Assembly: GCA_963792585.1 (NCBI GenBank)
Contig: CAWBWI010000003.1
Location: 256,001 to 320,000, forward strand
Source: Candidatus Eiseniibacteriota bacterium
GTDB lineage: Bacteria; Eisenbacteria; RBG-16-71-46; CAIMUX01; VGJL01
Direction of reading: 5' to 3'
DNA length: 64,000 nt
How positions within the stretch are numbered: position 1 is the first letter of the stretch; every line of letters starts with the position of its first letter. The position numbers and the translations under genes were made by a program. This document shows positions 1 through 64,000 of this stretch, in pieces. The notes below the pieces were generated by a model. The model was not told the DNA's origin and did not search any database. It was given only the letters and a program-made list of their open reading frames with translations.

Positions 1-474
1 GCCCTTGCGCGTCGAGGAGAAGATCGCGTCGACCTGGCCGAGAGTCAACCCCTGGATCGGGTTATCCCGGTTCACCCACACCGCGAGCGCATCCAGCGAG
101 GTACGGATATGAGACGGCTTGTAACCGACTTTCTTCTCGAACGCGTCGATCTCATCGGGCTTCATCTCGCGCGACATCGGCCCGAGTTGGGCCGTCCCCT
201 CGATCAATGCTGGCGGAGCTGTGGAAGAACCCTTCCCCTCCACCTGAATCGTCACGCTCGGATAGCGCTTCTTGAACCCCTCCTGCCAAAAGGTCATGAG
301 GTTGTTCATCGTGTCGGAGCCGATCGAGCCAAGACTTCCCGAGATTCCTGCCGTGGCCTTGTAAGGGACGACTCCCTCGGGGACCTTGATCGCGTCCTGC
401 GCCCGGGTCGCACCCGCGACCGCAAAGGTGAAGACCGCGGCCAGGATCCACTCCATCCAGATACCCTTCTTCAT
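1..474 (-). CDS. pstS: Phosphate ABC transporter substrate-binding protein (N-terminal part, runs off window)
   Basis: Manual translation: MKKGIWMEWILAAVFTFAVAGATRAQD...GSDTMNNLMTFWQEGF...GKGSSTAPPAL...GPMSR...DALAVWVN, the PstS motifs. GAAGGAG RBS before ATG 474. Confidence 0.9.
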   Translation of the reverse strand, partial: MKKGIWMEWILAAVFTFAVAGATRAQDAIKVPEGVVPYKATAGISGSLGSIGSDTMNNLMTFWQEGFKKRYPSVTIQVEGKGSSTAPPALIEGTAQLGPMSREMKPDEIDAFEKKVGYKPSHIRTSLDALAVWVNRDNPIQGLTLGQVDAIFSSTRKG

Positions 475-520
475 GGTTACCTCCTTCAGACTCGATCACC
501 ATGGCGGGCTCCGGCTGGCG

Positions 521-553
521 GAAGGTGAAGGCTCCATTAAGACTCTGCAAAGA
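521..553 (-). promoter_or_regulatory. Candidate Pho-box array upstream of pstS
   Basis: Three 11-bp-periodic units on the minus strand: TCTTTGCAGAG / TCTTAATGGAG / CCTTCACCTTC, about 47 bp upstream of pstS. Confidence 0.45.
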
Positions 554-598
554 ACGGGCGACTTGCCCCCGTCTTGGCGCAACCGTATCCTGGAACGG

Positions 599-1894
599 AT
601 GTTGCACCATCAAGGAGCCAGTCTGGGGAACGCGCTGTCGCCCATTGCGGTGGTCCCCTTTGTCGCCATGCTCCTGGCGATCGCGATTCTTCCTATGGCC
701 TGCCCCCACTGGTGGGAACCCCTCCGTCGAAAGCTGGGCGTTTCGGTCGCCCTTTCGATCCCGATCGTGCTTCTGCTCCTCTTGCGCGGTCCCCACGATC
801 TGGGACGCGCCCTGCACGAATATGGATCGTTCCTTTGCATGCTTGGATCTCTGTTCGTGATTTCCGGGGGGGTTCTCCTGACCGGGGACCTCCGGGCGAC
901 GCCGATTGTCAACACGACATTCCTCCTGATCGGCGCCGTCATCGCGAACCTGATCGGCACGACCGGAGCAAGCATGCTCCTCATTCGCCCCCTCCTAAAG
1001 ACGAACTCGGAGCGATTGCACACCGGCCATGTCCCAATCTTCTTCATCTTTCTGGTCAGCAACATCGGCGGCTGCCTCACCCCGCTCGGCGATCCTCCGC
1101 TGTTCCTTGGATTCCTGCGCGGCGTGCCGTTTGCCTGGACTCTGCGGCTCTGGCCCGAATGGCTCGCGGCGGTGTGCGCGCTCCTCTTGATCTTCTACGT
1201 CTTCGACACGATCCAGTACCGTCGAGAGTCGCGCACAACCGAGATTCTTGACCGGATCGATGTCGAGCCATTGCGGATCCGCGGCACCATGAACCTCTTG
1301 GGTCTGCTCGGTGTGCTCGTGCTCGTTCTCTGGGTCCCGACACCCTGGAGGGAGCTGGGGATGATCGCTCTCGCGAGCGCCTCCTACTTCCTCACGCCGC
1401 GTCCGGTGCACCAGGGGAACCGCTTCTCGTTCTATCCGATTCAGGAGGTCGCAGTCCTCTTCCTGGGGATTTTCGTGACGATGGTCCCCGCGCTCCTCAT
1501 CCTCGAGGCGCGCGGCGCCGAGTTGGGGATCTCGCGGCCCTGGCATTTCTTCTGGGCGACTGGAGGAATCTCCTCCTTCCTCGACAACGCCCCGACCTAT
1601 CTCGCGTTCACTTCGATGGCGATGGGACTCCACCAGATCGTGGCGGAGGGGGCGCGCCCGCTCATGGGTCTGATCGATCACCCCGGAGGAGCTATCTCCT
1701 TGCGCGCGATTTCCGTTGGGGCGGTATTCATGGGGGCAAACACCTATATCGGCAACGGCCCGAATTTCATGGTCAAGTCGATCTGCGAGGAGCGTGGGGT
1801 GAGGATGCCGTCCTTCTTCGGTTACATGGCATGGTCTGGAGCCATTCTCGTGCCCCTATTCGTCCTGATCACACTGATCTTCTTCCGGGGATGA
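599..1894 (+). CDS. Putative Na+/H+ antiporter (IT superfamily, CitMHS-like)
   Basis: Polytopic membrane protein with GTTGASMLLIRP, NIGGCLTPLGDPPLFLG, SSFLDNAPTY, GANTYIGNGPNFMVK. Start moved to ATG 599. Confidence 0.85.
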   Translation: MLHHQGASLGNALSPIAVVPFVAMLLAIAILPMACPHWWEPLRRKLGVSVALSIPIVLLLLLRGPHDLGRALHEYGSFLCMLGSLFVISGGVLLTGDLRATPIVNTTFLLIGAVIANLIGTTGASMLLIRPLLKTNSERLHTGHVPIFFIFLVSNIGGCLTPLGDPPLFLGFLRGVPFAWTLRLWPEWLAAVCALLLIFYVFDTIQYRRESRTTEILDRIDVEPLRIRGTMNLLGLLGVLVLVLWVPTPWRELGMIALASASYFLTPRPVHQGNRFSFYPIQEVAVLFLGIFVTMVPALLILEARGAELGISRPWHFFWATGGISSFLDNAPTYLAFTSMAMGLHQIVAEGARPLMGLIDHPGGAISLRAISVGAVFMGANTYIGNGPNFMVKSICEERGVRMPSFFGYMAWSGAILVPLFVLITLIFFRG

Positions 1895-1895
1895 G

Positions 1896-2657
1896 ATGAC
1901 CCCTACCGCCGACCCGTACGATACGTTCGCGCGTGTGTATGACGCATGGCAGGCCGGCTTCTCGAAGCCCTTTTCCGAGGCGATTCTCCCATTCTACGAG
2001 AGGGAGATCCTCGCGCGCGGCGCGCCCGAGCATTCGCTGGCCGATCTCGCCTGCGGGACGGGGACATTCCTCGATGCCTGGCGCAAGCGCCACCCGGAGT
2101 GGAGGCTCGTCGGTACCGATCAATCGACGGCGATGCTGTCCGTCGCGCGTCGCCGCCTCGGCGGCGGTGTCTCTCTCCTCGCGCAATCTCTGCAGAAGAC
2201 GGCTCTCTCCCCTCCGGTCGGGGCAATCGTCTGCGTCTTCGATAGCGTAAATCATCTCCTGAAGGCCGCCGATCTCGCGCGAACATTGCGCGCCGTGCAT
2301 CGCTCCCTGCTCCCCGGCGGTCTCCTCCTGTTCGACGTGACGGACGAACGGACCTTTCCCAGCTTCTTTCAGGGCACTTGGACTGTTGAGACCGAGGACC
2401 TCCACGTGACGGCGACCGCGGCGTGCTCTCCGGACCGGAGGTCCGGACGGATCGGCTTCACCGTCTTCGACCGTCTGGGACGCGTGTGGCGTCGGAGCGA
2501 TTTCGATGTCCGGGAGCGAAACTGGCCGGCCCGGGAGCTTCGCGCAGCGCTCGGAGCGGCCGGGTTCTCCGTTCTGCGCATGCGTCGGGTCCAGCCATAT
2601 CCTCCTGAGGAGGCGGACCCGCCTCGGCCCCTCTGGATTGCCCGCCGTTGCCAGTGA
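1896..2657 (+). CDS. Class I SAM-dependent methyltransferase
   Basis: DLACGTG motif I, DQSTAML, CVFDSVNHL, LLPGGLLLFD. Confidence 0.85.
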   Translation: MTPTADPYDTFARVYDAWQAGFSKPFSEAILPFYEREILARGAPEHSLADLACGTGTFLDAWRKRHPEWRLVGTDQSTAMLSVARRRLGGGVSLLAQSLQKTALSPPVGAIVCVFDSVNHLLKAADLARTLRAVHRSLLPGGLLLFDVTDERTFPSFFQGTWTVETEDLHVTATAACSPDRRSGRIGFTVFDRLGRVWRRSDFDVRERNWPARELRAALGAAGFSVLRMRRVQPYPPEEADPPRPLWIARRCQ

Positions 2658-2745
2658 AACCGTCGGGGGTCTCCGCTCGTACTCCGCCCATGATATCCTC
2701 GACCTTCGTCGAGTCGCGTCGCTCGGAGCGACGCCGGAGGAGCCG

Positions 2746-4491
2746 ATGAAGTCCTTCCTGCAGACATTGCTCGCCGTTCTCGTGGCCAACGCGCTGATCT
2801 TCGGCTGCTTCGTCATCTTGATTGGGCTTCTGGTCCTCGGCATGAAGAGTGACCTCCCAAAGATCGAGGCCGGGAGCGTCCTGGTCCAAGAAGTCGACGG
2901 GGAGTTGCCCGAGTACGCCCCCCCCACAACGATCTCCGACTTCGGGTCCACGCCCGTGTCCCAGACGATGATCCTGGAAAACCTCGAGAAGGCCCGTGTC
3001 GACAAGAGAATCCGCGCTGTCGTCCTCAGAATCGGTTTGCCCGGCGTCGGCTACGCAAAGATGGACGAGTTGACCGGGCGCATCCAGCAATTGCGCAAGT
3101 CCGGCAAGCCGGTGATCGGCTACCTCGAGTCGCTCAACAATCGCTCACTCTACCTGGGCGCCGCCTGCGACAGCCTGTTGCTGATGCGGAACGGCTATGT
3201 CTCCCTGCACGGCTTCGCGTCCGAGCGACCTTTTATCAAGGGGACCCTCGAGAAGCTCGGGATCAAGGACAACCTCCACAGGATCGAGAAATACAAGTCG
3301 GCTGCGGAGATGTTCCAGCGCAAGGAAATGTCGCCCGAGTCTCGCCGAAACATCGATTGGATGCTCGACGTCTACTACCCCAACTTCCTCAGGACGATCG
3401 AGGAGGGGCGCGGGCTCGAACCCGGAACGTTCGAATCGGCCGTCCTCTCCCAGGGCGCGTTGATCCCGCGGGAAGCCCTTGCCGCGCGTCTCGTCGACCG
3501 CCTGGTCTACTGGGACGAGGTTGAATCCTCCCTGCTCCATCTCCCCGGCGTGAAACCGGCATCTTCCGGCAAGGCGCGGCTTGGCCCCCGTCCCCGAATG
3601 GTTAAGGGAAGCGACTATGCGAAGATCTCGCGCGGGCAGGCGGGAATCGCCGGAAAGAAGAAGATCGCGATCGTGCACGCGCAAGGTTTGATCGCCGGTG
3701 AGAAGAGCGGCTGGGCCTTCCCGTTCGGGATGACGATGGGTGGCGCCACCATGGAAGAGGCCCTTCGGCAGGCCGTCGAGAACGACGGCGTCTCGGCCAT
3801 CGTTCTCCGTGTGGACAGCGGTGGCGGGGAAAGCTCGATGTCGTGGAGGATCGGTCGCGCAGTCAAGCGGGCGGCGGCTGCAAAGCCGTTTGTCGTTTCC
3901 ATGGTCGACATGGCCGCCTCGGGCGCCTACATGATCGCCTACCCCTGCACGACTCTCGTTGCCGATCACCTTAGCGTGGTCGGATCGATCGGTTCGATCT
4001 CGGGCAAGTTCAACATGCGGGGCCTTTACGACAGGCTCGGCCTCACGAAGGAGTATGTCACCCGGGGACCGAATGGCCTGATCGACTCCGACTACTTCGA
4101 CTACACCCCGGAGCAGTTCGCCGCCTTCGCGGACCGCCACTGGAAGGACTACTACGAGTGGGTCGATGATGTCGCACGTGTGCGTCACATGGCGCCGGCT
4201 GAAATCGACTCGGTGGGCCGGGGCAGGGTATGGACCGGGGAGCAGGCTCTCGAGCGCCGTCTGATCGACCACCTCGGGACCTTCGACGACGCGGTCCGGA
4301 TCGCCAAGCAGCAGGCTGGGATCCCGGTCAATCAGGATGTTGCCTATGTTCACTATCCGAGGCCGCAGGGTCCGATTGAGGCGCTGAAGAGCGGTGGTTT
4401 GACCGCAGCACTCGTCTCGATGGTGCGTCAGGCGCTCGCCCCCCTCGAGAAGGACGCGAGTTGGGCGGTGGACTGGGATCGTTACCGGTAG
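2746..4491 (+). CDS. sppA: Signal peptide peptidase A (protease IV, long S49 form)
   Basis: N-terminal TM, tandem S49 domains, KYKSAAE, RVDSGGG, AASGAY, GSIGS, GRVWTG. GGAGGAG RBS before ATG 2746. Confidence 0.9.
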   Translation: MKSFLQTLLAVLVANALIFGCFVILIGLLVLGMKSDLPKIEAGSVLVQEVDGELPEYAPPTTISDFGSTPVSQTMILENLEKARVDKRIRAVVLRIGLPGVGYAKMDELTGRIQQLRKSGKPVIGYLESLNNRSLYLGAACDSLLLMRNGYVSLHGFASERPFIKGTLEKLGIKDNLHRIEKYKSAAEMFQRKEMSPESRRNIDWMLDVYYPNFLRTIEEGRGLEPGTFESAVLSQGALIPREALAARLVDRLVYWDEVESSLLHLPGVKPASSGKARLGPRPRMVKGSDYAKISRGQAGIAGKKKIAIVHAQGLIAGEKSGWAFPFGMTMGGATMEEALRQAVENDGVSAIVLRVDSGGGESSMSWRIGRAVKRAAAAKPFVVSMVDMAASGAYMIAYPCTTLVADHLSVVGSIGSISGKFNMRGLYDRLGLTKEYVTRGPNGLIDSDYFDYTPEQFAAFADRHWKDYYEWVDDVARVRHMAPAEIDSVGRGRVWTGEQALERRLIDHLGTFDDAVRIAKQQAGIPVNQDVAYVHYPRPQGPIEALKSGGLTAALVSMVRQALAPLEKDASWAVDWDRYR

Positions 4492-4579
4492 GGCTCGATC
4501 CGGTCCACACCCGTCGGCAGCCTGTTGGCTGAAAGCGGATCGTCCTCATCTCGGACCGAGAGCGACTTGATTGCGGGCT

Positions 4580-5806
4580 CTACTCGGGGGTTTGCTCCTT
4601 CTTCGCGCGTTCGTCCGCGTAGAGCCGCAACGTCTCCTTGTAGCGCTCCGCGTTGTCCGGGTCATAGGTAATCAGATGCTGCGCCATCGCCCGAACCATC
4701 TCAGGGCCTTCGTCCACCGCGATGTAGAGGTTGAAGAGTTCTCGGGCGGCACTCAGGGGGAATCGTGGCGCCTGCCCACGCCATCCCGGCCCCTGGAAGA
4801 AGCCCTCGAGCGATTGTTCGAGGATGTCGCGCCCCTCCTCGATCTTCCCGGCCGCGATGTATGCCCGTGCCGCGAGGTTGACGAGTTCGGGGGACGGATC
4901 CCCCGACATGATCAACCCCTTCGCGATCGCCAGCGCCTCGTCGGCCCCTCCTTGGTGGATCAGAATCTCGGCGTAGAGGGACGCCGCCTCGGCATCGGTC
5001 GGATGGTTCTCGTGCAAGCGCCGTGCTTCCGCGAGCGCCTCCTCGCCCCGGCCGATCTGATCCAGCAGGGAGGCAGCCATCATTCCACGGCGGTAATCGA
5101 GTTCCTCCGGCAACGCCAGTCCCCCGAGCAGCGCAAGGGCCTCCTCGACCTTTCCGTCGAGCATGAGCGCGTTTGCCCTTTCGAGGCGGACAATCGGGTC
5201 GGCGGCGGCGTCCGCGGGGATCTCATCGAATGCCGCGAGAGCCCCGGAGATGTTTCCCTCTTGGAGGAGCAGGAATGCGCCCCGAAAGGGTATCCCCTGG
5301 GCTCGGTATCGCTCGGCAACTTTGCCGGAGAGGGCGTTCATATAGATCTCGAAGAGATCCTCCGGGGTCTGGCCGAAGTCCGCGACTGCCACACCCTCCT
5401 CCGGGGGGATGATCTCCACGTCGGTGGTCTCATCGAGCCCGGCAAGAATCTTCTCCGCCGCGCTCCGCGGGGCAGAGGCGGGATCGAGCTCTTCGAGCCT
5501 GCGCCGGATATCGGGGACTTCGAGGTCGTCTTCGGCGAGCTCGAGGATCGTCTTCAGGCAATCGACCGCCCCCTCGCGCTCCCCCGCGCCAAGGAGCCGC
5601 TCAGCCTCCTCTTCCTGGATCGCGATCAGCCCGCGCCGCGCTCGCCTCCAGCCGTCCTTGGCCTGTGTACGGATCGAGGCGTCGATTCCCTCGCGCCCCA
5701 GTATTTCCTCGAAGGCCGCCCGGGCTTCATAGTAGGACCCGCGGCCGAGGTGTTCGTTCGCTTTGGCCAGCTTCTTCTCCGCATGAAATCCGCCGAATAG
5801 CCCCAC
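4580..5806 (-). CDS. Tetratricopeptide-repeat protein
   Basis: Repeated A/L-rich TPR-like helical pairs (EARAAFEEIL, EEALALL, EEALAEA); abuts the ABC permease gene. Confidence 0.7.
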   Translation of the reverse strand: MGLFGGFHAEKKLAKANEHLGRGSYYEARAAFEEILGREGIDASIRTQAKDGWRRARRGLIAIQEEEAERLLGAGEREGAVDCLKTILELAEDDLEVPDIRRRLEELDPASAPRSAAEKILAGLDETTDVEIIPPEEGVAVADFGQTPEDLFEIYMNALSGKVAERYRAQGIPFRGAFLLLQEGNISGALAAFDEIPADAAADPIVRLERANALMLDGKVEEALALLGGLALPEELDYRRGMMAASLLDQIGRGEEALAEARRLHENHPTDAEAASLYAEILIHQGGADEALAIAKGLIMSGDPSPELVNLAARAYIAAGKIEEGRDILEQSLEGFFQGPGWRGQAPRFPLSAARELFNLYIAVDEGPEMVRAMAQHLITYDPDNAERYKETLRLYADERAKKEQTPE

Positions 5807-6787
5807 CTATTTCCTCCTCCGTAGACAGATCCAAATCAGAAAAGGCGCGCCCACCGCAGATGTGATCGCCCCGACCGGGAGCTCCGCCGGCGCTAGCAGG
5901 AGCCGTGCGAGTAGATCCGCGAGAATCAACCACCCGGCACCCAGTATGGCCGAGAGCGGAAGCAGCCTGCCGTGGGATGGCCCCACGATACCCCTCGCGA
6001 GGTGCGGCACCATCAATCCCAGAAAGCCGATCACCCCGCAATGCGCAACCGACGCGGCGACCGGGATCGTCGTCGCCGCGAGAAGGAGTCCCCGCGTTCG
6101 CCCTACGTCGACGCCCACGCTCCGCGCGGTCTCGTCTCCCCAGAGGATCGCATCGAGGTCGCGCGCCTTCCAGACCCCGAGTCCGAGGCCCACCCCCAAG
6201 CCCGCGCCGACCTGCGCCACACCACCCCAGGTCGCCCCCGCGAGATTCCCCATCAGCCAGAAGAGGACCCCTTCGGGCCCGCGGGGAAGGAGCAGAAGGA
6301 TCACGGATGTGATCGCGGAACAGACGGCCGCCATCGCCAAGCCGATCAGAAGAAGTGTCTCCGTCCGACCCGACCGCATCCGCCCGGAGAGCGAGGCGAC
6401 GAGGGCCACCACGCTAAGCCCGCCGATCATCGCGGCAAACGGTTGGGCCGAGGTGGGGGGGGTGGCCACCGCCACGGTCAGGATGGCGACGGCGAGGCCC
6501 GCACCGCTGGAGACCCCGATGACGTAGGGCCCCGCCATGGGATTCTGAAAATAGGCTTGGAGGAGCACGCCGCTGACGGCCAGAGCCGCTCCCGTCACCG
6601 CGGCGAGTAGCGCCCGCGGAAGACGCAAGTCGACGACCAGGGTGCGTACGGCATCGTGGTTCGACGCGTGTGGGTCGAAGAGCCCTCTGAGAATCCCCAT
6701 TGGCCCGATCGCCGCCGGTCCGACGACAAGGGCAATGGCGAAGACCGCGACGACGAGGATCGCGGCCGGCCAAGTCGCGCCCTTCAT
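5807..6787 (-). CDS. Cobalamin/iron-siderophore ABC permease (FecCD/BtuC family)
   Basis: LRLPRALLA, FQNPMAGPYVIGVSSGA, GDETARSVGV (EAA motif), GVIGFLGLMVPH, GAPF. Confidence 0.9.
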   Translation of the reverse strand: MKGATWPAAILVVAVFAIALVVGPAAIGPMGILRGLFDPHASNHDAVRTLVVDLRLPRALLAAVTGAALAVSGVLLQAYFQNPMAGPYVIGVSSGAGLAVAILTVAVATPPTSAQPFAAMIGGLSVVALVASLSGRMRSGRTETLLLIGLAMAAVCSAITSVILLLLPRGPEGVLFWLMGNLAGATWGGVAQVGAGLGVGLGLGVWKARDLDAILWGDETARSVGVDVGRTRGLLLAATTIPVAASVAHCGVIGFLGLMVPHLARGIVGPSHGRLLPLSAILGAGWLILADLLARLLLAPAELPVGAITSAVGAPFLIWICLRRRK

Positions 6788-7725
6788 CTGGCATCGCCCC
6801 AGTCAAGATCGGGGTGGATGCACCGACCCAGAGACCGGATCGCCAGCACGACTCGGGGGCCAGGGCGCATGAGCCAGTCTTCGGGAACGAGACAGATTCG
6901 TCCGTCCTGCACGGCACGCAGCCCCCGCCATCCGGGCCGCTCTTTGAGGGAGGCGACCAGTGCATCGCGCGAGGTTTGTCCGGTATCGGCGTCCGAGGCT
7001 GCTACGAGGATCCAGGCCGGCTGTTTCTCGACGAGGACCTCGGTCCCGTACCTCGGCCAGGCCACCGGAGCATCGTCCGCGACGTTTCGGCCTCCGGCCA
7101 GAGCAATCGCCTCCGACACATGGGTCCCGGGTCCCGCGGTCCAATCGGGTGAGGCGGGATCGAAGTAGTAGACGGTGGGGTGAGCTGCCTGAGCGATCGC
7201 GCCGCTGGTCCGCCGCAGCTGGGTGAGTCGGCGCTCGAAGTCCCGCAGGGTCCGGCCCGCTTGCGCCGTGTCATCGGGCGCTACGAGATCGATCATCCGC
7301 CGCATCGTGTCGTCCACGGTGTCCATCCCACCCTGAGAATCGAAGGCGTACACGGGAATGCCCACCCGTCGGATCTGATCCTGGACGGCGACGGGATTTC
7401 CCCGGGTGGCCAACACTAGATCGGGATTGATGGCCAAAATTCCTTCGACAGACGGATCGACGATTCCTCCAACGACATGAATTCCAGCAACTTCTGGCGG
7501 AAAGTTGCAGTATCGCGTTACGCCCACAATCCGTTCTCTTCGGACCCCGATTGCGAAGAGGATTTCAGTCAGATTCGGGGATAGGGAGACGATTCGCCGA
7601 GGAGTTGCCCCGACATGAACACTGTGGTCCGTCGCGTCATTATAGGTCGTTTTGGATATTGCCAGTGATTGAATCGGCAGCATCAACACCCAAATCAGGC
7701 CATAAATCAGGACGCGGGATATCAT
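6784..7725 (-). CDS. Cobalamin/iron ABC substrate-binding protein (BtuF-like)
   Basis: Signal peptide, RRIVSLSPNLTEILFAIG, VGVTRYCNFPP, LMRPGPR; 4-bp overlaps with both neighbours. Confidence 0.85.
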   Translation of the reverse strand: MISRVLIYGLIWVLMLPIQSLAISKTTYNDATDHSVHVGATPRRIVSLSPNLTEILFAIGVRRERIVGVTRYCNFPPEVAGIHVVGGIVDPSVEGILAINPDLVLATRGNPVAVQDQIRRVGIPVYAFDSQGGMDTVDDTMRRMIDLVAPDDTAQAGRTLRDFERRLTQLRRTSGAIAQAAHPTVYYFDPASPDWTAGPGTHVSEAIALAGGRNVADDAPVAWPRYGTEVLVEKQPAWILVAASDADTGQTSRDALVASLKERPGWRGLRAVQDGRICLVPEDWLMRPGPRVVLAIRSLGRCIHPDLDWGDAR

Positions 7726-8510
7726 CTGGAGGACTCCGGTCGAGATAGCCGCGGGCTTCCCGACACCGGATCTGCGAAGACCCGGACCATGACCCCGAAT
7801 ATCTCCTCGATGCGCTGGCTCGTGAGCACCTCCGCAGGGGTCCCGTCGGCAACGATCCGGCCACCCTTGAGACCGAGGATCCGGCCAGCGTAGGAGGCGG
7901 CGACCTCGAGATGGTGATCCGCCACGAGGACAAGGCGACCGTCGGCAGCAAGATCCGAAAGCAGTCGATAGACCTCATCCTGATACTGAAGATCGAGGCT
8001 CGCAACCGGCTCATCGAGCAGGAGGACCGGTGCATCCTGGACGACGGCCCGCGCGATCAAGGCGCGTTGCCACTCCCCTCCGCTCAGCGTGTCCACGTCC
8101 CGACCCGCGAGGGCGCCCAGCCCAACCCGCTCCAGTGCGGCCTGCACGGTGGCCGACTCACCCGGCGCCGCGCGAAGGGGCCGGCTAATCCGATAGCGAC
8201 CTACCCGCACCATTTCATATAGGGTCATCGCGAAGACCGTCTCCGCTCGTTGAGGAACCCACGCCGCGAGCCCTGCGATCTCCAGCGCCCCCAGCCCCGT
8301 GAGGGACCTCCCACCGATGGAGACCTCGATTCCCTCACCCCGGATGAGCCCGGCTGCCGTCTTCAGAAGGGTGGATTTGCCCGAACCGTTCCGGCCGACG
8401 AGGGCGACAACCCCAGGACCATCCAGGGATAACTCAATGTCACGCAGGATGGTGTTGCGCCCGTACCCGATGCCGGCCGCTCGAATCCTTAGGCTGGGCG
8501 CGGAAGTCAC
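7722..8510 (-). CDS. Cobalamin/iron ABC ATP-binding protein
   Basis: Walker A GRNGSGKST, LSGGEWQR, LLLDEP, H-loop. GTG 8510 chosen as start (uncertain). Confidence 0.88.
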   Translation of the reverse strand: MTSAPSLRIRAAGIGYGRNTILRDIELSLDGPGVVALVGRNGSGKSTLLKTAAGLIRGEGIEVSIGGRSLTGLGALEIAGLAAWVPQRAETVFAMTLYEMVRVGRYRISRPLRAAPGESATVQAALERVGLGALAGRDVDTLSGGEWQRALIARAVVQDAPVLLLDEPVASLDLQYQDEVYRLLSDLAADGRLVLVADHHLEVAASYAGRILGLKGGRIVADGTPAEVLTSQRIEEIFGVMVRVFADPVSGSPRLSRPESSR

Positions 8511-8578
8511 AATCGCCCCACACCAGGCGGCCAAACGACTTGTCTCCTGGGTGCGCAGTCCGCTATACTTGTAAACGA

Positions 8579-9016
8579 ATGATGACACACAACGCCCGCA
8601 TCAACTCCGACCGTCGCCGGCGTCCGACCCCGGCCATCTCGCGGTTTGCGATCCTTGGGGGTCGGCGGACCATTCGGCGCCGCGGGACGGATCCGGCGAC
8701 CTACTATGTCGATCGGCTGGGAGGACCCGTTTGGCTGGTCCTCCTCGCGATATTCCTTTTCCAAGTGCTCGACGCCTACTTCACTCTGGCCCACCTCCGC
8801 AATGGTGGCGTCGAACTGAACCCGCTGATGGGGCGCCTCATCGACTGGGGCGATGCCCTCTTCATCGGTGTGAAGCTCAGCGTGTCGGCGATGGGTCTCT
8901 GGTTCTTGGGGATTCACAAGAATTTCCCCTTGGTCAAGCCGGGCCTGGCCATCCTCTTTGCGCTCTTCGCGGGCGTCGTGGGCTGGCATTGCATCCTGGC
9001 CGCAGGATTGAGTTAG
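8579..9016 (+). CDS. DUF5658-like small membrane protein
   Basis: Arg-rich N-terminus (DRRRRPTP...YYVDR), LDAYFTL, GGVELNPLM, TM helices. Confidence 0.7.
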   Translation: MMTHNARINSDRRRRPTPAISRFAILGGRRTIRRRGTDPATYYVDRLGGPVWLVLLAIFLFQVLDAYFTLAHLRNGGVELNPLMGRLIDWGDALFIGVKLSVSAMGLWFLGIHKNFPLVKPGLAILFALFAGVVGWHCILAAGLS

Positions 9017-9044
9017 TCCGTCCCTCCGTCCCCTCTCGCACCTC

Positions 9045-9079
9045 GGCCCGGGCGTTCGTCGCGCCCGGGCCTCTTCCTT
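9045..9079 (+). terminator. Intrinsic terminator-like hairpin
   Basis: GGCCCGGGCG-7 nt loop-CGCCCGGGCC then TCTTCCTT, between convergent genes. Confidence 0.55.
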
Positions 9080-9099
9080 CGGGAAGCTCGGATCCGGCA

Positions 9100-9696
9100 C
9101 TAACGCGGTTGTGTGCCGAAGTCCACCTTCGGCGGCGTCGCCGCCTCGGGCGCGGCCTCGAAGGGGGTCGCTTGGCCGAAATGGAAGACCGATGCAATGA
9201 TCACGGCGGGGAAGGTTCGTACGCGGACGTTGTAGTCGCGAACCTCCTCGTTGTACCGGCGCCGCTCGACAGCGATGCGGTTCTCCGTCCCCGCGAGCTC
9301 ATCCTGTAACCGCAGGAACCCCTCGTTCGCCTTGAGATTGGGGTAATTCTCGACGACGACCATCAGGCGGCTCAACGCTCCCGTCAGTTCGTTGTTCGCC
9401 TTGATCTGATCAGAAATCGGTGCGCCTTGCGAGCCGGCTACCTTCGCGCGGGCTTCGGTCACACGGATGAGCACATCCTGCTCGTGGATCGCGTATCCCT
9501 TCACGGTTTCGACGAGGTTCGGGATCAGGTCGAGCCGGCGTTGTAGGACTGTCTGGACCTGTGCCCACGAGGCTTTCATGCTCTCCTGCTGCTTGACGAG
9601 GCCGTTGTATGTGCCCTGGACGTAACCGATCAAGCCGAGTACAACGACCACGATGACGGCGAGAACGGCCAACGTGATGATGGTTCCGCGCTTCAT
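9100..9696 (-). CDS. lemA: LemA family protein
   Basis: N-terminal TM, QRRLDLIPNLVETVKGYA, VVENYPNLKAN, GTENRIAVERRRYN. ATG 9696 with GGAGG RBS. Confidence 0.92.
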   Translation of the reverse strand: MKRGTIITLAVLAVIVVVVLGLIGYVQGTYNGLVKQQESMKASWAQVQTVLQRRLDLIPNLVETVKGYAIHEQDVLIRVTEARAKVAGSQGAPISDQIKANNELTGALSRLMVVVENYPNLKANEGFLRLQDELAGTENRIAVERRRYNEEVRDYNVRVRTFPAVIIASVFHFGQATPFEAAPEAATPPKVDFGTQPR

Positions 9697-9722
9697 GCTT
9701 TCCTCCCTGTCCTTCAGTCTGC

Positions 9723-10448
9723 TTACGCCCCTTGCGCGGGGCGGTCGGCCCTGTTCGCGACCGTCTCGATCAGAGTCAGCGTGCGCTCGTATAGGGCGAA
9801 CGCATCGTCCCGGTTCGGCTTCCTTCCGTAACGCGCCTCGTGGAGCTGCTCCAATACGAATGCATCGAGCCCGAGGGTCTTCGCCGCCTCCCCGCGGAAT
9901 GCGGGTCCCTGGAGCTTCCAATCCGCGCCCTCAATGAAGAGCATCCCGCGGAGGATCGCATCGATCGCCGGCAGCGCGCCGGCCAGATATCCCGCCATGC
10001 TCTGATGTCGCCCCCATGACTCGATGAATCCGCGACGCAGCAATAGATTCTTGCCTTTCGCCTCACGCTCCACTTGAACTCGAACGTGCTCGATCGACGG
10101 CTTCAAACCGGCGAGTGGGTCCTTCCCGGCGAGCACCTTGTAGGCCGACAGCATGCCCAAAATCTCGAGTGGATACGAGTCGGTCGACTGCTCCAGAAAG
10201 GCTGGGTCGACGATCAGGGGGGTGGCGATCCTCGATCTTGCCCACTTCTTCATCCTGCCCTGGAGAAACCTCAGCACATCCGCCGAGACGGGCTCCGCAA
10301 TGAGCAGGAAGTTCAGATCGCTCCGACCGGGAACATGGCTGGACGTTGCCGCGCTCCCATACAGCACCACGGAACGGATCGTTCCCGCCCCGAGCGGCTC
10401 TAGATCCGAGAGGAAGTCACGAACGATGGTGTCGAGATCCTTTGGCAT
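9723..10448 (-). CDS. Nucleotidyltransferase-fold protein (LemA/TPM-associated)
   Basis: VVLYGSAA...SDLNFLL pol-beta-like motif, DSYPLE, C-terminal helical bundle. Confidence 0.75.
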   Translation of the reverse strand: MPKDLDTIVRDFLSDLEPLGAGTIRSVVLYGSAATSSHVPGRSDLNFLLIAEPVSADVLRFLQGRMKKWARSRIATPLIVDPAFLEQSTDSYPLEILGMLSAYKVLAGKDPLAGLKPSIEHVRVQVEREAKGKNLLLRRGFIESWGRHQSMAGYLAGALPAIDAILRGMLFIEGADWKLQGPAFRGEAAKTLGLDAFVLEQLHEARYGRKPNRDDAFALYERTLTLIETVANRADRPAQGA

Positions 10449-10457
10449 CCATCCCTC

Positions 10458-11243
10458 CTAGTAGCCGCTCGACGCGCCGCCGCCGCCGCTTGAGCCTCCA
10501 CCAAACCCCCCGAAACCACCCCCACTTCCACCTGAACCGCCGCCGAACCCCCCAAATCCACCAAATCCTCCGGGGAATCCGCCATAGAATCCCCCTCCCC
10601 GGCCCCGACCAAACACCGATCGCAGAATGATGATCAGCAGGATGATGACGATGATCGAGACGGCTCCCGGTGTTTGCGAGGTCCTGGGTCTTTGGCGAAG
10701 GAACCTCCCGCCCGCGAGGGAGTCCGCCGCTGCAGGATCGATCCCGACCTCTCCAAAGGCGATCCCTGTCACGACCCGAAGGGCCGCAAGGTACGCCGCG
10801 CCCCGTTGTCCTTGCTGGAGCAGCGGGACCGCGTAGTCGTGAATGATCGACCCAACCTTGCCGTCCGGAAGCGCCCCTTCGAGGCCGTAGCCCACCTCGA
10901 TCCGAATCCTCCGCTCGGCGACCCCGTCGAGCAGCAAGATACCCCGGTCGCCTCCCTTCTTCCCGATTCCCCACTGTTCGTAGATCCGATTCGCCGCGTC
11001 ATCGACATCGTAGTCGCCGAGAGTGGGAAGAGTGACGACGGCCATCTCGATCCCACTCCGACGCTCAACGGCATCGAGGTATGCCGTGATTGCGGCTTCT
11101 TCCGCATCCGTGAGGACGTCGCCGAAGTCGTTCACATACCCGATCGGGTCCGGGAAGCGGTCGGCCCCGCTCGTCGGAACAGCGATGAGGAAAAGGAGGG
11201 CGACCGTGGCGACGAGGGATCTTATCGTCTCACCCCGACCCAA
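10458..11243 (-). CDS. TPM-domain protein (YgcG-like) with Gly-rich tail
   Basis: YVNDFGDVL, WGIGKKGGDRGILLL, RIEVGYGLEGALPD, C-terminal TM, FGGFGGGSSGGGGAS. Start uncertain; overlaps the end of ileS. Confidence 0.88.
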   Translation of the reverse strand: MGRGETIRSLVATVALLFLIAVPTSGADRFPDPIGYVNDFGDVLTDAEEAAITAYLDAVERRSGIEMAVVTLPTLGDYDVDDAANRIYEQWGIGKKGGDRGILLLDGVAERRIRIEVGYGLEGALPDGKVGSIIHDYAVPLLQQGQRGAAYLAALRVVTGIAFGEVGIDPAAADSLAGGRFLRQRPRTSQTPGAVSIIVIILLIIILRSVFGRGRGGGFYGGFPGGFGGFGGFGGGSGGSGGGFGGFGGGSSGGGGASSGY

Positions 11244-14200
11244 ACGGTCCGGCCGGGCCCAAGGTCGATCGTCGTCTCTTGATCGACGGGGCCACGACCG
11301 CGGACGATCTCGGTGGCCAAGGTTTCCTCAGCGATCCCCTTGCCGTGACGGGCGACGAGCAACTCGTCCTCGGGCAGCTCCCCATCCCAACAAAGGGTGA
11401 TTCGATCCTCCACGGCATATCCGGCCTTCTTACGCATGTCCTGAACGCAGCGTACGACCTCACGGGCGTGCCCCTCGACAAGCAGATCCGGGGTGATGTC
11501 GGTGTCGAGCGCCACCAGGAGGCTGTGGTCGTACGAGAGGGCCAGGCCCGGGTGGGGCTGATAGACCAACTCGAACTCCCCGGACTCGAGTTCCTGATCC
11601 CCGACCCGCAGGCGCCCGCCGGGGAGCAGCTCCCACCGGCCGTCCTTTGCCTGGCCCTGGACCATCTTCATCGAGCCGCCCAGGCGTTTCCCGAGTAGCG
11701 GGAAGTTCAGCTTCACGACGGCATCGCCCAGGTCCGGCGCGGCGCGATCCGTGCGAATCTCCTTGATGTTCAGCTCCTCGGCAATCTCGCGTAGCAGGCC
11801 GTCCCCGAGCTCGGGCAGCCGGCCGGTGAGAGGAACGAGCCACATCGAGGCGAGGGGCTGGCGCACCCGGATCTGAACCTTCTCTCGCGCCCCCCGACCC
11901 AGCCGAACCGCGCGGAGAACCCACTCCATGCGCCTGTTCGCCTCTTCGTCGATCAGGTCCGCGCGCGGCCTCCGGGTAGTCGGTCAGGTGCACGCTCTCG
12001 GGGGCCATGCCTGCATCCCGCAACGGGCCGGTCAGATTGCGCCATATTTCATCTGCAAGGAACGGGGATCACCGGCGCGACGAGCCGCGCGTAGGTTGTC
12101 AGCACGTGGTAGAGGGTCCTGTAGGCGAAGACCTTGTCCTCGTCTCCCCTCTCGCCAGAAACGCCGGCGGCTGCGCCGTACGTACCAGGTCGAGAGGTCG
12201 TCCACGAACGCCTCGGCCGAGCGGATCGCGCCGTCGACGTCATAGCGATCCAATCGGGTCCGGAAATCTCCGATCAGGCCATGCAGGGCGGACAGGATCC
12301 AGCGGTCCAGGGGGTTGGGGCTCTTCCCGAGCGTCTCTTCCACCTGTGCCGTTCTCGGGTCGAAGCCGTCGAGTTCGGCGTAGGTGACGAAGAACCCGTA
12401 CACGTTCCAGAGCGTCAGGATCTTCCGACGAACCTCGTCGGCAACGTGGTAGCCAAACCGCAGATTGAAGACTGGATTGTATGCGCAGTAGAGCCAGCGC
12501 ATCACATCCGCTCCCATCTTCTCGACTGCGTCGTCGAACCAGATCGCGTTCCCCCGGCTCTTGTGCATCGGCTGACCCTTCTCGTCGAAGACCTTTTCGT
12601 ACGAGAAGACGGCCTTATACGGGGCCCGCCCTGTCAATGTGACCGACATGAACATCATCGAATAGAACCAGAGTCGCACCTGCTCGCGCATCTCCGAGAT
12701 CAGCTCGGCCGGGAACCACTTCTCCCAGTAGGTCCGATCCTCGTAAGTACTTGAGCGTCGAGAAAGCGACAATCCCCGCGTCCAGCCAGCAGTCACCGAC
12801 GTCACGGATCCGGGCCGCCTCGCTTCCACACTGGGGACATTGGATCAGGATTTCGTCGATCCAAGGGCGGTGCAATTCGGGTAGCTCGTCGACCAACTTC
12901 GGCGCAACCGCACGCTGACGCAGTTCTTCGCGCGTCCCGATGATCGTCAGGTGCCGTCCCTCGCACCAATAGAACGGCAGCGGCAATCCCCAGAAGCGTT
13001 TCCGGGAGATGCACCAATCTCCCATGTTGTTGTACCAGTCCTGCACACGCTTGCCGACGGACTCGGGAACCCAGTTGACTTTCTCGGCCTCCGCCTTCAT
13101 CAGCGGCCGGATCTCATCGCGAGGAGATGAACCATTCGTACTCCACCCGGAATACGAGCTTCTCCTTGCACCGCCAGCAGTGCGGGTAGCGGTGCTCGTA
13201 TGGCTCGGAACGGAAGAAGAGGCTCTTTCTCTTCGAGATCGTCGAGAATCGGCTTCTCCACATCGTGGACGTCCATGCCGGTCAGCCAGCCGAAGCCGTC
13301 GAGATAGATTCCGTACTCGTCGAGCGGCGCGATGGTCGGAAGGCCGTGCTCCTTACCTAGAAGGTTGTCTTCCTCGCCGCAGCCCGGAGCGATGTGGACG
13401 ATGCCCGCCCCTTCTTCCTCGCCGACGTCGCCCCACGGAATCACCCGGTGTTCGATCTCTCGCGCGATCGGCAGGTCGTCAAAGGGCCCGTCGTAGCGCC
13501 ACCCCACCATGTCGGCGCCGCGAACGGTCCCCAGAACCTCACCCTTACCCTTGCATCGCCGTTTTCAGGGCTCCCCGGCTCACGTAGTAGACCTGTCCGT
13601 CGAGAGCGACGCGGGCGTACTCAAGGTCAGGGTTCACCGCCGCGGCGACATTCGATGTCAGCGTCCAGGGCGTCGTCGTCCAGACCAGCAACGACTCCCC
13701 AGGCCGTTCCTTCAGAGGGAACCGAAGGAAGACGGACGTGTCCCTGATCAGTTCGTAGCCGTCGGCGAGTTCGTGCTGAGAGAGGCTCGTTCCGCAGCGC
13801 GTGCACCAAGGCATCGCCTTGTGCCCCTCGTAGAGCCACTTCTTCTCGTGGCAGATCTTGAGGAAGCGCCAGATGTACTCGATGTTCGTGTCGGACATCG
13901 TGTAGTACGAATCGTCCCAGCGCATCCACTGCCCCAAGCGACGGGATTGCTCCGCCTGGATTTCGCTGAACCGATCGACCCGCGCGCGGCAGGCGCGGGA
14001 GAACTTGTCGAGTCCGTAGTCCTCGATATCGCGCTTGGAGTTGAAACCGAGATCCCGTCTCGGTTTCCACCTCGAGCCAGAGCCCCTGGCAGTCGAACCC
14101 GTTCTGGTAGCGTTGCTCGAAGCCGCGCATCGCCATGTAGCGTTGGTAGACGTCCTTGTAGGTCCGCCCCCACGCGTGGTGGACGCCCATCGGGTTGTTG

Positions 14201-14349
14201 GCGGTGATCGGACCGTCGATGAAGGACCAGTGCCGTCGCCCTTCGTTCAGGGCAATGCGGGCCTCGAAGATGCGCCGATCGCGCCAGAAGTCGAGGATCC
14301 TGTGCTCGAGGGCAATGAAGTCTTCCTTCGGATCCACGGGCTTGAACAT
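11222..14349 (-). CDS. ileS: Isoleucine--tRNA ligase, type 2 (broken by multiple frameshifts)
   Basis: Consecutive fragments in different frames: [88 protein letters not shown]. Confidence 0.92.
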
Positions 14350-14376
14350 CTATCCTCCAAGTTGTCGCGGAGACGA

Positions 14377-15026
14377 CTACTCGCGGGCGGAGTGAAGCGC
14401 GTAGGTGAGCCCTTCGAGCTCGATCGTGATGTCGACGTTACGCAGCCGGGCGTGATTTCCGCGTATCGATCTTCTCGGGGGCGAAATTGAGGAATCCTCG
14501 AATCCCGGCCTCCCGCAGCCGATCGTAGGCCGCCTGCGCAGCCGTGCCGGGAATCGGCGACGATCGCCAGCTCCGCCCCGGTGGACTGGATGGTGACGGA
14601 CGCCTCATCGATGTGACGGATCCGAACTCCATCCCAGCTCTGCCCAACCTTGGAGGGGTCGACATCGAAAACCGCGACGATCTCGAACCCGTGCTTCGAG
14701 AAATCCTTGTACGAGCAGAGCGCGTGCCCCAGGTTCCCGGCTCCTGCGAGTACGACCTTCCAGCTTCTCTGGAGACCGAGGATCGACTTGATCTCCGATT
14801 TCAACGCCGAAACCTGATAGCCGCGCCCCCTCTTCCCGAAGGTGCCGAAATACGAGAGATCCTTCCGAATCTGGGCCGAATTCGTCCCGGCGAGATCGGC
14901 GAGTGCCGCCGACGAGATGACGTCCATTCCTTTCGCCTCGATATCCTCGAGGATCCGGTAGTAGGTCGATAGCCGTCGGACGGTGAAGTCCGAGATCTTG
15001 GGACCCTGGTTGCGCAACATGTGCAT
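14377..15026 (-). CDS. rex: Redox-sensing transcriptional repressor Rex (frameshifted near the 3' end)
   Basis: RRLSTYYR, QIRKDLSYFGTFGKRGRGY, GAGNLG, FDVD; tail GFLNFAP...NVDITIELEGL lies in shifted frames. Confidence 0.9.
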
Positions 15027-15072
15027 AGTCACCCTCCGCGCGGCCGATTCCGGCCGCCCGGGCCTTCCTCGT

Positions 15073-17660
15073 TTACTCCGCGGCCTCTCCTTCAGAAGAT
15101 TCGTCCTCGGTCGGCGGGTTCTCACCATCCGCCGGTGCTTCATCGGTCGGGATCTCGGCCCCTACGACGCCATCGGCCGGCCCCTCCCCGGCGGCAAGCG
15201 GGGCAGCTGTACTTTCGTCGTCGCCGGTCGCGAGGTGGGCCACGTCCGTGACACGATCCCCCTCGTCGAGCTGAATCAAGCGCACTCCTTGCGTGGCCCG
15301 TCCGAGGACCGTCACCTGCTTCAGGCGGAGTCGAATCACTTGTCCGCCCTGGCTCATCACCATCAGCTCGTCTCGGTCCTGCACCGCCTTGATCGCCACG
15401 ACCGTTCCGTTCCGGCCGGAGATGCGGACATTGAGCACCCCTTGCCCTCCCCGCCCCGTGAGTCGGTAGTCGTCAATCCGACTGCGCTTTCCGTACCCAT
15501 GCTCCGTGACGGTCAGGAGGGTAACGTCCGGCTCTCGGATTACGACCATGCCAACCACTTCGTCATCCGCCCCGCGCAGCCTGACGCCGGCAACGCCGCT
15601 CGATACGCGGCCCATGGGACGGCAGCGCGACTCCTCAAAGCGGATTGCCTTGCCCTTCTTCGTGGCCAGGACGATCTCTCTCTTTCCGTCGGTCAGCTCG
15701 GCTGCCATCAGCGTGTCGTTCTCGCGGAGAACGATCGCTTGGATTCCCGCCCGCCTGGGGTTCGCATAGGCGCGCAGCGGCGTCTTCTTGATCCGTCCCA
15801 TACGGGTCGCCAGCATCAGGAAGCTGACCTCGTCGAACTCTCGGACGGGGACGTACGCCGTTATCCGATCGTCCCGGCTGATCTGGACGACGTTCAGGAT
15901 CGAGCGTCCTCGCGCGGCGCGCGCCGCCTGCGGAATTTCGTGAACCTTCAACCAATGGCATCGGCCCCTGTTCGTGAACAGCAAGATGTAGCTGTGCGTC
16001 GAGGCTACAAACAGGTGCTCGACCCAGTCGTCATCCTTCGTCGCCGCCCCGGTGAGGCCCTTACCGCCGCGATGTTGACTGCGGTAGCTGGCCATCGGCA
16101 CTCGCTTGATATAGCCGAGGTGGCTGATCGTGATCACGACGTCCTCGTCGGGGATCAGATCTTCGATGTCGAAGCCGCCGATCTCCTCACCGATCGCGAT
16201 TTCAGTCCTTCGTTCGTCGGCGAACTTCTCCCTCATCGCGCTCAACTCGTCCTTGATGATGCCTAGCACCAAGGAGCGGTGCGCGAGCACGCTCTTGTAG
16301 TACTCGATCCGCTTCATCACCTCGGCATACTCGTCCTCGATCTTCTGCCGTTCGAGGCCGGTGAGCCGCTGTAGTCTCATGTCGAGGATCGCATTCGCCT
16401 GGATCTCGCTCAGCCCGAAGGTCGCCATCGAGACCGGTTCTGGCCGCTTCCGTGTCCGGCGAAGCCTTGATCAAAGCGATCACTGCGTCGATGTTGTCGA
16501 GCGCGATCCGGTATCCCTCGAGAATATGAGCTCGCTTCTCCGCTTCGGACAAGTCGTAGCGGGTCCGCGCTTCGACAACGACGATCCGGTGGTCCACGAA
16601 GACCTGGAGCATCTCCTTCAGGTTCAGAACCCGCGGACGATTCCCGACCAGGGCCAGCATGTTGGCGCCGAATGTCGTCTGCATCGCGTGTGCTTGTAGA
16701 GTTGGTTCAGCACGACCTTTGGTTGGGCGTCGCGCTTGAGCTCGATGACGACTCGCAGTCCTTCGCGATCCGACTCGTCACGGATGTCGGAGATCCCGGC
16801 GATGCTCGCCGTCCTTCACGAGGGAAGCGATTCTCTCGACGAGCGCCGATTTGTTGACCATGTATGGGATCTCGGTGACGATGATTGCATCGCGTCCGCC
16901 CGCGGATTTCTGTCGATCGTCGCCCGTGCGCGCACGAATATCAGGCCGTGCCCCTGCGTGTACGTGTCCCGAATCCCCTGTCGGCCGAGGATGATCCCCG
17001 CCGTTGGGAAGTCCGGCCCCTTGATGTACTCGCATCAGATGCATCGATCCCGCAATCGGGGTTGTCGATCAGGTGGATGGTCGCATCGATCGTCTCTCCC
17101 ATGTTGTGCGGAGGGATGTTCGTCGCCATGCCAACTGCGATCCCGCTCGAACCGTTCACCATCAGGTTCGGGAATGCCGACGGAAGCACGACCGGCTCCA
17201 TGCGGGTCTCGTCGTAGTTCGGCCGGAAGTCGACCGTCTCCTTTTCGATATCGCGAAGCATCTCCTCCGCAATGCTCGACAGCCGCGCTTCCGTGTACCG
17301 TTCGGCCGCCGCCGCATCTCCGTCGACCGAACCGAAGTTGCCCTGACCATCCACGAGCGGGTAGCGAAGCGAGAACGGTTGGACCATCCGGACCATGGTG
17401 TCGTAGACGGCGACCGTCCCGTGCGGGTGGTAGTTACCCGTTACGTCTCCGGTGATCTTCGCACTCTTCCGGTATGGTCGGTCGTGATAGAGCGAGAGGT
17501 CGTTCATGGCGACCATGATCCTTCGGTGCACGGGCTTCAGCCCGTCCCGTGCATCCGGCAGGGCACGCGATACGATGACGCTCATCGAGTAGTCGATGTA
17601 GGATGACTTCATCTCGTCCTCGATGGTGACGGGGACGAGTCTTTGGGTCGGCGTTTCCAT
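15073..17660 (-). CDS. gyrA: DNA gyrase subunit A (frameshifted)
   Basis: [29 protein letters not shown] (catalytic Tyr), GyrA-box QHRGGKG, beta-pinwheel repeats; split over several frames. Confidence 0.95.
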
Positions 17661-17707
17661 CTTCGCTCGGGTCTCTCCTCGCGCCTATCTATGGCGCGTC
17701 CAGTTTC

Positions 17708-19624
<1,917 letters not shown>

Positions 19625-19628
<4 letters not shown>

Positions 19629-19988
19629 CGCTTCTGCCGTCCTTCTCCTGGGCGGTGCAGGACTCGAATGTCCCGAATCCCCGTTCCCGGGTAACGTTGT
19701 CTGATTCTCTCCAGCATCACCGGCTTGAGATACAGCCAGTGATTCGCCTGGGTCGCGTTCTCCACCCCGACCACAAGATCCCCCTCTCGATTCGCAGCGG
19801 ACGTCGACTCACGCGCTGCGGCAGACCCCAACGACGTCTTCCCACTCAACGAAGATTCGCCGGTCCTCGATCGCGCGGCGTAGTCCTTGTCTCCCAAGAA
19901 ACGACTCCAGCGCCTCCCCGATGGTCCGCGGTCGTCCCCCACGCCTTGAGGATGCGCTGTCCGTCTGTCGGGGCTGCCGGGTGCTCAT
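19625..19988 (-). CDS. dciA: DUF721/DciA helicase-loader family protein (frameshifted)
   Basis: IGEALESFLGRQGL...IFVEWEDVVG, then GDLVVGVENATQANHWLYLKPVMLERIR...IRDIRV in another frame; canonical position before gyrB. Confidence 0.75.
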
Positions 19989-20011
19989 TCGAACCCCTGC
20001 TGGGGTCAGCG

Positions 20012-21151
20012 TTATCGCCCTTGCGCAGCCGGCGCGGGTTCTTCGTCCGGCAGCCTGAGCGGCATGACTAGACAAAGCAAATCACCTGCAGGATTTCCCG
20101 CGGGACGGAAGACTCCGGCCTGGGTGGAGCTCTTGAATGCCATCTCGACTTCCTCCGACTCGATCGTTCGGAGCATGTCGACCAGGTAGGCCGCGTTGTA
20201 GCTGATCCTCATCGGTTCATTGTCGTAGCGCGCCTCGATCTCTTCTTCCGCTTCTCCGACATCTTGGGTCTGCACGGTGATTCGCAGCTTGCCCGGCTCG
20301 AGGCCGAGGGTCACCCGCTTCGTGAAACTATCGCTGAAGATGCCGACGCGGCGGACAGCCGCAAGGAAGGCGTCGCTTCGGACAATGCCAAGTCGATCGT
20401 TGCCTGACGGTATGACCCGCTCGTAATTCGGGTATTCCCCTCCTAGGAGTCTCCCGATCAGCTGGTTGGGGCCGACGTCGAACCGGGCATACCGAGCGTC
20501 CGCAGCGATCTTCACGTTTCCCTCGGCTTCGGGTACGAGGCGTTGCAGCGTGGAGAGCGTTCTTGGCGGGATCAGGACCTTCCACTCCGCGCTCGTCTGC
20601 GTCGCATAGCTGGCACGGGCAAGTCGGTGACCATCCGTCCCCACGAAGCGCACCTCTCCTGCGAGAATCTCGATCAGGACTCCGCTCAGTTCGAGTCTCG
20701 ACTCGTCGGTCGCAACCGCATACGCCGTTCTCCGAACGAGGCGTTCCAGATCGGCTGCGGGAATCTCGACCGCCTTCGCTTCCGAGACCTCCGGAACAAC
20801 CGGAAAGTCGTCCACGCTCCTTGTGACAAGCCGGAACTTTCCTTGTCCGCAGGTAACTTCCAGGGTCGTACCCTTCAACCGGAGTCGAAGAGAGCTCGCT
20901 GGCAGCTCTTTCACGATTTCGAGGAATCGGCGGCCCTGAACGGCGATCACGCCCGGCTGTTCCACGGTGGCACGGACCTCGGTCCGTAGATACTGGTCAC
21001 CGTCCGTTCCTTCCAGTCGAACCCGCCCGTCTTCGGTGGCCCTGACCAAAACAGACGACAGCACGCTCTGGAGGACACTCTTCGACGGAACGACCGATCC
21101 GACCAACTGCAAGGTCCTGAGCAGTTCACCTTGAACGACCGAAAAGTCCAT
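20012..21151 (-). CDS. dnaN: DNA polymerase III beta sliding clamp
   Basis: 379 aa; VGTDGHRLA, YPNYERVIP, YNAAYLVD, LVMPLRL. Confidence 0.97.
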   Translation of the reverse strand: MDFSVVQGELLRTLQLVGSVVPSKSVLQSVLSSVLVRATEDGRVRLEGTDGDQYLRTEVRATVEQPGVIAVQGRRFLEIVKELPASSLRLRLKGTTLEVTCGQGKFRLVTRSVDDFPVVPEVSEAKAVEIPAADLERLVRRTAYAVATDESRLELSGVLIEILAGEVRFVGTDGHRLARASYATQTSAEWKVLIPPRTLSTLQRLVPEAEGNVKIAADARYARFDVGPNQLIGRLLGGEYPNYERVIPSGNDRLGIVRSDAFLAAVRRVGIFSDSFTKRVTLGLEPGKLRITVQTQDVGEAEEEIEARYDNEPMRISYNAAYLVDMLRTIESEEVEMAFKSSTQAGVFRPAGNPAGDLLCLVMPLRLPDEEPAPAAQGR

Positions 21152-21635
21152 TTCGCCCCCACTCGTCGGCTCGCGCCCAGGGTACTGGACGAGCCGCTTT
21201 CATCGTTGTTCCCAATCTCGCTAACGGGAACACTGGAAAACTGTTGTCCACGCTCGCGGGATCCGGGACTGGGCGTTCCGGCCGTCCCGCGACAGGCGTT
21301 TTTGGACCCTGGATCAGGCTTCAGTTTCCCAAGATCATCATCGTACGAATTGGGCCTAGCAAAGGCAAGGCCGACATGTGTTCGAGACGCTGCACCTTCT
21401 TCTCTATGAGTAAATTAACAGGTAGTCGTAGGGATAGGAGTGTTGGCTCCGTGGAGAACGCATGCGAGTGGGTCGGTACCAACAATGGGGCGTGAACGTT
21501 CGCGCCTCCCAGCGCCTGTGGAGAGCATGATGGAAACTTGCGCAGGCGGGTCTGGGTTCTCAACCGTAGGTTCTCTCCACGAGAATTGGGTGTCGACTTG
21601 TGGAAAACGGGTGTCGGGATACGAACACCTCGGGG
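21152..21635. other. Chromosomal replication origin oriC (dnaA-dnaN interval)
   Basis: DnaA-box-like 9-mers at 21244 (TTGTCCACG), 21450, 21517, 21573 and 21599 (TGTGGAAAA). AT-rich patch 21397-21420 with a trio-like run beside it. Gene orientation diverges around this locus. Confidence 0.8.
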
Positions 21636-23060
21636 TCACATGCCCGGGAGAGTCGGAGGGATAATCGATGGCTCGGGCGATACTCGTGGGATCGCGGCCG
21701 GCCGCAGATCTTCTTCGACCTGGGCAAGTGTCTGTCGCAGCGATTCGTTTCCACGTAGCTCTTCTGTAACCCGATTGAGGGCGTAAATCACCGTACTGTG
21801 ATCCCGATTTCCGAACTTCTTGCCGATTTCCACCAAAGTCATGCCGGTACACTGTTTGGCAACGTACATCGCAACTTGCCGGGCCAGAGCAAGTTGGCTC
21901 GTCCGACGTTTGCCCCGCATAGATTCAACGGAAACGTCGAAATATTTAGCCACGATTTTCTGGATGGTCACGATGTCCGGGGGACCGACCGACTGGGCCC
22001 GGATATAACCTCGAAGCGCGTCCTTTGCCAGATCCTCGGTGATCGGGCTGGAGGTCAGGGTCGCCAAAGCCGAGAGGCGGATGAGAGCCCCCTCCAGCTC
22101 TCGGATGTTGGCCCGGATGTTCTCCGCGAGAAGAAAGACCACTCGGTCCGGCACCGACAACCCTTCTCTCGACGATCTTTGCCTGAGAATAGCGACCCTC
22201 GTCTCGAAATCCGGGGGATGGATGTCAGCTACCAGACCGCACTGAAACCGTGATGTGAGACGCTCTTCCAGGCTCACGAGGTCGCTCGGAGGGCGGTCGC
22301 AATTGACCACAACTTGTTTGTTGGCATCATAAAGAATATTGAAGGTGTGGAAGAACTCCTCTTCTGTCCGACCGCGGCCCGAGAGGAACTGAATGTCGTC
22401 GATCAGGAGCAGGTCGAGACTCCGATAGCGTTCACGAAATTCCATGGTTGTGCCGGCACGGATCGCCTCGATCATCTCGTTCATGAACGTCTCTGAGCCG
22501 ACGTACTGCACTCGTGCCTTGGGATTACGCTGGCGCAGGGCAAGACCGATCGCCTGCATCAAATGGGTCTTCCCGAGGCCGACCCCGCCATAGATGAAGA
22601 GGGGGTTGTAGACGTAGCCGGGATCCTTGGCGACCGCCTGGCAGGCCGCATGGGCCAGCTCATTGCTGCGACCCACGACGAAATTCTCGAAGCTAAAGCG
22701 AGGGTTTAGGTTAGAGGTTTCGTCAGTCGAAATTGATGATGTCTGGGTGAGGGACGTCGAAGGCCCGGTCTTCTCGAGCGCTTTCTGGAACTGCTCTTTG
22801 TAGTCCTCCTGGACAGTGAAGGAGATCTTCGGGCTCCAACCCCACGCCTCATGAACCGCCTGGCGAAGAATGGGCAGATTGTGCTCTTCGAACCAGTCGA
22901 TGAAGAACGGATTGGGCACCTGTAGGGTGAGGCACTCCTCGTCAACCCCCAGAGGGGACAGGGGCCTGAACCAAGTCACGAACCGCTGTTCGGTCATCCG
23001 ACCTTTCAGCGTTGTAAGAACAGCTTCCCAGCGCTCGGCGATGCCGCGTTCCTCTGACAA
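21636..23060 (-). CDS. dnaA: Chromosomal replication initiator DnaA
   Basis: YNPLFIYGGVGLGKTHL, LLIDDIQFL, EEFFHTFN, NIRELEGAL, RDHSTVIYA. TTG 23060 after a G7 RBS preferred over 23117. Confidence 0.97.
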   Translation of the reverse strand: MSEERGIAERWEAVLTTLKGRMTEQRFVTWFRPLSPLGVDEECLTLQVPNPFFIDWFEEHNLPILRQAVHEAWGWSPKISFTVQEDYKEQFQKALEKTGPSTSLTQTSSISTDETSNLNPRFSFENFVVGRSNELAHAACQAVAKDPGYVYNPLFIYGGVGLGKTHLMQAIGLALRQRNPKARVQYVGSETFMNEMIEAIRAGTTMEFRERYRSLDLLLIDDIQFLSGRGRTEEEFFHTFNILYDANKQVVVNCDRPPSDLVSLEERLTSRFQCGLVADIHPPDFETRVAILRQRSSREGLSVPDRVVFLLAENIRANIRELEGALIRLSALATLTSSPITEDLAKDALRGYIRAQSVGPPDIVTIQKIVAKYFDVSVESMRGKRRTSQLALARQVAMYVAKQCTGMTLVEIGKKFGNRDHSTVIYALNRVTEELRGNESLRQTLAQVEEDLRPAAIPRVSPEPSIIPPTLPGM

Positions 23061-23091
23061 TAGCCCCCCCGACCCAAGCCAAGACCTTGAG

Positions 23092-23287
23092 TTATCCACA
23101 ACGTTGCTCACAAACACGTCTACGGCGGCGATATACGTAGCTTAGGGACCTGCTCGATTCTCCGCAGGCCACCCAGAAGGAAGGCAGGGGATATTGACAC
23201 TGATAGCAGGGTCGGATCTCAATATAAAACAATCAGTTACGCAAGTCATGAACACGCACCACCCGAGCGTTTTCCACACAGTCCACA
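23092..23287. promoter_or_regulatory. DnaA boxes upstream of dnaA
   Basis: Perfect TTATCCACA 23092-23100; TTTTCCACA 23270-23278; CAGTCCACA 23279-23287. Confidence 0.75.
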
Positions 23288-23449
23288 GAGGGCACATGAC
23301 GTTAGCGAACGATACCTCGGTGTCAGATCCTGGTTACGACCCTATAGGGCCTACTTATGAACACCCAAACAAACCACCAGGGCGGCGGCATCCTAGCACC
23401 CGGATTCGTGAGGGGGCAACGGGATTTTGACTGGGACTCAAAGAAAGCG

Positions 23450-23462
23450 TAACAGTTTGATT
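23450..23462 (-). promoter_or_regulatory. IHF-consensus site
   Basis: Reverse complement AATCAAACTGTTA matches WATCAANNNNTTR exactly. Confidence 0.5.
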
Positions 23463-23581
23463 TTTATGATAGTTACGATGGGACGGAGGATTCCGGCGGG
23501 GTGAGAAATCGGATCTCCTGGTCGGGAGGGACTCCTGGCGACCGGGAATGGGCGGTCCAACAAGCCCTTTCCCCCGGTACC

Positions 23582-23611
23582 TTGACAGGTTGAGCTCCCG
23601 GGGCCTATGGT
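23582..23611 (+). promoter_or_regulatory. Sigma70-type promoter for the rpmH operon
   Basis: TTGACA-18 bp-TATGGT, 55 bp before rpmH. Confidence 0.65.
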
Positions 23612-23666
23612 GACCGTCTGTGCTCGAAAGAGGGGGATACCCTCCTAAGCGAGCAGGAGGTGTGAT

Positions 23667-23801
23667 TTGAAGCGGACTTACCAGCCCCATAACCGGCGCC
23701 GGAAGCGGACGCATGGTTTTCGCGTTAGGATGAGATCTGTCGGCGGACGCAAGGTGCTCAGCCGCAGGCGCGCAAAGGGGAGAAAACGCCTGGTTGTGTA
23801 G
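23667..23801 (+). CDS. rpmH: 50S ribosomal protein L34 (below the ORF-track cutoff)
   Basis: TTG start after [50 protein letters not shown]. Confidence 0.97.
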
Positions 23802-24180
23802 TTCCCCCGCCACCGATGGCCGCCTTCGCTTCCGTCGTGATTTCCATGCATTGTATGACCAAGGGACCGCAGTGCGCGGGAGGCTGATGGTCTTGATCTT
23901 TCGACCGAACGGTCGAGACGATACGCGGTGGGCCATCGTGGCCAGCCGCAAGACCGGCGGCGCGGTCAGCCGGAATCGTTGCAAGAGACTCCTTCGTGAG
24001 GCATATCGAGCCCTGCGGGGCCAAGTTCAGGCCGCCGGCCTGGACATCGTACTTATTGCGCGTCCCGCATGCCGCCAGAGTCGAGTACACGAAGTGCTCG
24101 CCGATTTGGCTGGTTTGTACAAAGAGGCAGGACTGCTGGTGATAGAACTCCGGCCGAATCCCGGCGTGAGCTCCAAATGA
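23794..24180 (+). CDS. rnpA: Ribonuclease P protein component
   Basis: [20 protein letters not shown] (RNR motif), DIVLIAR. Confidence 0.93.
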
Positions 24181-24386
24181 CGGCGCTCGCGGTTGTCTTG
24201 ATCCGGGGTTATCGCGCGTGCATATCCCCGTTGCTGCCCGCGACATGTCGGTACGATCCAAGTTGCTCTTCCTATGCCGAGGAAGCGATCCAACGCCACG
24301 GATGGCTCAAGGGATCGTGGCTATCCATTCGAAGGGTCGCGCGATGCCACCCCTTGGGCTCGCATGGGTTTGATCCAGTTCCCTAG
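24177..24386 (+). CDS. yidD: Membrane protein insertion efficiency factor
   Basis: [11 protein letters not shown]...HGWLKG...[18 protein letters not shown] overlap with rnpA. Confidence 0.93.
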
Positions 24387-24413
24387 CCGCTTCGCGGCAG
24401 GAAGGACTTAGGT

Positions 24414-26120
24414 ATGGACCGCCGGATGCTGCTAGCAATGGTGCTGGCGATCCTCGTCCTCTTCATAAACACGCTCGTATTTGCTCCCAAGCACAAGGAA
24501 GTTCCGCCGCCGCCGAAGACCACGGAACAAGTACCAGAGGCGCCCGTGAAAGCCTCTGAGATGACTGCAAGGCAGGATGCCGTGCAACCGGTCATTCCCC
24601 CCGGAATGGGGATGATCCTGGACCGGACGGCGGCCTCGGATACGACCGGCGCAATTCGCGTTGAAACACGCTCGGTCATCGCGGAATTCGATCCAGTAGG
24701 CGGTTCCCTCCGTTCGTGGAAGCTCTTGAAATACACGGATGCCGCGGGCCACACGGCGGATCTCGTCCGAACGGCCGCCATTGGGGCGCTCTGGTTCACA
24801 CTGAAGGATGGAAACAGGCAGATCCGGACCGACTCGACCCGCTTCCGGCCGACCGTCACGCGCTCGGGCGAATCCACAACGATCCGTTTTGTGGCGACAG
24901 ATCCGTCGGGCATTTCGGTAGAGAAAGCCTACACGATTCCCGCGGAGGGATATCTGTGCAAGCTTGAAGTGACGGTCCGCGGGATAGGGGAGGAGAGCGA
25001 CGGCGCCGGATGGGAAATCGGCTGGCTGGATGGGTTGCCCTTGCTGGAGAAGGACCCCGGCACGGATCGGATGGCAATCGCCTCCGTTGCGCTCTTTGGT
25101 AAAGAGTTCATTCGGACGCACGGTGGCGGTGGGCAATTCGGCTGTGCGGGACGCTCCGGCGGAGTGAAGAAGGAAGAAAACAGCGGAACTCTAAGGTGGA
25201 TGGGCGTGCGGAACCGGTATTTCCTCGGCGCACTCATTCTCGATCCGCCTCAGGACAGACGGATCGTAACGAGCTGGGATGGAGATTCCGGTACGGCGGG
25301 CGCCACGATGTTCGAACCGCTGTCCATGTCGGGGGCAACGCGACAGGAATACAGCCTCTATCTTGGGCCGATCCACTACGGAACCCTTGAGAATCTGAAA
25401 GTGGGTCTCGAGCGAGTTCAGGATCTCGGTCCGGGAGTCCTTCGGCCATTCTCGAAGCTCTTGATGAAGTTCTTCCTCGAGTTGAACAAGATCGTTCCCA
25501 ACTACGGGCTCGAGATTCTGATCTTGTCCATTCTCATCCGGCTGCTCTTCTACCCGTTGACAAAGAAGAGCATGGACTCGATGAAACGCATGCAGCAGCT
25601 GAAGCCGGAAATGGACCGGATCAACGAGCGGTTCAAGGGCGATCCCGAGCGGAAGAACAAAGAAGTGCTCGAGCTATACCGTACCAACAAGATCAACCCG
25701 CTCGGCGGATGCCTTCCCGTACTTGTCCAGTTGCCGGTTCTCTCGGGACTCTATTTTGTCCTGGCGAATGCCGTGCAACTCCGGAAGGAGCCATTCGGTC
25801 TGTGGATTCACGATCTCTCGGCGCCGGACACGGTCGCGCACCTTGCAGGATTTCCCGTAAATCCGATGCCCCTGATCATGGCGGGCACGATGTTCTGGCA
25901 ACAGAAGATCACCCCAACCGACCCGAGACAGGCGAGCCTCGGGTACATCATGCCGATCTTCATGACCTTCCTGTTCTACTCAACCCCATCCGGACTTGTG
26001 CTGTATTGGACCGTCAGCAATCTGATGACGGTCTTGCAACAGATCTGGATGAACCGATCGGGTACCCAAGCGCCGGTACTGGTCACCAGCCCCGAGCCAC
26101 CAGCTAGGAGCAAGCGCTAG
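24414..26120 (+). CDS. yidC: Membrane protein insertase YidC
   Basis: N-terminal TM, periplasmic domain, NYGLEIL, INPLGGCLP, LWIHDLSAPD, PSGLVLYW. Confidence 0.96.
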   Translation: MDRRMLLAMVLAILVLFINTLVFAPKHKEVPPPPKTTEQVPEAPVKASEMTARQDAVQPVIPPGMGMILDRTAASDTTGAIRVETRSVIAEFDPVGGSLRSWKLLKYTDAAGHTADLVRTAAIGALWFTLKDGNRQIRTDSTRFRPTVTRSGESTTIRFVATDPSGISVEKAYTIPAEGYLCKLEVTVRGIGEESDGAGWEIGWLDGLPLLEKDPGTDRMAIASVALFGKEFIRTHGGGGQFGCAGRSGGVKKEENSGTLRWMGVRNRYFLGALILDPPQDRRIVTSWDGDSGTAGATMFEPLSMSGATRQEYSLYLGPIHYGTLENLKVGLERVQDLGPGVLRPFSKLLMKFFLELNKIVPNYGLEILILSILIRLLFYPLTKKSMDSMKRMQQLKPEMDRINERFKGDPERKNKEVLELYRTNKINPLGGCLPVLVQLPVLSGLYFVLANAVQLRKEPFGLWIHDLSAPDTVAHLAGFPVNPMPLIMAGTMFWQQKITPTDPRQASLGYIMPIFMTFLFYSTPSGLVLYWTVSNLMTVLQQIWMNRSGTQAPVLVTSPEPPARSKR

Positions 26121-26164
26121 CCAGCGTGGAGATCCCGGGAGACTCGGCCCCGGATTAGGTAAAT

Positions 26165-26869
26165 ATGGGCACCGAACCAGATCTGAGGCACGGTGATCGA
26201 TGGGCGGGAGAGTTGGACGCACTTGCTACCCGAATCCACCCATATCGACTTTGTCTCGATGAACAGCAGCGCACCAAAATCGCCAGATACTGCACGGAAC
26301 TCCTAGAATGGAACAGGCGTTATGCCCTCCTATCACGACACGATGCGGACGCCATTCTCAGGAAGCATGTCGCAGCATGTCTCGGATCGGTGCTTTTGGT
26401 TGCTCCTAATGATGCTGAGAAATGGGTGGATGTTGGTACCGGCGCCGGATTGCCTGGTATTGTGCTGAAAATCCTGGCACCCGGACAACCAATAACACTC
26501 ATAGAGAGTAGCCACAAGAAATGTGTATTTCTTGAACATGTGGCGCGGGTCCTCGAACTCGGCCCGATGCCAATTCTTGCCAAAAGAGTGGAAACACTCG
26601 TTGCGAGGGGGGAGCAGTTGGGTGCCTTCGATGTGCTCTTCGCTCGAGCTGTTGCGGACATCCGCGACACCCTTGCCCAGTTTGGCCCACTCGTCCGTCC
26701 CGGGGGAAGGATCGTAACCTTCAAGGGACCTGGGTGGGAGAGCGACGCCCGGGCTGCCGAGTCCGCCGGAATCCTGGCAAGTGGGAAGTACGAGATCCAA
26801 GAGGTTCTCAGGGTGCCTTGGGGACCGGGGCATCTTCTGCTAATCCACAAGGGAACAACCCCCGTCTGA
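26165..26869 (+). CDS. rsmG: 16S rRNA m7G527 methyltransferase
   Basis: LLEWNRRYAL, DVGTGAGLPGI, IESSHKKCVFL, ARAV, FKG; position before parA. Confidence 0.92.
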   Translation: MGTEPDLRHGDRWAGELDALATRIHPYRLCLDEQQRTKIARYCTELLEWNRRYALLSRHDADAILRKHVAACLGSVLLVAPNDAEKWVDVGTGAGLPGIVLKILAPGQPITLIESSHKKCVFLEHVARVLELGPMPILAKRVETLVARGEQLGAFDVLFARAVADIRDTLAQFGPLVRPGGRIVTFKGPGWESDARAAESAGILASGKYEIQEVLRVPWGPGHLLLIHKGTTPV

Positions 26870-26875
26870 TTTCCA

Positions 26876-26915
26876 GGTTTCACGTGAAACAGAATAGGAT
26901 GTTTCACGTGAAACG
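26876..26915. other. Two tandem parS centromere sites
   Basis: GGTTTCACGTGAAACA (26876-26891) and TGTTTCACGTGAAACG (26900-26915), each 15/16 to TGTTTCACGTGAAACA. Confidence 0.95.
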
Positions 26916-27022
26916 GCGTTGACGCCGCGCTTCCCCGCTGCTAGTTTCCGCCGAGTGGAATCCCAGGGCCAGGAGGCCCGGGCGACTTAACGAGATCCAT
27001 CCATAGGAAGCACGCTGAAGAT

Positions 27023-27784
27023 ATGGGCCGATTGATCGCGATCGCCAATCAGAAAGGCGGGGTTGGCAAGACCACGACGGCCGTGAACGTCGCTGCCGCA
27101 ATTGCCTCGAAGGGAACTCGGGTCCTCGTCGTCGACGCTGACCCGCAGGGGAATGCGACTTCCGGCCTCGGGGTGCGCGTGGACGCTACCGAGCGGACGA
27201 CGTATGAGGTGCTGATCGGCGCAGCGAGTGCCGAGGAGGTCATCCGCGAGACCGTCGTGCCGGGGCTCTATCTACTCGCCTCAGATCCACGGCTGGCCGG
27301 TGCTGAGGTCGAACTCGTTGGCGAGCCCGGGCGCGAGATGATGCTCGCAACAGCGTTGCAGCCGCAGATTGACTCATATGAGTTCGTATTCATCGATTGC
27401 CCGCCATCTCTAGGGCTCCTGACCCTCAATGCGCTTACAACGGCAAAATCGGTCCTGATCACGATACAGTGTGAATACTATGCGCTTGAAGGCGTCGGGC
27501 GACTCATGGAGACCATCGAGCGGATCCGTGAAGCGTTCAACGCGGATCTTCGGATCGAGGGGATTCTCCTCACCATGTACGACAGCAGGCTCAACCTGTC
27601 GGTCCAGGTCGCGGAGGAAGCAAGACACTTCTTTGGGGACCAAGTCTATCGGACCATGATCCCCCGTAACGTCCGCCTTGGAGAAGCGCCCAGCTTTGGC
27701 AAGCCGATCACCCTGTACGACCCCAACTGCATCGGTGCTGCGAGCTATTTTGGACTCGCCGAGGAGATCATTGCTCATGAGTAG
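27023..27784 (+). CDS. parA: Chromosome partitioning ATPase ParA/Soj
   Basis: NQKGGVGKTTT, DADPQGNAT, IDCPPSLG, QCEYYALEG, IPRNVRLGEAPS. Confidence 0.96.
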   Translation: MGRLIAIANQKGGVGKTTTAVNVAAAIASKGTRVLVVDADPQGNATSGLGVRVDATERTTYEVLIGAASAEEVIRETVVPGLYLLASDPRLAGAEVELVGEPGREMMLATALQPQIDSYEFVFIDCPPSLGLLTLNALTTAKSVLITIQCEYYALEGVGRLMETIERIREAFNADLRIEGILLTMYDSRLNLSVQVAEEARHFFGDQVYRTMIPRNVRLGEAPSFGKPITLYDPNCIGAASYFGLAEEIIAHE

Positions 27785-28655
27785 GAAGGTCCTGGGTCGA
27801 GGGTTGGATGCGCTGATCCCGCGTCCCGTGGTCGAGGCCACACCGCCGCCGGCGCCGCGGGTGGAGCGCGGCATGGTGTCGGTAGAACGCATTCGCCCGA
27901 ATCCGTGGCAACCTCGCAGCGTGTCTGATCCCGTCAAGATGGACGAGCTGGTGCGTTCAATCCAGGCGATGGGGGTCCTGGAGCCCCTCCTCCTGCGTGC
28001 GGTCGGCGAGAGTTACGAACTGATCGCTGGAGACCGACGGCTTCGGGCGGCCCAACGCATTGGTATGAAAGAGGTTCCGGCAATAATCGTCGAATTGGGC
28101 GACAAGGAGAGTCTCGAGGTCGCCCTCGTAGAGAATATCCAGCGTGAGGATCTCAATCCGGTCGACGAGGCACGTGCGTATCATGTTCTCGCGGAAGAGT
28201 TTGGAAGGACACACGACGAGATCGCGATTCAAGTTGGAAAGGACCGGAGCACCGTCTCGAACTTGCTGCGTCTACTGAGGCTTCCACCGGAGGTGCTTGA
28301 CGCCGTTTCAACTGGATCGTTGAGCGTCGGCCACGCCCGCGCCCTCCTCGGTCTTCCCCGCCCGCAGGATCAACAGAAATGGGCCGGCCGCATCCTCGCC
28401 GACGACTGGTCTGTTCGCGAGACGGAGCGGCGTATTTCCGAAGCGCTCGCGCCCAAAGCCGTCGGATCGCCGGACATCGCCGAGGCGGAGAGGGACCCGC
28501 ATTTGCTTCGCGTAGAAGAGGCGATCCGTCGTCGAGTTGGGACCCAGGTGCATTTGCGCGTCGGAAGGAAAGGAAGCGGGCGACTGGAGTTCATCTTTTC
28601 GGATCAAGAGGATCTGGAGCGAATCCTCGAGGTCATTGGCGTCCAGATTCACTAA
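27777..28655 (+). CDS. parB: Chromosome partitioning protein ParB/Spo0J
   Basis: LGRGLDALI, PNPWQPR, IAGDRRLRA, ENIQREDL, HTH GKDRSTVSNLLRLL. Confidence 0.96.
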   Translation: MSRKVLGRGLDALIPRPVVEATPPPAPRVERGMVSVERIRPNPWQPRSVSDPVKMDELVRSIQAMGVLEPLLLRAVGESYELIAGDRRLRAAQRIGMKEVPAIIVELGDKESLEVALVENIQREDLNPVDEARAYHVLAEEFGRTHDEIAIQVGKDRSTVSNLLRLLRLPPEVLDAVSTGSLSVGHARALLGLPRPQDQQKWAGRILADDWSVRETERRISEALAPKAVGSPDIAEAERDPHLLRVEEAIRRRVGTQVHLRVGRKGSGRLEFIFSDQEDLERILEVIGVQIH

Positions 28656-28664
28656 GGGTCGCAA

Positions 28665-29525
28665 GTGAAGCTTCACCGGCAACTGGCAGAGTGGCTACGC
28701 AAACATGCCGCCGCGGACCGCAATAGCATCACCGTGACGATCGCGCCGGCGCAGGCGAGCCGAACATTCCAAATAGAGCTGCCTCGATGGAGCCTGAGAG
28801 TTCTCGGAGTGTCCCTCGTCGCCGGATTCGTCCTGTTGGTGGCCGGAGGAATTCTTATGGACGGCTGATCCGTGACGCGCGTCCTTCTTCGGGAGATCCG
28901 TCTGGAGAATGTTCAACTTCGTGCACGCGCGGACAAGATCAAAGATCTCGAAGGCCAGATTGCGCAGATCGATCAGGTTCGGCGTCAGCTCTACACAATC
29001 GCCGGAATTCCAGACACGATGTGGGTCGATTCCGACGTGCGGACACCGGACGATCCGATGTCCATCATCGCCGAGCCGGCCACACTCGAGAACGGAATCG
29101 CCGACTCGCCAACAGCAGCGGGAGCGCAGTTGCGCGATCTCCCGTTCCGAGGGCCTGTCAGCCGTGGGTTCTCTTCCGGTCGAAAGCTAAGTCCAGAGCA
29201 CAGTGGAGTCGACATCGCCGGACCGGAGGGGGCGGCGGTCTCGGCAGCAGGGGACGGCGTGGTGGTGTTCGCCGGCTGGGATTCCACCTTCGGCAATCTC
29301 CTTGTCCTTCGCCACGGCAATGGCTGGGAGACAAAGTACGGTCACAATGCGAGTCTCTTCGTTACGGTCGGGGACTCTGTTCGCGCGGGACAGACGATCT
29401 CCCTCCTGGGAAGCACGGGGAAGAGTTCCGCGCCGCACCTGCACTTCGAGATCGTTCACGATGGAGCGCCGATCGATCCGGGAGACTGCTTCCCGGCATT
29501 GTACAGCAAGGCCGCCGGGCGGTGA
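28665..29525 (+). CDS. M23 family peptidase (frameshifted near 28850-28880)
   Basis: N-terminal TM and coiled coil, then HSGVD, YGHN, STGKSSAPHLHFE; the pieces join via YGRLIRDA in a third frame. Confidence 0.85.
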
Positions 29526-29584
29526 GCCGGCGGACGATTGCCGCCATGGCTCAATGACCAGGCGCGTGGCAGATAGGAGGGGAC

Positions 29585-30045
29585 ATGTTCGGCAAATCTC
29601 AGGAAGCAGGGGTCACACGATCTCAGTCGTTGATCCAGGAGGGGGTCACTCTCAAAGGTGAGATGAAGGCGGAGGGGGACATCCGACTCGATGGGTCACT
29701 CGAAGGAACCCTCAGCTCCAAGTCTCGGGTGACGGTCGGGGTGACCGGCGCCGTGAACGCGGACATTGAGGCGGCTGAAGTTCTGATCATGGGGCGTGTC
29801 CGGGGAAAGGTGACCGGTCACCGCCGCATCGAGCTTCGAAAGGGTGCCCATGTCGAGGGAGACCTTACGACCCAGTCGTTGGTCATTGAAGAGGGGGTTT
29901 CTTCCAGGGGTTCTCCCAGATGAACGTCGTCCCGGTGAGTACTTCCATGAGTCCGGGGGACCCTCGGGGTGCCACTCACGGGGAAGGGGTCAAAGGTCTG
30001 GACAAGGACCTGTTCCCGAAGGGTGCGAGCAAAAACAACGGATAG
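29585..30045 (+). CDS. Bactofilin / polymer-forming cytoskeletal protein (1-nt frameshift near 29898)
   Basis: SLIQEGVTLKGE...IRLDGSLEG...VEGDLTTQSLVIEEG; the expected continuation FQGFSQM is in a shifted frame ending TAG 30045. Confidence 0.85.
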
Positions 30046-30056
30046 ATGATAGATCC

Positions 30057-30238
30057 TCCTCCACATCAATGGACATCCGATCTCATTGCGACACAATGAG
30101 ATGTGCTCTCATCCCCACGGAGATGATGCACTTGTCCACACTCCGGGGATAACCGGGAAACGCGCCCCTGGATCAGTGTGGCTGACGTCCGCCGGGACGC
30201 GCGTGGGCTGCGATGTTTTGTGGAGAGTGTGTTGGTAA
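30057..30238. promoter_or_regulatory. Second DnaA-box cluster
   Basis: Six 9-mers matching TTATCCACA at 7/9 or better: 30057, 30132 (TTGTCCACA), 30144, 30177, 30219, 30230. Confidence 0.55.
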
Positions 30239-30291
30239 CCTGTGGCCCCGCTTTCCGATCCGTGGCCTCAAGGAGACGGCCCAGCCCTCCG

Positions 30292-30321
30292 TTGACGAAG
30301 GTCGGCGCGGCCCCCTATAGT
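30292..30321 (+). promoter_or_regulatory. Sigma70-type promoter
   Basis: TTGACG-18 bp-TATAGT upstream of the lipoprotein gene. Confidence 0.55.
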
Positions 30322-30407
30322 CGCCAGGGAAGATGCCTCCTTGCGTGGGGCTGTGGCCGAGCGAGATCCACCGCCAGGGGGTTGGGGTGATGGATGGAGG
30401 GGTGGAG

Positions 30408-32021
30408 ATGAGACGCGTTCACTGGGTGCTGCCGGTTTTCCTGATGGTCGCCGGGATCACGATTTTCGCTTCGTGTTCCGAGAAGGCCGTGACTGCGACC
30501 AACGAGGATACCACCGGGCCGGAAACCCGGCTCATCTATCCGATCCCGGCCTCTACGACCCTAATCGATGTTTCCGACTCCTTGGACATCTACATCGGCG
30601 CCAAGGACAACCTCGAGATTGCGAAAGTCGAGGTCTGGGCGAAGGCCGAAAGCCAGGAGGAGGCGAATCTCATCGCCACCCTCACGACACCGCTGGCGTC
30701 GAGCCAGATTCCCGACAGCTTGCGCCCGACCGACGGGACCCCGGTCTACAAGACGAAGTGGATTACCCGCGAAATCCTCAATGGCACGGTGGTTCACTTG
30801 TTCAGCCGGGCAATTGATTCGGCGGAGAACATGACGCGCTCCGAGCCCGTCGTTGTTCGGATCCTGAATCAGGGCGGCAATCTTCGGCCGCCTCGTCCCC
30901 AGATCACCGCCGATCCTCGTGCCGGCACGCTCGAGACATTCTTCACCTTCGACGCCTCCGGAACGCAGGACGACATCGACAGCCCCGAGCAGATCGTAGT
31001 GCGATGGGACTTCGACGGCGACGGTGTGTGGGAGCACGACTGGGCGGAGGAAGTCCCCGCCACCGCACCCGTCACGTACAAGTACCAGTCCTCCGCCCAG
31101 TACACTGTTGTCGTCGAGGCGAGGAACACGTATCTGACGAGCCAGACGGGAACTGCCACGCTGCTGATCGAGGTCACGAACGTCGGGGGGGATCCAAGAC
31201 CGCTCGAGCCGGACAACATGATCCTCATCCCCGCCGGCATCTACCACGTCGGCGCCGCGGACAGCATCGGCTCCAATCGGAACGAACGACCCCTCCACGA
31301 AGTTCGCATCACGGCGGCCTTCAATATCGAGAGGACCGAAGTGCCTAACCATCTCTACATTCGGTTCCTCAAGTCCGCTATGACCTCCGATCCGCCGCTC
31401 GTGCGGCGCGACGCGAGCCGTTTGGTCCTCTACCGGAATGTCGCGGAACCGGTCGAACCGGACTCGGTACCGGTCGTCTGCGTCGATTTCACCAAGTCGG
31501 CCCTCTACTACGATCCCGATGGGGACTCCGTAGCCGTCCGCCCCGCAGATCGTGAGCTCCCGATGGTCGGGGTGAGTTGGTATGGGGCGAAGGCGTATGC
31601 GGAATGGTTCGGTCTGCGGCTTCCAACCGAGCACGAGTGGGAAGTCGCCGCCAAGGCCGACTCGATCTACTTCACGTATCCGTGGGGCACGACGATTCGA
31701 CCGGACCAAGCGAACTACAATGCGGATCCGGGACAGCCGAAAGCGCTGAAGCAGCGCGGCTCCTATCCGGACGCGAAGAGCCCCTTCGGCCTTCTTGACA
31801 TGTCGGGAAACACGGCTGAATGGGTGAAGGATTGGTATAGCGATTACCCGTCCGACCAGGTGACGAACCCCGAGGGCCCGATCACCGGCGAGTTGAAGGT
31901 CATCAGGGGCGGGAGCTACCTCCGGAGCTTTGCGGAAGTCCGGGTGACGGTGCGTCAAGCCGACTCGCCAACGACAACGTCGGGAGAGGTGGGTTTCCGC
32001 ACCGCGTACACGGAGCAGTAG
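30408..32021 (+). CDS. Lipoprotein with Ig-like, PKD and FGE-sulfatase (SUMF1-like) domains
   Basis: Lipobox FASC; PKD FDASGT...WDFDGDG; FGE fold RLPTEHEWE, YPWG, DMSGNTAEW, RGGS, GFR. The FGE catalytic Cys pair is absent. Confidence 0.85.
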   Translation: MRRVHWVLPVFLMVAGITIFASCSEKAVTATNEDTTGPETRLIYPIPASTTLIDVSDSLDIYIGAKDNLEIAKVEVWAKAESQEEANLIATLTTPLASSQIPDSLRPTDGTPVYKTKWITREILNGTVVHLFSRAIDSAENMTRSEPVVVRILNQGGNLRPPRPQITADPRAGTLETFFTFDASGTQDDIDSPEQIVVRWDFDGDGVWEHDWAEEVPATAPVTYKYQSSAQYTVVVEARNTYLTSQTGTATLLIEVTNVGGDPRPLEPDNMILIPAGIYHVGAADSIGSNRNERPLHEVRITAAFNIERTEVPNHLYIRFLKSAMTSDPPLVRRDASRLVLYRNVAEPVEPDSVPVVCVDFTKSALYYDPDGDSVAVRPADRELPMVGVSWYGAKAYAEWFGLRLPTEHEWEVAAKADSIYFTYPWGTTIRPDQANYNADPGQPKALKQRGSYPDAKSPFGLLDMSGNTAEWVKDWYSDYPSDQVTNPEGPITGELKVIRGGSYLRSFAEVRVTVRQADSPTTTSGEVGFRTAYTEQ

Positions 32022-32096
32022 GCTCGAGGAACCGGGGCTCACGCCACGGGATCCCGGCACGAGGGGCGGACGCCGAATCCCACTAGCCGCCGGAGG

Positions 32097-33323
32097 GTGA
32101 ACGTGGACCAGCCTGCTCCGAAGGACGGCAGACCCGGCATTTCCACACGAGCCATCCACGATCCCGCCGCCACGGGACCTGCGCCCTTGGGCCATCCGCT
32201 CGCGCCGCCCATATATCAGACGAGCACCTTTGAGTTCTCCACTCCCGAGGAGATGATGGCCGTCTTCGCGGGGACGTTGCCTGGCTACGTCTACTCGCGT
32301 TACAGCAATCCGACCGTTGCGGCGGTCGAGCGCAAACTCTGCAGACTCGAGGACGGTGCCCGAGCGCTGCTATTCTCTTCCGGGGTGGCGGCGATTCACG
32401 CAGCATTCTGGTCGACACTCGCGCCCGGGGACCGGCTCCTCGCCGGTTGCGATCTCTACGGTGGAACGGCTGAAATGCTCGCACACATCTTGCCGAGACA
32501 CGGTATCGAAATCGAAAGAGTCGATTTCGGGGACCACGATGCGACCAAGCACGCACTCGATCGGCGGCCCCGCGCCCTCTACCTCGAAACGCCCACGAAT
32601 CCACGGATTCGCGTTCTCGACGTGCCGAGGATTGTGGAGCACGCCAGGGCCGTCGGAGCGCTGGTGATCGTGGACAATACCTTCGCGACCCCGGTGTTGC
32701 AGAATCCCATTCTATGGGGTGCCGATCTCGTGGTGCACAGCGCGACGAAGTACCTCGGAGGGCACTCAGACATCGTTCTCGGCGCCGCGGTCACGGCCCC
32801 GACCGTCGACGCAGATCGGATTGAAGAAGCCCGCCGCAGATTTGGATCGACACCCGATCCGTTTGCCGCGTGGCTCCTCAATCGCGGGCTCATGACTCTG
32901 TCGATACGAGTCCACGCCCAAACAGCTTCGGCGGGCCTCCTCGCGAGGAGACTCTCCGAGCATCCGAATGTACAGCACGTTGACTACCCGGGGCTTCCCA
33001 ATGATCCCGACCACGCGCTGGCGACGAGGATCATGCGCGGATACGGGGGAATGCTCGCGTTCGAACTTCGCGGGGGTCTGGAGGCGGCGCAAGAGTTCAT
33101 GTCCGGATTGCGCCTATTCCACCTCGCGAGCAGTCTTGGTGGACCGGAGAGTCTCATTTCACATCCCGCGACGTCCAGCCACGCCATGATCTCGGCAACC
33201 GAACGGGAGGCCTTGGGCATTGACGACGGACTCCTTCGGCTTTCGGTGGGACTGGAAGATGTTGAGGACCTCGCTGACGATCTCGATAGGGCGCTCGCGG
33301 GTGTCGGTAGAGGAGAAAGGTGA
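32097..33323 (+). CDS. Cys/Met metabolism PLP-dependent enzyme (cystathionine gamma-synthase/lyase family)
   Basis: PIYQTSTF, YSRYSNPT, LYGGT, ETPTNP, VDNTFATP, HSATKYLGGHSD, SLGGPESL, RLSVGLE. Confidence 0.92.
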   Translation: MNVDQPAPKDGRPGISTRAIHDPAATGPAPLGHPLAPPIYQTSTFEFSTPEEMMAVFAGTLPGYVYSRYSNPTVAAVERKLCRLEDGARALLFSSGVAAIHAAFWSTLAPGDRLLAGCDLYGGTAEMLAHILPRHGIEIERVDFGDHDATKHALDRRPRALYLETPTNPRIRVLDVPRIVEHARAVGALVIVDNTFATPVLQNPILWGADLVVHSATKYLGGHSDIVLGAAVTAPTVDADRIEEARRRFGSTPDPFAAWLLNRGLMTLSIRVHAQTASAGLLARRLSEHPNVQHVDYPGLPNDPDHALATRIMRGYGGMLAFELRGGLEAAQEFMSGLRLFHLASSLGGPESLISHPATSSHAMISATEREALGIDDGLLRLSVGLEDVEDLADDLDRALAGVGRGER

Positions 33324-34222
33324 CGCACCCGCATCATCCCTCGCCCAACCGGCTGCGGTGGGTCCTGTTGATGACGGCGATCCTGATGGTTGTCGAATTC
33401 GCGGGTGGGCTGCTCTCCAATAGCCTGGCGCTCCTGTCCGACTCCGGGCACATGCTTTCGGATGTGACGGCGCTCAGTCTCGCTTGGTTTGCCATCGTAC
33501 AAATGAAACGCCCTCCGGACGATCGTCGCAGCTATGGCTACCATCGACTCGAGGTCGTATCCGCGCTCTTGAACGGCGCGCTTCTCTGCGCGGTCGCTCT
33601 TCTCGTCTGGACGAACGCCTATCGCCGGCTGCACGAGCCACCCGAGATCCGCAGCGGGTTGATGCTCGCCGTCGCGGTTGTGGGCCTGGCGGTCAACGTG
33701 GCCGGTATCGCGCTACTGCGTCGAGAGAGCACGAAGAGCATAGGCGTGCGGGGAGCGTTCCTGCATGTGGTGGGGGATACCGTCGGCAGCGTCGGAGCAA
33801 TCGTCGCTGCGGTCGTCATCCGTGCGACGGGGTGGATGACGATCGACGCGATCGTCAGCTTCGCGATCGGCGGACTGATCGTGTTTTCCGGCAGCCATCT
33901 GATCCGGGAGAGCCTCCACATCCTCCTCGAAGGAGTGCCCAGACACATCCGGCTTCCAGAGGTCGAGCTGGAATTGCAGAAGCTGGACGGGATCGTCGGG
34001 TTGCATGATCTCCACGTGTGGCGAATCGGAAGCAACTTCGATACGCTGACCGTGCACCTTGTGGTGGGGGACATCGAGGAGGGCAACCGGAGAAAGGACG
34101 CGGCGCGCGCGATGCTGCACGAGCGATTCGGGATCGAGCACTGCACGATCGAGGTCGAGGGTCCCGGGGAACACGTCGGGATCGATTGCTCCCGACCTGC
34201 CCGATGGGGAGCGAATGGCTGA
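33320..34222 (+). CDS. Cation diffusion facilitator (CzcD/ZitB-like)
   Basis: SLALLSDSGHMLSD, YGYHRLE, FLHVVGD, HDLHVW. Confidence 0.92.
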   Translation: MTHPHHPSPNRLRWVLLMTAILMVVEFAGGLLSNSLALLSDSGHMLSDVTALSLAWFAIVQMKRPPDDRRSYGYHRLEVVSALLNGALLCAVALLVWTNAYRRLHEPPEIRSGLMLAVAVVGLAVNVAGIALLRRESTKSIGVRGAFLHVVGDTVGSVGAIVAAVVIRATGWMTIDAIVSFAIGGLIVFSGSHLIRESLHILLEGVPRHIRLPEVELELQKLDGIVGLHDLHVWRIGSNFDTLTVHLVVGDIEEGNRRKDAARAMLHERFGIEHCTIEVEGPGEHVGIDCSRPARWGANG

Positions 34223-35204
34223 GCGGCCCGATGCGCGTCCGTTAGTCGGCCTCTCCGATGCGGGCCCCGACGTGCCGGCTCACCGGATCGAGGGAGAGGA
34301 AGCGATCCGGGCGCAACTTGCGGCTGGGTGCCCGATCTGGATCGACGTCGAGGATCCGAGCGACGCCGAAATCGAACAGATCCAGAGAATCTTTCCGTTC
34401 CACCCCCTCGCCGTGGAAGATATCCAGCACGCGATCCAGCGGCCAAAACTCGAGGAGTACGACCGCCACATCTTCGTCGTCGCCTTCGGTTTCCTTGCAG
34501 AGGAGGGGACCCGGTTTGCGACCCTCGAGGTCGACGCATTCCTTGGGGAGGGATACCTCGTCACGTTTCACGAAGGGCCCGTGCCGGCGATCCGCGATGT
34601 CGCCGATCGCTGCTGCAGAGGTCTCCTTGCGTTTGAGAAAGGCACGGATCGTGTCCTCCATGCAATCCTCGATGGATTGATCGACTCCGCTTTCCCAGTC
34701 CTCGACGCGCTCGACCAGAGGACCGAGCAGATAGAGCATCGGATCCTGAAGTCGAACGATGCGGATCTTCTGGGGGAGATCTTCTCGACGAGGAAGGATC
34801 TTCTGGTCTTCCGCAGGATGCTGATGCCCCACCGGGAGGTTCTTGGACACCTCTCGTCGCGCGAGTACCCGTGGGTGACGCCTTCGGTCCGAATGTACTT
34901 CCGTGACGTCTACGACCACGTGATGAGGGTCACCGAGTCCGCGGACAATTTCCGGGAGCTCCTCGACACGGGGGTCGAGACCTATTTGAGCCAGGCTGCG
35001 GAGCGGACCAATCAGGTCATGAAGCTCCTGGCGATTATCGCCACGCTCGGTCTACCGCTCACGGTGCTTACGAGTTTCTACGGAATGAACTTCGAGCACC
35101 TCCCTGGACTGCATCATCCCTCGGGTGTGCTCGTGTTGACCGTGGTGATGCTGGGAATCGAAGCTGCGCTCCTCTTCGTCTTCCGCAGGAAGGGATGGCT
35201 GTGA
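34215..35204 (+). CDS. corA: CorA-family Mg/Co transporter
   Basis: HPLAVED, QRPKLEEY, YFRDVYDH, NQVMKLL, YGMNF signature, two C-terminal TMs. Confidence 0.92.
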   Translation: MAERPDARPLVGLSDAGPDVPAHRIEGEEAIRAQLAAGCPIWIDVEDPSDAEIEQIQRIFPFHPLAVEDIQHAIQRPKLEEYDRHIFVVAFGFLAEEGTRFATLEVDAFLGEGYLVTFHEGPVPAIRDVADRCCRGLLAFEKGTDRVLHAILDGLIDSAFPVLDALDQRTEQIEHRILKSNDADLLGEIFSTRKDLLVFRRMLMPHREVLGHLSSREYPWVTPSVRMYFRDVYDHVMRVTESADNFRELLDTGVETYLSQAAERTNQVMKLLAIIATLGLPLTVLTSFYGMNFEHLPGLHHPSGVLVLTVVMLGIEAALLFVFRRKGWL

Positions 35205-37021
35205 AACGAACCGTATTCGAGATCGTCGCGCCGCTGATACTTCTCATCGCTGCGTTTGCGCTCTATGGGGGCGCGATCCCGCATCCGCGTGTCCTGGACG
35301 AGGAGGAACTGGTCTGGGGTAACCCCGCCGTGAACGGACGGAGCCCCGCGCAAGTGCTCGAGGGGCGCTGGCAGGCGGGGGACTATCGGCCCCAGGTGCG
35401 GCCCGTCGCAACCCTCTTCCGCGCGGCGGAGCACCTGTTTCACGACTTCGATCGGGGCAAGTATCAACGGGATCAGATTCTCCTCCACGGAATCGCAGCA
35501 TTCATTGCCTATCTCTTGTTGCGACGCTGGCTCCGATCGCGGACGGCCGGATTCCTTGGGGCCGTGCTCTTCGTGGCGCATCCAGCGGCGGGCCACTCAG
35601 TCCTCTACCTCGGGGGTCTGTCCGAAATCCTCTCCACGATCTTCGGTCTGCTTTGCCTGCTGTCCCTGAGGTCCGACGTGAGGCCGACCCGGGGAAGACT
35701 CGCCGTGGTCGGCGCGTTCGTGTTCCTGGCTATCCTCAGTAAGGAAATCGGTTTTCTGATTCCTCTGATCGCCGGCGGCGTGCTCCTCGCCGCCAGGCCC
35801 GTCGCGACGACAAGGCGGGCTTACGCCATGGCCCTCGGCCTCGGGCTCCTTGCGGCTCTCGTCTATCGAATTGGGGCTCTAGCGGCAGTCCCGGAGATCC
35901 AACGGCGGATCCCCGCGATTGATCCAACCACCGCGCTTTCGTTCTTCCCGCTCATCCTCCAATCAATCGCCGGTATTGCGGTCGAGACGAGCGTGCTCCT
36001 CGCGCCGACCCGGCTAAGTGTCGACTACTCCTGGCTGCTGACCCTGCGTGGTGCGCCGCTGTTCGGGCTCGCCGGAATCGGCCTCTTGATCTTGGTGGGA
36101 GGGGCATTGCTGATTCGCCGTAGCAGAAGACCAGAGACGACCGGGCTGGCGCTTCTCTGTTTGCTGCCGATGCTCGGGGCGGCCCTGCTTCCGGGCGCGC
36201 ACGGTTCGGTCGCGGGGGAGCGGATCCTCTACTTCGGGCTCGCCGGTTGGTGCGGACTTCTCATCCTTCTGGGCCAGGCAATCGCTGCCCGCCGTCCGAC
36301 CCTCGCACCAATCCTCGCCGGGCTCGCCGTCGGGCTTGCGATTCTCGTCGGCGCCCGCTCGTACGTGCGGATTCCCGATTTCGCGAGTGATGAGAAGATC
36401 CTCGCGTCGGCGCGGAGCAGCTATCCCGCCAACCCGCAAATCCTGTATGTGATCGGAAACTCGCGGCTCAGCCTAGGCGACTATGCGGGCGCCAGACCCT
36501 ACTACGAGGAGGCGCTCAAGCTTCGTCCGGACTTTCCCATCTGCTCGCTCAATCTAGCCACGACCTACTTGGGGGAGGAAGCATATGGTCTCGCGCTGCG
36601 GATCCTGGATCCCGTTGCGGCACGCGTGAAGCACGTGCGGTCGCTCCGACAAGTGGATGCAAAGGCACACTATCATGCTGGCCTTGTTCTGATGCAGCAA
36701 TCCCGTTACATGGAGGCCGCCGAGGCGTTCGAACGCACGCTCCTCTTCTATCCGGACCACATCGGGGCGCTCGGGAATCTCGGATTGATCTATGTCAAGT
36801 CGGCGCCCTATTCCGAGCGGGGGATTCGACTCCTGAAGGTGGTCATCCAGCGCGAAACCGATGAGAAGCGCCTTGCGACCCTGCGAAAGGGCCTATCCAT
36901 GGCCGAAGACCTGCTTAATGAGTATGTCCAGCAGCGCGGAGGTCTTCCCTCGAAGCTCGAGCCGGAGGAGAAAGGGCTCTTGGGCGAGCCTTGGAAGAAG
37001 GCCGCGACGGAGGGGATGTAA
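35195..37021 (+). CDS. TMTC-like GT-C membrane glycosyltransferase with C-terminal TPRs
   Basis: LDEEELVWGNP, RPV, FVAHP, LSKE, PTRLSVDY, ERILY, then TPRs. Confidence 0.7.
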   Translation: MAVKRTVFEIVAPLILLIAAFALYGGAIPHPRVLDEEELVWGNPAVNGRSPAQVLEGRWQAGDYRPQVRPVATLFRAAEHLFHDFDRGKYQRDQILLHGIAAFIAYLLLRRWLRSRTAGFLGAVLFVAHPAAGHSVLYLGGLSEILSTIFGLLCLLSLRSDVRPTRGRLAVVGAFVFLAILSKEIGFLIPLIAGGVLLAARPVATTRRAYAMALGLGLLAALVYRIGALAAVPEIQRRIPAIDPTTALSFFPLILQSIAGIAVETSVLLAPTRLSVDYSWLLTLRGAPLFGLAGIGLLILVGGALLIRRSRRPETTGLALLCLLPMLGAALLPGAHGSVAGERILYFGLAGWCGLLILLGQAIAARRPTLAPILAGLAVGLAILVGARSYVRIPDFASDEKILASARSSYPANPQILYVIGNSRLSLGDYAGARPYYEEALKLRPDFPICSLNLATTYLGEEAYGLALRILDPVAARVKHVRSLRQVDAKAHYHAGLVLMQQSRYMEAAEAFERTLLFYPDHIGALGNLGLIYVKSAPYSERGIRLLKVVIQRETDEKRLATLRKGLSMAEDLLNEYVQQRGGLPSKLEPEEKGLLGEPWKKAATEGM

Positions 37022-37056
37022 GCGTCCGAGAACCAACGATGCGAAAACGAATCGTG

Positions 37057-38904
37057 TTAGTGATCCACGTTCGAAAGTGCCTGGATACGCGTGATTCCGC
37101 GATGCGCTTCGGTTGCCGCAGGGGTATCGGGCGCCAGGATCGCGATGCGGTTGTACATCGATAGTGCCGACTGCTGGTCCCCTAGAGCCTCCGCGAGGCG
37201 GCCCTTCTTGTACTCGAGATCGGCGAGAGTGGCCAGACGTTGGCGAAACCTCGGCGCCGTCGGCGAAGTCCCGTGCGTCTGGACGAAGCGACCTACCATC
37301 TCGATTCGCTTCAGCGTGTCCGCCAGAGCCTCCATTCGGGCGCCGGCCGCGGCGAGGATCTCGGGATCCCTCGCGCGATCGATCAGCCTCTGCACGACCT
37401 CCGGATCGGCGACCTGCGGGAGTGTCCGCAAGATCTCAGCGCGCCCGCGGACGGCGTCCGTCGAATCGTTGCCGGTCGAAGATCGATCGGTTGTCGGCTC
37501 GGAATCCGCACCGCTCGCGAAGGACGCAAGCCGGGCCAGAGCAAGGTCCGGCCGCCAGCTGCTTCGATAAGCCCGGGCGAGACGGAGGCGGATTCGATTC
37601 GCCTCTGGTCGATCCGGGAAGTTACGGACAAAACCCTCGAGTATCCCCGTGCTCGCCCCGGGTTGTTCGATCGCCTCCAGGTAGCCGGCAAGCAACCCGA
37701 GCCTCAATGCTTCGATCGAGTCACGCGCCGCGATGGCGCGGGCCATGATCTGACGATCCACACGAGCCCTTTCGCCGGCGGCAAGCAAGCTATCGTACTG
37801 GGCCCTTAGAGGTCCGTAGGAACGAAGCAGCGGCGGGCGGCGGCCTGTTCGATCCCCGCGAAAGCGCAGCAGTTTCTCGTGGACCGTGAAGCTGGAACCC
37901 TCAGCGGTGCCCGCATGCAGGGCGAGTTCGAATAGGTAGGAAGCGAGCCGTTCATCCTTGAATGCCGTGGCCGCGGAGGCGAGTCCCTGTTGCACGCCGA
38001 GCCGATAGGCAGCGACCTCGCTTCTAGACGGACCCTCGTCCGATCCAGGACGCACAGCGCGGGCGGAGGCCACGCGGTCTACGAAGTACGGATGGGTCCT
38101 CCAGTAGCCATACTCCCGATCCTCGAAGATTCGATCATGGAGTTTGACCATGAGAGCCTCGCCTGCCTGGCGCGGGTATCCGGCAAGAGCGGCCAATCGT
38201 CTGCCGCCGTCGTCAGCCTCCATTTCGAGCTTCCTGCTGAATCCCCTCAGAAGGAGTTCGTGGAACACGCTTCCGAATACGACCGATCCCTGCAGAACAG
38301 CGTCGGTCGACGACTGCGGGTAGTTGTACGATCCTGGCGACTCGATTACCGGACCCGAGTTCGAAGAAGATGGACCCGCTAGCGAAATAGCGACCATGAG
38401 GGCCGTCTGGAGGAGTGAGAGCAGCCCATCGAGCCGACCTTGGCGGGAAAAATCTTTGTGTGTGACATGGGAGATCTCGTGACCGAGCAGGTGAGCGAGT
38501 TCGGCGTCACTCAGACCGACATCGAGGATCCCCTTCGTAATGAATACCCACCCGCCGGGAAGCGCGAGCGCGTTTGGTTCGTCCATATCGAGGATCTGAA
38601 AGGTAAAGAGCATGTCAGGATGACCGACACCCAGAGCGACCCGGTAGCCGACGTCGTTGATCCTGCGGACAAGGGAGTCTGATTCGATGAGGCCGAAATT
38701 GGCTGCGATCATGCGCGACGCCTCGAGACCGAGAACGAAGTCCGACGGCAGATCGGCGTCGGTGGCGTAGTCAATGGGTCGCTCTCGAGACTGCGCCGCC
38801 ACCCCACCCGCAAACGCCGCGATCGAAACCACGATGCAAAACAGCGCGGGGAGAAGAGAGACGCGGATCGCGACTCCGCGGATGCCGATGCCGGTCCGGG
38901 TCAT
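37057..38904 (-). CDS. M48 family metalloprotease with long helical C-terminus (in frame with upstream mscS in this sequence)
   Basis: Signal-peptide-like stretch after ATG 38904, NALALPGG, HEISH, EMEAD, THP. Confidence 0.8.
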   Translation of the reverse strand: MTRTGIGIRGVAIRVSLLPALFCIVVSIAAFAGGVAAQSRERPIDYATDADLPSDFVLGLEASRMIAANFGLIESDSLVRRINDVGYRVALGVGHPDMLFTFQILDMDEPNALALPGGWVFITKGILDVGLSDAELAHLLGHEISHVTHKDFSRQGRLDGLLSLLQTALMVAISLAGPSSSNSGPVIESPGSYNYPQSSTDAVLQGSVVFGSVFHELLLRGFSRKLEMEADDGGRRLAALAGYPRQAGEALMVKLHDRIFEDREYGYWRTHPYFVDRVASARAVRPGSDEGPSRSEVAAYRLGVQQGLASAATAFKDERLASYLFELALHAGTAEGSSFTVHEKLLRFRGDRTGRRPPLLRSYGPLRAQYDSLLAAGERARVDRQIMARAIAARDSIEALRLGLLAGYLEAIEQPGASTGILEGFVRNFPDRPEANRIRLRLARAYRSSWRPDLALARLASFASGADSEPTTDRSSTGNDSTDAVRGRAEILRTLPQVADPEVVQRLIDRARDPEILAAAGARMEALADTLKRIEMVGRFVQTHGTSPTAPRFRQRLATLADLEYKKGRLAEALGDQQSALSMYNRIAILAPDTPAATEAHRGITRIQALSNVDH

Positions 38905-40002
38905 GACGATCCGCTCCGGTCCGAAATTCGGGGGAGACGTCCGCGCGAAGATCTGTTCGAGTTCAGGCGCGTGAATCGTTCGCGTCGGGAATGGGAGGTC
39001 GATGCCTTCCTTACGGAGGCGGGCGAGGATCCTCTCGCGCAACTCGCTTTGAATCAGGAACTGGTCGGTGAAGGCGCTGACCCGTACGATCAGCAGGAAG
39101 CTCAGCCCGTTCTCGCCGAAGCCGGGACTGAATCGGGCGAGCGGCTCTAAATCCCCGATAAGTCCGGGCACCGCACCGATGGCGCCCCGTGCCTCCTCGA
39201 TGAGGATTCCCATGACTTGGACCGGATCGGCGCCTGTCGCGACGACCACCGGGATCGAACATGACATCGAAGGATCGGGCAGATTGTAGTTCGTCAGGAT
39301 CGATTCGGAGAGCCGCCCGTTCGGCACGATGATCAGGTTGTTTGCGAGCATCTGGATCCGTGTCGCCCGCCAACCGATCTGCTGAATGAAGCCTTCCTCC
39401 CCACTCTCGAGCTTGACATAGTCCCCCACCCGCACCGGTCGATCCGCGAAGAGGTAGACGCCCGCAAAGAAGTTCGACAGCGTGTCCTTGAGCGCGAGAC
39501 CGACCGCGAGGGAGCCGATTCCCAAGCTCGCGATCAACGGCTCGACCGCGATCCCAAGACTCTGGAGGAGCATCACGCCGCCAAGCGAGAGTACGACGAT
39601 CCGTCCGACGACGCGGACCATCACGGACGAGGGGGCGAGCGAGGGAGATTTGACCAGGACATCCTTCGAAATCCCATTGATCGTTCGGAGACCCACCGCC
39701 ACAAGCAGGACGGTGGAGAGGACGATCCAACCCCGATTGAGATAGGGATCCATCTCGCTGGAGAGGGGCAATGCCCGAAGTGCGAGCCAAGCACCGGCCA
39801 GACCGGCGGCGACGCACACGGGCGCACGGACCGCGCGGAGGATCACATCGTCCAATTCCGTTGGGGTTTTCTGCGTCGCCTTCGTGACGAGTTCGATGAC
39901 GAGACGCCCGACCCCGAGGCCGATGCCGCCGAACAACAAGACCACGGCCGGGCCGCCGAGGATCAGGGGAAGGGGGATTTCGATCCCGAACAACTCCGTC
40001 AT
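38901..40002 (-). CDS. Small-conductance mechanosensitive channel (MscS family)
   Basis: GIGSLAVGLALKDTLSNFFAG, RVGDYV, IGWRATRI, IVPN, GIDLPFPTR. Confidence 0.88.
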
Positions 40003-40017
40003 GGCGTGTTCCTCTTC

Positions 40018-41073
40018 CTACTTCTCTCCGCCGGACGCATCGGAGCCGATCGCCGCGCATGCGGTCGACAGAGAGATCGCTCCGGCCGCATACGCGTCCC
40101 AGTTCTTCCTGTACGATGCGGCACGGGTGGCGTCTGCGGGTAGAGACACGATGCCCTCCCAACCATAGATCTTCGCGAACTCCTTGGAGACCGCATACCG
40201 CAGAAGGGACCGCGAGAGATCCTTCGCAAGGTGGGGTGATTGGGAAGCCTTCACCGATCCCACCAACAACCGTGTCGCAGAGGCAGTGTTCTCTGGGGCA
40301 AGGGCATCGCATGCTTGCAGATATCCGCACAGGAGATCGACCGCCGCTTCCCTCTCGGCGACCGGCTGCGCCCGGGCGACGATGGTGGCAACGCCGCTCC
40401 TCACAACGGGATTCGAATCCGCGGGGGGCCCATCTCCTATCACCACCAGGATCCGTACGCGCGATGTGTCCGGAATGGGAATGACAAGAATCCTGCCGAG
40501 TTCGGCAAGCAGCGCCGACTCGTGAGGCCGGATCGCGCCCGTCACTGCTCCGATCCACGCGTCCACGCGGCGCTCACGCGCGGGCCAGGTCGTCGCGAGG
40601 AAGGACGGGTAATCCTGTTTGTACAAATCCCGCAAAGACACTCGAATTGAATCGGCCCGCGTGCCGCAGAGGGGACGCAACTCCACGGCGATCTGATCCA
40701 ATGCCGCGTCCAGCTCCTCGGGCGTGGTCACGCAGGAGAGTGCCGGATCGAGCCTCCTCCAAAGGAGTCGATCGATCGCCTCACGGTATTTCGGATTCTT
40801 CCGATGGGCGATGAGCACCGTATTCGCCGGAGTCCGGAGCGGGAGGCTCTCGGGAAGCTGTTCGGTCAATAGGGCAAGACGGGCTCCTGCGCTTCGTAGC
40901 GACGCGGATTCTCCGGGTAGGGTGTCGCCGGAACTGAAACCGCGGAGGGCTCCGTAGAAATCGGAAAGCGGCGCCGGACGAAGAACGGGCAACTGCGGGT
41001 CGCCACTTCCCGCTGCTGCCCGCCCGAAGGTCGCGACGGCAATGACCAGCCAGATTGTTAGGGTTCGGCCCAC
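40018..41073 (-). CDS. Hypothetical exported protein
   Basis: Long ORF between rocD and mscS on the same strand; signal-peptide-like N-terminus after GTG 41073; no recognised motif. Confidence 0.6.
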   Translation of the reverse strand: MGRTLTIWLVIAVATFGRAAAGSGDPQLPVLRPAPLSDFYGALRGFSSGDTLPGESASLRSAGARLALLTEQLPESLPLRTPANTVLIAHRKNPKYREAIDRLLWRRLDPALSCVTTPEELDAALDQIAVELRPLCGTRADSIRVSLRDLYKQDYPSFLATTWPARERRVDAWIGAVTGAIRPHESALLAELGRILVIPIPDTSRVRILVVIGDGPPADSNPVVRSGVATIVARAQPVAEREAAVDLLCGYLQACDALAPENTASATRLLVGSVKASQSPHLAKDLSRSLLRYAVSKEFAKIYGWEGIVSLPADATRAASYRKNWDAYAAGAISLSTACAAIGSDASGGEK

Positions 41074-41078
41074 TTGCG

Positions 41079-42284
41079 TCAGGCGAGAACTTTCGCCACC
41101 CGCTCGAGCATCCAGTCGATGTCCTCCTTGCGGATTACGAGAGGAGGCGCAAACCTGATGACCTGTTCGTGGGTTTCCTTGCACAGGATCCCGAGATCCC
41201 GCAGCTTCTCGCAGAACGGTCGCGCCGGGCCGGACGCGCGGAGAATCTCGACCCCGATGAGAAGGCCGCGGCCACGGACTTCCTTCACATGAGGCGAGGG
41301 GATTTCCCGTAGCTTCTGGGTGAAGTAGGCGCCGAGCTCAGCGCTTCGATCGACCAGCTTCTCTTCGACGATGACACGCATGGCCGCGCGTGCGACCGCG
41401 CAGCCCAACGGATTCCCGCCGAACGTCGAACCGTGGTCGCCAGGGCGAAAGACCGCCATGACCTCCTTGCTGGCCAGGATGGCGGATACCGGGTAGAGCC
41501 CGCCGCCCAGGGCCTTTCCCAGGATCAAGATGTCGGGATCCTTGATCCCCTCCCACTCACAGCAAAGGAGCCTGCCCGTCCGGCCGAATCCGGTTTGGAT
41601 CTCGTCGTCCATCCAGAGGATTCCGTGTTTGCGGCAGAGGTCATAGGTGCCCCGCAAATATCCGTCGGGGGGCACGAGAACACCCCCCTCGCCCTGGATC
41701 GGCTCGAAGAGAAAACCGACGGTATTGGGGGTAATCGCGTGCTCGAAGGCCTTCAGGTCCCCATAGGGCACCATCACGAAACCCGGGGTGAAGGGGCCAA
41801 AGCCATCACGGTACTGCTCTTCGCTGCTGAAGCCCACGATCGTGGTCGTGCGGCCATGGAAGTTGTTGGAGCAGACGATGATCTCGGCCTGCCCCTCCGG
41901 GACCTTCTTGGCCTTGTAGCCCCACTTGCGGCAGGCTTTGATGGCGGTCTCGACTGCCTCGGCGCCCGTGTTCATGGGCAATGCCGTCTCGAGTCCGCAT
42001 AACTCCGTCAGCTCCTTGAGGAAGGGGCCGAGTTGGTCGTTGTGGAACGCCCGCGAAGTCAAGGTGACCCGCCCGGCCTGCTCGACGAGGGCGGCGATGA
42101 TCTTCGGGTGGCGGTGCCCTTGATTGAGGGCGGAATAGGCCGACAGGCAGTCGAGGAACTTGCGTCCCTCCACGTCATGAACCCAAACCCCTTCCGCCTT
42201 CTCGATCACGACATCCAGCGGGTGGTAGTTGTGCGCTCCGTACGTCTCGGCAAGGTGGATCAGATCTTCTGTCCGCGTCGTCAT
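41079..42284 (-). CDS. rocD: Ornithine aminotransferase
   Basis: GAHNYHPL, LSAYSALNQGH, LTSRAF, MNTGAEAVETA, EPIQGEGG, DEIQTGFGRTG, GKALGGG, HGSTFGGNPL. Confidence 0.95.
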   Translation of the reverse strand: MTTRTEDLIHLAETYGAHNYHPLDVVIEKAEGVWVHDVEGRKFLDCLSAYSALNQGHRHPKIIAALVEQAGRVTLTSRAFHNDQLGPFLKELTELCGLETALPMNTGAEAVETAIKACRKWGYKAKKVPEGQAEIIVCSNNFHGRTTTIVGFSSEEQYRDGFGPFTPGFVMVPYGDLKAFEHAITPNTVGFLFEPIQGEGGVLVPPDGYLRGTYDLCRKHGILWMDDEIQTGFGRTGRLLCCEWEGIKDPDILILGKALGGGLYPVSAILASKEVMAVFRPGDHGSTFGGNPLGCAVARAAMRVIVEEKLVDRSAELGAYFTQKLREIPSPHVKEVRGRGLLIGVEILRASGPARPFCEKLRDLGILCKETHEQVIRFAPPLVIRKEDIDWMLERVAKVLA

Positions 42285-42483
42285 AGAACCCCTCCCCTCC
42301 AGTTTTGGGCCCATACCGAAGCAAGTCTAGCCGGGATCCGGGTGCCCGCGGTACCCCCGATCCACCCTTTCCGGTCCAGGCCCGGCGAGTCGAACCGTGG
42401 GCGACCGACGGCTTCCCGAATCGACCCAGCAAACTCTCTAACCCCTAAAGAAGCGAGCAGGTTCGAGCGATCATTGGAGAAGA

Positions 42484-44163
42484 ATGACGATGACGCTTCC
42501 CGATTCTCCCAGACCGAACCGTGATCAGGCCGGGCCGGCTGCGAGCGCCCGCGGCGTCCAGCGCTCGATGTGGGTGTTCTTTTCGCTCCGCGCCCGCCTC
42601 ACGATCACGACCCTGGTCCTGGCTCTCGTCCTGGTTGCGCTCTCATTCGGCACCAACTGGTTCCTCATGCGTCGCCTCGCCCGGCACCAGGTCGAGGGTG
42701 CCGTCGGATCCGTGTGCGCCCTGCTCGCGCACGGGGTGACCGCCGGGCTCGATTTCGACTCTCGCGCGTCCGTACGCGACGCGCTCGCGGGGGTTTTCCG
42801 TCTCGAGGAGGTCCGATACGCGGCGGTGACGTCTCCTGACGGAAGTCTTTATATGAGTCTGGGAGATCCGATTGGGAGCGGTCTGGAGAAGAGGATCCCG
42901 GAGGATCTTGAATTGCGATGGTCGAGGACATTGCTGATCGGACACGCTCCCATCCGAGACGCGTCCTCACGCATCATTGGCGTGCTGCACCTCGGCTACT
43001 CGACCGCCCGGATGCAGGGGGAACTGCAGCAGGGGCTTCTCCTCTTGCTCCTCGCGGGAGGTCTTCTTGCTCTGGCGGCGTTTTTTGCCTCTCGCAACTT
43101 CGGGCGCAGGCTCACGGCACCGATCCTTGAACTCGCCGATGCGGCCCGAAGTATGGCCGAAGGAAAGTTCGAGAAACCGCTCGAGGTCCGTACGCAGGAT
43201 GAGATCGGCATCGTCGCCATGACATTCAATGGAATGGCGCGCAAGCTCGAGGAGTCCATGAACGAAATCGAGCGGCAGAATCGGGAACTGGAACAAAAGG
43301 TGCGGGAGCGAACCGCGGAGCTTCGGCAGAAGAACGTCGCGCTCGCACGGCAGAGCGAGAACGCGCTCGAAGCGAGCCGCCTGAAGAGCGCCTTCCTCGC
43401 GAACATGTCCCACGAATTGCGCACGCCGCTGAATGCGATCCTGGCCCTGTCCGAGCTTCTGAGCGACGAGGTAACCGGGCCGCTCGAAAACGACGAGCAG
43501 CGGAACCAGATCCTGATGATCCATCAGAGCGGCGAGAATCTGCTACGGCTCATAAGCGATGTCCTGGATCTCTCGAAGATCGAAGCGGGGCGCATGGAGA
43601 TCCGCTACGAGGAAACCGACATCCAGAAGTCGCTGCTGCGGGCCGCGGAGCAAATGCGGGGATTGGCCGTGAGCAAGGGGATCGAGTATCGCGTCCGGTT
43701 CGAGGGCGAGGGATGCGGATGGGTGGACGCCGATCGAATTCGTCAGGTCATGGCCAACCTCGTCGCCAACGCGATCAAGTTCACGGAGCGCGGGTACGTG
43801 GAGATCACGGGTCAGATCGATCTCTCAGCCGAACTGCTGACGGTGACCGTTCGCGACTCGGGGATCGGGATCGCGGCAGACAACCACGAGCGGATCTTTC
43901 AGGAGTTCCGGCAGGTGGACGGGTCGACGTCTCGTCGCTTCGGCGGGACCGGCCTCGGCCTTGCCATCAGCCGTCGCCTCGCCCGGTTGATGGGTGGAGA
44001 CGTCGTGATCTCCAGTGAGGTCGGGAAGGGCTCCGCCTTCACGCTCCAGGTGCCGGTATACCGCCAGAAGCCGGAACCCGACGCGGGCCTCGACGATGAA
44101 GCGAACGCTGTTTCGGCCGCTCCGTTCCATACGGACGAGGAAGACGACCTTCGCGTTGCCTGA
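42484..44163 (+). CDS. Membrane sensor histidine kinase (HAMP-HisKA-HATPase), orphan
   Basis: Two TMs, HAMP, FLANMSHELRTPL, NLVANAIKFT, DSGIGI, GGTGLGL; no receiver domain or adjacent regulator. Confidence 0.92.
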   Translation: MTMTLPDSPRPNRDQAGPAASARGVQRSMWVFFSLRARLTITTLVLALVLVALSFGTNWFLMRRLARHQVEGAVGSVCALLAHGVTAGLDFDSRASVRDALAGVFRLEEVRYAAVTSPDGSLYMSLGDPIGSGLEKRIPEDLELRWSRTLLIGHAPIRDASSRIIGVLHLGYSTARMQGELQQGLLLLLLAGGLLALAAFFASRNFGRRLTAPILELADAARSMAEGKFEKPLEVRTQDEIGIVAMTFNGMARKLEESMNEIERQNRELEQKVRERTAELRQKNVALARQSENALEASRLKSAFLANMSHELRTPLNAILALSELLSDEVTGPLENDEQRNQILMIHQSGENLLRLISDVLDLSKIEAGRMEIRYEETDIQKSLLRAAEQMRGLAVSKGIEYRVRFEGEGCGWVDADRIRQVMANLVANAIKFTERGYVEITGQIDLSAELLTVTVRDSGIGIAADNHERIFQEFRQVDGSTSRRFGGTGLGLAISRRLARLMGGDVVISSEVGKGSAFTLQVPVYRQKPEPDAGLDDEANAVSAAPFHTDEEDDLRVA

Positions 44164-44269
44164 TCCCGGGTGGACTCCACCCGGCCCCCGCCTTCCAACT
44201 CACGGTGCGCCCCTCGAATCGCGCCTCCGGGTGCGTCCCTGCGCCGCAAGTTCCGGTCCCCGTACAATG

Positions 44270-44300
44270 GAGACCCCGAACCGAGTCGGTTCGGGGTCTC
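44270..44300. terminator. Perfect inverted repeat between convergent genes
   Basis: GAGACCCCGAACCGA-G-TCGGTTCGGGGTCTC; a second palindrome CCGGGTGGA-C-TCCACCCGG lies at 44166-44184. Confidence 0.6.
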
Positions 44301-44351
44301 AGAGTTACCAAGGAAGGTTCCGGCAAGCAGGCTTGGAGCCCGCCGGTCCGC

Positions 44352-46436
44352 CTATTTGAGCATGACGACCCTGCTCTGAACCTCTCGTCCGCCAAGGGCA
44401 ACGTTCAGATAGTAGATACCGCCAGGGAGGAGATGACCGCGATCGTCGGTCCCATTCCAGCTCGTCACCCCTGTACCTGCCGGCTGCGCGCCCATGTCGA
44501 TCGTCCGGATCAAGCGCCCACCCGCGTCATGCACCCGCACCACCGGGTGACCCGGCTCCGGGAGCATCACCCTCAGGTTCACGATCGGGTTGAAGGGGTT
44601 CGGGTAGGTCGCAATTTCCAGGAGCGCACCCGGTGATGGGAGGTCGGCGACCCCGGCGGGGTTTCCCGTCGGGACCATCAGGCGGACGTCATCGATGTTC
44701 CAGCCTCCGAATTCGATGTTCCCGCTGCTCTTCAAGGTATACCGAATGGTCACGCTCGGATTGTTGTCGGCCAATGCAGAGATGTCGTAGATCACTTCCT
44801 GCCACGCGCCATCGACGAAGTGGACCATGGTCGGGTTCCCGAAGATCTCCGTTCCGTTGACGAACAGACGCGCGTAGTCCGATGGGCGCCGCTGCACGGT
44901 CAGCCACCGCCGAAACGCGAGATAGACGTGGCTCTTGCCGGAGCAGTCGATCGCCGGTGACTCCAGCCACGAATCCGAGTTCACAGCATAGAGATTGTTC
45001 CAGGCGCTACCGGTCTCACTGAGATCGTTGCCGAAGCACGCAGTGCCCCTTGCGGCGGCGCGGGGATCGATCTTTCCGGCACGGGTACCTGGCGTCGCCC
45101 TACGCCAATCATCGTTCGTTCCGCCATGGGTCCAGCTTTGCGCGTCGGCCTCGAATCCCGCCGCATAGAAGACATCCGACGGGCCGAGAAGGAGTGGGAA
45201 GCTGCTGGCCTGGTTTGGCGTTTGTGCGGAATTGATCGTCAGATCGAACGTGACGACACCGACGGTTCCCGGCCCGACCTGCACAGTGAAGTTGGGCGCC
45301 GCAGAAACGCCCGAACCGCCCGCGGGGATGTCAGGGAAGCTGGCCTGGTTGTCGAGGATGGTCACACCCGCCGTCGTGGTCGAAAGGAACGCGGTCACGC
45401 CGGTTGCCGGCAGTCTGCCGAAATTCTTGAGAGTGATCCGCAGTTGGGTCGATTCGCCGGCGTCCAAGAACCCGTTCCCGCCATCGGCCACCTCGACCGC
45501 ATCGAATGCCAACCGTACGGGGGTCGGCAAGTAATCGAGCAGGATCGCGCCCTCGCCGAGACGACAGTCTCCCATCCGGATCCATCCGTAGCCGCCTTCA
45601 CCCCAGCTTCCCCAGCTGTTCTTGATCAGCCAGGCGCCCTGGCCGCTGCAGGCGGCGTCATTCCAGCCGCACATGACGACGCAATGGTTGATCGGATCAT
45701 TGCCGGTGTACTGGAAGCAGCCTCCGCCATAGTAGAAGAGGGAGTTCGGCGCGAAGAGATTCACCGCCAGGGGACCTGTCATGATTGCGGTCTTCAATGC
45801 GGCTTCGTCATTGGGAACGCTCAGGTAGCCCCGGATGCGGTCGACGGAATCGCAGCTGTAGTCGATGCAGGCGCCCGCGTCGTTGCCCGTGTAGGGCATG
45901 CAACTCTCGGTGACCTGGCCCATCGTCATCTGCATGTTGGCGACATACGTGGAGAATCCCCCACTGCATGAGCCCCCGCCCTCGCTGCAAACCAGCCCCT
46001 GCTGTTCGGAAAGGTCGAATGTGTCGCCGCGATAGATCCTGATCATCGATTCGAAAGCGCCCGTTGCACCGAAGGACCAGCAACTTCCGCAGCCACCCTG
46101 ATTGCGGACCCCGGTCATGCCGTTCATGGCGCGCCAATCCCACGAGGCGGGGATATCGCGCGGATTGGCGGCGACGACGGTCCCGATCGACAACTCTTTC
46201 CATGACTCGGGATCGAAGCGCGCCCCCAGCATCGCAGCCTTCTGATCTGGGGGAAGGTCCGATACGGATGTGTGAACCGCGACCCAGTCCGCGCCGCTCT
46301 GTCGAATCTCCTCGCGGATCTGTTGAAGTTCGGTTTCCGGGTTCCATGCGGCGGAGGCCGTGGAGGTCATGCCGAGAAGGAGTATGGCGGCGCCGACCCA
46401 TCCGAGCTGCTTCGAAGAAAAGCCGAGCATCTTCAA
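44352..46436 (-). CDS. Secreted papain-family (C1) cysteine peptidase with FlgD-Ig/T9SS-like C-terminal domain
   Basis: Signal peptide, NQGGCGSCWSF, NHCV, KNSWG; tail YPNPFNP...HDAGGRLIR...WNGTDDRG...GIYY. Confidence 0.9.
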   Translation of the reverse strand: MKMLGFSSKQLGWVGAAILLLGMTSTASAAWNPETELQQIREEIRQSGADWVAVHTSVSDLPPDQKAAMLGARFDPESWKELSIGTVVAANPRDIPASWDWRAMNGMTGVRNQGGCGSCWSFGATGAFESMIRIYRGDTFDLSEQQGLVCSEGGGSCSGGFSTYVANMQMTMGQVTESCMPYTGNDAGACIDYSCDSVDRIRGYLSVPNDEAALKTAIMTGPLAVNLFAPNSLFYYGGGCFQYTGNDPINHCVVMCGWNDAACSGQGAWLIKNSWGSWGEGGYGWIRMGDCRLGEGAILLDYLPTPVRLAFDAVEVADGGNGFLDAGESTQLRITLKNFGRLPATGVTAFLSTTTAGVTILDNQASFPDIPAGGSGVSAAPNFTVQVGPGTVGVVTFDLTINSAQTPNQASSFPLLLGPSDVFYAAGFEADAQSWTHGGTNDDWRRATPGTRAGKIDPRAAARGTACFGNDLSETGSAWNNLYAVNSDSWLESPAIDCSGKSHVYLAFRRWLTVQRRPSDYARLFVNGTEIFGNPTMVHFVDGAWQEVIYDISALADNNPSVTIRYTLKSSGNIEFGGWNIDDVRLMVPTGNPAGVADLPSPGALLEIATYPNPFNPIVNLRVMLPEPGHPVVRVHDAGGRLIRTIDMGAQPAGTGVTSWNGTDDRGHLLPGGIYYLNVALGGREVQSRVVMLK

Positions 46437-46446
46437 GATCCTTTCC

Positions 46447-47778
46447 TTATCGAATCACGAGGATCGTTCCCTGTTGCGGGAGCGGTCCGGATAGAACACG
46501 GACATAGTACAAACCGGCGGGGACGGGATGGCCCGCGGCGTCGCGGCCGTCCCATCGGGCAAGGCCCGGCGATGACGGCTCGATGCGCCGGAGGAGTCTC
46601 CCTCCTGCGGTGACGATCTCCACGGCATTTCCAGGGTCCGAAAGGGACGCGTCGAAGCGGACAACCGCTCCTGTCCGCGTCGGGTTCGGAAACGCCAAGA
46701 CGGAGGGCCGGAGCGCGTCTTTCCGGGTCCGAACGGGGATCGACGTGGTCCTGCAAGTGGCGCTGCGCGCCCCGATCCGATCGCAGTCGGATCCACCTGG
46801 ATGTTGCCCCGGAAGGCACGGAGAGTCGGGTTGAAGATCAAAACTCTCGAGCCGGATGGGTTCGGAATCGGCTCCAACGGCCGGTACGCCACAGAACCGG
46901 GGGTCAGCGCCGAAGTCTCCGGGCCCCGGCTCCGCGCCCCAGTAATCCTCATCTCCATTTGCGAACACGTCGTTGCAGTAGAGGGTCGCGTTGCGGAAGA
47001 CGACAATTCCATCTCCAAACTCCCCCGAGTCGTTTCCGCACACAATGTTATTCGAGAAGACCGCTCCATCGAAGGGAAGCTCGATCCCGCCGGCAGGGCC
47101 ATCCGCATGGTTGCCGAAGATTGTGTTCCGTTCGACCGTGGCGACGAAGACCGAGACGCCCCCGCCGATGCACTCGCCATCGCACGTATTGTAGGCGATG
47201 ACATTGTTGCTGATGATCGCGGCCGAGGTTTCGTCGGCGTAGACACCGCCGCCCCGACTAGGGAAACAGCACTGGTACCAGGTTCGATTGTGGGCGATCA
47301 GGTTCCCGTCGATCACGGCGTTGCTTCCGAATGTGCAACAGATGCCGGCCCCCAGCGCACTCTCGTTGTGCATGATGTTGTTTCCACGGATGATGGGAGA
47401 GGCGGAGGTGGCGCGGATTCCGGTCGTGCCGTCACGGATCGTAAAGCCTTCGATGATCGACTCGTTTCCATCATCATAAAAGACGTCTATCACCGGTGAA
47501 TCCTGCAAGGAGAGCCCGTGAAGAATGGTGGTCGTTGGTCCCTGATCGGAGATGAGGAAGATCCCCTTGCCCTCGATCCACAGGTTCGCGGAGTAGTCGC
47601 CGGGTCCGACCCGGATCGTGTCCCCACTGGCTGCCCCGTTGATCGCCTCCTGAATCGTCGGGAGGTCACCCGTTCCGTCGGCACGAACCCGCCAAGTGGC
47701 GGCCCAGGGGGACGTTGAGACGAGGATCAGGAGAAGTCCCAGCGGGAGAAGGGACCCTGTGCGGAGCCCAAGCTGCAA
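46447..47778 (-). CDS. Secreted parallel beta-helix protein with FlgD-Ig-like C-terminal domain
   Basis: TIQEAINGA...GDTIRVGPGDY, IEGFTI, PbH1 repeats, DPRFC, FPNP...WDGRDAAG...GLYYV. Confidence 0.85.
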   Translation of the reverse strand: MQLGLRTGSLLPLGLLLILVSTSPWAATWRVRADGTGDLPTIQEAINGAASGDTIRVGPGDYSANLWIEGKGIFLISDQGPTTTILHGLSLQDSPVIDVFYDDGNESIIEGFTIRDGTTGIRATSASPIIRGNNIMHNESALGAGICCTFGSNAVIDGNLIAHNRTWYQCCFPSRGGGVYADETSAAIISNNVIAYNTCDGECIGGGVSVFVATVERNTIFGNHADGPAGGIELPFDGAVFSNNIVCGNDSGEFGDGIVVFRNATLYCNDVFANGDEDYWGAEPGPGDFGADPRFCGVPAVGADSEPIRLESFDLQPDSPCLPGQHPGGSDCDRIGARSATCRTTSIPVRTRKDALRPSVLAFPNPTRTGAVVRFDASLSDPGNAVEIVTAGGRLLRRIEPSSPGLARWDGRDAAGHPVPAGLYYVRVLSGPLPQQGTILVIR

Positions 47779-47959
47779 TCCGACCTCCCATGGCGAGCAG
47801 GCTGGAACAGAACCTTATATAGTGTACCAGGTTTTTGGATTCCATCCTAGCGGGTCGGGATCGCGAGCCACTCGGGTCTGTTGATCCTCTCCCGGCGGGC
47901 CGATTAGTCTGTCTCGGGGGGCATCGATCTTGCCGTCCCAAATCCGGCGAGGAGGACCA

Positions 47960-48634
47960 TTGGCCGAGACACACGGATCCGGGGAACGGAGACTCTCGCG
48001 TGCCCTACGCCAGCGATTGCCTCATTACTACAGGATGTCCGAGCGAATCAGCCGGGCCGGCAGATCCAAGGTGGGGCTCGTCGAGGTCGCCGAGTCGCTG
48101 GGGATCGAGGAGGCGGAGGCGGTCGCGGATGTCAAGGCGCTCGGGCTGGAACCGGCACCGGACGGCACTCTGGACGTGGAGCAGGTTCACGACATCTCGG
48201 AACACCTCTTGGGGTTGCGCCCCGTTAACACCGCCGCCCTCATCGGCATGGGCCGCCTCGGGACCGCGATCGCGTCCTACGAGGGGTTTGGCCCGTATGG
48301 GATGCGGATCGTGGCTGTCTTCGACTCCGACCCCGAGAAGGTCGGCCGCTTTGTCCGGGGCCACCGGATTCTCCCGGTCGAACAGCTGGAAGACGTACTA
48401 GGGATCTTTCAAATCCGACTCGCCGTGCTGACGGTTCCCCCCGATGATGCCCAGGAGATCACGAACCGCCTGGTCCGGGCAGGCATCCAGGCGATCTGGA
48501 ACTTTGTTCCCATTCACCTGGACGCCCCAGCGCATATCGTCGTGAGAAACGAGAATATTGTCGTAGGGCTGGCCCAGTTATGCCGCGACCTGCGCGAGGC
48601 CAATCTCCGTAGACTCCCGCCCGAGGAGGAGTAG
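47960..48634 (+). CDS. Second Rex-family protein with divergent DNA-binding domain
   Basis: QRLPHYYR, GMGRLG, YEGF, FDSDPEK, AVLTVP, AIWNFVP. TTG 47960 after GAGGAGG. Confidence 0.85.
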   Translation: MAETHGSGERRLSRALRQRLPHYYRMSERISRAGRSKVGLVEVAESLGIEEAEAVADVKALGLEPAPDGTLDVEQVHDISEHLLGLRPVNTAALIGMGRLGTAIASYEGFGPYGMRIVAVFDSDPEKVGRFVRGHRILPVEQLEDVLGIFQIRLAVLTVPPDDAQEITNRLVRAGIQAIWNFVPIHLDAPAHIVVRNENIVVGLAQLCRDLREANLRRLPPEEE

Positions 48635-48783
48635 TCCAGAGGCGCCGACGTAGATTGGGGGACGAAATCCTGTCGGGGCCCGCGTTTCCCCACTTGTCTA
48701 CCCTCGCCGTCTCCTAGGAAAATAATCGGTTCGAGCTTCGGACGCTGAAACACCGGCAGGGTCACAATGCGGAGGGTCACGAC

Positions 48784-49953
48784 ATGCCCACAAAGGGCTC
48801 CAATATGAAGACTCGCGCGGCGACGGGATCGGTCGCGCTCTTGATCGGTTCGCGAAAAGGGGGTTTCCTCCTGCGGGGTGACCGCAACCGCAAGAGCTGG
48901 AAGATCACGGGACCGTTCTTCCTCGGTTCCCAGGTCCACCACATGGTCCTCGACCCGCGCGACCGGCGCACGCTGCTCATGGCCGCCCGCACCGGGCACC
49001 TCGGACCGACGATTTTCCGTTCGACCGATCTGGGAAAGAAATGGAAGGAGGCATCCAGGCCCCCCGCCTTTAACAAAGCGGCTACCGGCTCGAAGGGAAA
49101 GGTCGTCGACCATGTCTTCTGGCTGACGCCCGGACATTCGAAAGAGCCGGAGGTTTGGTATGCGGGCACGTCACCGCAGGGTCTCTTCCGGTCCGAGGAC
49201 GGCGGCGTCACGTGGGAGGGCATCGACGGATTTAATGAGAACCCGATGCGGTCTGCATGGACCGGAGGCGACCAGGACGGCACGCCGGATGGACCCAAGA
49301 TGCACTCCATTCTGGTCGATCCGCGCGACCCGGCACATTTGTACATTGGGATGTCCGGCGGCGGAGTGTTCGAGAGCCACAACACCGGCCAAGACTGGGC
49401 CCCGTTGAACGCCGGGTGTCTGGCCGACTTTCATCCCGACAAGTATCCTGAGTATGGGCATGATCCTCACTGCGTGAGGCTCCATCCGCTCATGCCGGAC
49501 CGCCTCTATCAGCAGAATCATTGCGGGATCTACAGAATGGAGCGCGCTGAGGGCAAGTGGACGCGCATCGGGGAGGCGATGCCGAAGAAGATCGGTGACA
49601 TCGGCTTCCCAATGGTCCTCCACCCGCGAGATCCGAACACGGTGTGGGTATTCCCGATGGATGGGACGGAGGTGTGGCCCCGCGTAAGCCCCGGCGGCAA
49701 ACCGGCAGCTTACGTGACCCGGAATGCGGGACGAAGCTGGAAGCGGCTCGATGCGGGGCTTCCCCGCGCGCAGGCGTGGTTCACGGTAAAACGGCAAGCA
49801 ATGACCGCGGACGCGCACGATCCGGTCGGTCTGTACTTCGGTACCACGGGTGGGGAGGTCTGGGGATCCAGGAACGAAGGGGTGAAATGGACCCTACTCA
49901 CCGGCCACCTTCCACACATCTACTCCATCGAGGCGGTGGAACTCGGCCGATGA
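48784..49953 (+). CDS. Cytoplasmic BNR/Asp-box beta-propeller protein
   Basis: Asp-boxes RSTDLGKKW, RSEDGGVTW, ESHNTGQDW, TRNAGRSW, SRNEGVKW; no signal peptide. Confidence 0.85.
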   Translation: MPTKGSNMKTRAATGSVALLIGSRKGGFLLRGDRNRKSWKITGPFFLGSQVHHMVLDPRDRRTLLMAARTGHLGPTIFRSTDLGKKWKEASRPPAFNKAATGSKGKVVDHVFWLTPGHSKEPEVWYAGTSPQGLFRSEDGGVTWEGIDGFNENPMRSAWTGGDQDGTPDGPKMHSILVDPRDPAHLYIGMSGGGVFESHNTGQDWAPLNAGCLADFHPDKYPEYGHDPHCVRLHPLMPDRLYQQNHCGIYRMERAEGKWTRIGEAMPKKIGDIGFPMVLHPRDPNTVWVFPMDGTEVWPRVSPGGKPAAYVTRNAGRSWKRLDAGLPRAQAWFTVKRQAMTADAHDPVGLYFGTTGGEVWGSRNEGVKWTLLTGHLPHIYSIEAVELGR

Positions 49954-50210
49954 AGGTCTTCTTGCCGACCCCGCTACGCTCCTACGCGGGCGGCGCGAGC
50001 GTAGTCGACGCCGAGGGCTCCACGATAGGAGCGCTTCTCTCCGATCTCGATCGCCGATTCCCGGGGATTCGCTTTCGGATGATCGATGAGCAGGACCAGA
50101 TCCGTCCCCACATGCGGATCTTCGTCAACGGCAACCAGGAGCTCTCGCTCGATCGAGCGATCACGTCGCATGACGAGATCCAGATTCTGCAGGCGCTGAG
50201 CGGCGGCTGA
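49950..50210 (+). CDS. MoaD/ThiS-family ubiquitin-like protein
   Basis: 86 aa MKVFLPTPLRSY...RIFVNG...IQILQALSGG*; ATGA overlap with the propeller gene. Confidence 0.9.
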   Translation: MKVFLPTPLRSYAGGASVVDAEGSTIGALLSDLDRRFPGIRFRMIDEQDQIRPHMRIFVNGNQELSLDRAITSHDEIQILQALSGG

Positions 50211-50245
50211 TCCCGGGGTGGCGTGCTCCGCGGGGGAATAGACAG

Positions 50246-50276
50246 CGCCCCGTCCGGCCTTCCGCCGGACGGGGCG
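50246..50276. terminator. 13-bp hairpin between convergent genes
   Basis: CGCCCCGTCCGGC-CTTCC-GCCGGACGGGGCG. Confidence 0.6.
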
Positions 50277-50300
50277 TGATCATTCAGCACGATCGGTGGA

Positions 50301-51020
50301 TCAGGACCTGGCAAGGTTCTCCTCAGCGAAGTCCCAGTTGATGAGATTGTCCAGAACCGCAGTGATGTAGTCCTTCCTGCGGTTTTGGTAGTCCAGGTAA
50401 TAGGCGTGCTCCCAGACGTCAATCGCCAGCAGGGGAACGGCGGCCGTGGTGAAGGGGGTGTCCGCATTCGGGGTCTTGATGACCTTGAGCGATCCCTTGT
50501 CCGAGACCAGCCACGCCCACCCGCTGCCGAATTGTGTCAATCCGGCGTCGACGAACTGCTTGCGGAACTCATCGAAGCCGCCGAAGGAAGCTTCGATCCT
50601 CGCGGCGAGCTCGCCGCTCGGTTTGCCGCCCCCCTTCGGGCGCATCGACCGCCAGTAGAATGTGTGATTCCACGTCTGGGCCGCGTTGTTGAAGACGGCT
50701 CTCTTCTCGGGATCCGCGGCGGCGGCCCGCACGATCTCCTCGAGCCTCATGTCCGCCATCGGCGTGCCCTGAATCAGCTCATTCAGCTTATCGAGGTATC
50801 CTTTGTGGTGCTTCCCGTAGTGGAAGCCGATCGTGTTGCTCGAGATCACAGGTGCAAGGGCGTCGTCGGGATAGGGGAGGGGAGGCAGCTCGATCGGAGC
50901 CGCCATCGCCGGCTTCACGAAGGGCGTGAAGCCCGAGACGGCCGCGGCCGCACCTGCGGCCGCGACCCCGATCAAGAAACCCCGCCGAGAGAACGGCCTG
51001 TTCTCGATCGTCTCAGACAT
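50301..51020 (-). CDS. Fe-type superoxide dismutase with Tat signal peptide
   Basis: SRRGFL plus hydrophobic stretch; HYGKHH, FNNAAQTWNH, FGSGWAWL, TPNADTP, DVWEHAYY. Confidence 0.93.
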   Translation of the reverse strand: MSETIENRPFSRRGFLIGVAAAGAAAAVSGFTPFVKPAMAAPIELPPLPYPDDALAPVISSNTIGFHYGKHHKGYLDKLNELIQGTPMADMRLEEIVRAAAADPEKRAVFNNAAQTWNHTFYWRSMRPKGGGKPSGELAARIEASFGGFDEFRKQFVDAGLTQFGSGWAWLVSDKGSLKVIKTPNADTPFTTAAVPLLAIDVWEHAYYLDYQNRRKDYITAVLDNLINWDFAEENLARS

Positions 51021-51030
51021 CAAAGCGCTC

Positions 51031-53868
51031 CTACCACGTTTCCGTCAGTTCATCGATGACCTGGCCGTTTTCGTCATAGGTCACCCTGGAGCCGTGGCCG
51101 TTCTCCCAATTGATTTCCGATTGAATGTGCCACTCGGCCGGCTCACCCGTCCAAACGTACTCCTTGAAGAAACCGGTCTTGCAGTCTTCGGAGACGTGCG
51201 TTTCCGTCTTGGAGGATTCGGGAATGATCCAGGTGACGTCCTGCGAGTTGTCGGTGTTCTTCGCCCAGGTGATCTGCGACGAGAGGGTTCCGGCTTCAGC
51301 CACGTCGCCATCGTAGAAGCTCCAAGTTCCCGACTTGCCGTCTTCGGAGACGATCCAGGTCCAGCTGCTGATGACGGTGGTGGTGTTGTCGTCGTAGAGC
51401 CGGAGCGCGCCGCTCGTGCCGGTTTCATTGTCCATCGTTCCGCGAAGCGCGACCCAATTGGAGTAGTTGGACCCGTCGCAATTGCCATTCAAGGTGAGGG
51501 TCCACTCCCAGCCATCGCCGTTCCGGCAGACCCGGTACACGGCCGTGCAACCTACCTCGTAGTCGTAGGTCCAGGTGTAGCAACCGCCGCCCTCATCCGT
51601 CCAGTCCGCTCCCTGGAGAGGCAAGAGGAACGAATTGGCCACGGAGGCGATGATGGCGGCGAAGTTGAGGTTCAACTGAACGACCTGCTGCGCCGCCAAT
51701 GCGTTGGGGTCGGTGTTGTCGAAATTGACGCAGGTGCTGATGTCAGGAACGGGGAATGCGGGGAGGTTCACCCCTCCGGTAACGGTGAAGGGCGTCGACG
51801 CGCAGTTGTTCGTCTCGTCCCCTTCGGTAACCTCGCCGGCGATATCCGCGCACGCCTCCACGGTGTGGTTGCCGAGGGTCGCGGTTCCGAGGTTGCAGTT
51901 GACGATGACGCTGGAGCCCTCCGGCAGAGAGGAAGTATTGATCTCGGCGCACGTGCTGGCGCCGTCTAGGCGAACACGCGTCTTGCTTCCCCCTGCGAGA
52001 GTGCCTCCGGCGTTCCGGACGGTGACGACGGCCGAGACCGGCTGTCCCTCGGTCGGATTGGGCGGCGTGATGGAGATTTCGTCGATCACGAGATCCGCCT
52101 GGGTGACGACGGCCGTCACGTCCAGGTTCACGGTAAGGCAGTTGTTCGCCTCGCTCGATTCCGTGATGGTGGAACCGGCATCCGCGCACCCCTCGATGGA
52201 GTATGTGCCTGCGTCGAGCGTGCCGAGGGCACAGTCGACGGACAGGGTCTCGCCGGCAGGAATTGTCGCAGTCGCGATGCTCGAGCAACGTGACGTGCCG
52301 TCAACCGATGTCGAGGTGATGCTCGCAGCGGCCGCGCCCGTGCCCTGGTTCCGCACGACAACGTGGGCGGTGACCGGTTCCGCGGATGTCGGCTGGGCGG
52401 GGGTGAAGCTGATCGAGTCGACGATCAGGTCGGGGATGCTCGGCGCGACGACCGTGAGGTCCACGCTCAGGCAGTTGTTGTTCTCGACCGATTCCGTGAT
52501 CGCGGAACCGGCGTCGGCACACGCGTTGATGGCGTGCGTGCCGGCGCTCAGCGTGCCGAGATCACAGTCGACGGAAACACTCTGCCCGACAGGAATCGCC
52601 GCCGTAGCGATGCTCGCGCACTGTGGCGTGCCGTCAATTGAGGTCGACGAGACGCTTGCGGCGGCCGCGCCCGTGCCCTGGTTCTGGACGACAATGTGGG
52701 CCGTGACAGCCTCGCCGCTCGTCGGCTGCGCAGGCGTGAACGTGATCGACGAGATCGTCAAGTCGGGCGTGTCCGGGGGACTGACGGTGAAGTTGGCGGT
52801 GAGACAGTTGTTCGTCTCATTCAACTCGGTCACGGCCGAACCGGCGTCGGCGCAGGCCTCCGCTGTGTGGGCGCCGGTCTCGAAGATCCCGAGTTCGCAG
52901 TCGACGGTAACCGTGCCGCCCGCGGGGACACTCACCGTGGCGATGCTCGAGCACTCCGGAGTCCCATCGACTTCCGTCGACGTGATGGTCGCCTCAGCTG
53001 CTGCGGCACCCAGGTTTCGGACGACGACGTGCGCCGTGACCGCCTCACCGGTTGCCGGCTGCGCGGGTGTGAACGTGACCGACTCGATCGTCAAGTCTGG
53101 CATGTCCGGGGGACTGACTGTGAAGTCGGCGGTGAGGCAGTTGTTCGTCTCGTCCGACTCGGTCACGGTCGTGCCGGCGTCGGCGCATGCGTTCGCCGCG
53201 TGCGATCCCGGCTCCAGGGTCCCGAGTTCGCAGTCGACGGTGACCGTGCCGCCCGCGGGGACGCTCGCCGTGGCAATGCTCGAGCACTCAGGAGACCCAT
53301 CGACCGCCGTCGACGTGACGGTGGCCACGGCCTCGGCAGTGCCTTGGTTCCGGACCGTGACGTGCGCGGTCACGGGATCGTCCGGTCCCGCGGGGTCGGG
53401 GGAGAATGTAATCGATTGTACAAGGAGATCGGGCGTTGGCGGCGCCGCGACGGTTAGGTTCGCGGTGCGGCTATTGTTCGACTCGTCCGATTCGCTGATC
53501 GCGCCGGCGACATCCACGGTCGCTTCGAGTGTGTATGCGCCGGCAGTCTGGCCACCGATGTCGCACGTGACCGTCGCCTGCTGTGTCTTTGCAATAGCGG
53601 GCGTCGCGATGGCAGCGCAGGATGTTGTGCCGTTCACCTTGAGCCTGGTGGCGCAGGCGGCCGCGTCCGCTTCGCCCGTGTTCGCGACGGTGATGGTCAC
53701 CGTGATCGGTTCGTCCGTCTGGGGGCTGGCCGGGCTCCAGGTGATGCTCAGGACGGTCAGGTCCGCCTGGTCAGGTTTGGATGGATTGTTATCGTCTCCA
53801 CAAGACGTCAGGAAGAGGGGCAACGCGAGCATACAGAGGATCGCGAGTCCCCAGGATTTGCGAATCAT
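51031..53868 (-). CDS. Large lipoprotein with six Cys-containing CARDB-like repeats and an unrecognised C-terminal domain
   Basis: Lipobox LTSC; six units of the form xDLxxxxIT/VT...VxNxG...ExxExNN. Confidence 0.85.
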   Translation of the reverse strand: MIRKSWGLAILCMLALPLFLTSCGDDNNPSKPDQADLTVLSITWSPASPQTDEPITVTITVANTGEADAAACATRLKVNGTTSCAAIATPAIAKTQQATVTCDIGGQTAGAYTLEATVDVAGAISESDESNNSRTANLTVAAPPTPDLLVQSITFSPDPAGPDDPVTAHVTVRNQGTAEAVATVTSTAVDGSPECSSIATASVPAGGTVTVDCELGTLEPGSHAANACADAGTTVTESDETNNCLTADFTVSPPDMPDLTIESVTFTPAQPATGEAVTAHVVVRNLGAAAAEATITSTEVDGTPECSSIATVSVPAGGTVTVDCELGIFETGAHTAEACADAGSAVTELNETNNCLTANFTVSPPDTPDLTISSITFTPAQPTSGEAVTAHIVVQNQGTGAAAASVSSTSIDGTPQCASIATAAIPVGQSVSVDCDLGTLSAGTHAINACADAGSAITESVENNNCLSVDLTVVAPSIPDLIVDSISFTPAQPTSAEPVTAHVVVRNQGTGAAAASITSTSVDGTSRCSSIATATIPAGETLSVDCALGTLDAGTYSIEGCADAGSTITESSEANNCLTVNLDVTAVVTQADLVIDEISITPPNPTEGQPVSAVVTVRNAGGTLAGGSKTRVRLDGASTCAEINTSSLPEGSSVIVNCNLGTATLGNHTVEACADIAGEVTEGDETNNCASTPFTVTGGVNLPAFPVPDISTCVNFDNTDPNALAAQQVVQLNLNFAAIIASVANSFLLPLQGADWTDEGGGCYTWTYDYEVGCTAVYRVCRNGDGWEWTLTLNGNCDGSNYSNWVALRGTMDNETGTSGALRLYDDNTTTVISSWTWIVSEDGKSGTWSFYDGDVAEAGTLSSQITWAKNTDNSQDVTWIIPESSKTETHVSEDCKTGFFKEYVWTGEPAEWHIQSEINWENGHGSRVTYDENGQVIDELTETW
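51790..53770 (-). repeat. Intragenic tandem repeat of about 333 bp (6 units)
   Basis: Near-identical blocks CCCGAGTTCGCAGTCGACGGT...GCTCGAGCACTC at 52888 and 53221, offset 333 nt. Confidence 0.85.
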
Positions 53869-54076
53869 CTCAACTCCTTTCCATGACGATCATGCCGGGT
53901 TCTCTCGGTACGGGTGATATGCATCCGGCGAGGGTCGCCATGATCGCTGTGAACTTTCCTCTACTTATAAGCGGTCGCCATGCCCGCGGCCGGCGACGAC
54001 AGGGCTTGAGGTAACGGGAGTTTACAGGCAGCCGAAAGCCACCGGCAAGGAGGGAATCCGCCGGAGAGGGCGACAT

Positions 54077-55438
54077 CTACTCGATGGCGAACTTCTCCAT
54101 CCGGTAGAGCAGAACATGTCGGGGGATACCGAGATACTCGGCTGTTCGCGTCCGATTCCCTCCCTGCTTGGCCAGGGCTCGGACGATCAGCTCCCGTTCG
54201 AGACCGGGCAAACTCATGTGGTCCTCCGGCAGCTCCCCGAGGAGACTGGATGATGTGACCGGAGCGGGGCCGGTCAACGCCTCGTCACTCGGGAGCATCC
54301 CCTCCTCGTCCAGCGTGTCGGAGAGTCTCAAGAGAACAGTCCGCTGGCAGAAGTTGGCGAGTTCTCGAACGTTGCCGGGCCAGGTACGGCGCATCAAAGC
54401 CCGGATGAGGCCGGGCGTCGAGCGGATGGATACGCCGTCCGCGTACTTTCGCACGAAATGCTCCCAGAGGGCCGGTATGTCCTCGAGCCGCTCGCGGAGG
54501 GGTGGAATGTGGATCGGGATTACGTTGAGGCGATAGTAAAGGTCGCTCCGAAACAATCCTTCGCGCACGCGCGCGCCGAGATCGGTGTTCGTGGCCGCGA
54601 TCAGACGGACGTCGACCTGAACGGGAGTTGTTCCACCTACGACGTCGACGAGGCGGGTTTCGATCACACGGAGCAGCTTCGTCTGGAGATCGGCCTGTAG
54701 ATCTCCGATTTCGTCGAGGAAGAGCGTCCCTTTGTCTGCGCGCTGGAACTTGCCCGGCTTGTCGGTTACCGCCCCCGTGAATGCACCGCGGGCGTGCCCG
54801 AACAATTCGGATTCCATCAAGTCGCGCGGGATCGCTGCGCAGTTGATCGCTACGAACGGCCGATCCCAACGATCCGACAATCCGTGGAGGGCCTGAGCGA
54901 TGACTTCCTTTCCGGTGCCGCTCTCGCCCGTGATCAACGCTGTTGCATCCGTGGGAGCGATCCGCTTGACCATTTCCAGGAGTTGCGCGCTCGCCTCGGA
55001 AGCGTGGACGAACTCGAATCGACGCGTCTGCTCCCGAAGCCGTTCACGAAGTTCCTTATTCTCCCGAATGAGCCTGCGCTGCTCTGTGGCTTTCTCGACG
55101 GTTAGCTTCAGCTCGTCGCGATTGAACGGCTTGGTCAGATAATCGTGGGCGCCGCGCTTCATCGCCTCGACGGCGTCTTCGATCGAGCCGAATGCGGTGA
55201 GGATGATGACGGGAATGGTCGGATCACTCTGGTGCACGCGCTCGAGCACACCGAGGCCGTCCATGCCCGGCATCTTCAGGTCGGTGACGACGACATCAGG
55301 GGCGGCGTCGGCGAGACCCGCCAATGCGCTCTTCCCGTCCGCGTACGCGCTGACTTCGTGCCCTTGTTCACGCAGTGCGAAGGCGAGCACCTCCCTGAGG
55401 TTCGCGTCATCATCGATCAAGAGAACCTTGGACATCAT
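54077..55438 (-). CDS. Sigma54-dependent response regulator (NtrC/ZraR family)
   Basis: Receiver (IDDD, DLKMP, KP), GESGTGKE, GAFTGA, LFLDEIG, WPGNVREL, Fis HTH. Confidence 0.95.
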   Translation of the reverse strand: MMSKVLLIDDDANLREVLAFALREQGHEVSAYADGKSALAGLADAAPDVVVTDLKMPGMDGLGVLERVHQSDPTIPVIILTAFGSIEDAVEAMKRGAHDYLTKPFNRDELKLTVEKATEQRRLIRENKELRERLREQTRRFEFVHASEASAQLLEMVKRIAPTDATALITGESGTGKEVIAQALHGLSDRWDRPFVAINCAAIPRDLMESELFGHARGAFTGAVTDKPGKFQRADKGTLFLDEIGDLQADLQTKLLRVIETRLVDVVGGTTPVQVDVRLIAATNTDLGARVREGLFRSDLYYRLNVIPIHIPPLRERLEDIPALWEHFVRKYADGVSIRSTPGLIRALMRRTWPGNVRELANFCQRTVLLRLSDTLDEEGMLPSDEALTGPAPVTSSSLLGELPEDHMSLPGLERELIVRALAKQGGNRTRTAEYLGIPRHVLLYRMEKFAIE

Positions 55439-55443
55439 GCGCC

Positions 55444-56550
55444 TCACTCTCGCTCGAGCGGCAGCTCACACTCGACGATCCCTCCGCCGTCGGTGTGATT
55501 GCGGACCGTGATCGTCCCGCCGTGGAGCGCGACGATCCGGTGCGAAACGGCCAGCCCAAGACCGGTTCCCTGCTCCTTGGTTGTGTAGAAGGGTGTGAAT
55601 GCGTTTTCGATGGCCTCCTGCGAGAATCCAGGCCCGGAATCCCGGACGATCAACCGGCAGAATCCACGCGACGAGGAGCAGGAAACCCGCACCAGACCAC
55701 CCTGGCCACCCTGGCCGGCCGACTGGGACGCATTGAGAAGGATGTTGAGAAGGACCTGACGGAGTTGTTCCCGATCCCCTCGGATGAGAACGGGCGGAGA
55801 CGGGTCGACTTCGAATCGCACGCTCCGTACCTCCGCCTGGCCCTGGATGAGGGCAAGGACAGCCTCTAGTTCAGCCCGGATGTCGAAGACCGACCGTTCG
55901 AGGGCCCTGGGTCGTGCGAAGGCCAGGAATCGGGATAGGACGTTGTTCAGGCGTACCGATTCGTCGATGAGCACCCGCAAGAGTTTGCGCTTGGGATGGT
56001 CGGGCGGAAAGTCGTCGGCGAGGATCTCCGCCGATCCCTTGATCGATGCGAGCGGGTTGCGGATTTCGTGTGCGAGCCCCGCGGACATACGACCGATCGC
56101 GGCAAGTTTCGCAGCTTGGACGAGTTGGTCCTCGGTGTCACGAAGCTGCGTAATGCTCCCCTCGAGATCGTGCTGGGCCCCCTTCAGTCGGGACACCAGG
56201 GAACCGGTGATCCCGCCGACGGCGAAGTAGAGGACCATCTCGAGCACCTTCTGAAGCGGCAATGCGGGATCATGGGAAATGATGCCCAGGAGGTGGAATG
56301 CGTGTGGGACGTAGAGCGCAACGACGACGGCCGCGGCGATCAATCCGCCGGTCAGTCCGTGGGCGAATGCGGCGAATATGATCGGAAGATAGTAGAGTCT
56401 GCGGTAGATATCGTGCAGATAGTGTTTATGGGTCGGGGCGAGATAGTGGAGGACGGAAATCACCCCAATTGCGAGATAGATGACGACGTCGCGCCAGTGG
56501 AGCCGCAACCAATGGCGGGGCGAATTCACTTCTTCGCCGACGGGGGCCAT
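55444..56550 (-). CDS. Sensor histidine kinase with His-rich membrane domain
   Basis: LHYLAPTHKHYLHDIYRRLYY, AHEIRNPL, NILLNA, DSGPG, GTGLGL. Confidence 0.92.
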   Translation of the reverse strand: MAPVGEEVNSPRHWLRLHWRDVVIYLAIGVISVLHYLAPTHKHYLHDIYRRLYYLPIIFAAFAHGLTGGLIAAAVVVALYVPHAFHLLGIISHDPALPLQKVLEMVLYFAVGGITGSLVSRLKGAQHDLEGSITQLRDTEDQLVQAAKLAAIGRMSAGLAHEIRNPLASIKGSAEILADDFPPDHPKRKLLRVLIDESVRLNNVLSRFLAFARPRALERSVFDIRAELEAVLALIQGQAEVRSVRFEVDPSPPVLIRGDREQLRQVLLNILLNASQSAGQGGQGGLVRVSCSSSRGFCRLIVRDSGPGFSQEAIENAFTPFYTTKEQGTGLGLAVSHRIVALHGGTITVRNHTDGGGIVECELPLERE

Positions 56551-57071
56551 ACGACCGTGAAGACGACGTCAGATTCGGAGCCCTTGAACCCCTTGATGGT
56601 GACGGTGGCGGTGGCGTCGCCCAAGGACTTGGACAGATCGATCTTCCCGAAGACGCGATCCTGCGGGATCAGCTCCATCCCCCCGCAAGCTTCGCACCTA
56701 CCCGGTTTCGTCTGTGCGACTTCAGCGTGCATCGGACAGAAGAAGAGGATCTTTTCACCCTCCTTTGGGGAATCGAGCGAGAGGGGAACCTCTACCCCCG
56801 GGGAGCCCTTGACCGTCACGATGGCCGCGGCCTTGACGCGTTGCATCAGCATCGGCGCCATCTGTGGGTCGTACAGATAGACGGACACTCCGCTGGAAGA
56901 GAAGACGGTCTCGAATGCGTGCGCCTTCGTCTTGGTGAGGATGCCGTCGTGAGGCCCCACGGGGGAAGTCGGTACCGGCGGGGTCGAGTCTTCACCCGAG
57001 CGAACGACGCCAGGGAGGGCTAGAATGACCAATGCCACGAGAGCACAGCGAATACTTGGAAAGAGTCTCAT
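56526..57071 (-). CDS. Exported heavy-metal-binding-domain protein
   Basis: Signal peptide from ATG 57071, GPHDG, FFCPMHAE...CEACGGMEL. Confidence 0.75.
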   Translation of the reverse strand: MRLFPSIRCALVALVILALPGVVRSGEDSTPPVPTSPVGPHDGILTKTKAHAFETVFSSSGVSVYLYDPQMAPMLMQRVKAAAIVTVKGSPGVEVPLSLDSPKEGEKILFFCPMHAEVAQTKPGRCEACGGMELIPQDRVFGKIDLSKSLGDATATVTIKGFKGSESDVVFTVVWPPSAKK

Positions 57072-57081
57072 AGTAGTTTCC

Positions 57082-57630
57082 TCACACCCGCTCCACCATC
57101 CCGATGCAGTCGAGGGGGCAGGATGCGGCGCACGTTCCGCAGCCGTAACATTCTTCCATCGACAGAGCGAGTCTGCCTCCGACGATGGCGCGGGCACCGA
57201 AGTGGCAAACGTCCACACAGCCGCCGCAATCGTTGCATTCGGAGACGTTCGTTCGCTCGATGAACCGGCCTTTGTCGCATCGTTCCTCTTTGTTCAGGAA
57301 ATACCCGCAGCAGTCGTCGCAGCAAAAGCAGATCCCCTCGGTGGCAGTTCGGTCCTCCCACCCGCGGAACGGTCGGGCAACGAGCCGATGTTCCCGCGCT
57401 TCGCAGAGGATCTCCTCGACCTGCGCGCGGGTGATGGGATGCAGACCGGACGGGTCGGCCGCGGTTCGCTCCAGGAATTGAAGGCAGACGTCAGTCCGGC
57501 TGCGACCGCAGGCGCCCCTCGATACCCGGCAGCCGCAGTTCGAGACCCAGAACTGGTCCCGGGAACTCACCAGCGACGCCGCTTCTTCCCAGGTACAGAC
57601 ATAGTGGAGGGCGGGCTCGGTCTGGCTCAT
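57082..57630 (-). CDS. Cys-rich 4Fe-4S ferredoxin-like protein
   Basis: CGCR..C..C, ICFCCDDCC, CNDCGGCVDVC, CYGCGTCAASCP; GGAGG RBS before ATG 57630. Confidence 0.85.
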   Translation of the reverse strand: MSQTEPALHYVCTWEEAASLVSSRDQFWVSNCGCRVSRGACGRSRTDVCLQFLERTAADPSGLHPITRAQVEEILCEAREHRLVARPFRGWEDRTATEGICFCCDDCCGYFLNKEERCDKGRFIERTNVSECNDCGGCVDVCHFGARAIVGGRLALSMEECYGCGTCAASCPLDCIGMVERV

Positions 57631-57658
57631 GGGCACCTCCGGAGGTTGTACCGTCCGG

Positions 57659-57705
57659 TGGAGAATATTCTCCAATTCGGCCGCGGTCCCGGAGGATTTT
57701 CTACA
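57659..57705. promoter_or_regulatory. Candidate enhancer (UAS) pair for the sigma54 activator
   Basis: Perfect 16-bp palindrome TGGAGAATATTCTCCA (57659-57674) and a 12/16 copy CGGAGGATTTTCTACA (57690-57705). Confidence 0.65.
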
Positions 57706-57815
57706 ACTCTCGGGCCCCCGGACAGATCGGGAGACGGCTCGCACGAGGGCACCGCGTAACATATTGTCCTATCATGCGTTAGAGGCCCACAAAAACCCTG
57801 CTTCGAGCGCGGGGA

Positions 57816-57830
57816 TGGCACGACCCCTGC
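57816..57830 (+). promoter_or_regulatory. Sigma54 -24/-12 promoter
   Basis: TGGCACGACCCCTGC (GG-N10-GC), 24 bp before the tolC-like start. Confidence 0.75.
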
Positions 57831-57854
57831 CTAGGGCCACGAGGGAGGTATTCA

Positions 57855-59114
57855 ATGCTGCACCGAGTCCGGCCGGTAGCGCTCTTATTGGGGGTCGCCG
57901 CGTCGCTCGCAGCCGGGCTCGCGCCGGCCGCGTCCCTCGACTCGCTGGTCGTGGTCGCGATGCACGAGAACTCCCGGTTGCAGTCACTGGAATCGGCTTG
58001 GCGCGCGGCGCTGGAACGAGTTCCCCGGGCCGCCGCCCTGCCCGATCCGATGCTCGAGTGGAAGGCGGAGGCCTCGCCCCTGCGGCGACCGGCTCCCGGC
58101 AACGCGGGATCTCAGAAGATCGCAGTGAGTCAGATGCTGATGTTCCCTGGAAAGCGCGGCGCGATGCGCTCGGGGATGGAGGCGGAGGCGGAGATGGCGA
58201 GGGCGCAACTTGACCGCGCGCGACTGGAAGTCGCCGCCGAGCTCCATCGGGCCTACTACGATCTCTACCTCCTCTTCGAGTCGGCGGATATCCTCGATAC
58301 CGATCGGGAGGCACTGCACGCGATGGCCGAGGTTGCACGCACGAAATACGAGGTCGGTACGGCCATGCAGCAGGATTTGTTGAAGGCGAATGTAGAACTG
58401 GCGATGGAGGAGAACCGCCTGGCCATTTTCCGTGCGCGGATACCCGCAGCCATCGCCCGTATCAACGCAGTCCTGAACCGGCCGATGGACGCACCGGTTG
58501 AGAGACCGGTCCTTGGCGACACAACCGCGGTTTGGCCGGGATGGGCGGCGCTCGAGCAAACCGCGCTCACACGTCAACCGATGCTTCGCATGAAGGATCA
58601 GGCGATCGCGAAGGGGGAATCCGATCGTCGTCTCGCGGGGAAGGCGGGGTGGCCCGATCTGACCGTCGGCGTCGAGTATATGGCGGAGCGGGACATGGAA
58701 GACGCGGTGACCTGGATGGCGGGAATCAACCTGCCGATCTGGCGGCGTGGCCGCGTGGCGTCGGCGAAGCGTGAGGCGGATCAGGCGCTTGCCGCAGCCC
58801 GCACGGACAGGTTGCAGACGGGGAACGAGACGGCGTTCATGGTCCGGGACGCCTACACGATGGCGACGACCATGCGGTCTCAGGTCGCTCTCTACCGCGA
58901 CGCCGTTCTTCCCCAGGCTGCGCAGGCGCTGGGGTCGACCCGCGCCACCTACGAAACGAACGGGACCGAATTCATGATGTATTTGGACACGCAGCGTTCG
59001 CTCCTCCAGGCGCGACTGATGTACGTGGAGGCGCTCGCAGAATTCATGAAAGCCCGAGCCGAACTCGGCCTCGCAGTCGGCGAGCCGACCTTGTTGGGGG
59101 TGAAGGATGAGTGA
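57855..59114 (+). CDS. TolC-family outer membrane efflux protein (CusC-like)
   Basis: Signal peptide, ALPDPML, QMLMFPGK, YEVG...QDLLKA, INLPIW; first gene of the RND operon. Confidence 0.88.
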   Translation: MLHRVRPVALLLGVAASLAAGLAPAASLDSLVVVAMHENSRLQSLESAWRAALERVPRAAALPDPMLEWKAEASPLRRPAPGNAGSQKIAVSQMLMFPGKRGAMRSGMEAEAEMARAQLDRARLEVAAELHRAYYDLYLLFESADILDTDREALHAMAEVARTKYEVGTAMQQDLLKANVELAMEENRLAIFRARIPAAIARINAVLNRPMDAPVERPVLGDTTAVWPGWAALEQTALTRQPMLRMKDQAIAKGESDRRLAGKAGWPDLTVGVEYMAERDMEDAVTWMAGINLPIWRRGRVASAKREADQALAAARTDRLQTGNETAFMVRDAYTMATTMRSQVALYRDAVLPQAAQALGSTRATYETNGTEFMMYLDTQRSLLQARLMYVEALAEFMKARAELGLAVGEPTLLGVKDE

Positions 59115-60627
59115 CGGGCGCAATGCGAGCAGTTGGCGCCAGCGCGCATGGATGTTCTTCCGGATCCTGAACGTGCGGCTCCGCTTCATCTTGCTCATGG
59201 TCGCGACGGGTCTCGTCGCAGCCCAATGGGACAACATCGTCGCCCACTGGGAGAGGTGGACGCGATCAACGCACGTCGCGGTCGGGGAGTCCCGGCAAGG
59301 GATCGAGTTCTACTGCCCGATGCATCCAAGTGTCGTCCGCTCCGAATCCGGGAACTGCCCAATCTGCGGGATGCCGCTCGTGAAGCGCGCCAGAGGCGAG
59401 AGGGCCGCGCTGCCGGAGGGAGTTCTGGGCCGGGTGCAACTCTCCCCCTACCGAATTCAGCTTGGCGGAATCGCAACGAGCGAGGTGACCTCGCAGGCGA
59501 TCGGCGGCTCCATCCGCACCGTGGGAACGATAGACGCCGATGAGAGGAGAACGGCGCACATCTCCGCCCGCGTCGCGGGGAGGATCGAGAAGTTGCACGT
59601 CGACTTCACGGGAGAACGCGTCGAGAAGGGGTCGCCTCTCGTCGATCTCTACAGCCCGGAGTTGATGACAACGCAACGGGAGTACCTCCTCGCACGGGGC
59701 GCGCTCGACCGCGCAATCGCGGGTGGCGTGGCCACGACGATCGCCTCGGCGCAAGCGGTCTTCGATGCCACTCACCAGCGGCTGCGGTTCTGGGGCATCA
59801 ACGATGCACAGCTGGCGGAACTGGAGGGGGATGGTCAGCCGAATCCACGTCAGACGATCCTCGCCCCCGTCTCGGGCATCGTGACACAGAAGAACGTCCT
59901 CGCCGGTCAATCGGTGATGGAAGGGGACGATCTCTACACGATCGCGGATCTGTCAGGAGTTTGGATGAACGCATCCGTGTTCGAAGCTGACATCTCGAGG
60001 ATCAAGGTGGGACAGGAAGTCACCGTCACCGCTGGAGCTCTGCCGGGACGGAACTTCGAGGGGAAGATCGGTTTCGTCGCGCCCACCATGGACCCGGCGA
60101 CGCGGACGGCCACGGTTCGTGTCGACATCTCGAATCCCGACCTCGCGCTGAAACCGGGAATGTACGTAGACGCGGACATCGCTGCCGCCGAGAGGAACGA
60201 CGCCGGCGCGAGGTCTACGGTCGCGCGGTCGTACTACACCTGCCCCATGCATCCGCAGATCGTACGCGACGGGCCGGCTGACTGTCCCATTTGCGGGATG
60301 CATCTGGTCAAGGTCGAGGCGAGGGCTGCAGGAGTATCCCTTGCTGTCCCGGAGAGCGCGGTCATCGACACCGGAACACGCAAGGTGGTCTACCTCGAGC
60401 GCGAACCGGGAACCTTCGATGCGGTCTCCGTGGAGCTCGGCCCGCGGGCCGGCGGATTCTACACCGTGCTTGGCGGCCTTTCCGAAGGGGACCGTGTCGT
60501 CACGCAGGGAGCATTCCTCGTGGACGCCGAGAATCGACTCAATCCGGCCGCCGCCGGCACCTATTTCGGCGCGACGGGAAGTCCCGCAAAGAACGGTGGT
60601 GATATCCCACCGAGTCATACGCACTAA
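59107..60627 (+). CDS. RND periplasmic adaptor (CusB-like) with two heavy-metal-binding domains
   Basis: YCPMHP...CPICGM and YTCPMHP...CPICGM, GRIEKL, YSPEL, LKPGMY, VPESAVIDTG. Confidence 0.92.
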   Translation: MSDGRNASSWRQRAWMFFRILNVRLRFILLMVATGLVAAQWDNIVAHWERWTRSTHVAVGESRQGIEFYCPMHPSVVRSESGNCPICGMPLVKRARGERAALPEGVLGRVQLSPYRIQLGGIATSEVTSQAIGGSIRTVGTIDADERRTAHISARVAGRIEKLHVDFTGERVEKGSPLVDLYSPELMTTQREYLLARGALDRAIAGGVATTIASAQAVFDATHQRLRFWGINDAQLAELEGDGQPNPRQTILAPVSGIVTQKNVLAGQSVMEGDDLYTIADLSGVWMNASVFEADISRIKVGQEVTVTAGALPGRNFEGKIGFVAPTMDPATRTATVRVDISNPDLALKPGMYVDADIAAAERNDAGARSTVARSYYTCPMHPQIVRDGPADCPICGMHLVKVEARAAGVSLAVPESAVIDTGTRKVVYLEREPGTFDAVSVELGPRAGGFYTVLGGLSEGDRVVTQGAFLVDAENRLNPAAAGTYFGATGSPAKNGGDIPPSHTH

Positions 60628-60639
60628 AGGCGGCGGGGA

Positions 60640-63600
60640 ATGATCGAACGGATCATCGAATTCTCGATCCGGAACCGGTTCGTGGTTCTCCTCGGCATGC
60701 TCGTCGTCGTGGTTTGGGGTATCTACTCGATCGGACACACGCCGATCGATGCGATCCCCGACCTCTCCGAGAACCAGGTGATCGTCTTCACCGACTGGAT
60801 GGGCCGCAGCCCCCAGGAGATCGAGGACCAGGTCACCTATCCCGCTCTCGGTCAACCTGCAGGGCCTGGCCGGCGTGAAGGCGGTGCGGTCGTCGAGCGA
60901 GTTCAACTTCTCGATGATCAACATCATCTTCGAGGACAAGATCGACTTCTACTTCGCCCGCCAGCGCGTGCTCGAACGGCTCTCGATCGCTCGCACCTTC
61001 CTGCCGCCGGGCGTCGTGCCCTACCTCGCCCCCGACGCCACGGCGCTCGGGCAGATCTTCTGGTACACCGTCGAGGGCGAGGGCAAGGACCTCGGCGAGC
61101 TGCGGGCGATCCAGGACTGGTACGTCCGCTACCAGCTCAACTCCGTCCCCGGCGTGGCCGAGGTCGTCGAGCGTCGGCGGCTTCATCAAGACCATGAGAT
61201 CGACATCGACCCCAACAAGCTGCGCGCCTACGAGGTCACGCTCGGCGAGGTGTTCTCGGCGGTTCAGCGCAGCAACTCCGCCGTCGGCGGCAAGGTCTAC
61301 GTCCAGAACGACGCCGAGTACCTGATCCGCGGCGTCGGCTGGATCCGAGGACTCGACGACATGCGAAACACGGTGGTCACCGACGCGGGACGGCGTGCCC
61401 GTCACAGTGGGCCATCTCGGCACCGTGCAGCTCGCCCCCGAGGCGCGCCGCTGCGTGCTGGAGAAGAACGGCAGCGAGGCGGTCGGCGGCGTGGTCCTGA
61501 TGCGCTACGGCGAGAACCCGCTGGAGGTCACGCAGCGCATCAAGGAGAAGATCGACGACCTACAGCCCGGCCTGCCCGAGGGCGTTCGGATCGTGCCGTT
61601 CTACGATCGCACCCGCCTGATCAAGGATGCGATCCATACGGTGACGCGGACGCTGAAGGAGGAGATCATCATCGCTCGATCGCGATCCTCCTGATCCTGA
61701 CGCACCTCGGCAGCGCCCTGGTCGTCGTCATCACGCTGCCGCTGGCCGTGCTGATCTCCTTCATCCTGATGCACCTCTTCGGCATCCCGTCCAACATCAT
61801 GTCGCTCTCCGGCATCGCGATCTCGATCGGCATCCTGGTGGACCCGGCGATCGTGATGATGGAGAACGCCACCCACGACCTGACCGCGGAGTTCGGCCAC
61901 GAACGGGTCCGCGGCGACACGCGCGAGATCATCCTGCGCGCCTGCGAAGCTCGTCGGGCGGCCGATCTTCTTCTCGGTCCTGATCATGCTGATCTCCTTC
62001 CTGCCGGTCTTCGCGCTCACGGGCCAGGAAGGGAAGATGTTCCACCCGCTGGCCTTCACCAAGACGCTTCGCGATGATCGGCGTGGCGCTGCTGGCGATC
62101 ACGCTCGTGCCGGCGCTGATCCCGATCTTCCTCCGGGGCCGGCTTCAGAGCGAGGAGGACAATCGGATCGTCCGCAGCTTCATCGAGATCTACAAGCCGG
62201 TGCTGAACGTTCCTGCTCCGTCACCGGACGGCGTTCGTCTGGTCGTTCGTCGTTCTCCTCGGCATCGGGTTCAACCTCTCGCGGCACCTCGGCCGCGAGT
62301 TCATGCCGCCGCTCGACGAGGGCAGCGTCCTCGACATGCCGGTCACGATCCCGAGCGTCGTCGGTGCCGCAGGCGGCGAGACGACCTGAAGGCGCGTGAC
62401 GCGATGCTCCGCACGTTCCCCGAGGTGTCGAGTCGGTGGTCGGCAAGGCCGGCCGCGCCGAGACGGCGACCGATCCCGCGCCGCTGGACATGGTCGAGAC
62501 GATCATCAACCTGCATCCGCGCTCCTGGTGGCCCAAGCGCAAGATCCGCTTCGAGGACACGATGAAGGAGGCGGGAATCCTATTGAGTGCCCTGCAGCAG
62601 CAGGGTGTTGTCCGGAAAGACCTTTCCGACGACGAGAGAGGGGTGCTTCTCAACGAGGCGTCCATGGCGGCCGCGGAGCGAATGGACGGAATCCTCCGAA
62701 CGCAGGCCCGCGAAGCGGAGATCGCCTTCACTCCCAACATTGGGAGCGATCTCGCGGCGACCGGTATGAAACGGGTCGTTGACATGGCGCGGCGACAGAA
62801 CGCGCTGAGTGCGGGGACCGATCCTGGCGTGATCAGCGGAATCGAAGCTGCGCTCTCTCGTAGCTTCGGCATGCAACTTGCGGTCGAGCCCGACGCCGTC
62901 GTTGTGAACCGACTCCTCGCCGCAGCCCGCGATTCTCTCGCGGCGCGTGGCGTGATTCAGACCCGGGGAGACATCTTCCGGCCCGAACGATCCCGGTGGG
63001 CGTCGCTCAGCGACCCGGTTCGGACCGTGCTTGGAGGATCAGCCCAAAGCGTCCAGGAATCGGCGCTTGCCTCGATCGAAAAGGCCCGCGAGAGGCTATG
63101 GAAGAAGGCGATGCGGGATGAGAACGATCGACTTGCCGACCGCGCACCCAAGGAACTCGTCGATGCGCTGACCGATGCGCTCACCGCAGGAGCGTCCACT
63201 CACGGCTTCGTTCAGCGTGACCTTACCGAGGCGGATCGCGAGGCGCTCTGGGGCCGGCGGGAGAAGTCGCTTCGCCGCGGACTCTTCCTGTGGCACAAGA
63301 CGAAGGTCGATATCGTGCAGGAGTTCGACACCGCTCTCCAGGTCCCAGGGTGGGGAAACATATGGACGCAGCCGATCATCAATCGTGTCGACATGCTTGC
63401 CACCGGCGTACGGACGATGGTCGGCGTGAAGGTCTTCGGGGACGACCTATACAAGATCCAGGATGTGTCGCAACAGGTTGCCGGAGTCCTGAGGGGCATC
63501 CCTGGCGCCGTCGATGTCTTTCCGGATCAGATCGTCGGAGAGAACTATCTCGAGATCGACGTGGATCGGGAAAAGGCCGCCCGGTATGGGGTGAACGTGG

Positions 63601-64000
63601 GAGACGTCCAGGACGTGATCGAGGTCGCCCTCGGGGGCATGACGGTCACGAACACGGTCGAAGGCCGACGTCGTTTCCCCGTGCGCGTCCGCTACGCGAG
63701 GGACTTCCGCACCGACGCGGAGGAAATAGGAAGGACGCTCGTAGCTTCCGGTGGGCCGGCAATGGGAGCCGCCCCGGCAGCCATGGGCTCGACGATGTCG
63801 ACCTCGGTCGCCCCGGGAGGGGGAACGGGACCGGTCCAGGTGCCCTTGTCCGCGGTCGCGACGATCCGGGTCACTCAAGGTCCCAGCATGATCAAGAGCG
63901 AGAACGGCATGCTGCGCTCCTATGTTCAACTGAATGTTCGGGGGCGCGACGTGGTCGGATTCGTCGAAGAGGCGCAACGGCTGGTCGCAACGAATGTAAA
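60640..64000 (+). CDS. cusA: CusA/CzcA heavy-metal RND transporter (frameshifted about 60845-62450; runs off window)
   Basis: [87 protein letters not shown]. Confidence 0.9.

Follow-up and report, generated by a model that had tools for sequence, protein, structure and literature searches.

A seven-bladed Asp-box propeller paired with a CysO-like ubiquitin-like protein: a widespread, apparently undescribed two-gene unit with a predicted metal site

The locus and the described sulfur-carrier systems

The known partners of GG-ended sulfur carriers, MoaE, ThiG, CysM, BexX and TtuA, each define a sulfur-insertion pathway. CysM is a PLP enzyme and BexX is a TIM barrel, and the MoaD-MoaE and ThiS-ThiG pairs recycle their carrier without a protease. 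In the CysO-CysM-Mec+ system of Mycobacterium tuberculosis, which works with MoeZ, and in the CysO/BexX system (4n6e), a GG carrier is encoded beside its enzyme and the E1-rhodanese is encoded elsewhere. Here, we analyzed a 64-kb stretch of DNA from a Candidatus Eiseniibacteriota bacterium (the window), in which a carrier of this kind, a ubiquitin-like protein (Ubl), is coupled to a beta-propeller.

The propeller ORF (48784-49953, plus strand) encodes a 389-aa protein carrying the MHSI, GHDPHCV and YQQNHCG motifs. Its stop codon overlaps the start of the Ubl ORF (49950-50210, plus strand) in an ATGA, and the 86-aa Ubl ends in ALSGG, the terminal Gly-Gly codons lying at 50202-50207. The ORFs confirm the overlapping genes, the GG-ended Ubl and the motifs that a first-pass annotation of the window had described. 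The propeller was also said there to lack a signal peptide, and we agree: the protein does not start with a hydrophobic, signal-like segment, and the structural model has a propeller strand at residues 17-23. The hairpin that was placed 3′ of the pair is real (50246-50276, a 13-bp GC-rich stem; fold z = -3.5 for 50205-50300). Its T-tail, however, belongs to the minus strand, and the plus strand has no U-tract. The simplest reading is therefore that it terminates the convergent gene for a TAT-exported SOD downstream; it also delimits the cassette on the 3′ side. Rex is encoded upstream of the pair.

Family searches placed none of the genome's own matches to E1 (ThiF/MoeB), MoaE, ThiG, JAB or PALP (CysM-type) inside the 64-kb window, in agreement with the first-pass annotation. 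Its statement that the pair has no partner enzyme holds in cis but not in trans. One MoeB/MoeZ-type E1, whose C-terminal part reads as rhodanese-like, is encoded on contig C6 of the same genome, and in some other genomes an E1 lies beside the cassette. MoaE, ThiG and PALP matches are also present elsewhere in this genome (84% complete), and a clear Mec+-type JAB was not found in it. Because the genome already has separate MoaD-MoaE (contig C5) and ThiS-ThiG loci, the window Ubl is a third carrier.

The Ubl is a ThiS/MoaD-fold (beta-grasp) protein that scores 35 bits on PF02597 (Pfam ThiS; cut-off 22.5). CysO (3dwg_C, E 2e-10) and 4n6e_B are its best PDB matches and SAMP1 is also among the closest, while the SAMP1 and Urm1-like HMM scores stay below their cut-offs (41.7 against 60 and 22.1 against 70, respectively). 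We built a quick tree from 25 dereplicated propeller-linked Ubls, 14 CysO-like proteins and 20 MoaD proteins (92 columns). The 20 MoaD rows split off with a support of 99, leaving the window Ubl outside the MoaD clade. The CysO-like clade fell among the propeller-linked Ubls, which this tree does not resolve as a group of their own. No moaE is adjacent to the Ubl gene. By sequence, the Ubl groups with the CysO-like carriers, apart from the MoaD-MoaE and ThiS-ThiG of its own genome. It has the marks of a sulfur carrier, namely the beta-grasp family, a free and conserved GG, and an E1 in the genome. Of the 197 paired Ubls, 191 keep the GG, either as a free end (165) or with an unrelated tail after it (26); another 4 are truncated by contig ends, and 2 have lost the GG.

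MoaD-MoaE and ThiS-ThiG share with the window pair the two-gene carrier/acceptor logic and the terminal GG; however, neither MoaE nor ThiG is related to the propeller, and the Ubl is no member of the MoaD clade. CysM and BexX are a PLP enzyme and a TIM barrel, whereas the partner here is a seven-bladed propeller. The CysO-CysM-Mec+ locus holds CysM and a JAB; the window pair has neither, and a JAB was not found in about half of the propeller genomes. The pair would work like MoaD-MoaE, ThiS-ThiG and CysO-CysM, yet it is a member of none of them, because its partner has another fold and the genes that define those systems are missing from the locus. Urm1-Uba4 and archaeal SAMP1-UbaA resemble it in the SAMP1 similarity of the Ubl and in its predicted activation by an E1(-rhodanese); the accessible parts of PMC9574740 and PMC2948915 describe no dedicated propeller partner in these systems.

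The propeller family and its pairing with the Ubl

The AlphaFold2 model of the propeller (pLDDT 93.5) matches PDB 3B7F with an rmsd of 1.3 Å (65-66% identity, Z 61.1, 367 aligned), and the next match has a Z of 28.4. The 3B7F protein, YP_299179.1 (Reut_B4987) of Ralstonia eutropha JMP134, belongs to the same family as the window propeller. It is a seven-bladed structural-genomics entry whose function stands as 'Not known' in PMC2716378, and the passages of that paper that were accessible do not mention a Ubl link. In Cupriavidus homologues, too, the Ubl is directly downstream of the propeller. The family is large: its 90%-identity clusters number at least 8000, all 8000 scored candidates being below E 1e-10, and clustering at 50% identity leaves 595 representatives below 1e-30. 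A protein atlas returned this same family alone, under glycosidase names, in clusters that include Actinomycetota, Chloroflexota, Acidobacteriota and archaea. No homologues were found in the viral contigs or phage genomes searched.

One reading takes the database label at face value: the propeller would act as a sialidase or other glycosidase, and the neighboring Ubl would be a spare MoaD/CysO that stands there by accident. S-x-D-x-G-x-x-W repeats in a propeller fold do make the protein an Asp-box (BNR) propeller, its Pfam and NCBIfam matches are all weak or below cut-off except for Sortilin-Vps10, the Foldseek matches after 3B7F are GH74, and RefSeq calls the homologues 'exo-alpha-sialidase'. 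GH33 sialidases have six blades and GH74 proteins have 7+7, according to the table in the accessible part of PMC2716378, whereas the same table (for 3B7F) and our model give seven blades. The window protein is a single 389-aa propeller with no signal peptide, its TM by GH74 target length is about 0.34, and no GH33 chain is among the structural matches listed.

The catalytic set of GH33 sialidases is an Arg triad with Tyr, Glu and Asp. The propeller conserves R36, R59, R251, R300 and R337, and the conserved residues that we would place on its top face are of the types His, Gln and Arg, an invariant pair of acidic residues being absent. No sugar-utilization genes are conserved near the pair, and the adjacency described below is hard to square with an accident. 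We therefore consider this reading very improbable. The first-pass annotation was right that the propeller is not a typical secreted glycosidase.

The Ubl adjoins the propeller in 229 of 250 homologous loci, where pairing means a Ubl within about 1 kb of the propeller. The pair was present in 79/80 close GTDB loci, the remaining one being truncated at a contig end, and in 57/61 loci from the whole-genome searches, the window included (1 cut, 3 solo). It was also present in 66/80 loci that come from metagenomes and represent another subfamily (9 solo and 5 cut), and in 27/29 Acidobacteriota loci, for which 29 of 32 matches were examined and the other 2 loci are solo within 1.5 kb. Both gene orders occur, and two unrelated cases (P0155/P0276 and L305) are natural Ubl-GG-linker-propeller fusions. 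With these counts, both orders and the fusions, the adjacency is not due to chance; it is far beyond it. The pair is present in many bacterial phyla. Among the paired Ubls, that of L148 is encoded on the other strand and that of L186 lies 990 bp from its propeller.

Across 197 pairs, the propeller and Ubl distances correlate with a Spearman coefficient of 0.68, the highest of 200 permutations being 0.07, a correlation that shared descent alone can yield. Solo propellers with no Ubl nearby account for 14/250 loci and keep the same residues. Three of the solo-propeller genomes (G010, G037 and G039) carry a second, paired copy. Matches were also present in 61 plasmid records; among five that we inspected, three have the pair and two have a solo propeller with the same residues. 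A complex prediction with the propeller, the Ubl and Zn gave ipSAE values of 0.20 and 0.18 (mark 0.32), which is no evidence either way. The closed two-gene unit proposed at first pass is borne out by the pairing, the two orders, the fusions and the failure to find a third gene conserved across lineages. Its proposal that the propeller is the dedicated enzyme or receptor of this Ubl survives in part: co-conservation makes a dedicated partner likely, but the His-Cys chemistry drawn for it is not supported (see below).

The 218 flanking genes are highly varied; VOC/PhnB, AHSA1, YCII, DUF1428, DUF899, RibD_C, SnoaL and DinB recur among them to a modest extent. PALP (CysM) and JAB do not recur among them, and no substrate, client pathway or metal-delivery gene emerged from them. 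A stress or detoxification role would be a weak guess from the recurring neighbors. Redox genes accompany the pair in some lineages: Rex and SOD in the window, a Redoxin-family gene in 27 related loci, and AhpF/AhpCF.

ECF42 control, considered with the motif TGTCG(A/G)-N16-17-CG(A/T)C, was rejected as a general feature: the motif was upstream in 6/199 loci compared with 9/199 in-gene controls, and the match at the window is imperfect. DUF6596 (ECF42 sigma) was not found in the window's own genome (84% complete). ECF42 control may hold locally: L038, L047, L060 and L145 have good motifs, and in L192 and L279 a sigma factor gene and YciI/VOC genes are near the pair. No Rex-box, by its consensus, was found near the two genes. 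Contigs of a relative with about 94% identity span both genes in four bioreactor metatranscriptomes (4 of 8 runs), although contigs by themselves are no proof of transcription or of one common transcript.

Conserved residues and the predicted metal site

We compared the propeller residues in 59 loci from the whole-genome searches, which have no motif bias, and in 29 Acidobacteriota loci, 88 in all. His174 (49303-49305, plus strand) is invariant (59/59 and 29/29). So is His229 in the Asp227-Pro-His229 stretch (49462-49470, plus strand; 59/59 and 29/29), and position 227 is always Cys or Asp, with 48 Cys and 11 Asp in the first set and 20 Cys and 9 Asp in the second. In Gln244-Asn-His246 (49513-49521, plus strand), Gln244 is kept in 59/59 and 29/29 loci and His246 in 58/59 and 29/29. 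Arg337 (49792-49794, plus strand) is as near-invariant (58/59 and 29/29). Most other subfamilies show a C-x-H...C-x-H...Q-x-H pattern.

The first-pass annotation had drawn a 'His-Cys centre' on the Cys of DPHC and QNHCG. In these whole-genome-search sets, C230 is present in only 8/88 loci (4/59 and 4/29) and C247 in 10/88 (7/59 and 3/29). Both are subfamily features: the close subfamily has C230 in 75/80 loci and C247 in 80/80, the latter figure being biased by the search pattern. Among 53 diverse representatives, several of them apparently frameshifted, the three His are kept in 47, 46 and 44 and the two Cys in 14 and 22. A conservation check of QNHCG and DPHC, as had been suggested, thus leaves His229, His246 and Gln244 near-invariant but neither of the Cys.

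By our reading of the DSSP of the model, H174, H229 and F275 share one register where inner strands begin (the inner, or A, strand of H174 spans 173-178), and H246 lies in the loop that follows one strand later. The strands of H174 and H229 are in adjacent blades, position 227 comes before H229, and H246 lies beyond the second strand of the blade that holds H229. By this strand register, H174, H229, H246 and residue 227 would all face the top mouth of the channel. A set of three His with Cys or Asp, in which Cys is swapped for Asp, is typical of metal sites. The family-wide three His, Gln, Arg and Cys/Asp227 therefore suggest a predicted metal site and not a Cys thioester, with H174, residue 227, H229 and H246 as the proposed ligands and R337 as a candidate anchor for the C-terminal (thio)carboxylate of the Ubl.

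With C172, H174, C227, H229 and H246, most subfamilies have five candidate ligands, which leaves room for more than one metal. The Ubl might then supply sulfur for a metal-sulfur cofactor in the propeller or in a client enzyme, and the propeller would be a recipient or chaperone instead of a transferase. The CuZ cluster of nitrous-oxide-reductase, which sits in a seven-bladed propeller, is a precedent, and MoaE co-occurs with the propeller. Yet position 172 is Lys in the window subfamily and Gly in another, and neither a metal-delivery gene nor a client enzyme is conserved nearby. We give this reading a small chance.

Peptidyl chemistry at a propeller also has a described example. PAL is a beta-propeller in which three His hold a Zn and which acts at the C-terminal glycine of a peptide, as stated in the accessible part of PMC8358657. 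The window propeller is also a beta-propeller, and its predicted His3 site and possible action at a C-terminal glycine would resemble those of PAL by analogy and not by homology. PAL, however, is a six-bladed enzyme of the secretory pathway. The fold searches returned 3B7F and generic propellers, and both PAL and nitrous oxide reductase are absent among the matches listed.

Genes in trans and the proposed role of the pair

We checked the helper genes in genomes with and without the propeller. A MoeB/MoeZ-type E1 is present in 67/68 propeller genomes. In the window's phylum, where 36/61 genomes have the propeller, E1 was found in 35/36 propeller genomes and in 5/25 without it; the corresponding numbers are 35/36 and 7/25 for MoaE, and 12/36 and 1/25 for ThiG. 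In Acidobacteriota (32/91 genomes with the propeller), E1 was found in 32/32 propeller genomes and in 49/59 without it, the propeller-negative genome G237 counting only in this denominator of 59. The E1-propeller link is thus confounded by Moco synthesis, since MoaE tracks the propeller almost as well and most propeller-free Acidobacteriota have an E1. E1 is absent in cis at most loci; it is divergent beside the cassette in L285 and L295, and a contig-end fragment of it lies beside the cassette in L112.

A Mec+-type JAB was detected in 37/68 propeller genomes (18/36 in the window's phylum and 19/32 in Acidobacteriota), with a cut-off of E<1e-14 in the window's phylum that scored six genomes with weaker matches (E 1e-6 to 1e-10) as negative. 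A GG blocked by a tail or a fusion was seen in 6/37 Ubls of JAB-positive genomes and in 0/34 of JAB-negative ones (Fisher p 0.026), a comparison that rests on six events, two from one genome, with related loci not independent and genomes incomplete. Three more tailed Ubls, which were chosen as tailed, all came from JAB-positive genomes. We take this restriction of blocked GG to JAB-positive genomes as moderate evidence for a requirement for a free GG and for trimming by JAB in trans, and against trimming by the propeller itself.

This pattern bears directly on the idea that the propeller is a metal-dependent hydrolase cutting after GG, as a JAB/Mec+ substitute in Ubl maturation or recycling. 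A His3 metal site fits hydrolysis, 26/197 Ubls are tailed after GG, and the fusions put GG ahead of the propeller. If the propeller did the trimming, JAB-negative genomes would tolerate tails too, whereas the tails and the fusion from a searchable genome occur only where a Mec+-type JAB is present. We regard it as quite unlikely.

The reading that we prefer, with about an even chance of being correct, is that an E1 in trans thiocarboxylates the Ubl and that the propeller is its sulfur-accepting metalloenzyme. Its steps, given below, go beyond what the loci and sequences show and are our inference. In analogy to CysO, MoaD and ThiS, a MoeB/MoeZ-type E1 encoded elsewhere would adenylate and thiocarboxylate the Ubl. 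The Ubl tail would dock at the top-face mouth of the propeller, with R337 as its candidate anchor, and the predicted metal, held by three His and Cys/Asp, may bind or polarize the thiocarboxylate. The sulfur would then pass to a small electrophilic substrate or leave as sulfide. Since the Ubl would come back as a free carboxylate, no JAB would be needed for its recycling. Against this reading stand the confounded E1 link, the 14/250 solo loci and the lack of an evident substrate.

A less probable reading, although the strongest of the alternatives, is that the Ubl is a modifier of the Urm1/SAMP type, conjugated to proteins or persulfidating oxidized cysteines, with the propeller as its targeting or catalytic (E3-like) partner. 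The Ubl does score on the SAMP1 and Urm1-like models, though below their cut-offs, and redox genes are near the pair in some lineages. Thiocarboxylated Urm1 conjugates without an E2 or E3 and persulfidates peroxiredoxin under oxidative stress, as described in the accessible part of PMC9574740. On the other hand, the redox neighbors represent few independent events amid very mixed flanks, half of the carrier genomes have no Mec+-type JAB to undo conjugates, and the invariant His3/Cys-Asp/Arg set suits catalysis more than a pure adaptor. In its most specific form, which we also think rather unlikely, the propellers would be a His3-metal class that steers the thiocarboxylate of a bacterial Urm1-like modifier onto protein Cys or Lys without E2 or E3. 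If true, a two-gene cassette for Ubl modification or repair would be hidden under the name 'exo-alpha-sialidase' in many bacterial phyla and some archaea.

We found no description of the propeller-Ubl pair in the literature that was accessible; supplementary tables and subscription journals could hold one. The words 'propeller' and 'BNR' are absent from the main text, supplements aside, of the surveys of prokaryotic Ubls PMC1779556 and PMC2948915 as far as accessible, and the single 'propeller' in the accessible text of PMC1949818 is a figure abbreviation. The pair is likewise not mentioned in the accessible parts of PMC2716378, PMC3495685, PMC6180224, 10.1101/072470, 10.1101/2020.01.30.927608 and 10.64898/2026.10.18.759936. 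The pair is real and widespread, and it is apparently undescribed. What is added here is the predicted His3/Cys-Asp site in place of C230/C247, the natural fusions, and the blocked tails tied to JAB.

The family is very large, its structure is solved (3B7F), and it is present in culturable bacteria such as Cupriavidus; the residue predictions (H174, H229, H246, D/C227 and R337, but not C230 and C247) are directly testable. If the preferred reading of the propeller as a sulfur-accepting metalloenzyme holds, a new fold, and probably a new metal chemistry, would join the partners of GG sulfur carriers, and the widespread 'sialidase/glycosyl hydrolase' annotation would be corrected. It would also hint at an undescribed sulfur product or modification.

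Neighbors of the cassette in the window

We examined the genes flanking the propeller–Ubl cassette in the window. Directly upstream, in the same orientation, lies a gene for a Rex-like repressor (47930-48634), and the same arrangement is seen in a second genome, G013 (L091). Co-transcription of the Rex-like gene with the cassette is possible, in the window's own family only. Downstream, a gene for a TAT signal peptide-bearing Fe/Mn superoxide dismutase (50301-51023, minus strand) converges on the cassette. The hairpin located 3′ of the cassette (50246-50276), with its T-tail on the minus strand, probably belongs to this convergent gene. On the far side of the dismutase gene, a minus-strand gene (51031-53868) encodes a lipoprotein-like secreted protein with six CARDB domains.

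Genomic and plasmid settings in other lineages

In 27 Casimicrobiaceae-type loci (L029-L078), a Redoxin (Prx5-like) gene borders the cassette on one side and the ATP synthase operon on the other. As these loci represent one lineage, we count this setting as a single event. Several cassettes are flanked by kinase genes, and a Ser/Thr kinase domain is found in frame with a propeller of the window's propeller family (P0157; L180).

The pair also occurs on a P. aeruginosa plasmid record (L279:1-7063), where it is clustered with genes for YciI, VOC, thioredoxin-family, and YbaK proteins and for a sigma factor. We take PA1356 to be a gene of this P. aeruginosa pair. One transcriptome paper mentions PA1356 in passing as biofilm-related (PMC11538994).

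On Streptomyces and Rhodobacter plasmids (L278 and L280), the propeller occurs solo and retains all three His residues (H174, H229, and H246); searching these two replicons for a ThiS-family match, we found none on either. The Rhodobacter solo propeller is divergent from egtBD.

Other candidate Ubl-related loci in the genome and phylum

Elsewhere in the same genome, the minus-strand locus L083 (G000:C2:98500-102108) contains a putative E2-like and JAB-like frame, followed by a divergent ThiF-family gene. The JAB match of this frame fell under the cut-off. The locus looks similar to the mobile E2/E1/JAB modules of the ubiquitination type found in bacteria.

We also fetched 20 JAB-E1 loci from the window's phylum (L238-L256). 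In 14 of them, the E1 has a CysO-like Ubl fused in frame ahead of it, with the Ubl's GG at the junction. Since the Ubl is fused through its GG to the E1, its release would require the adjoining JAB protease.
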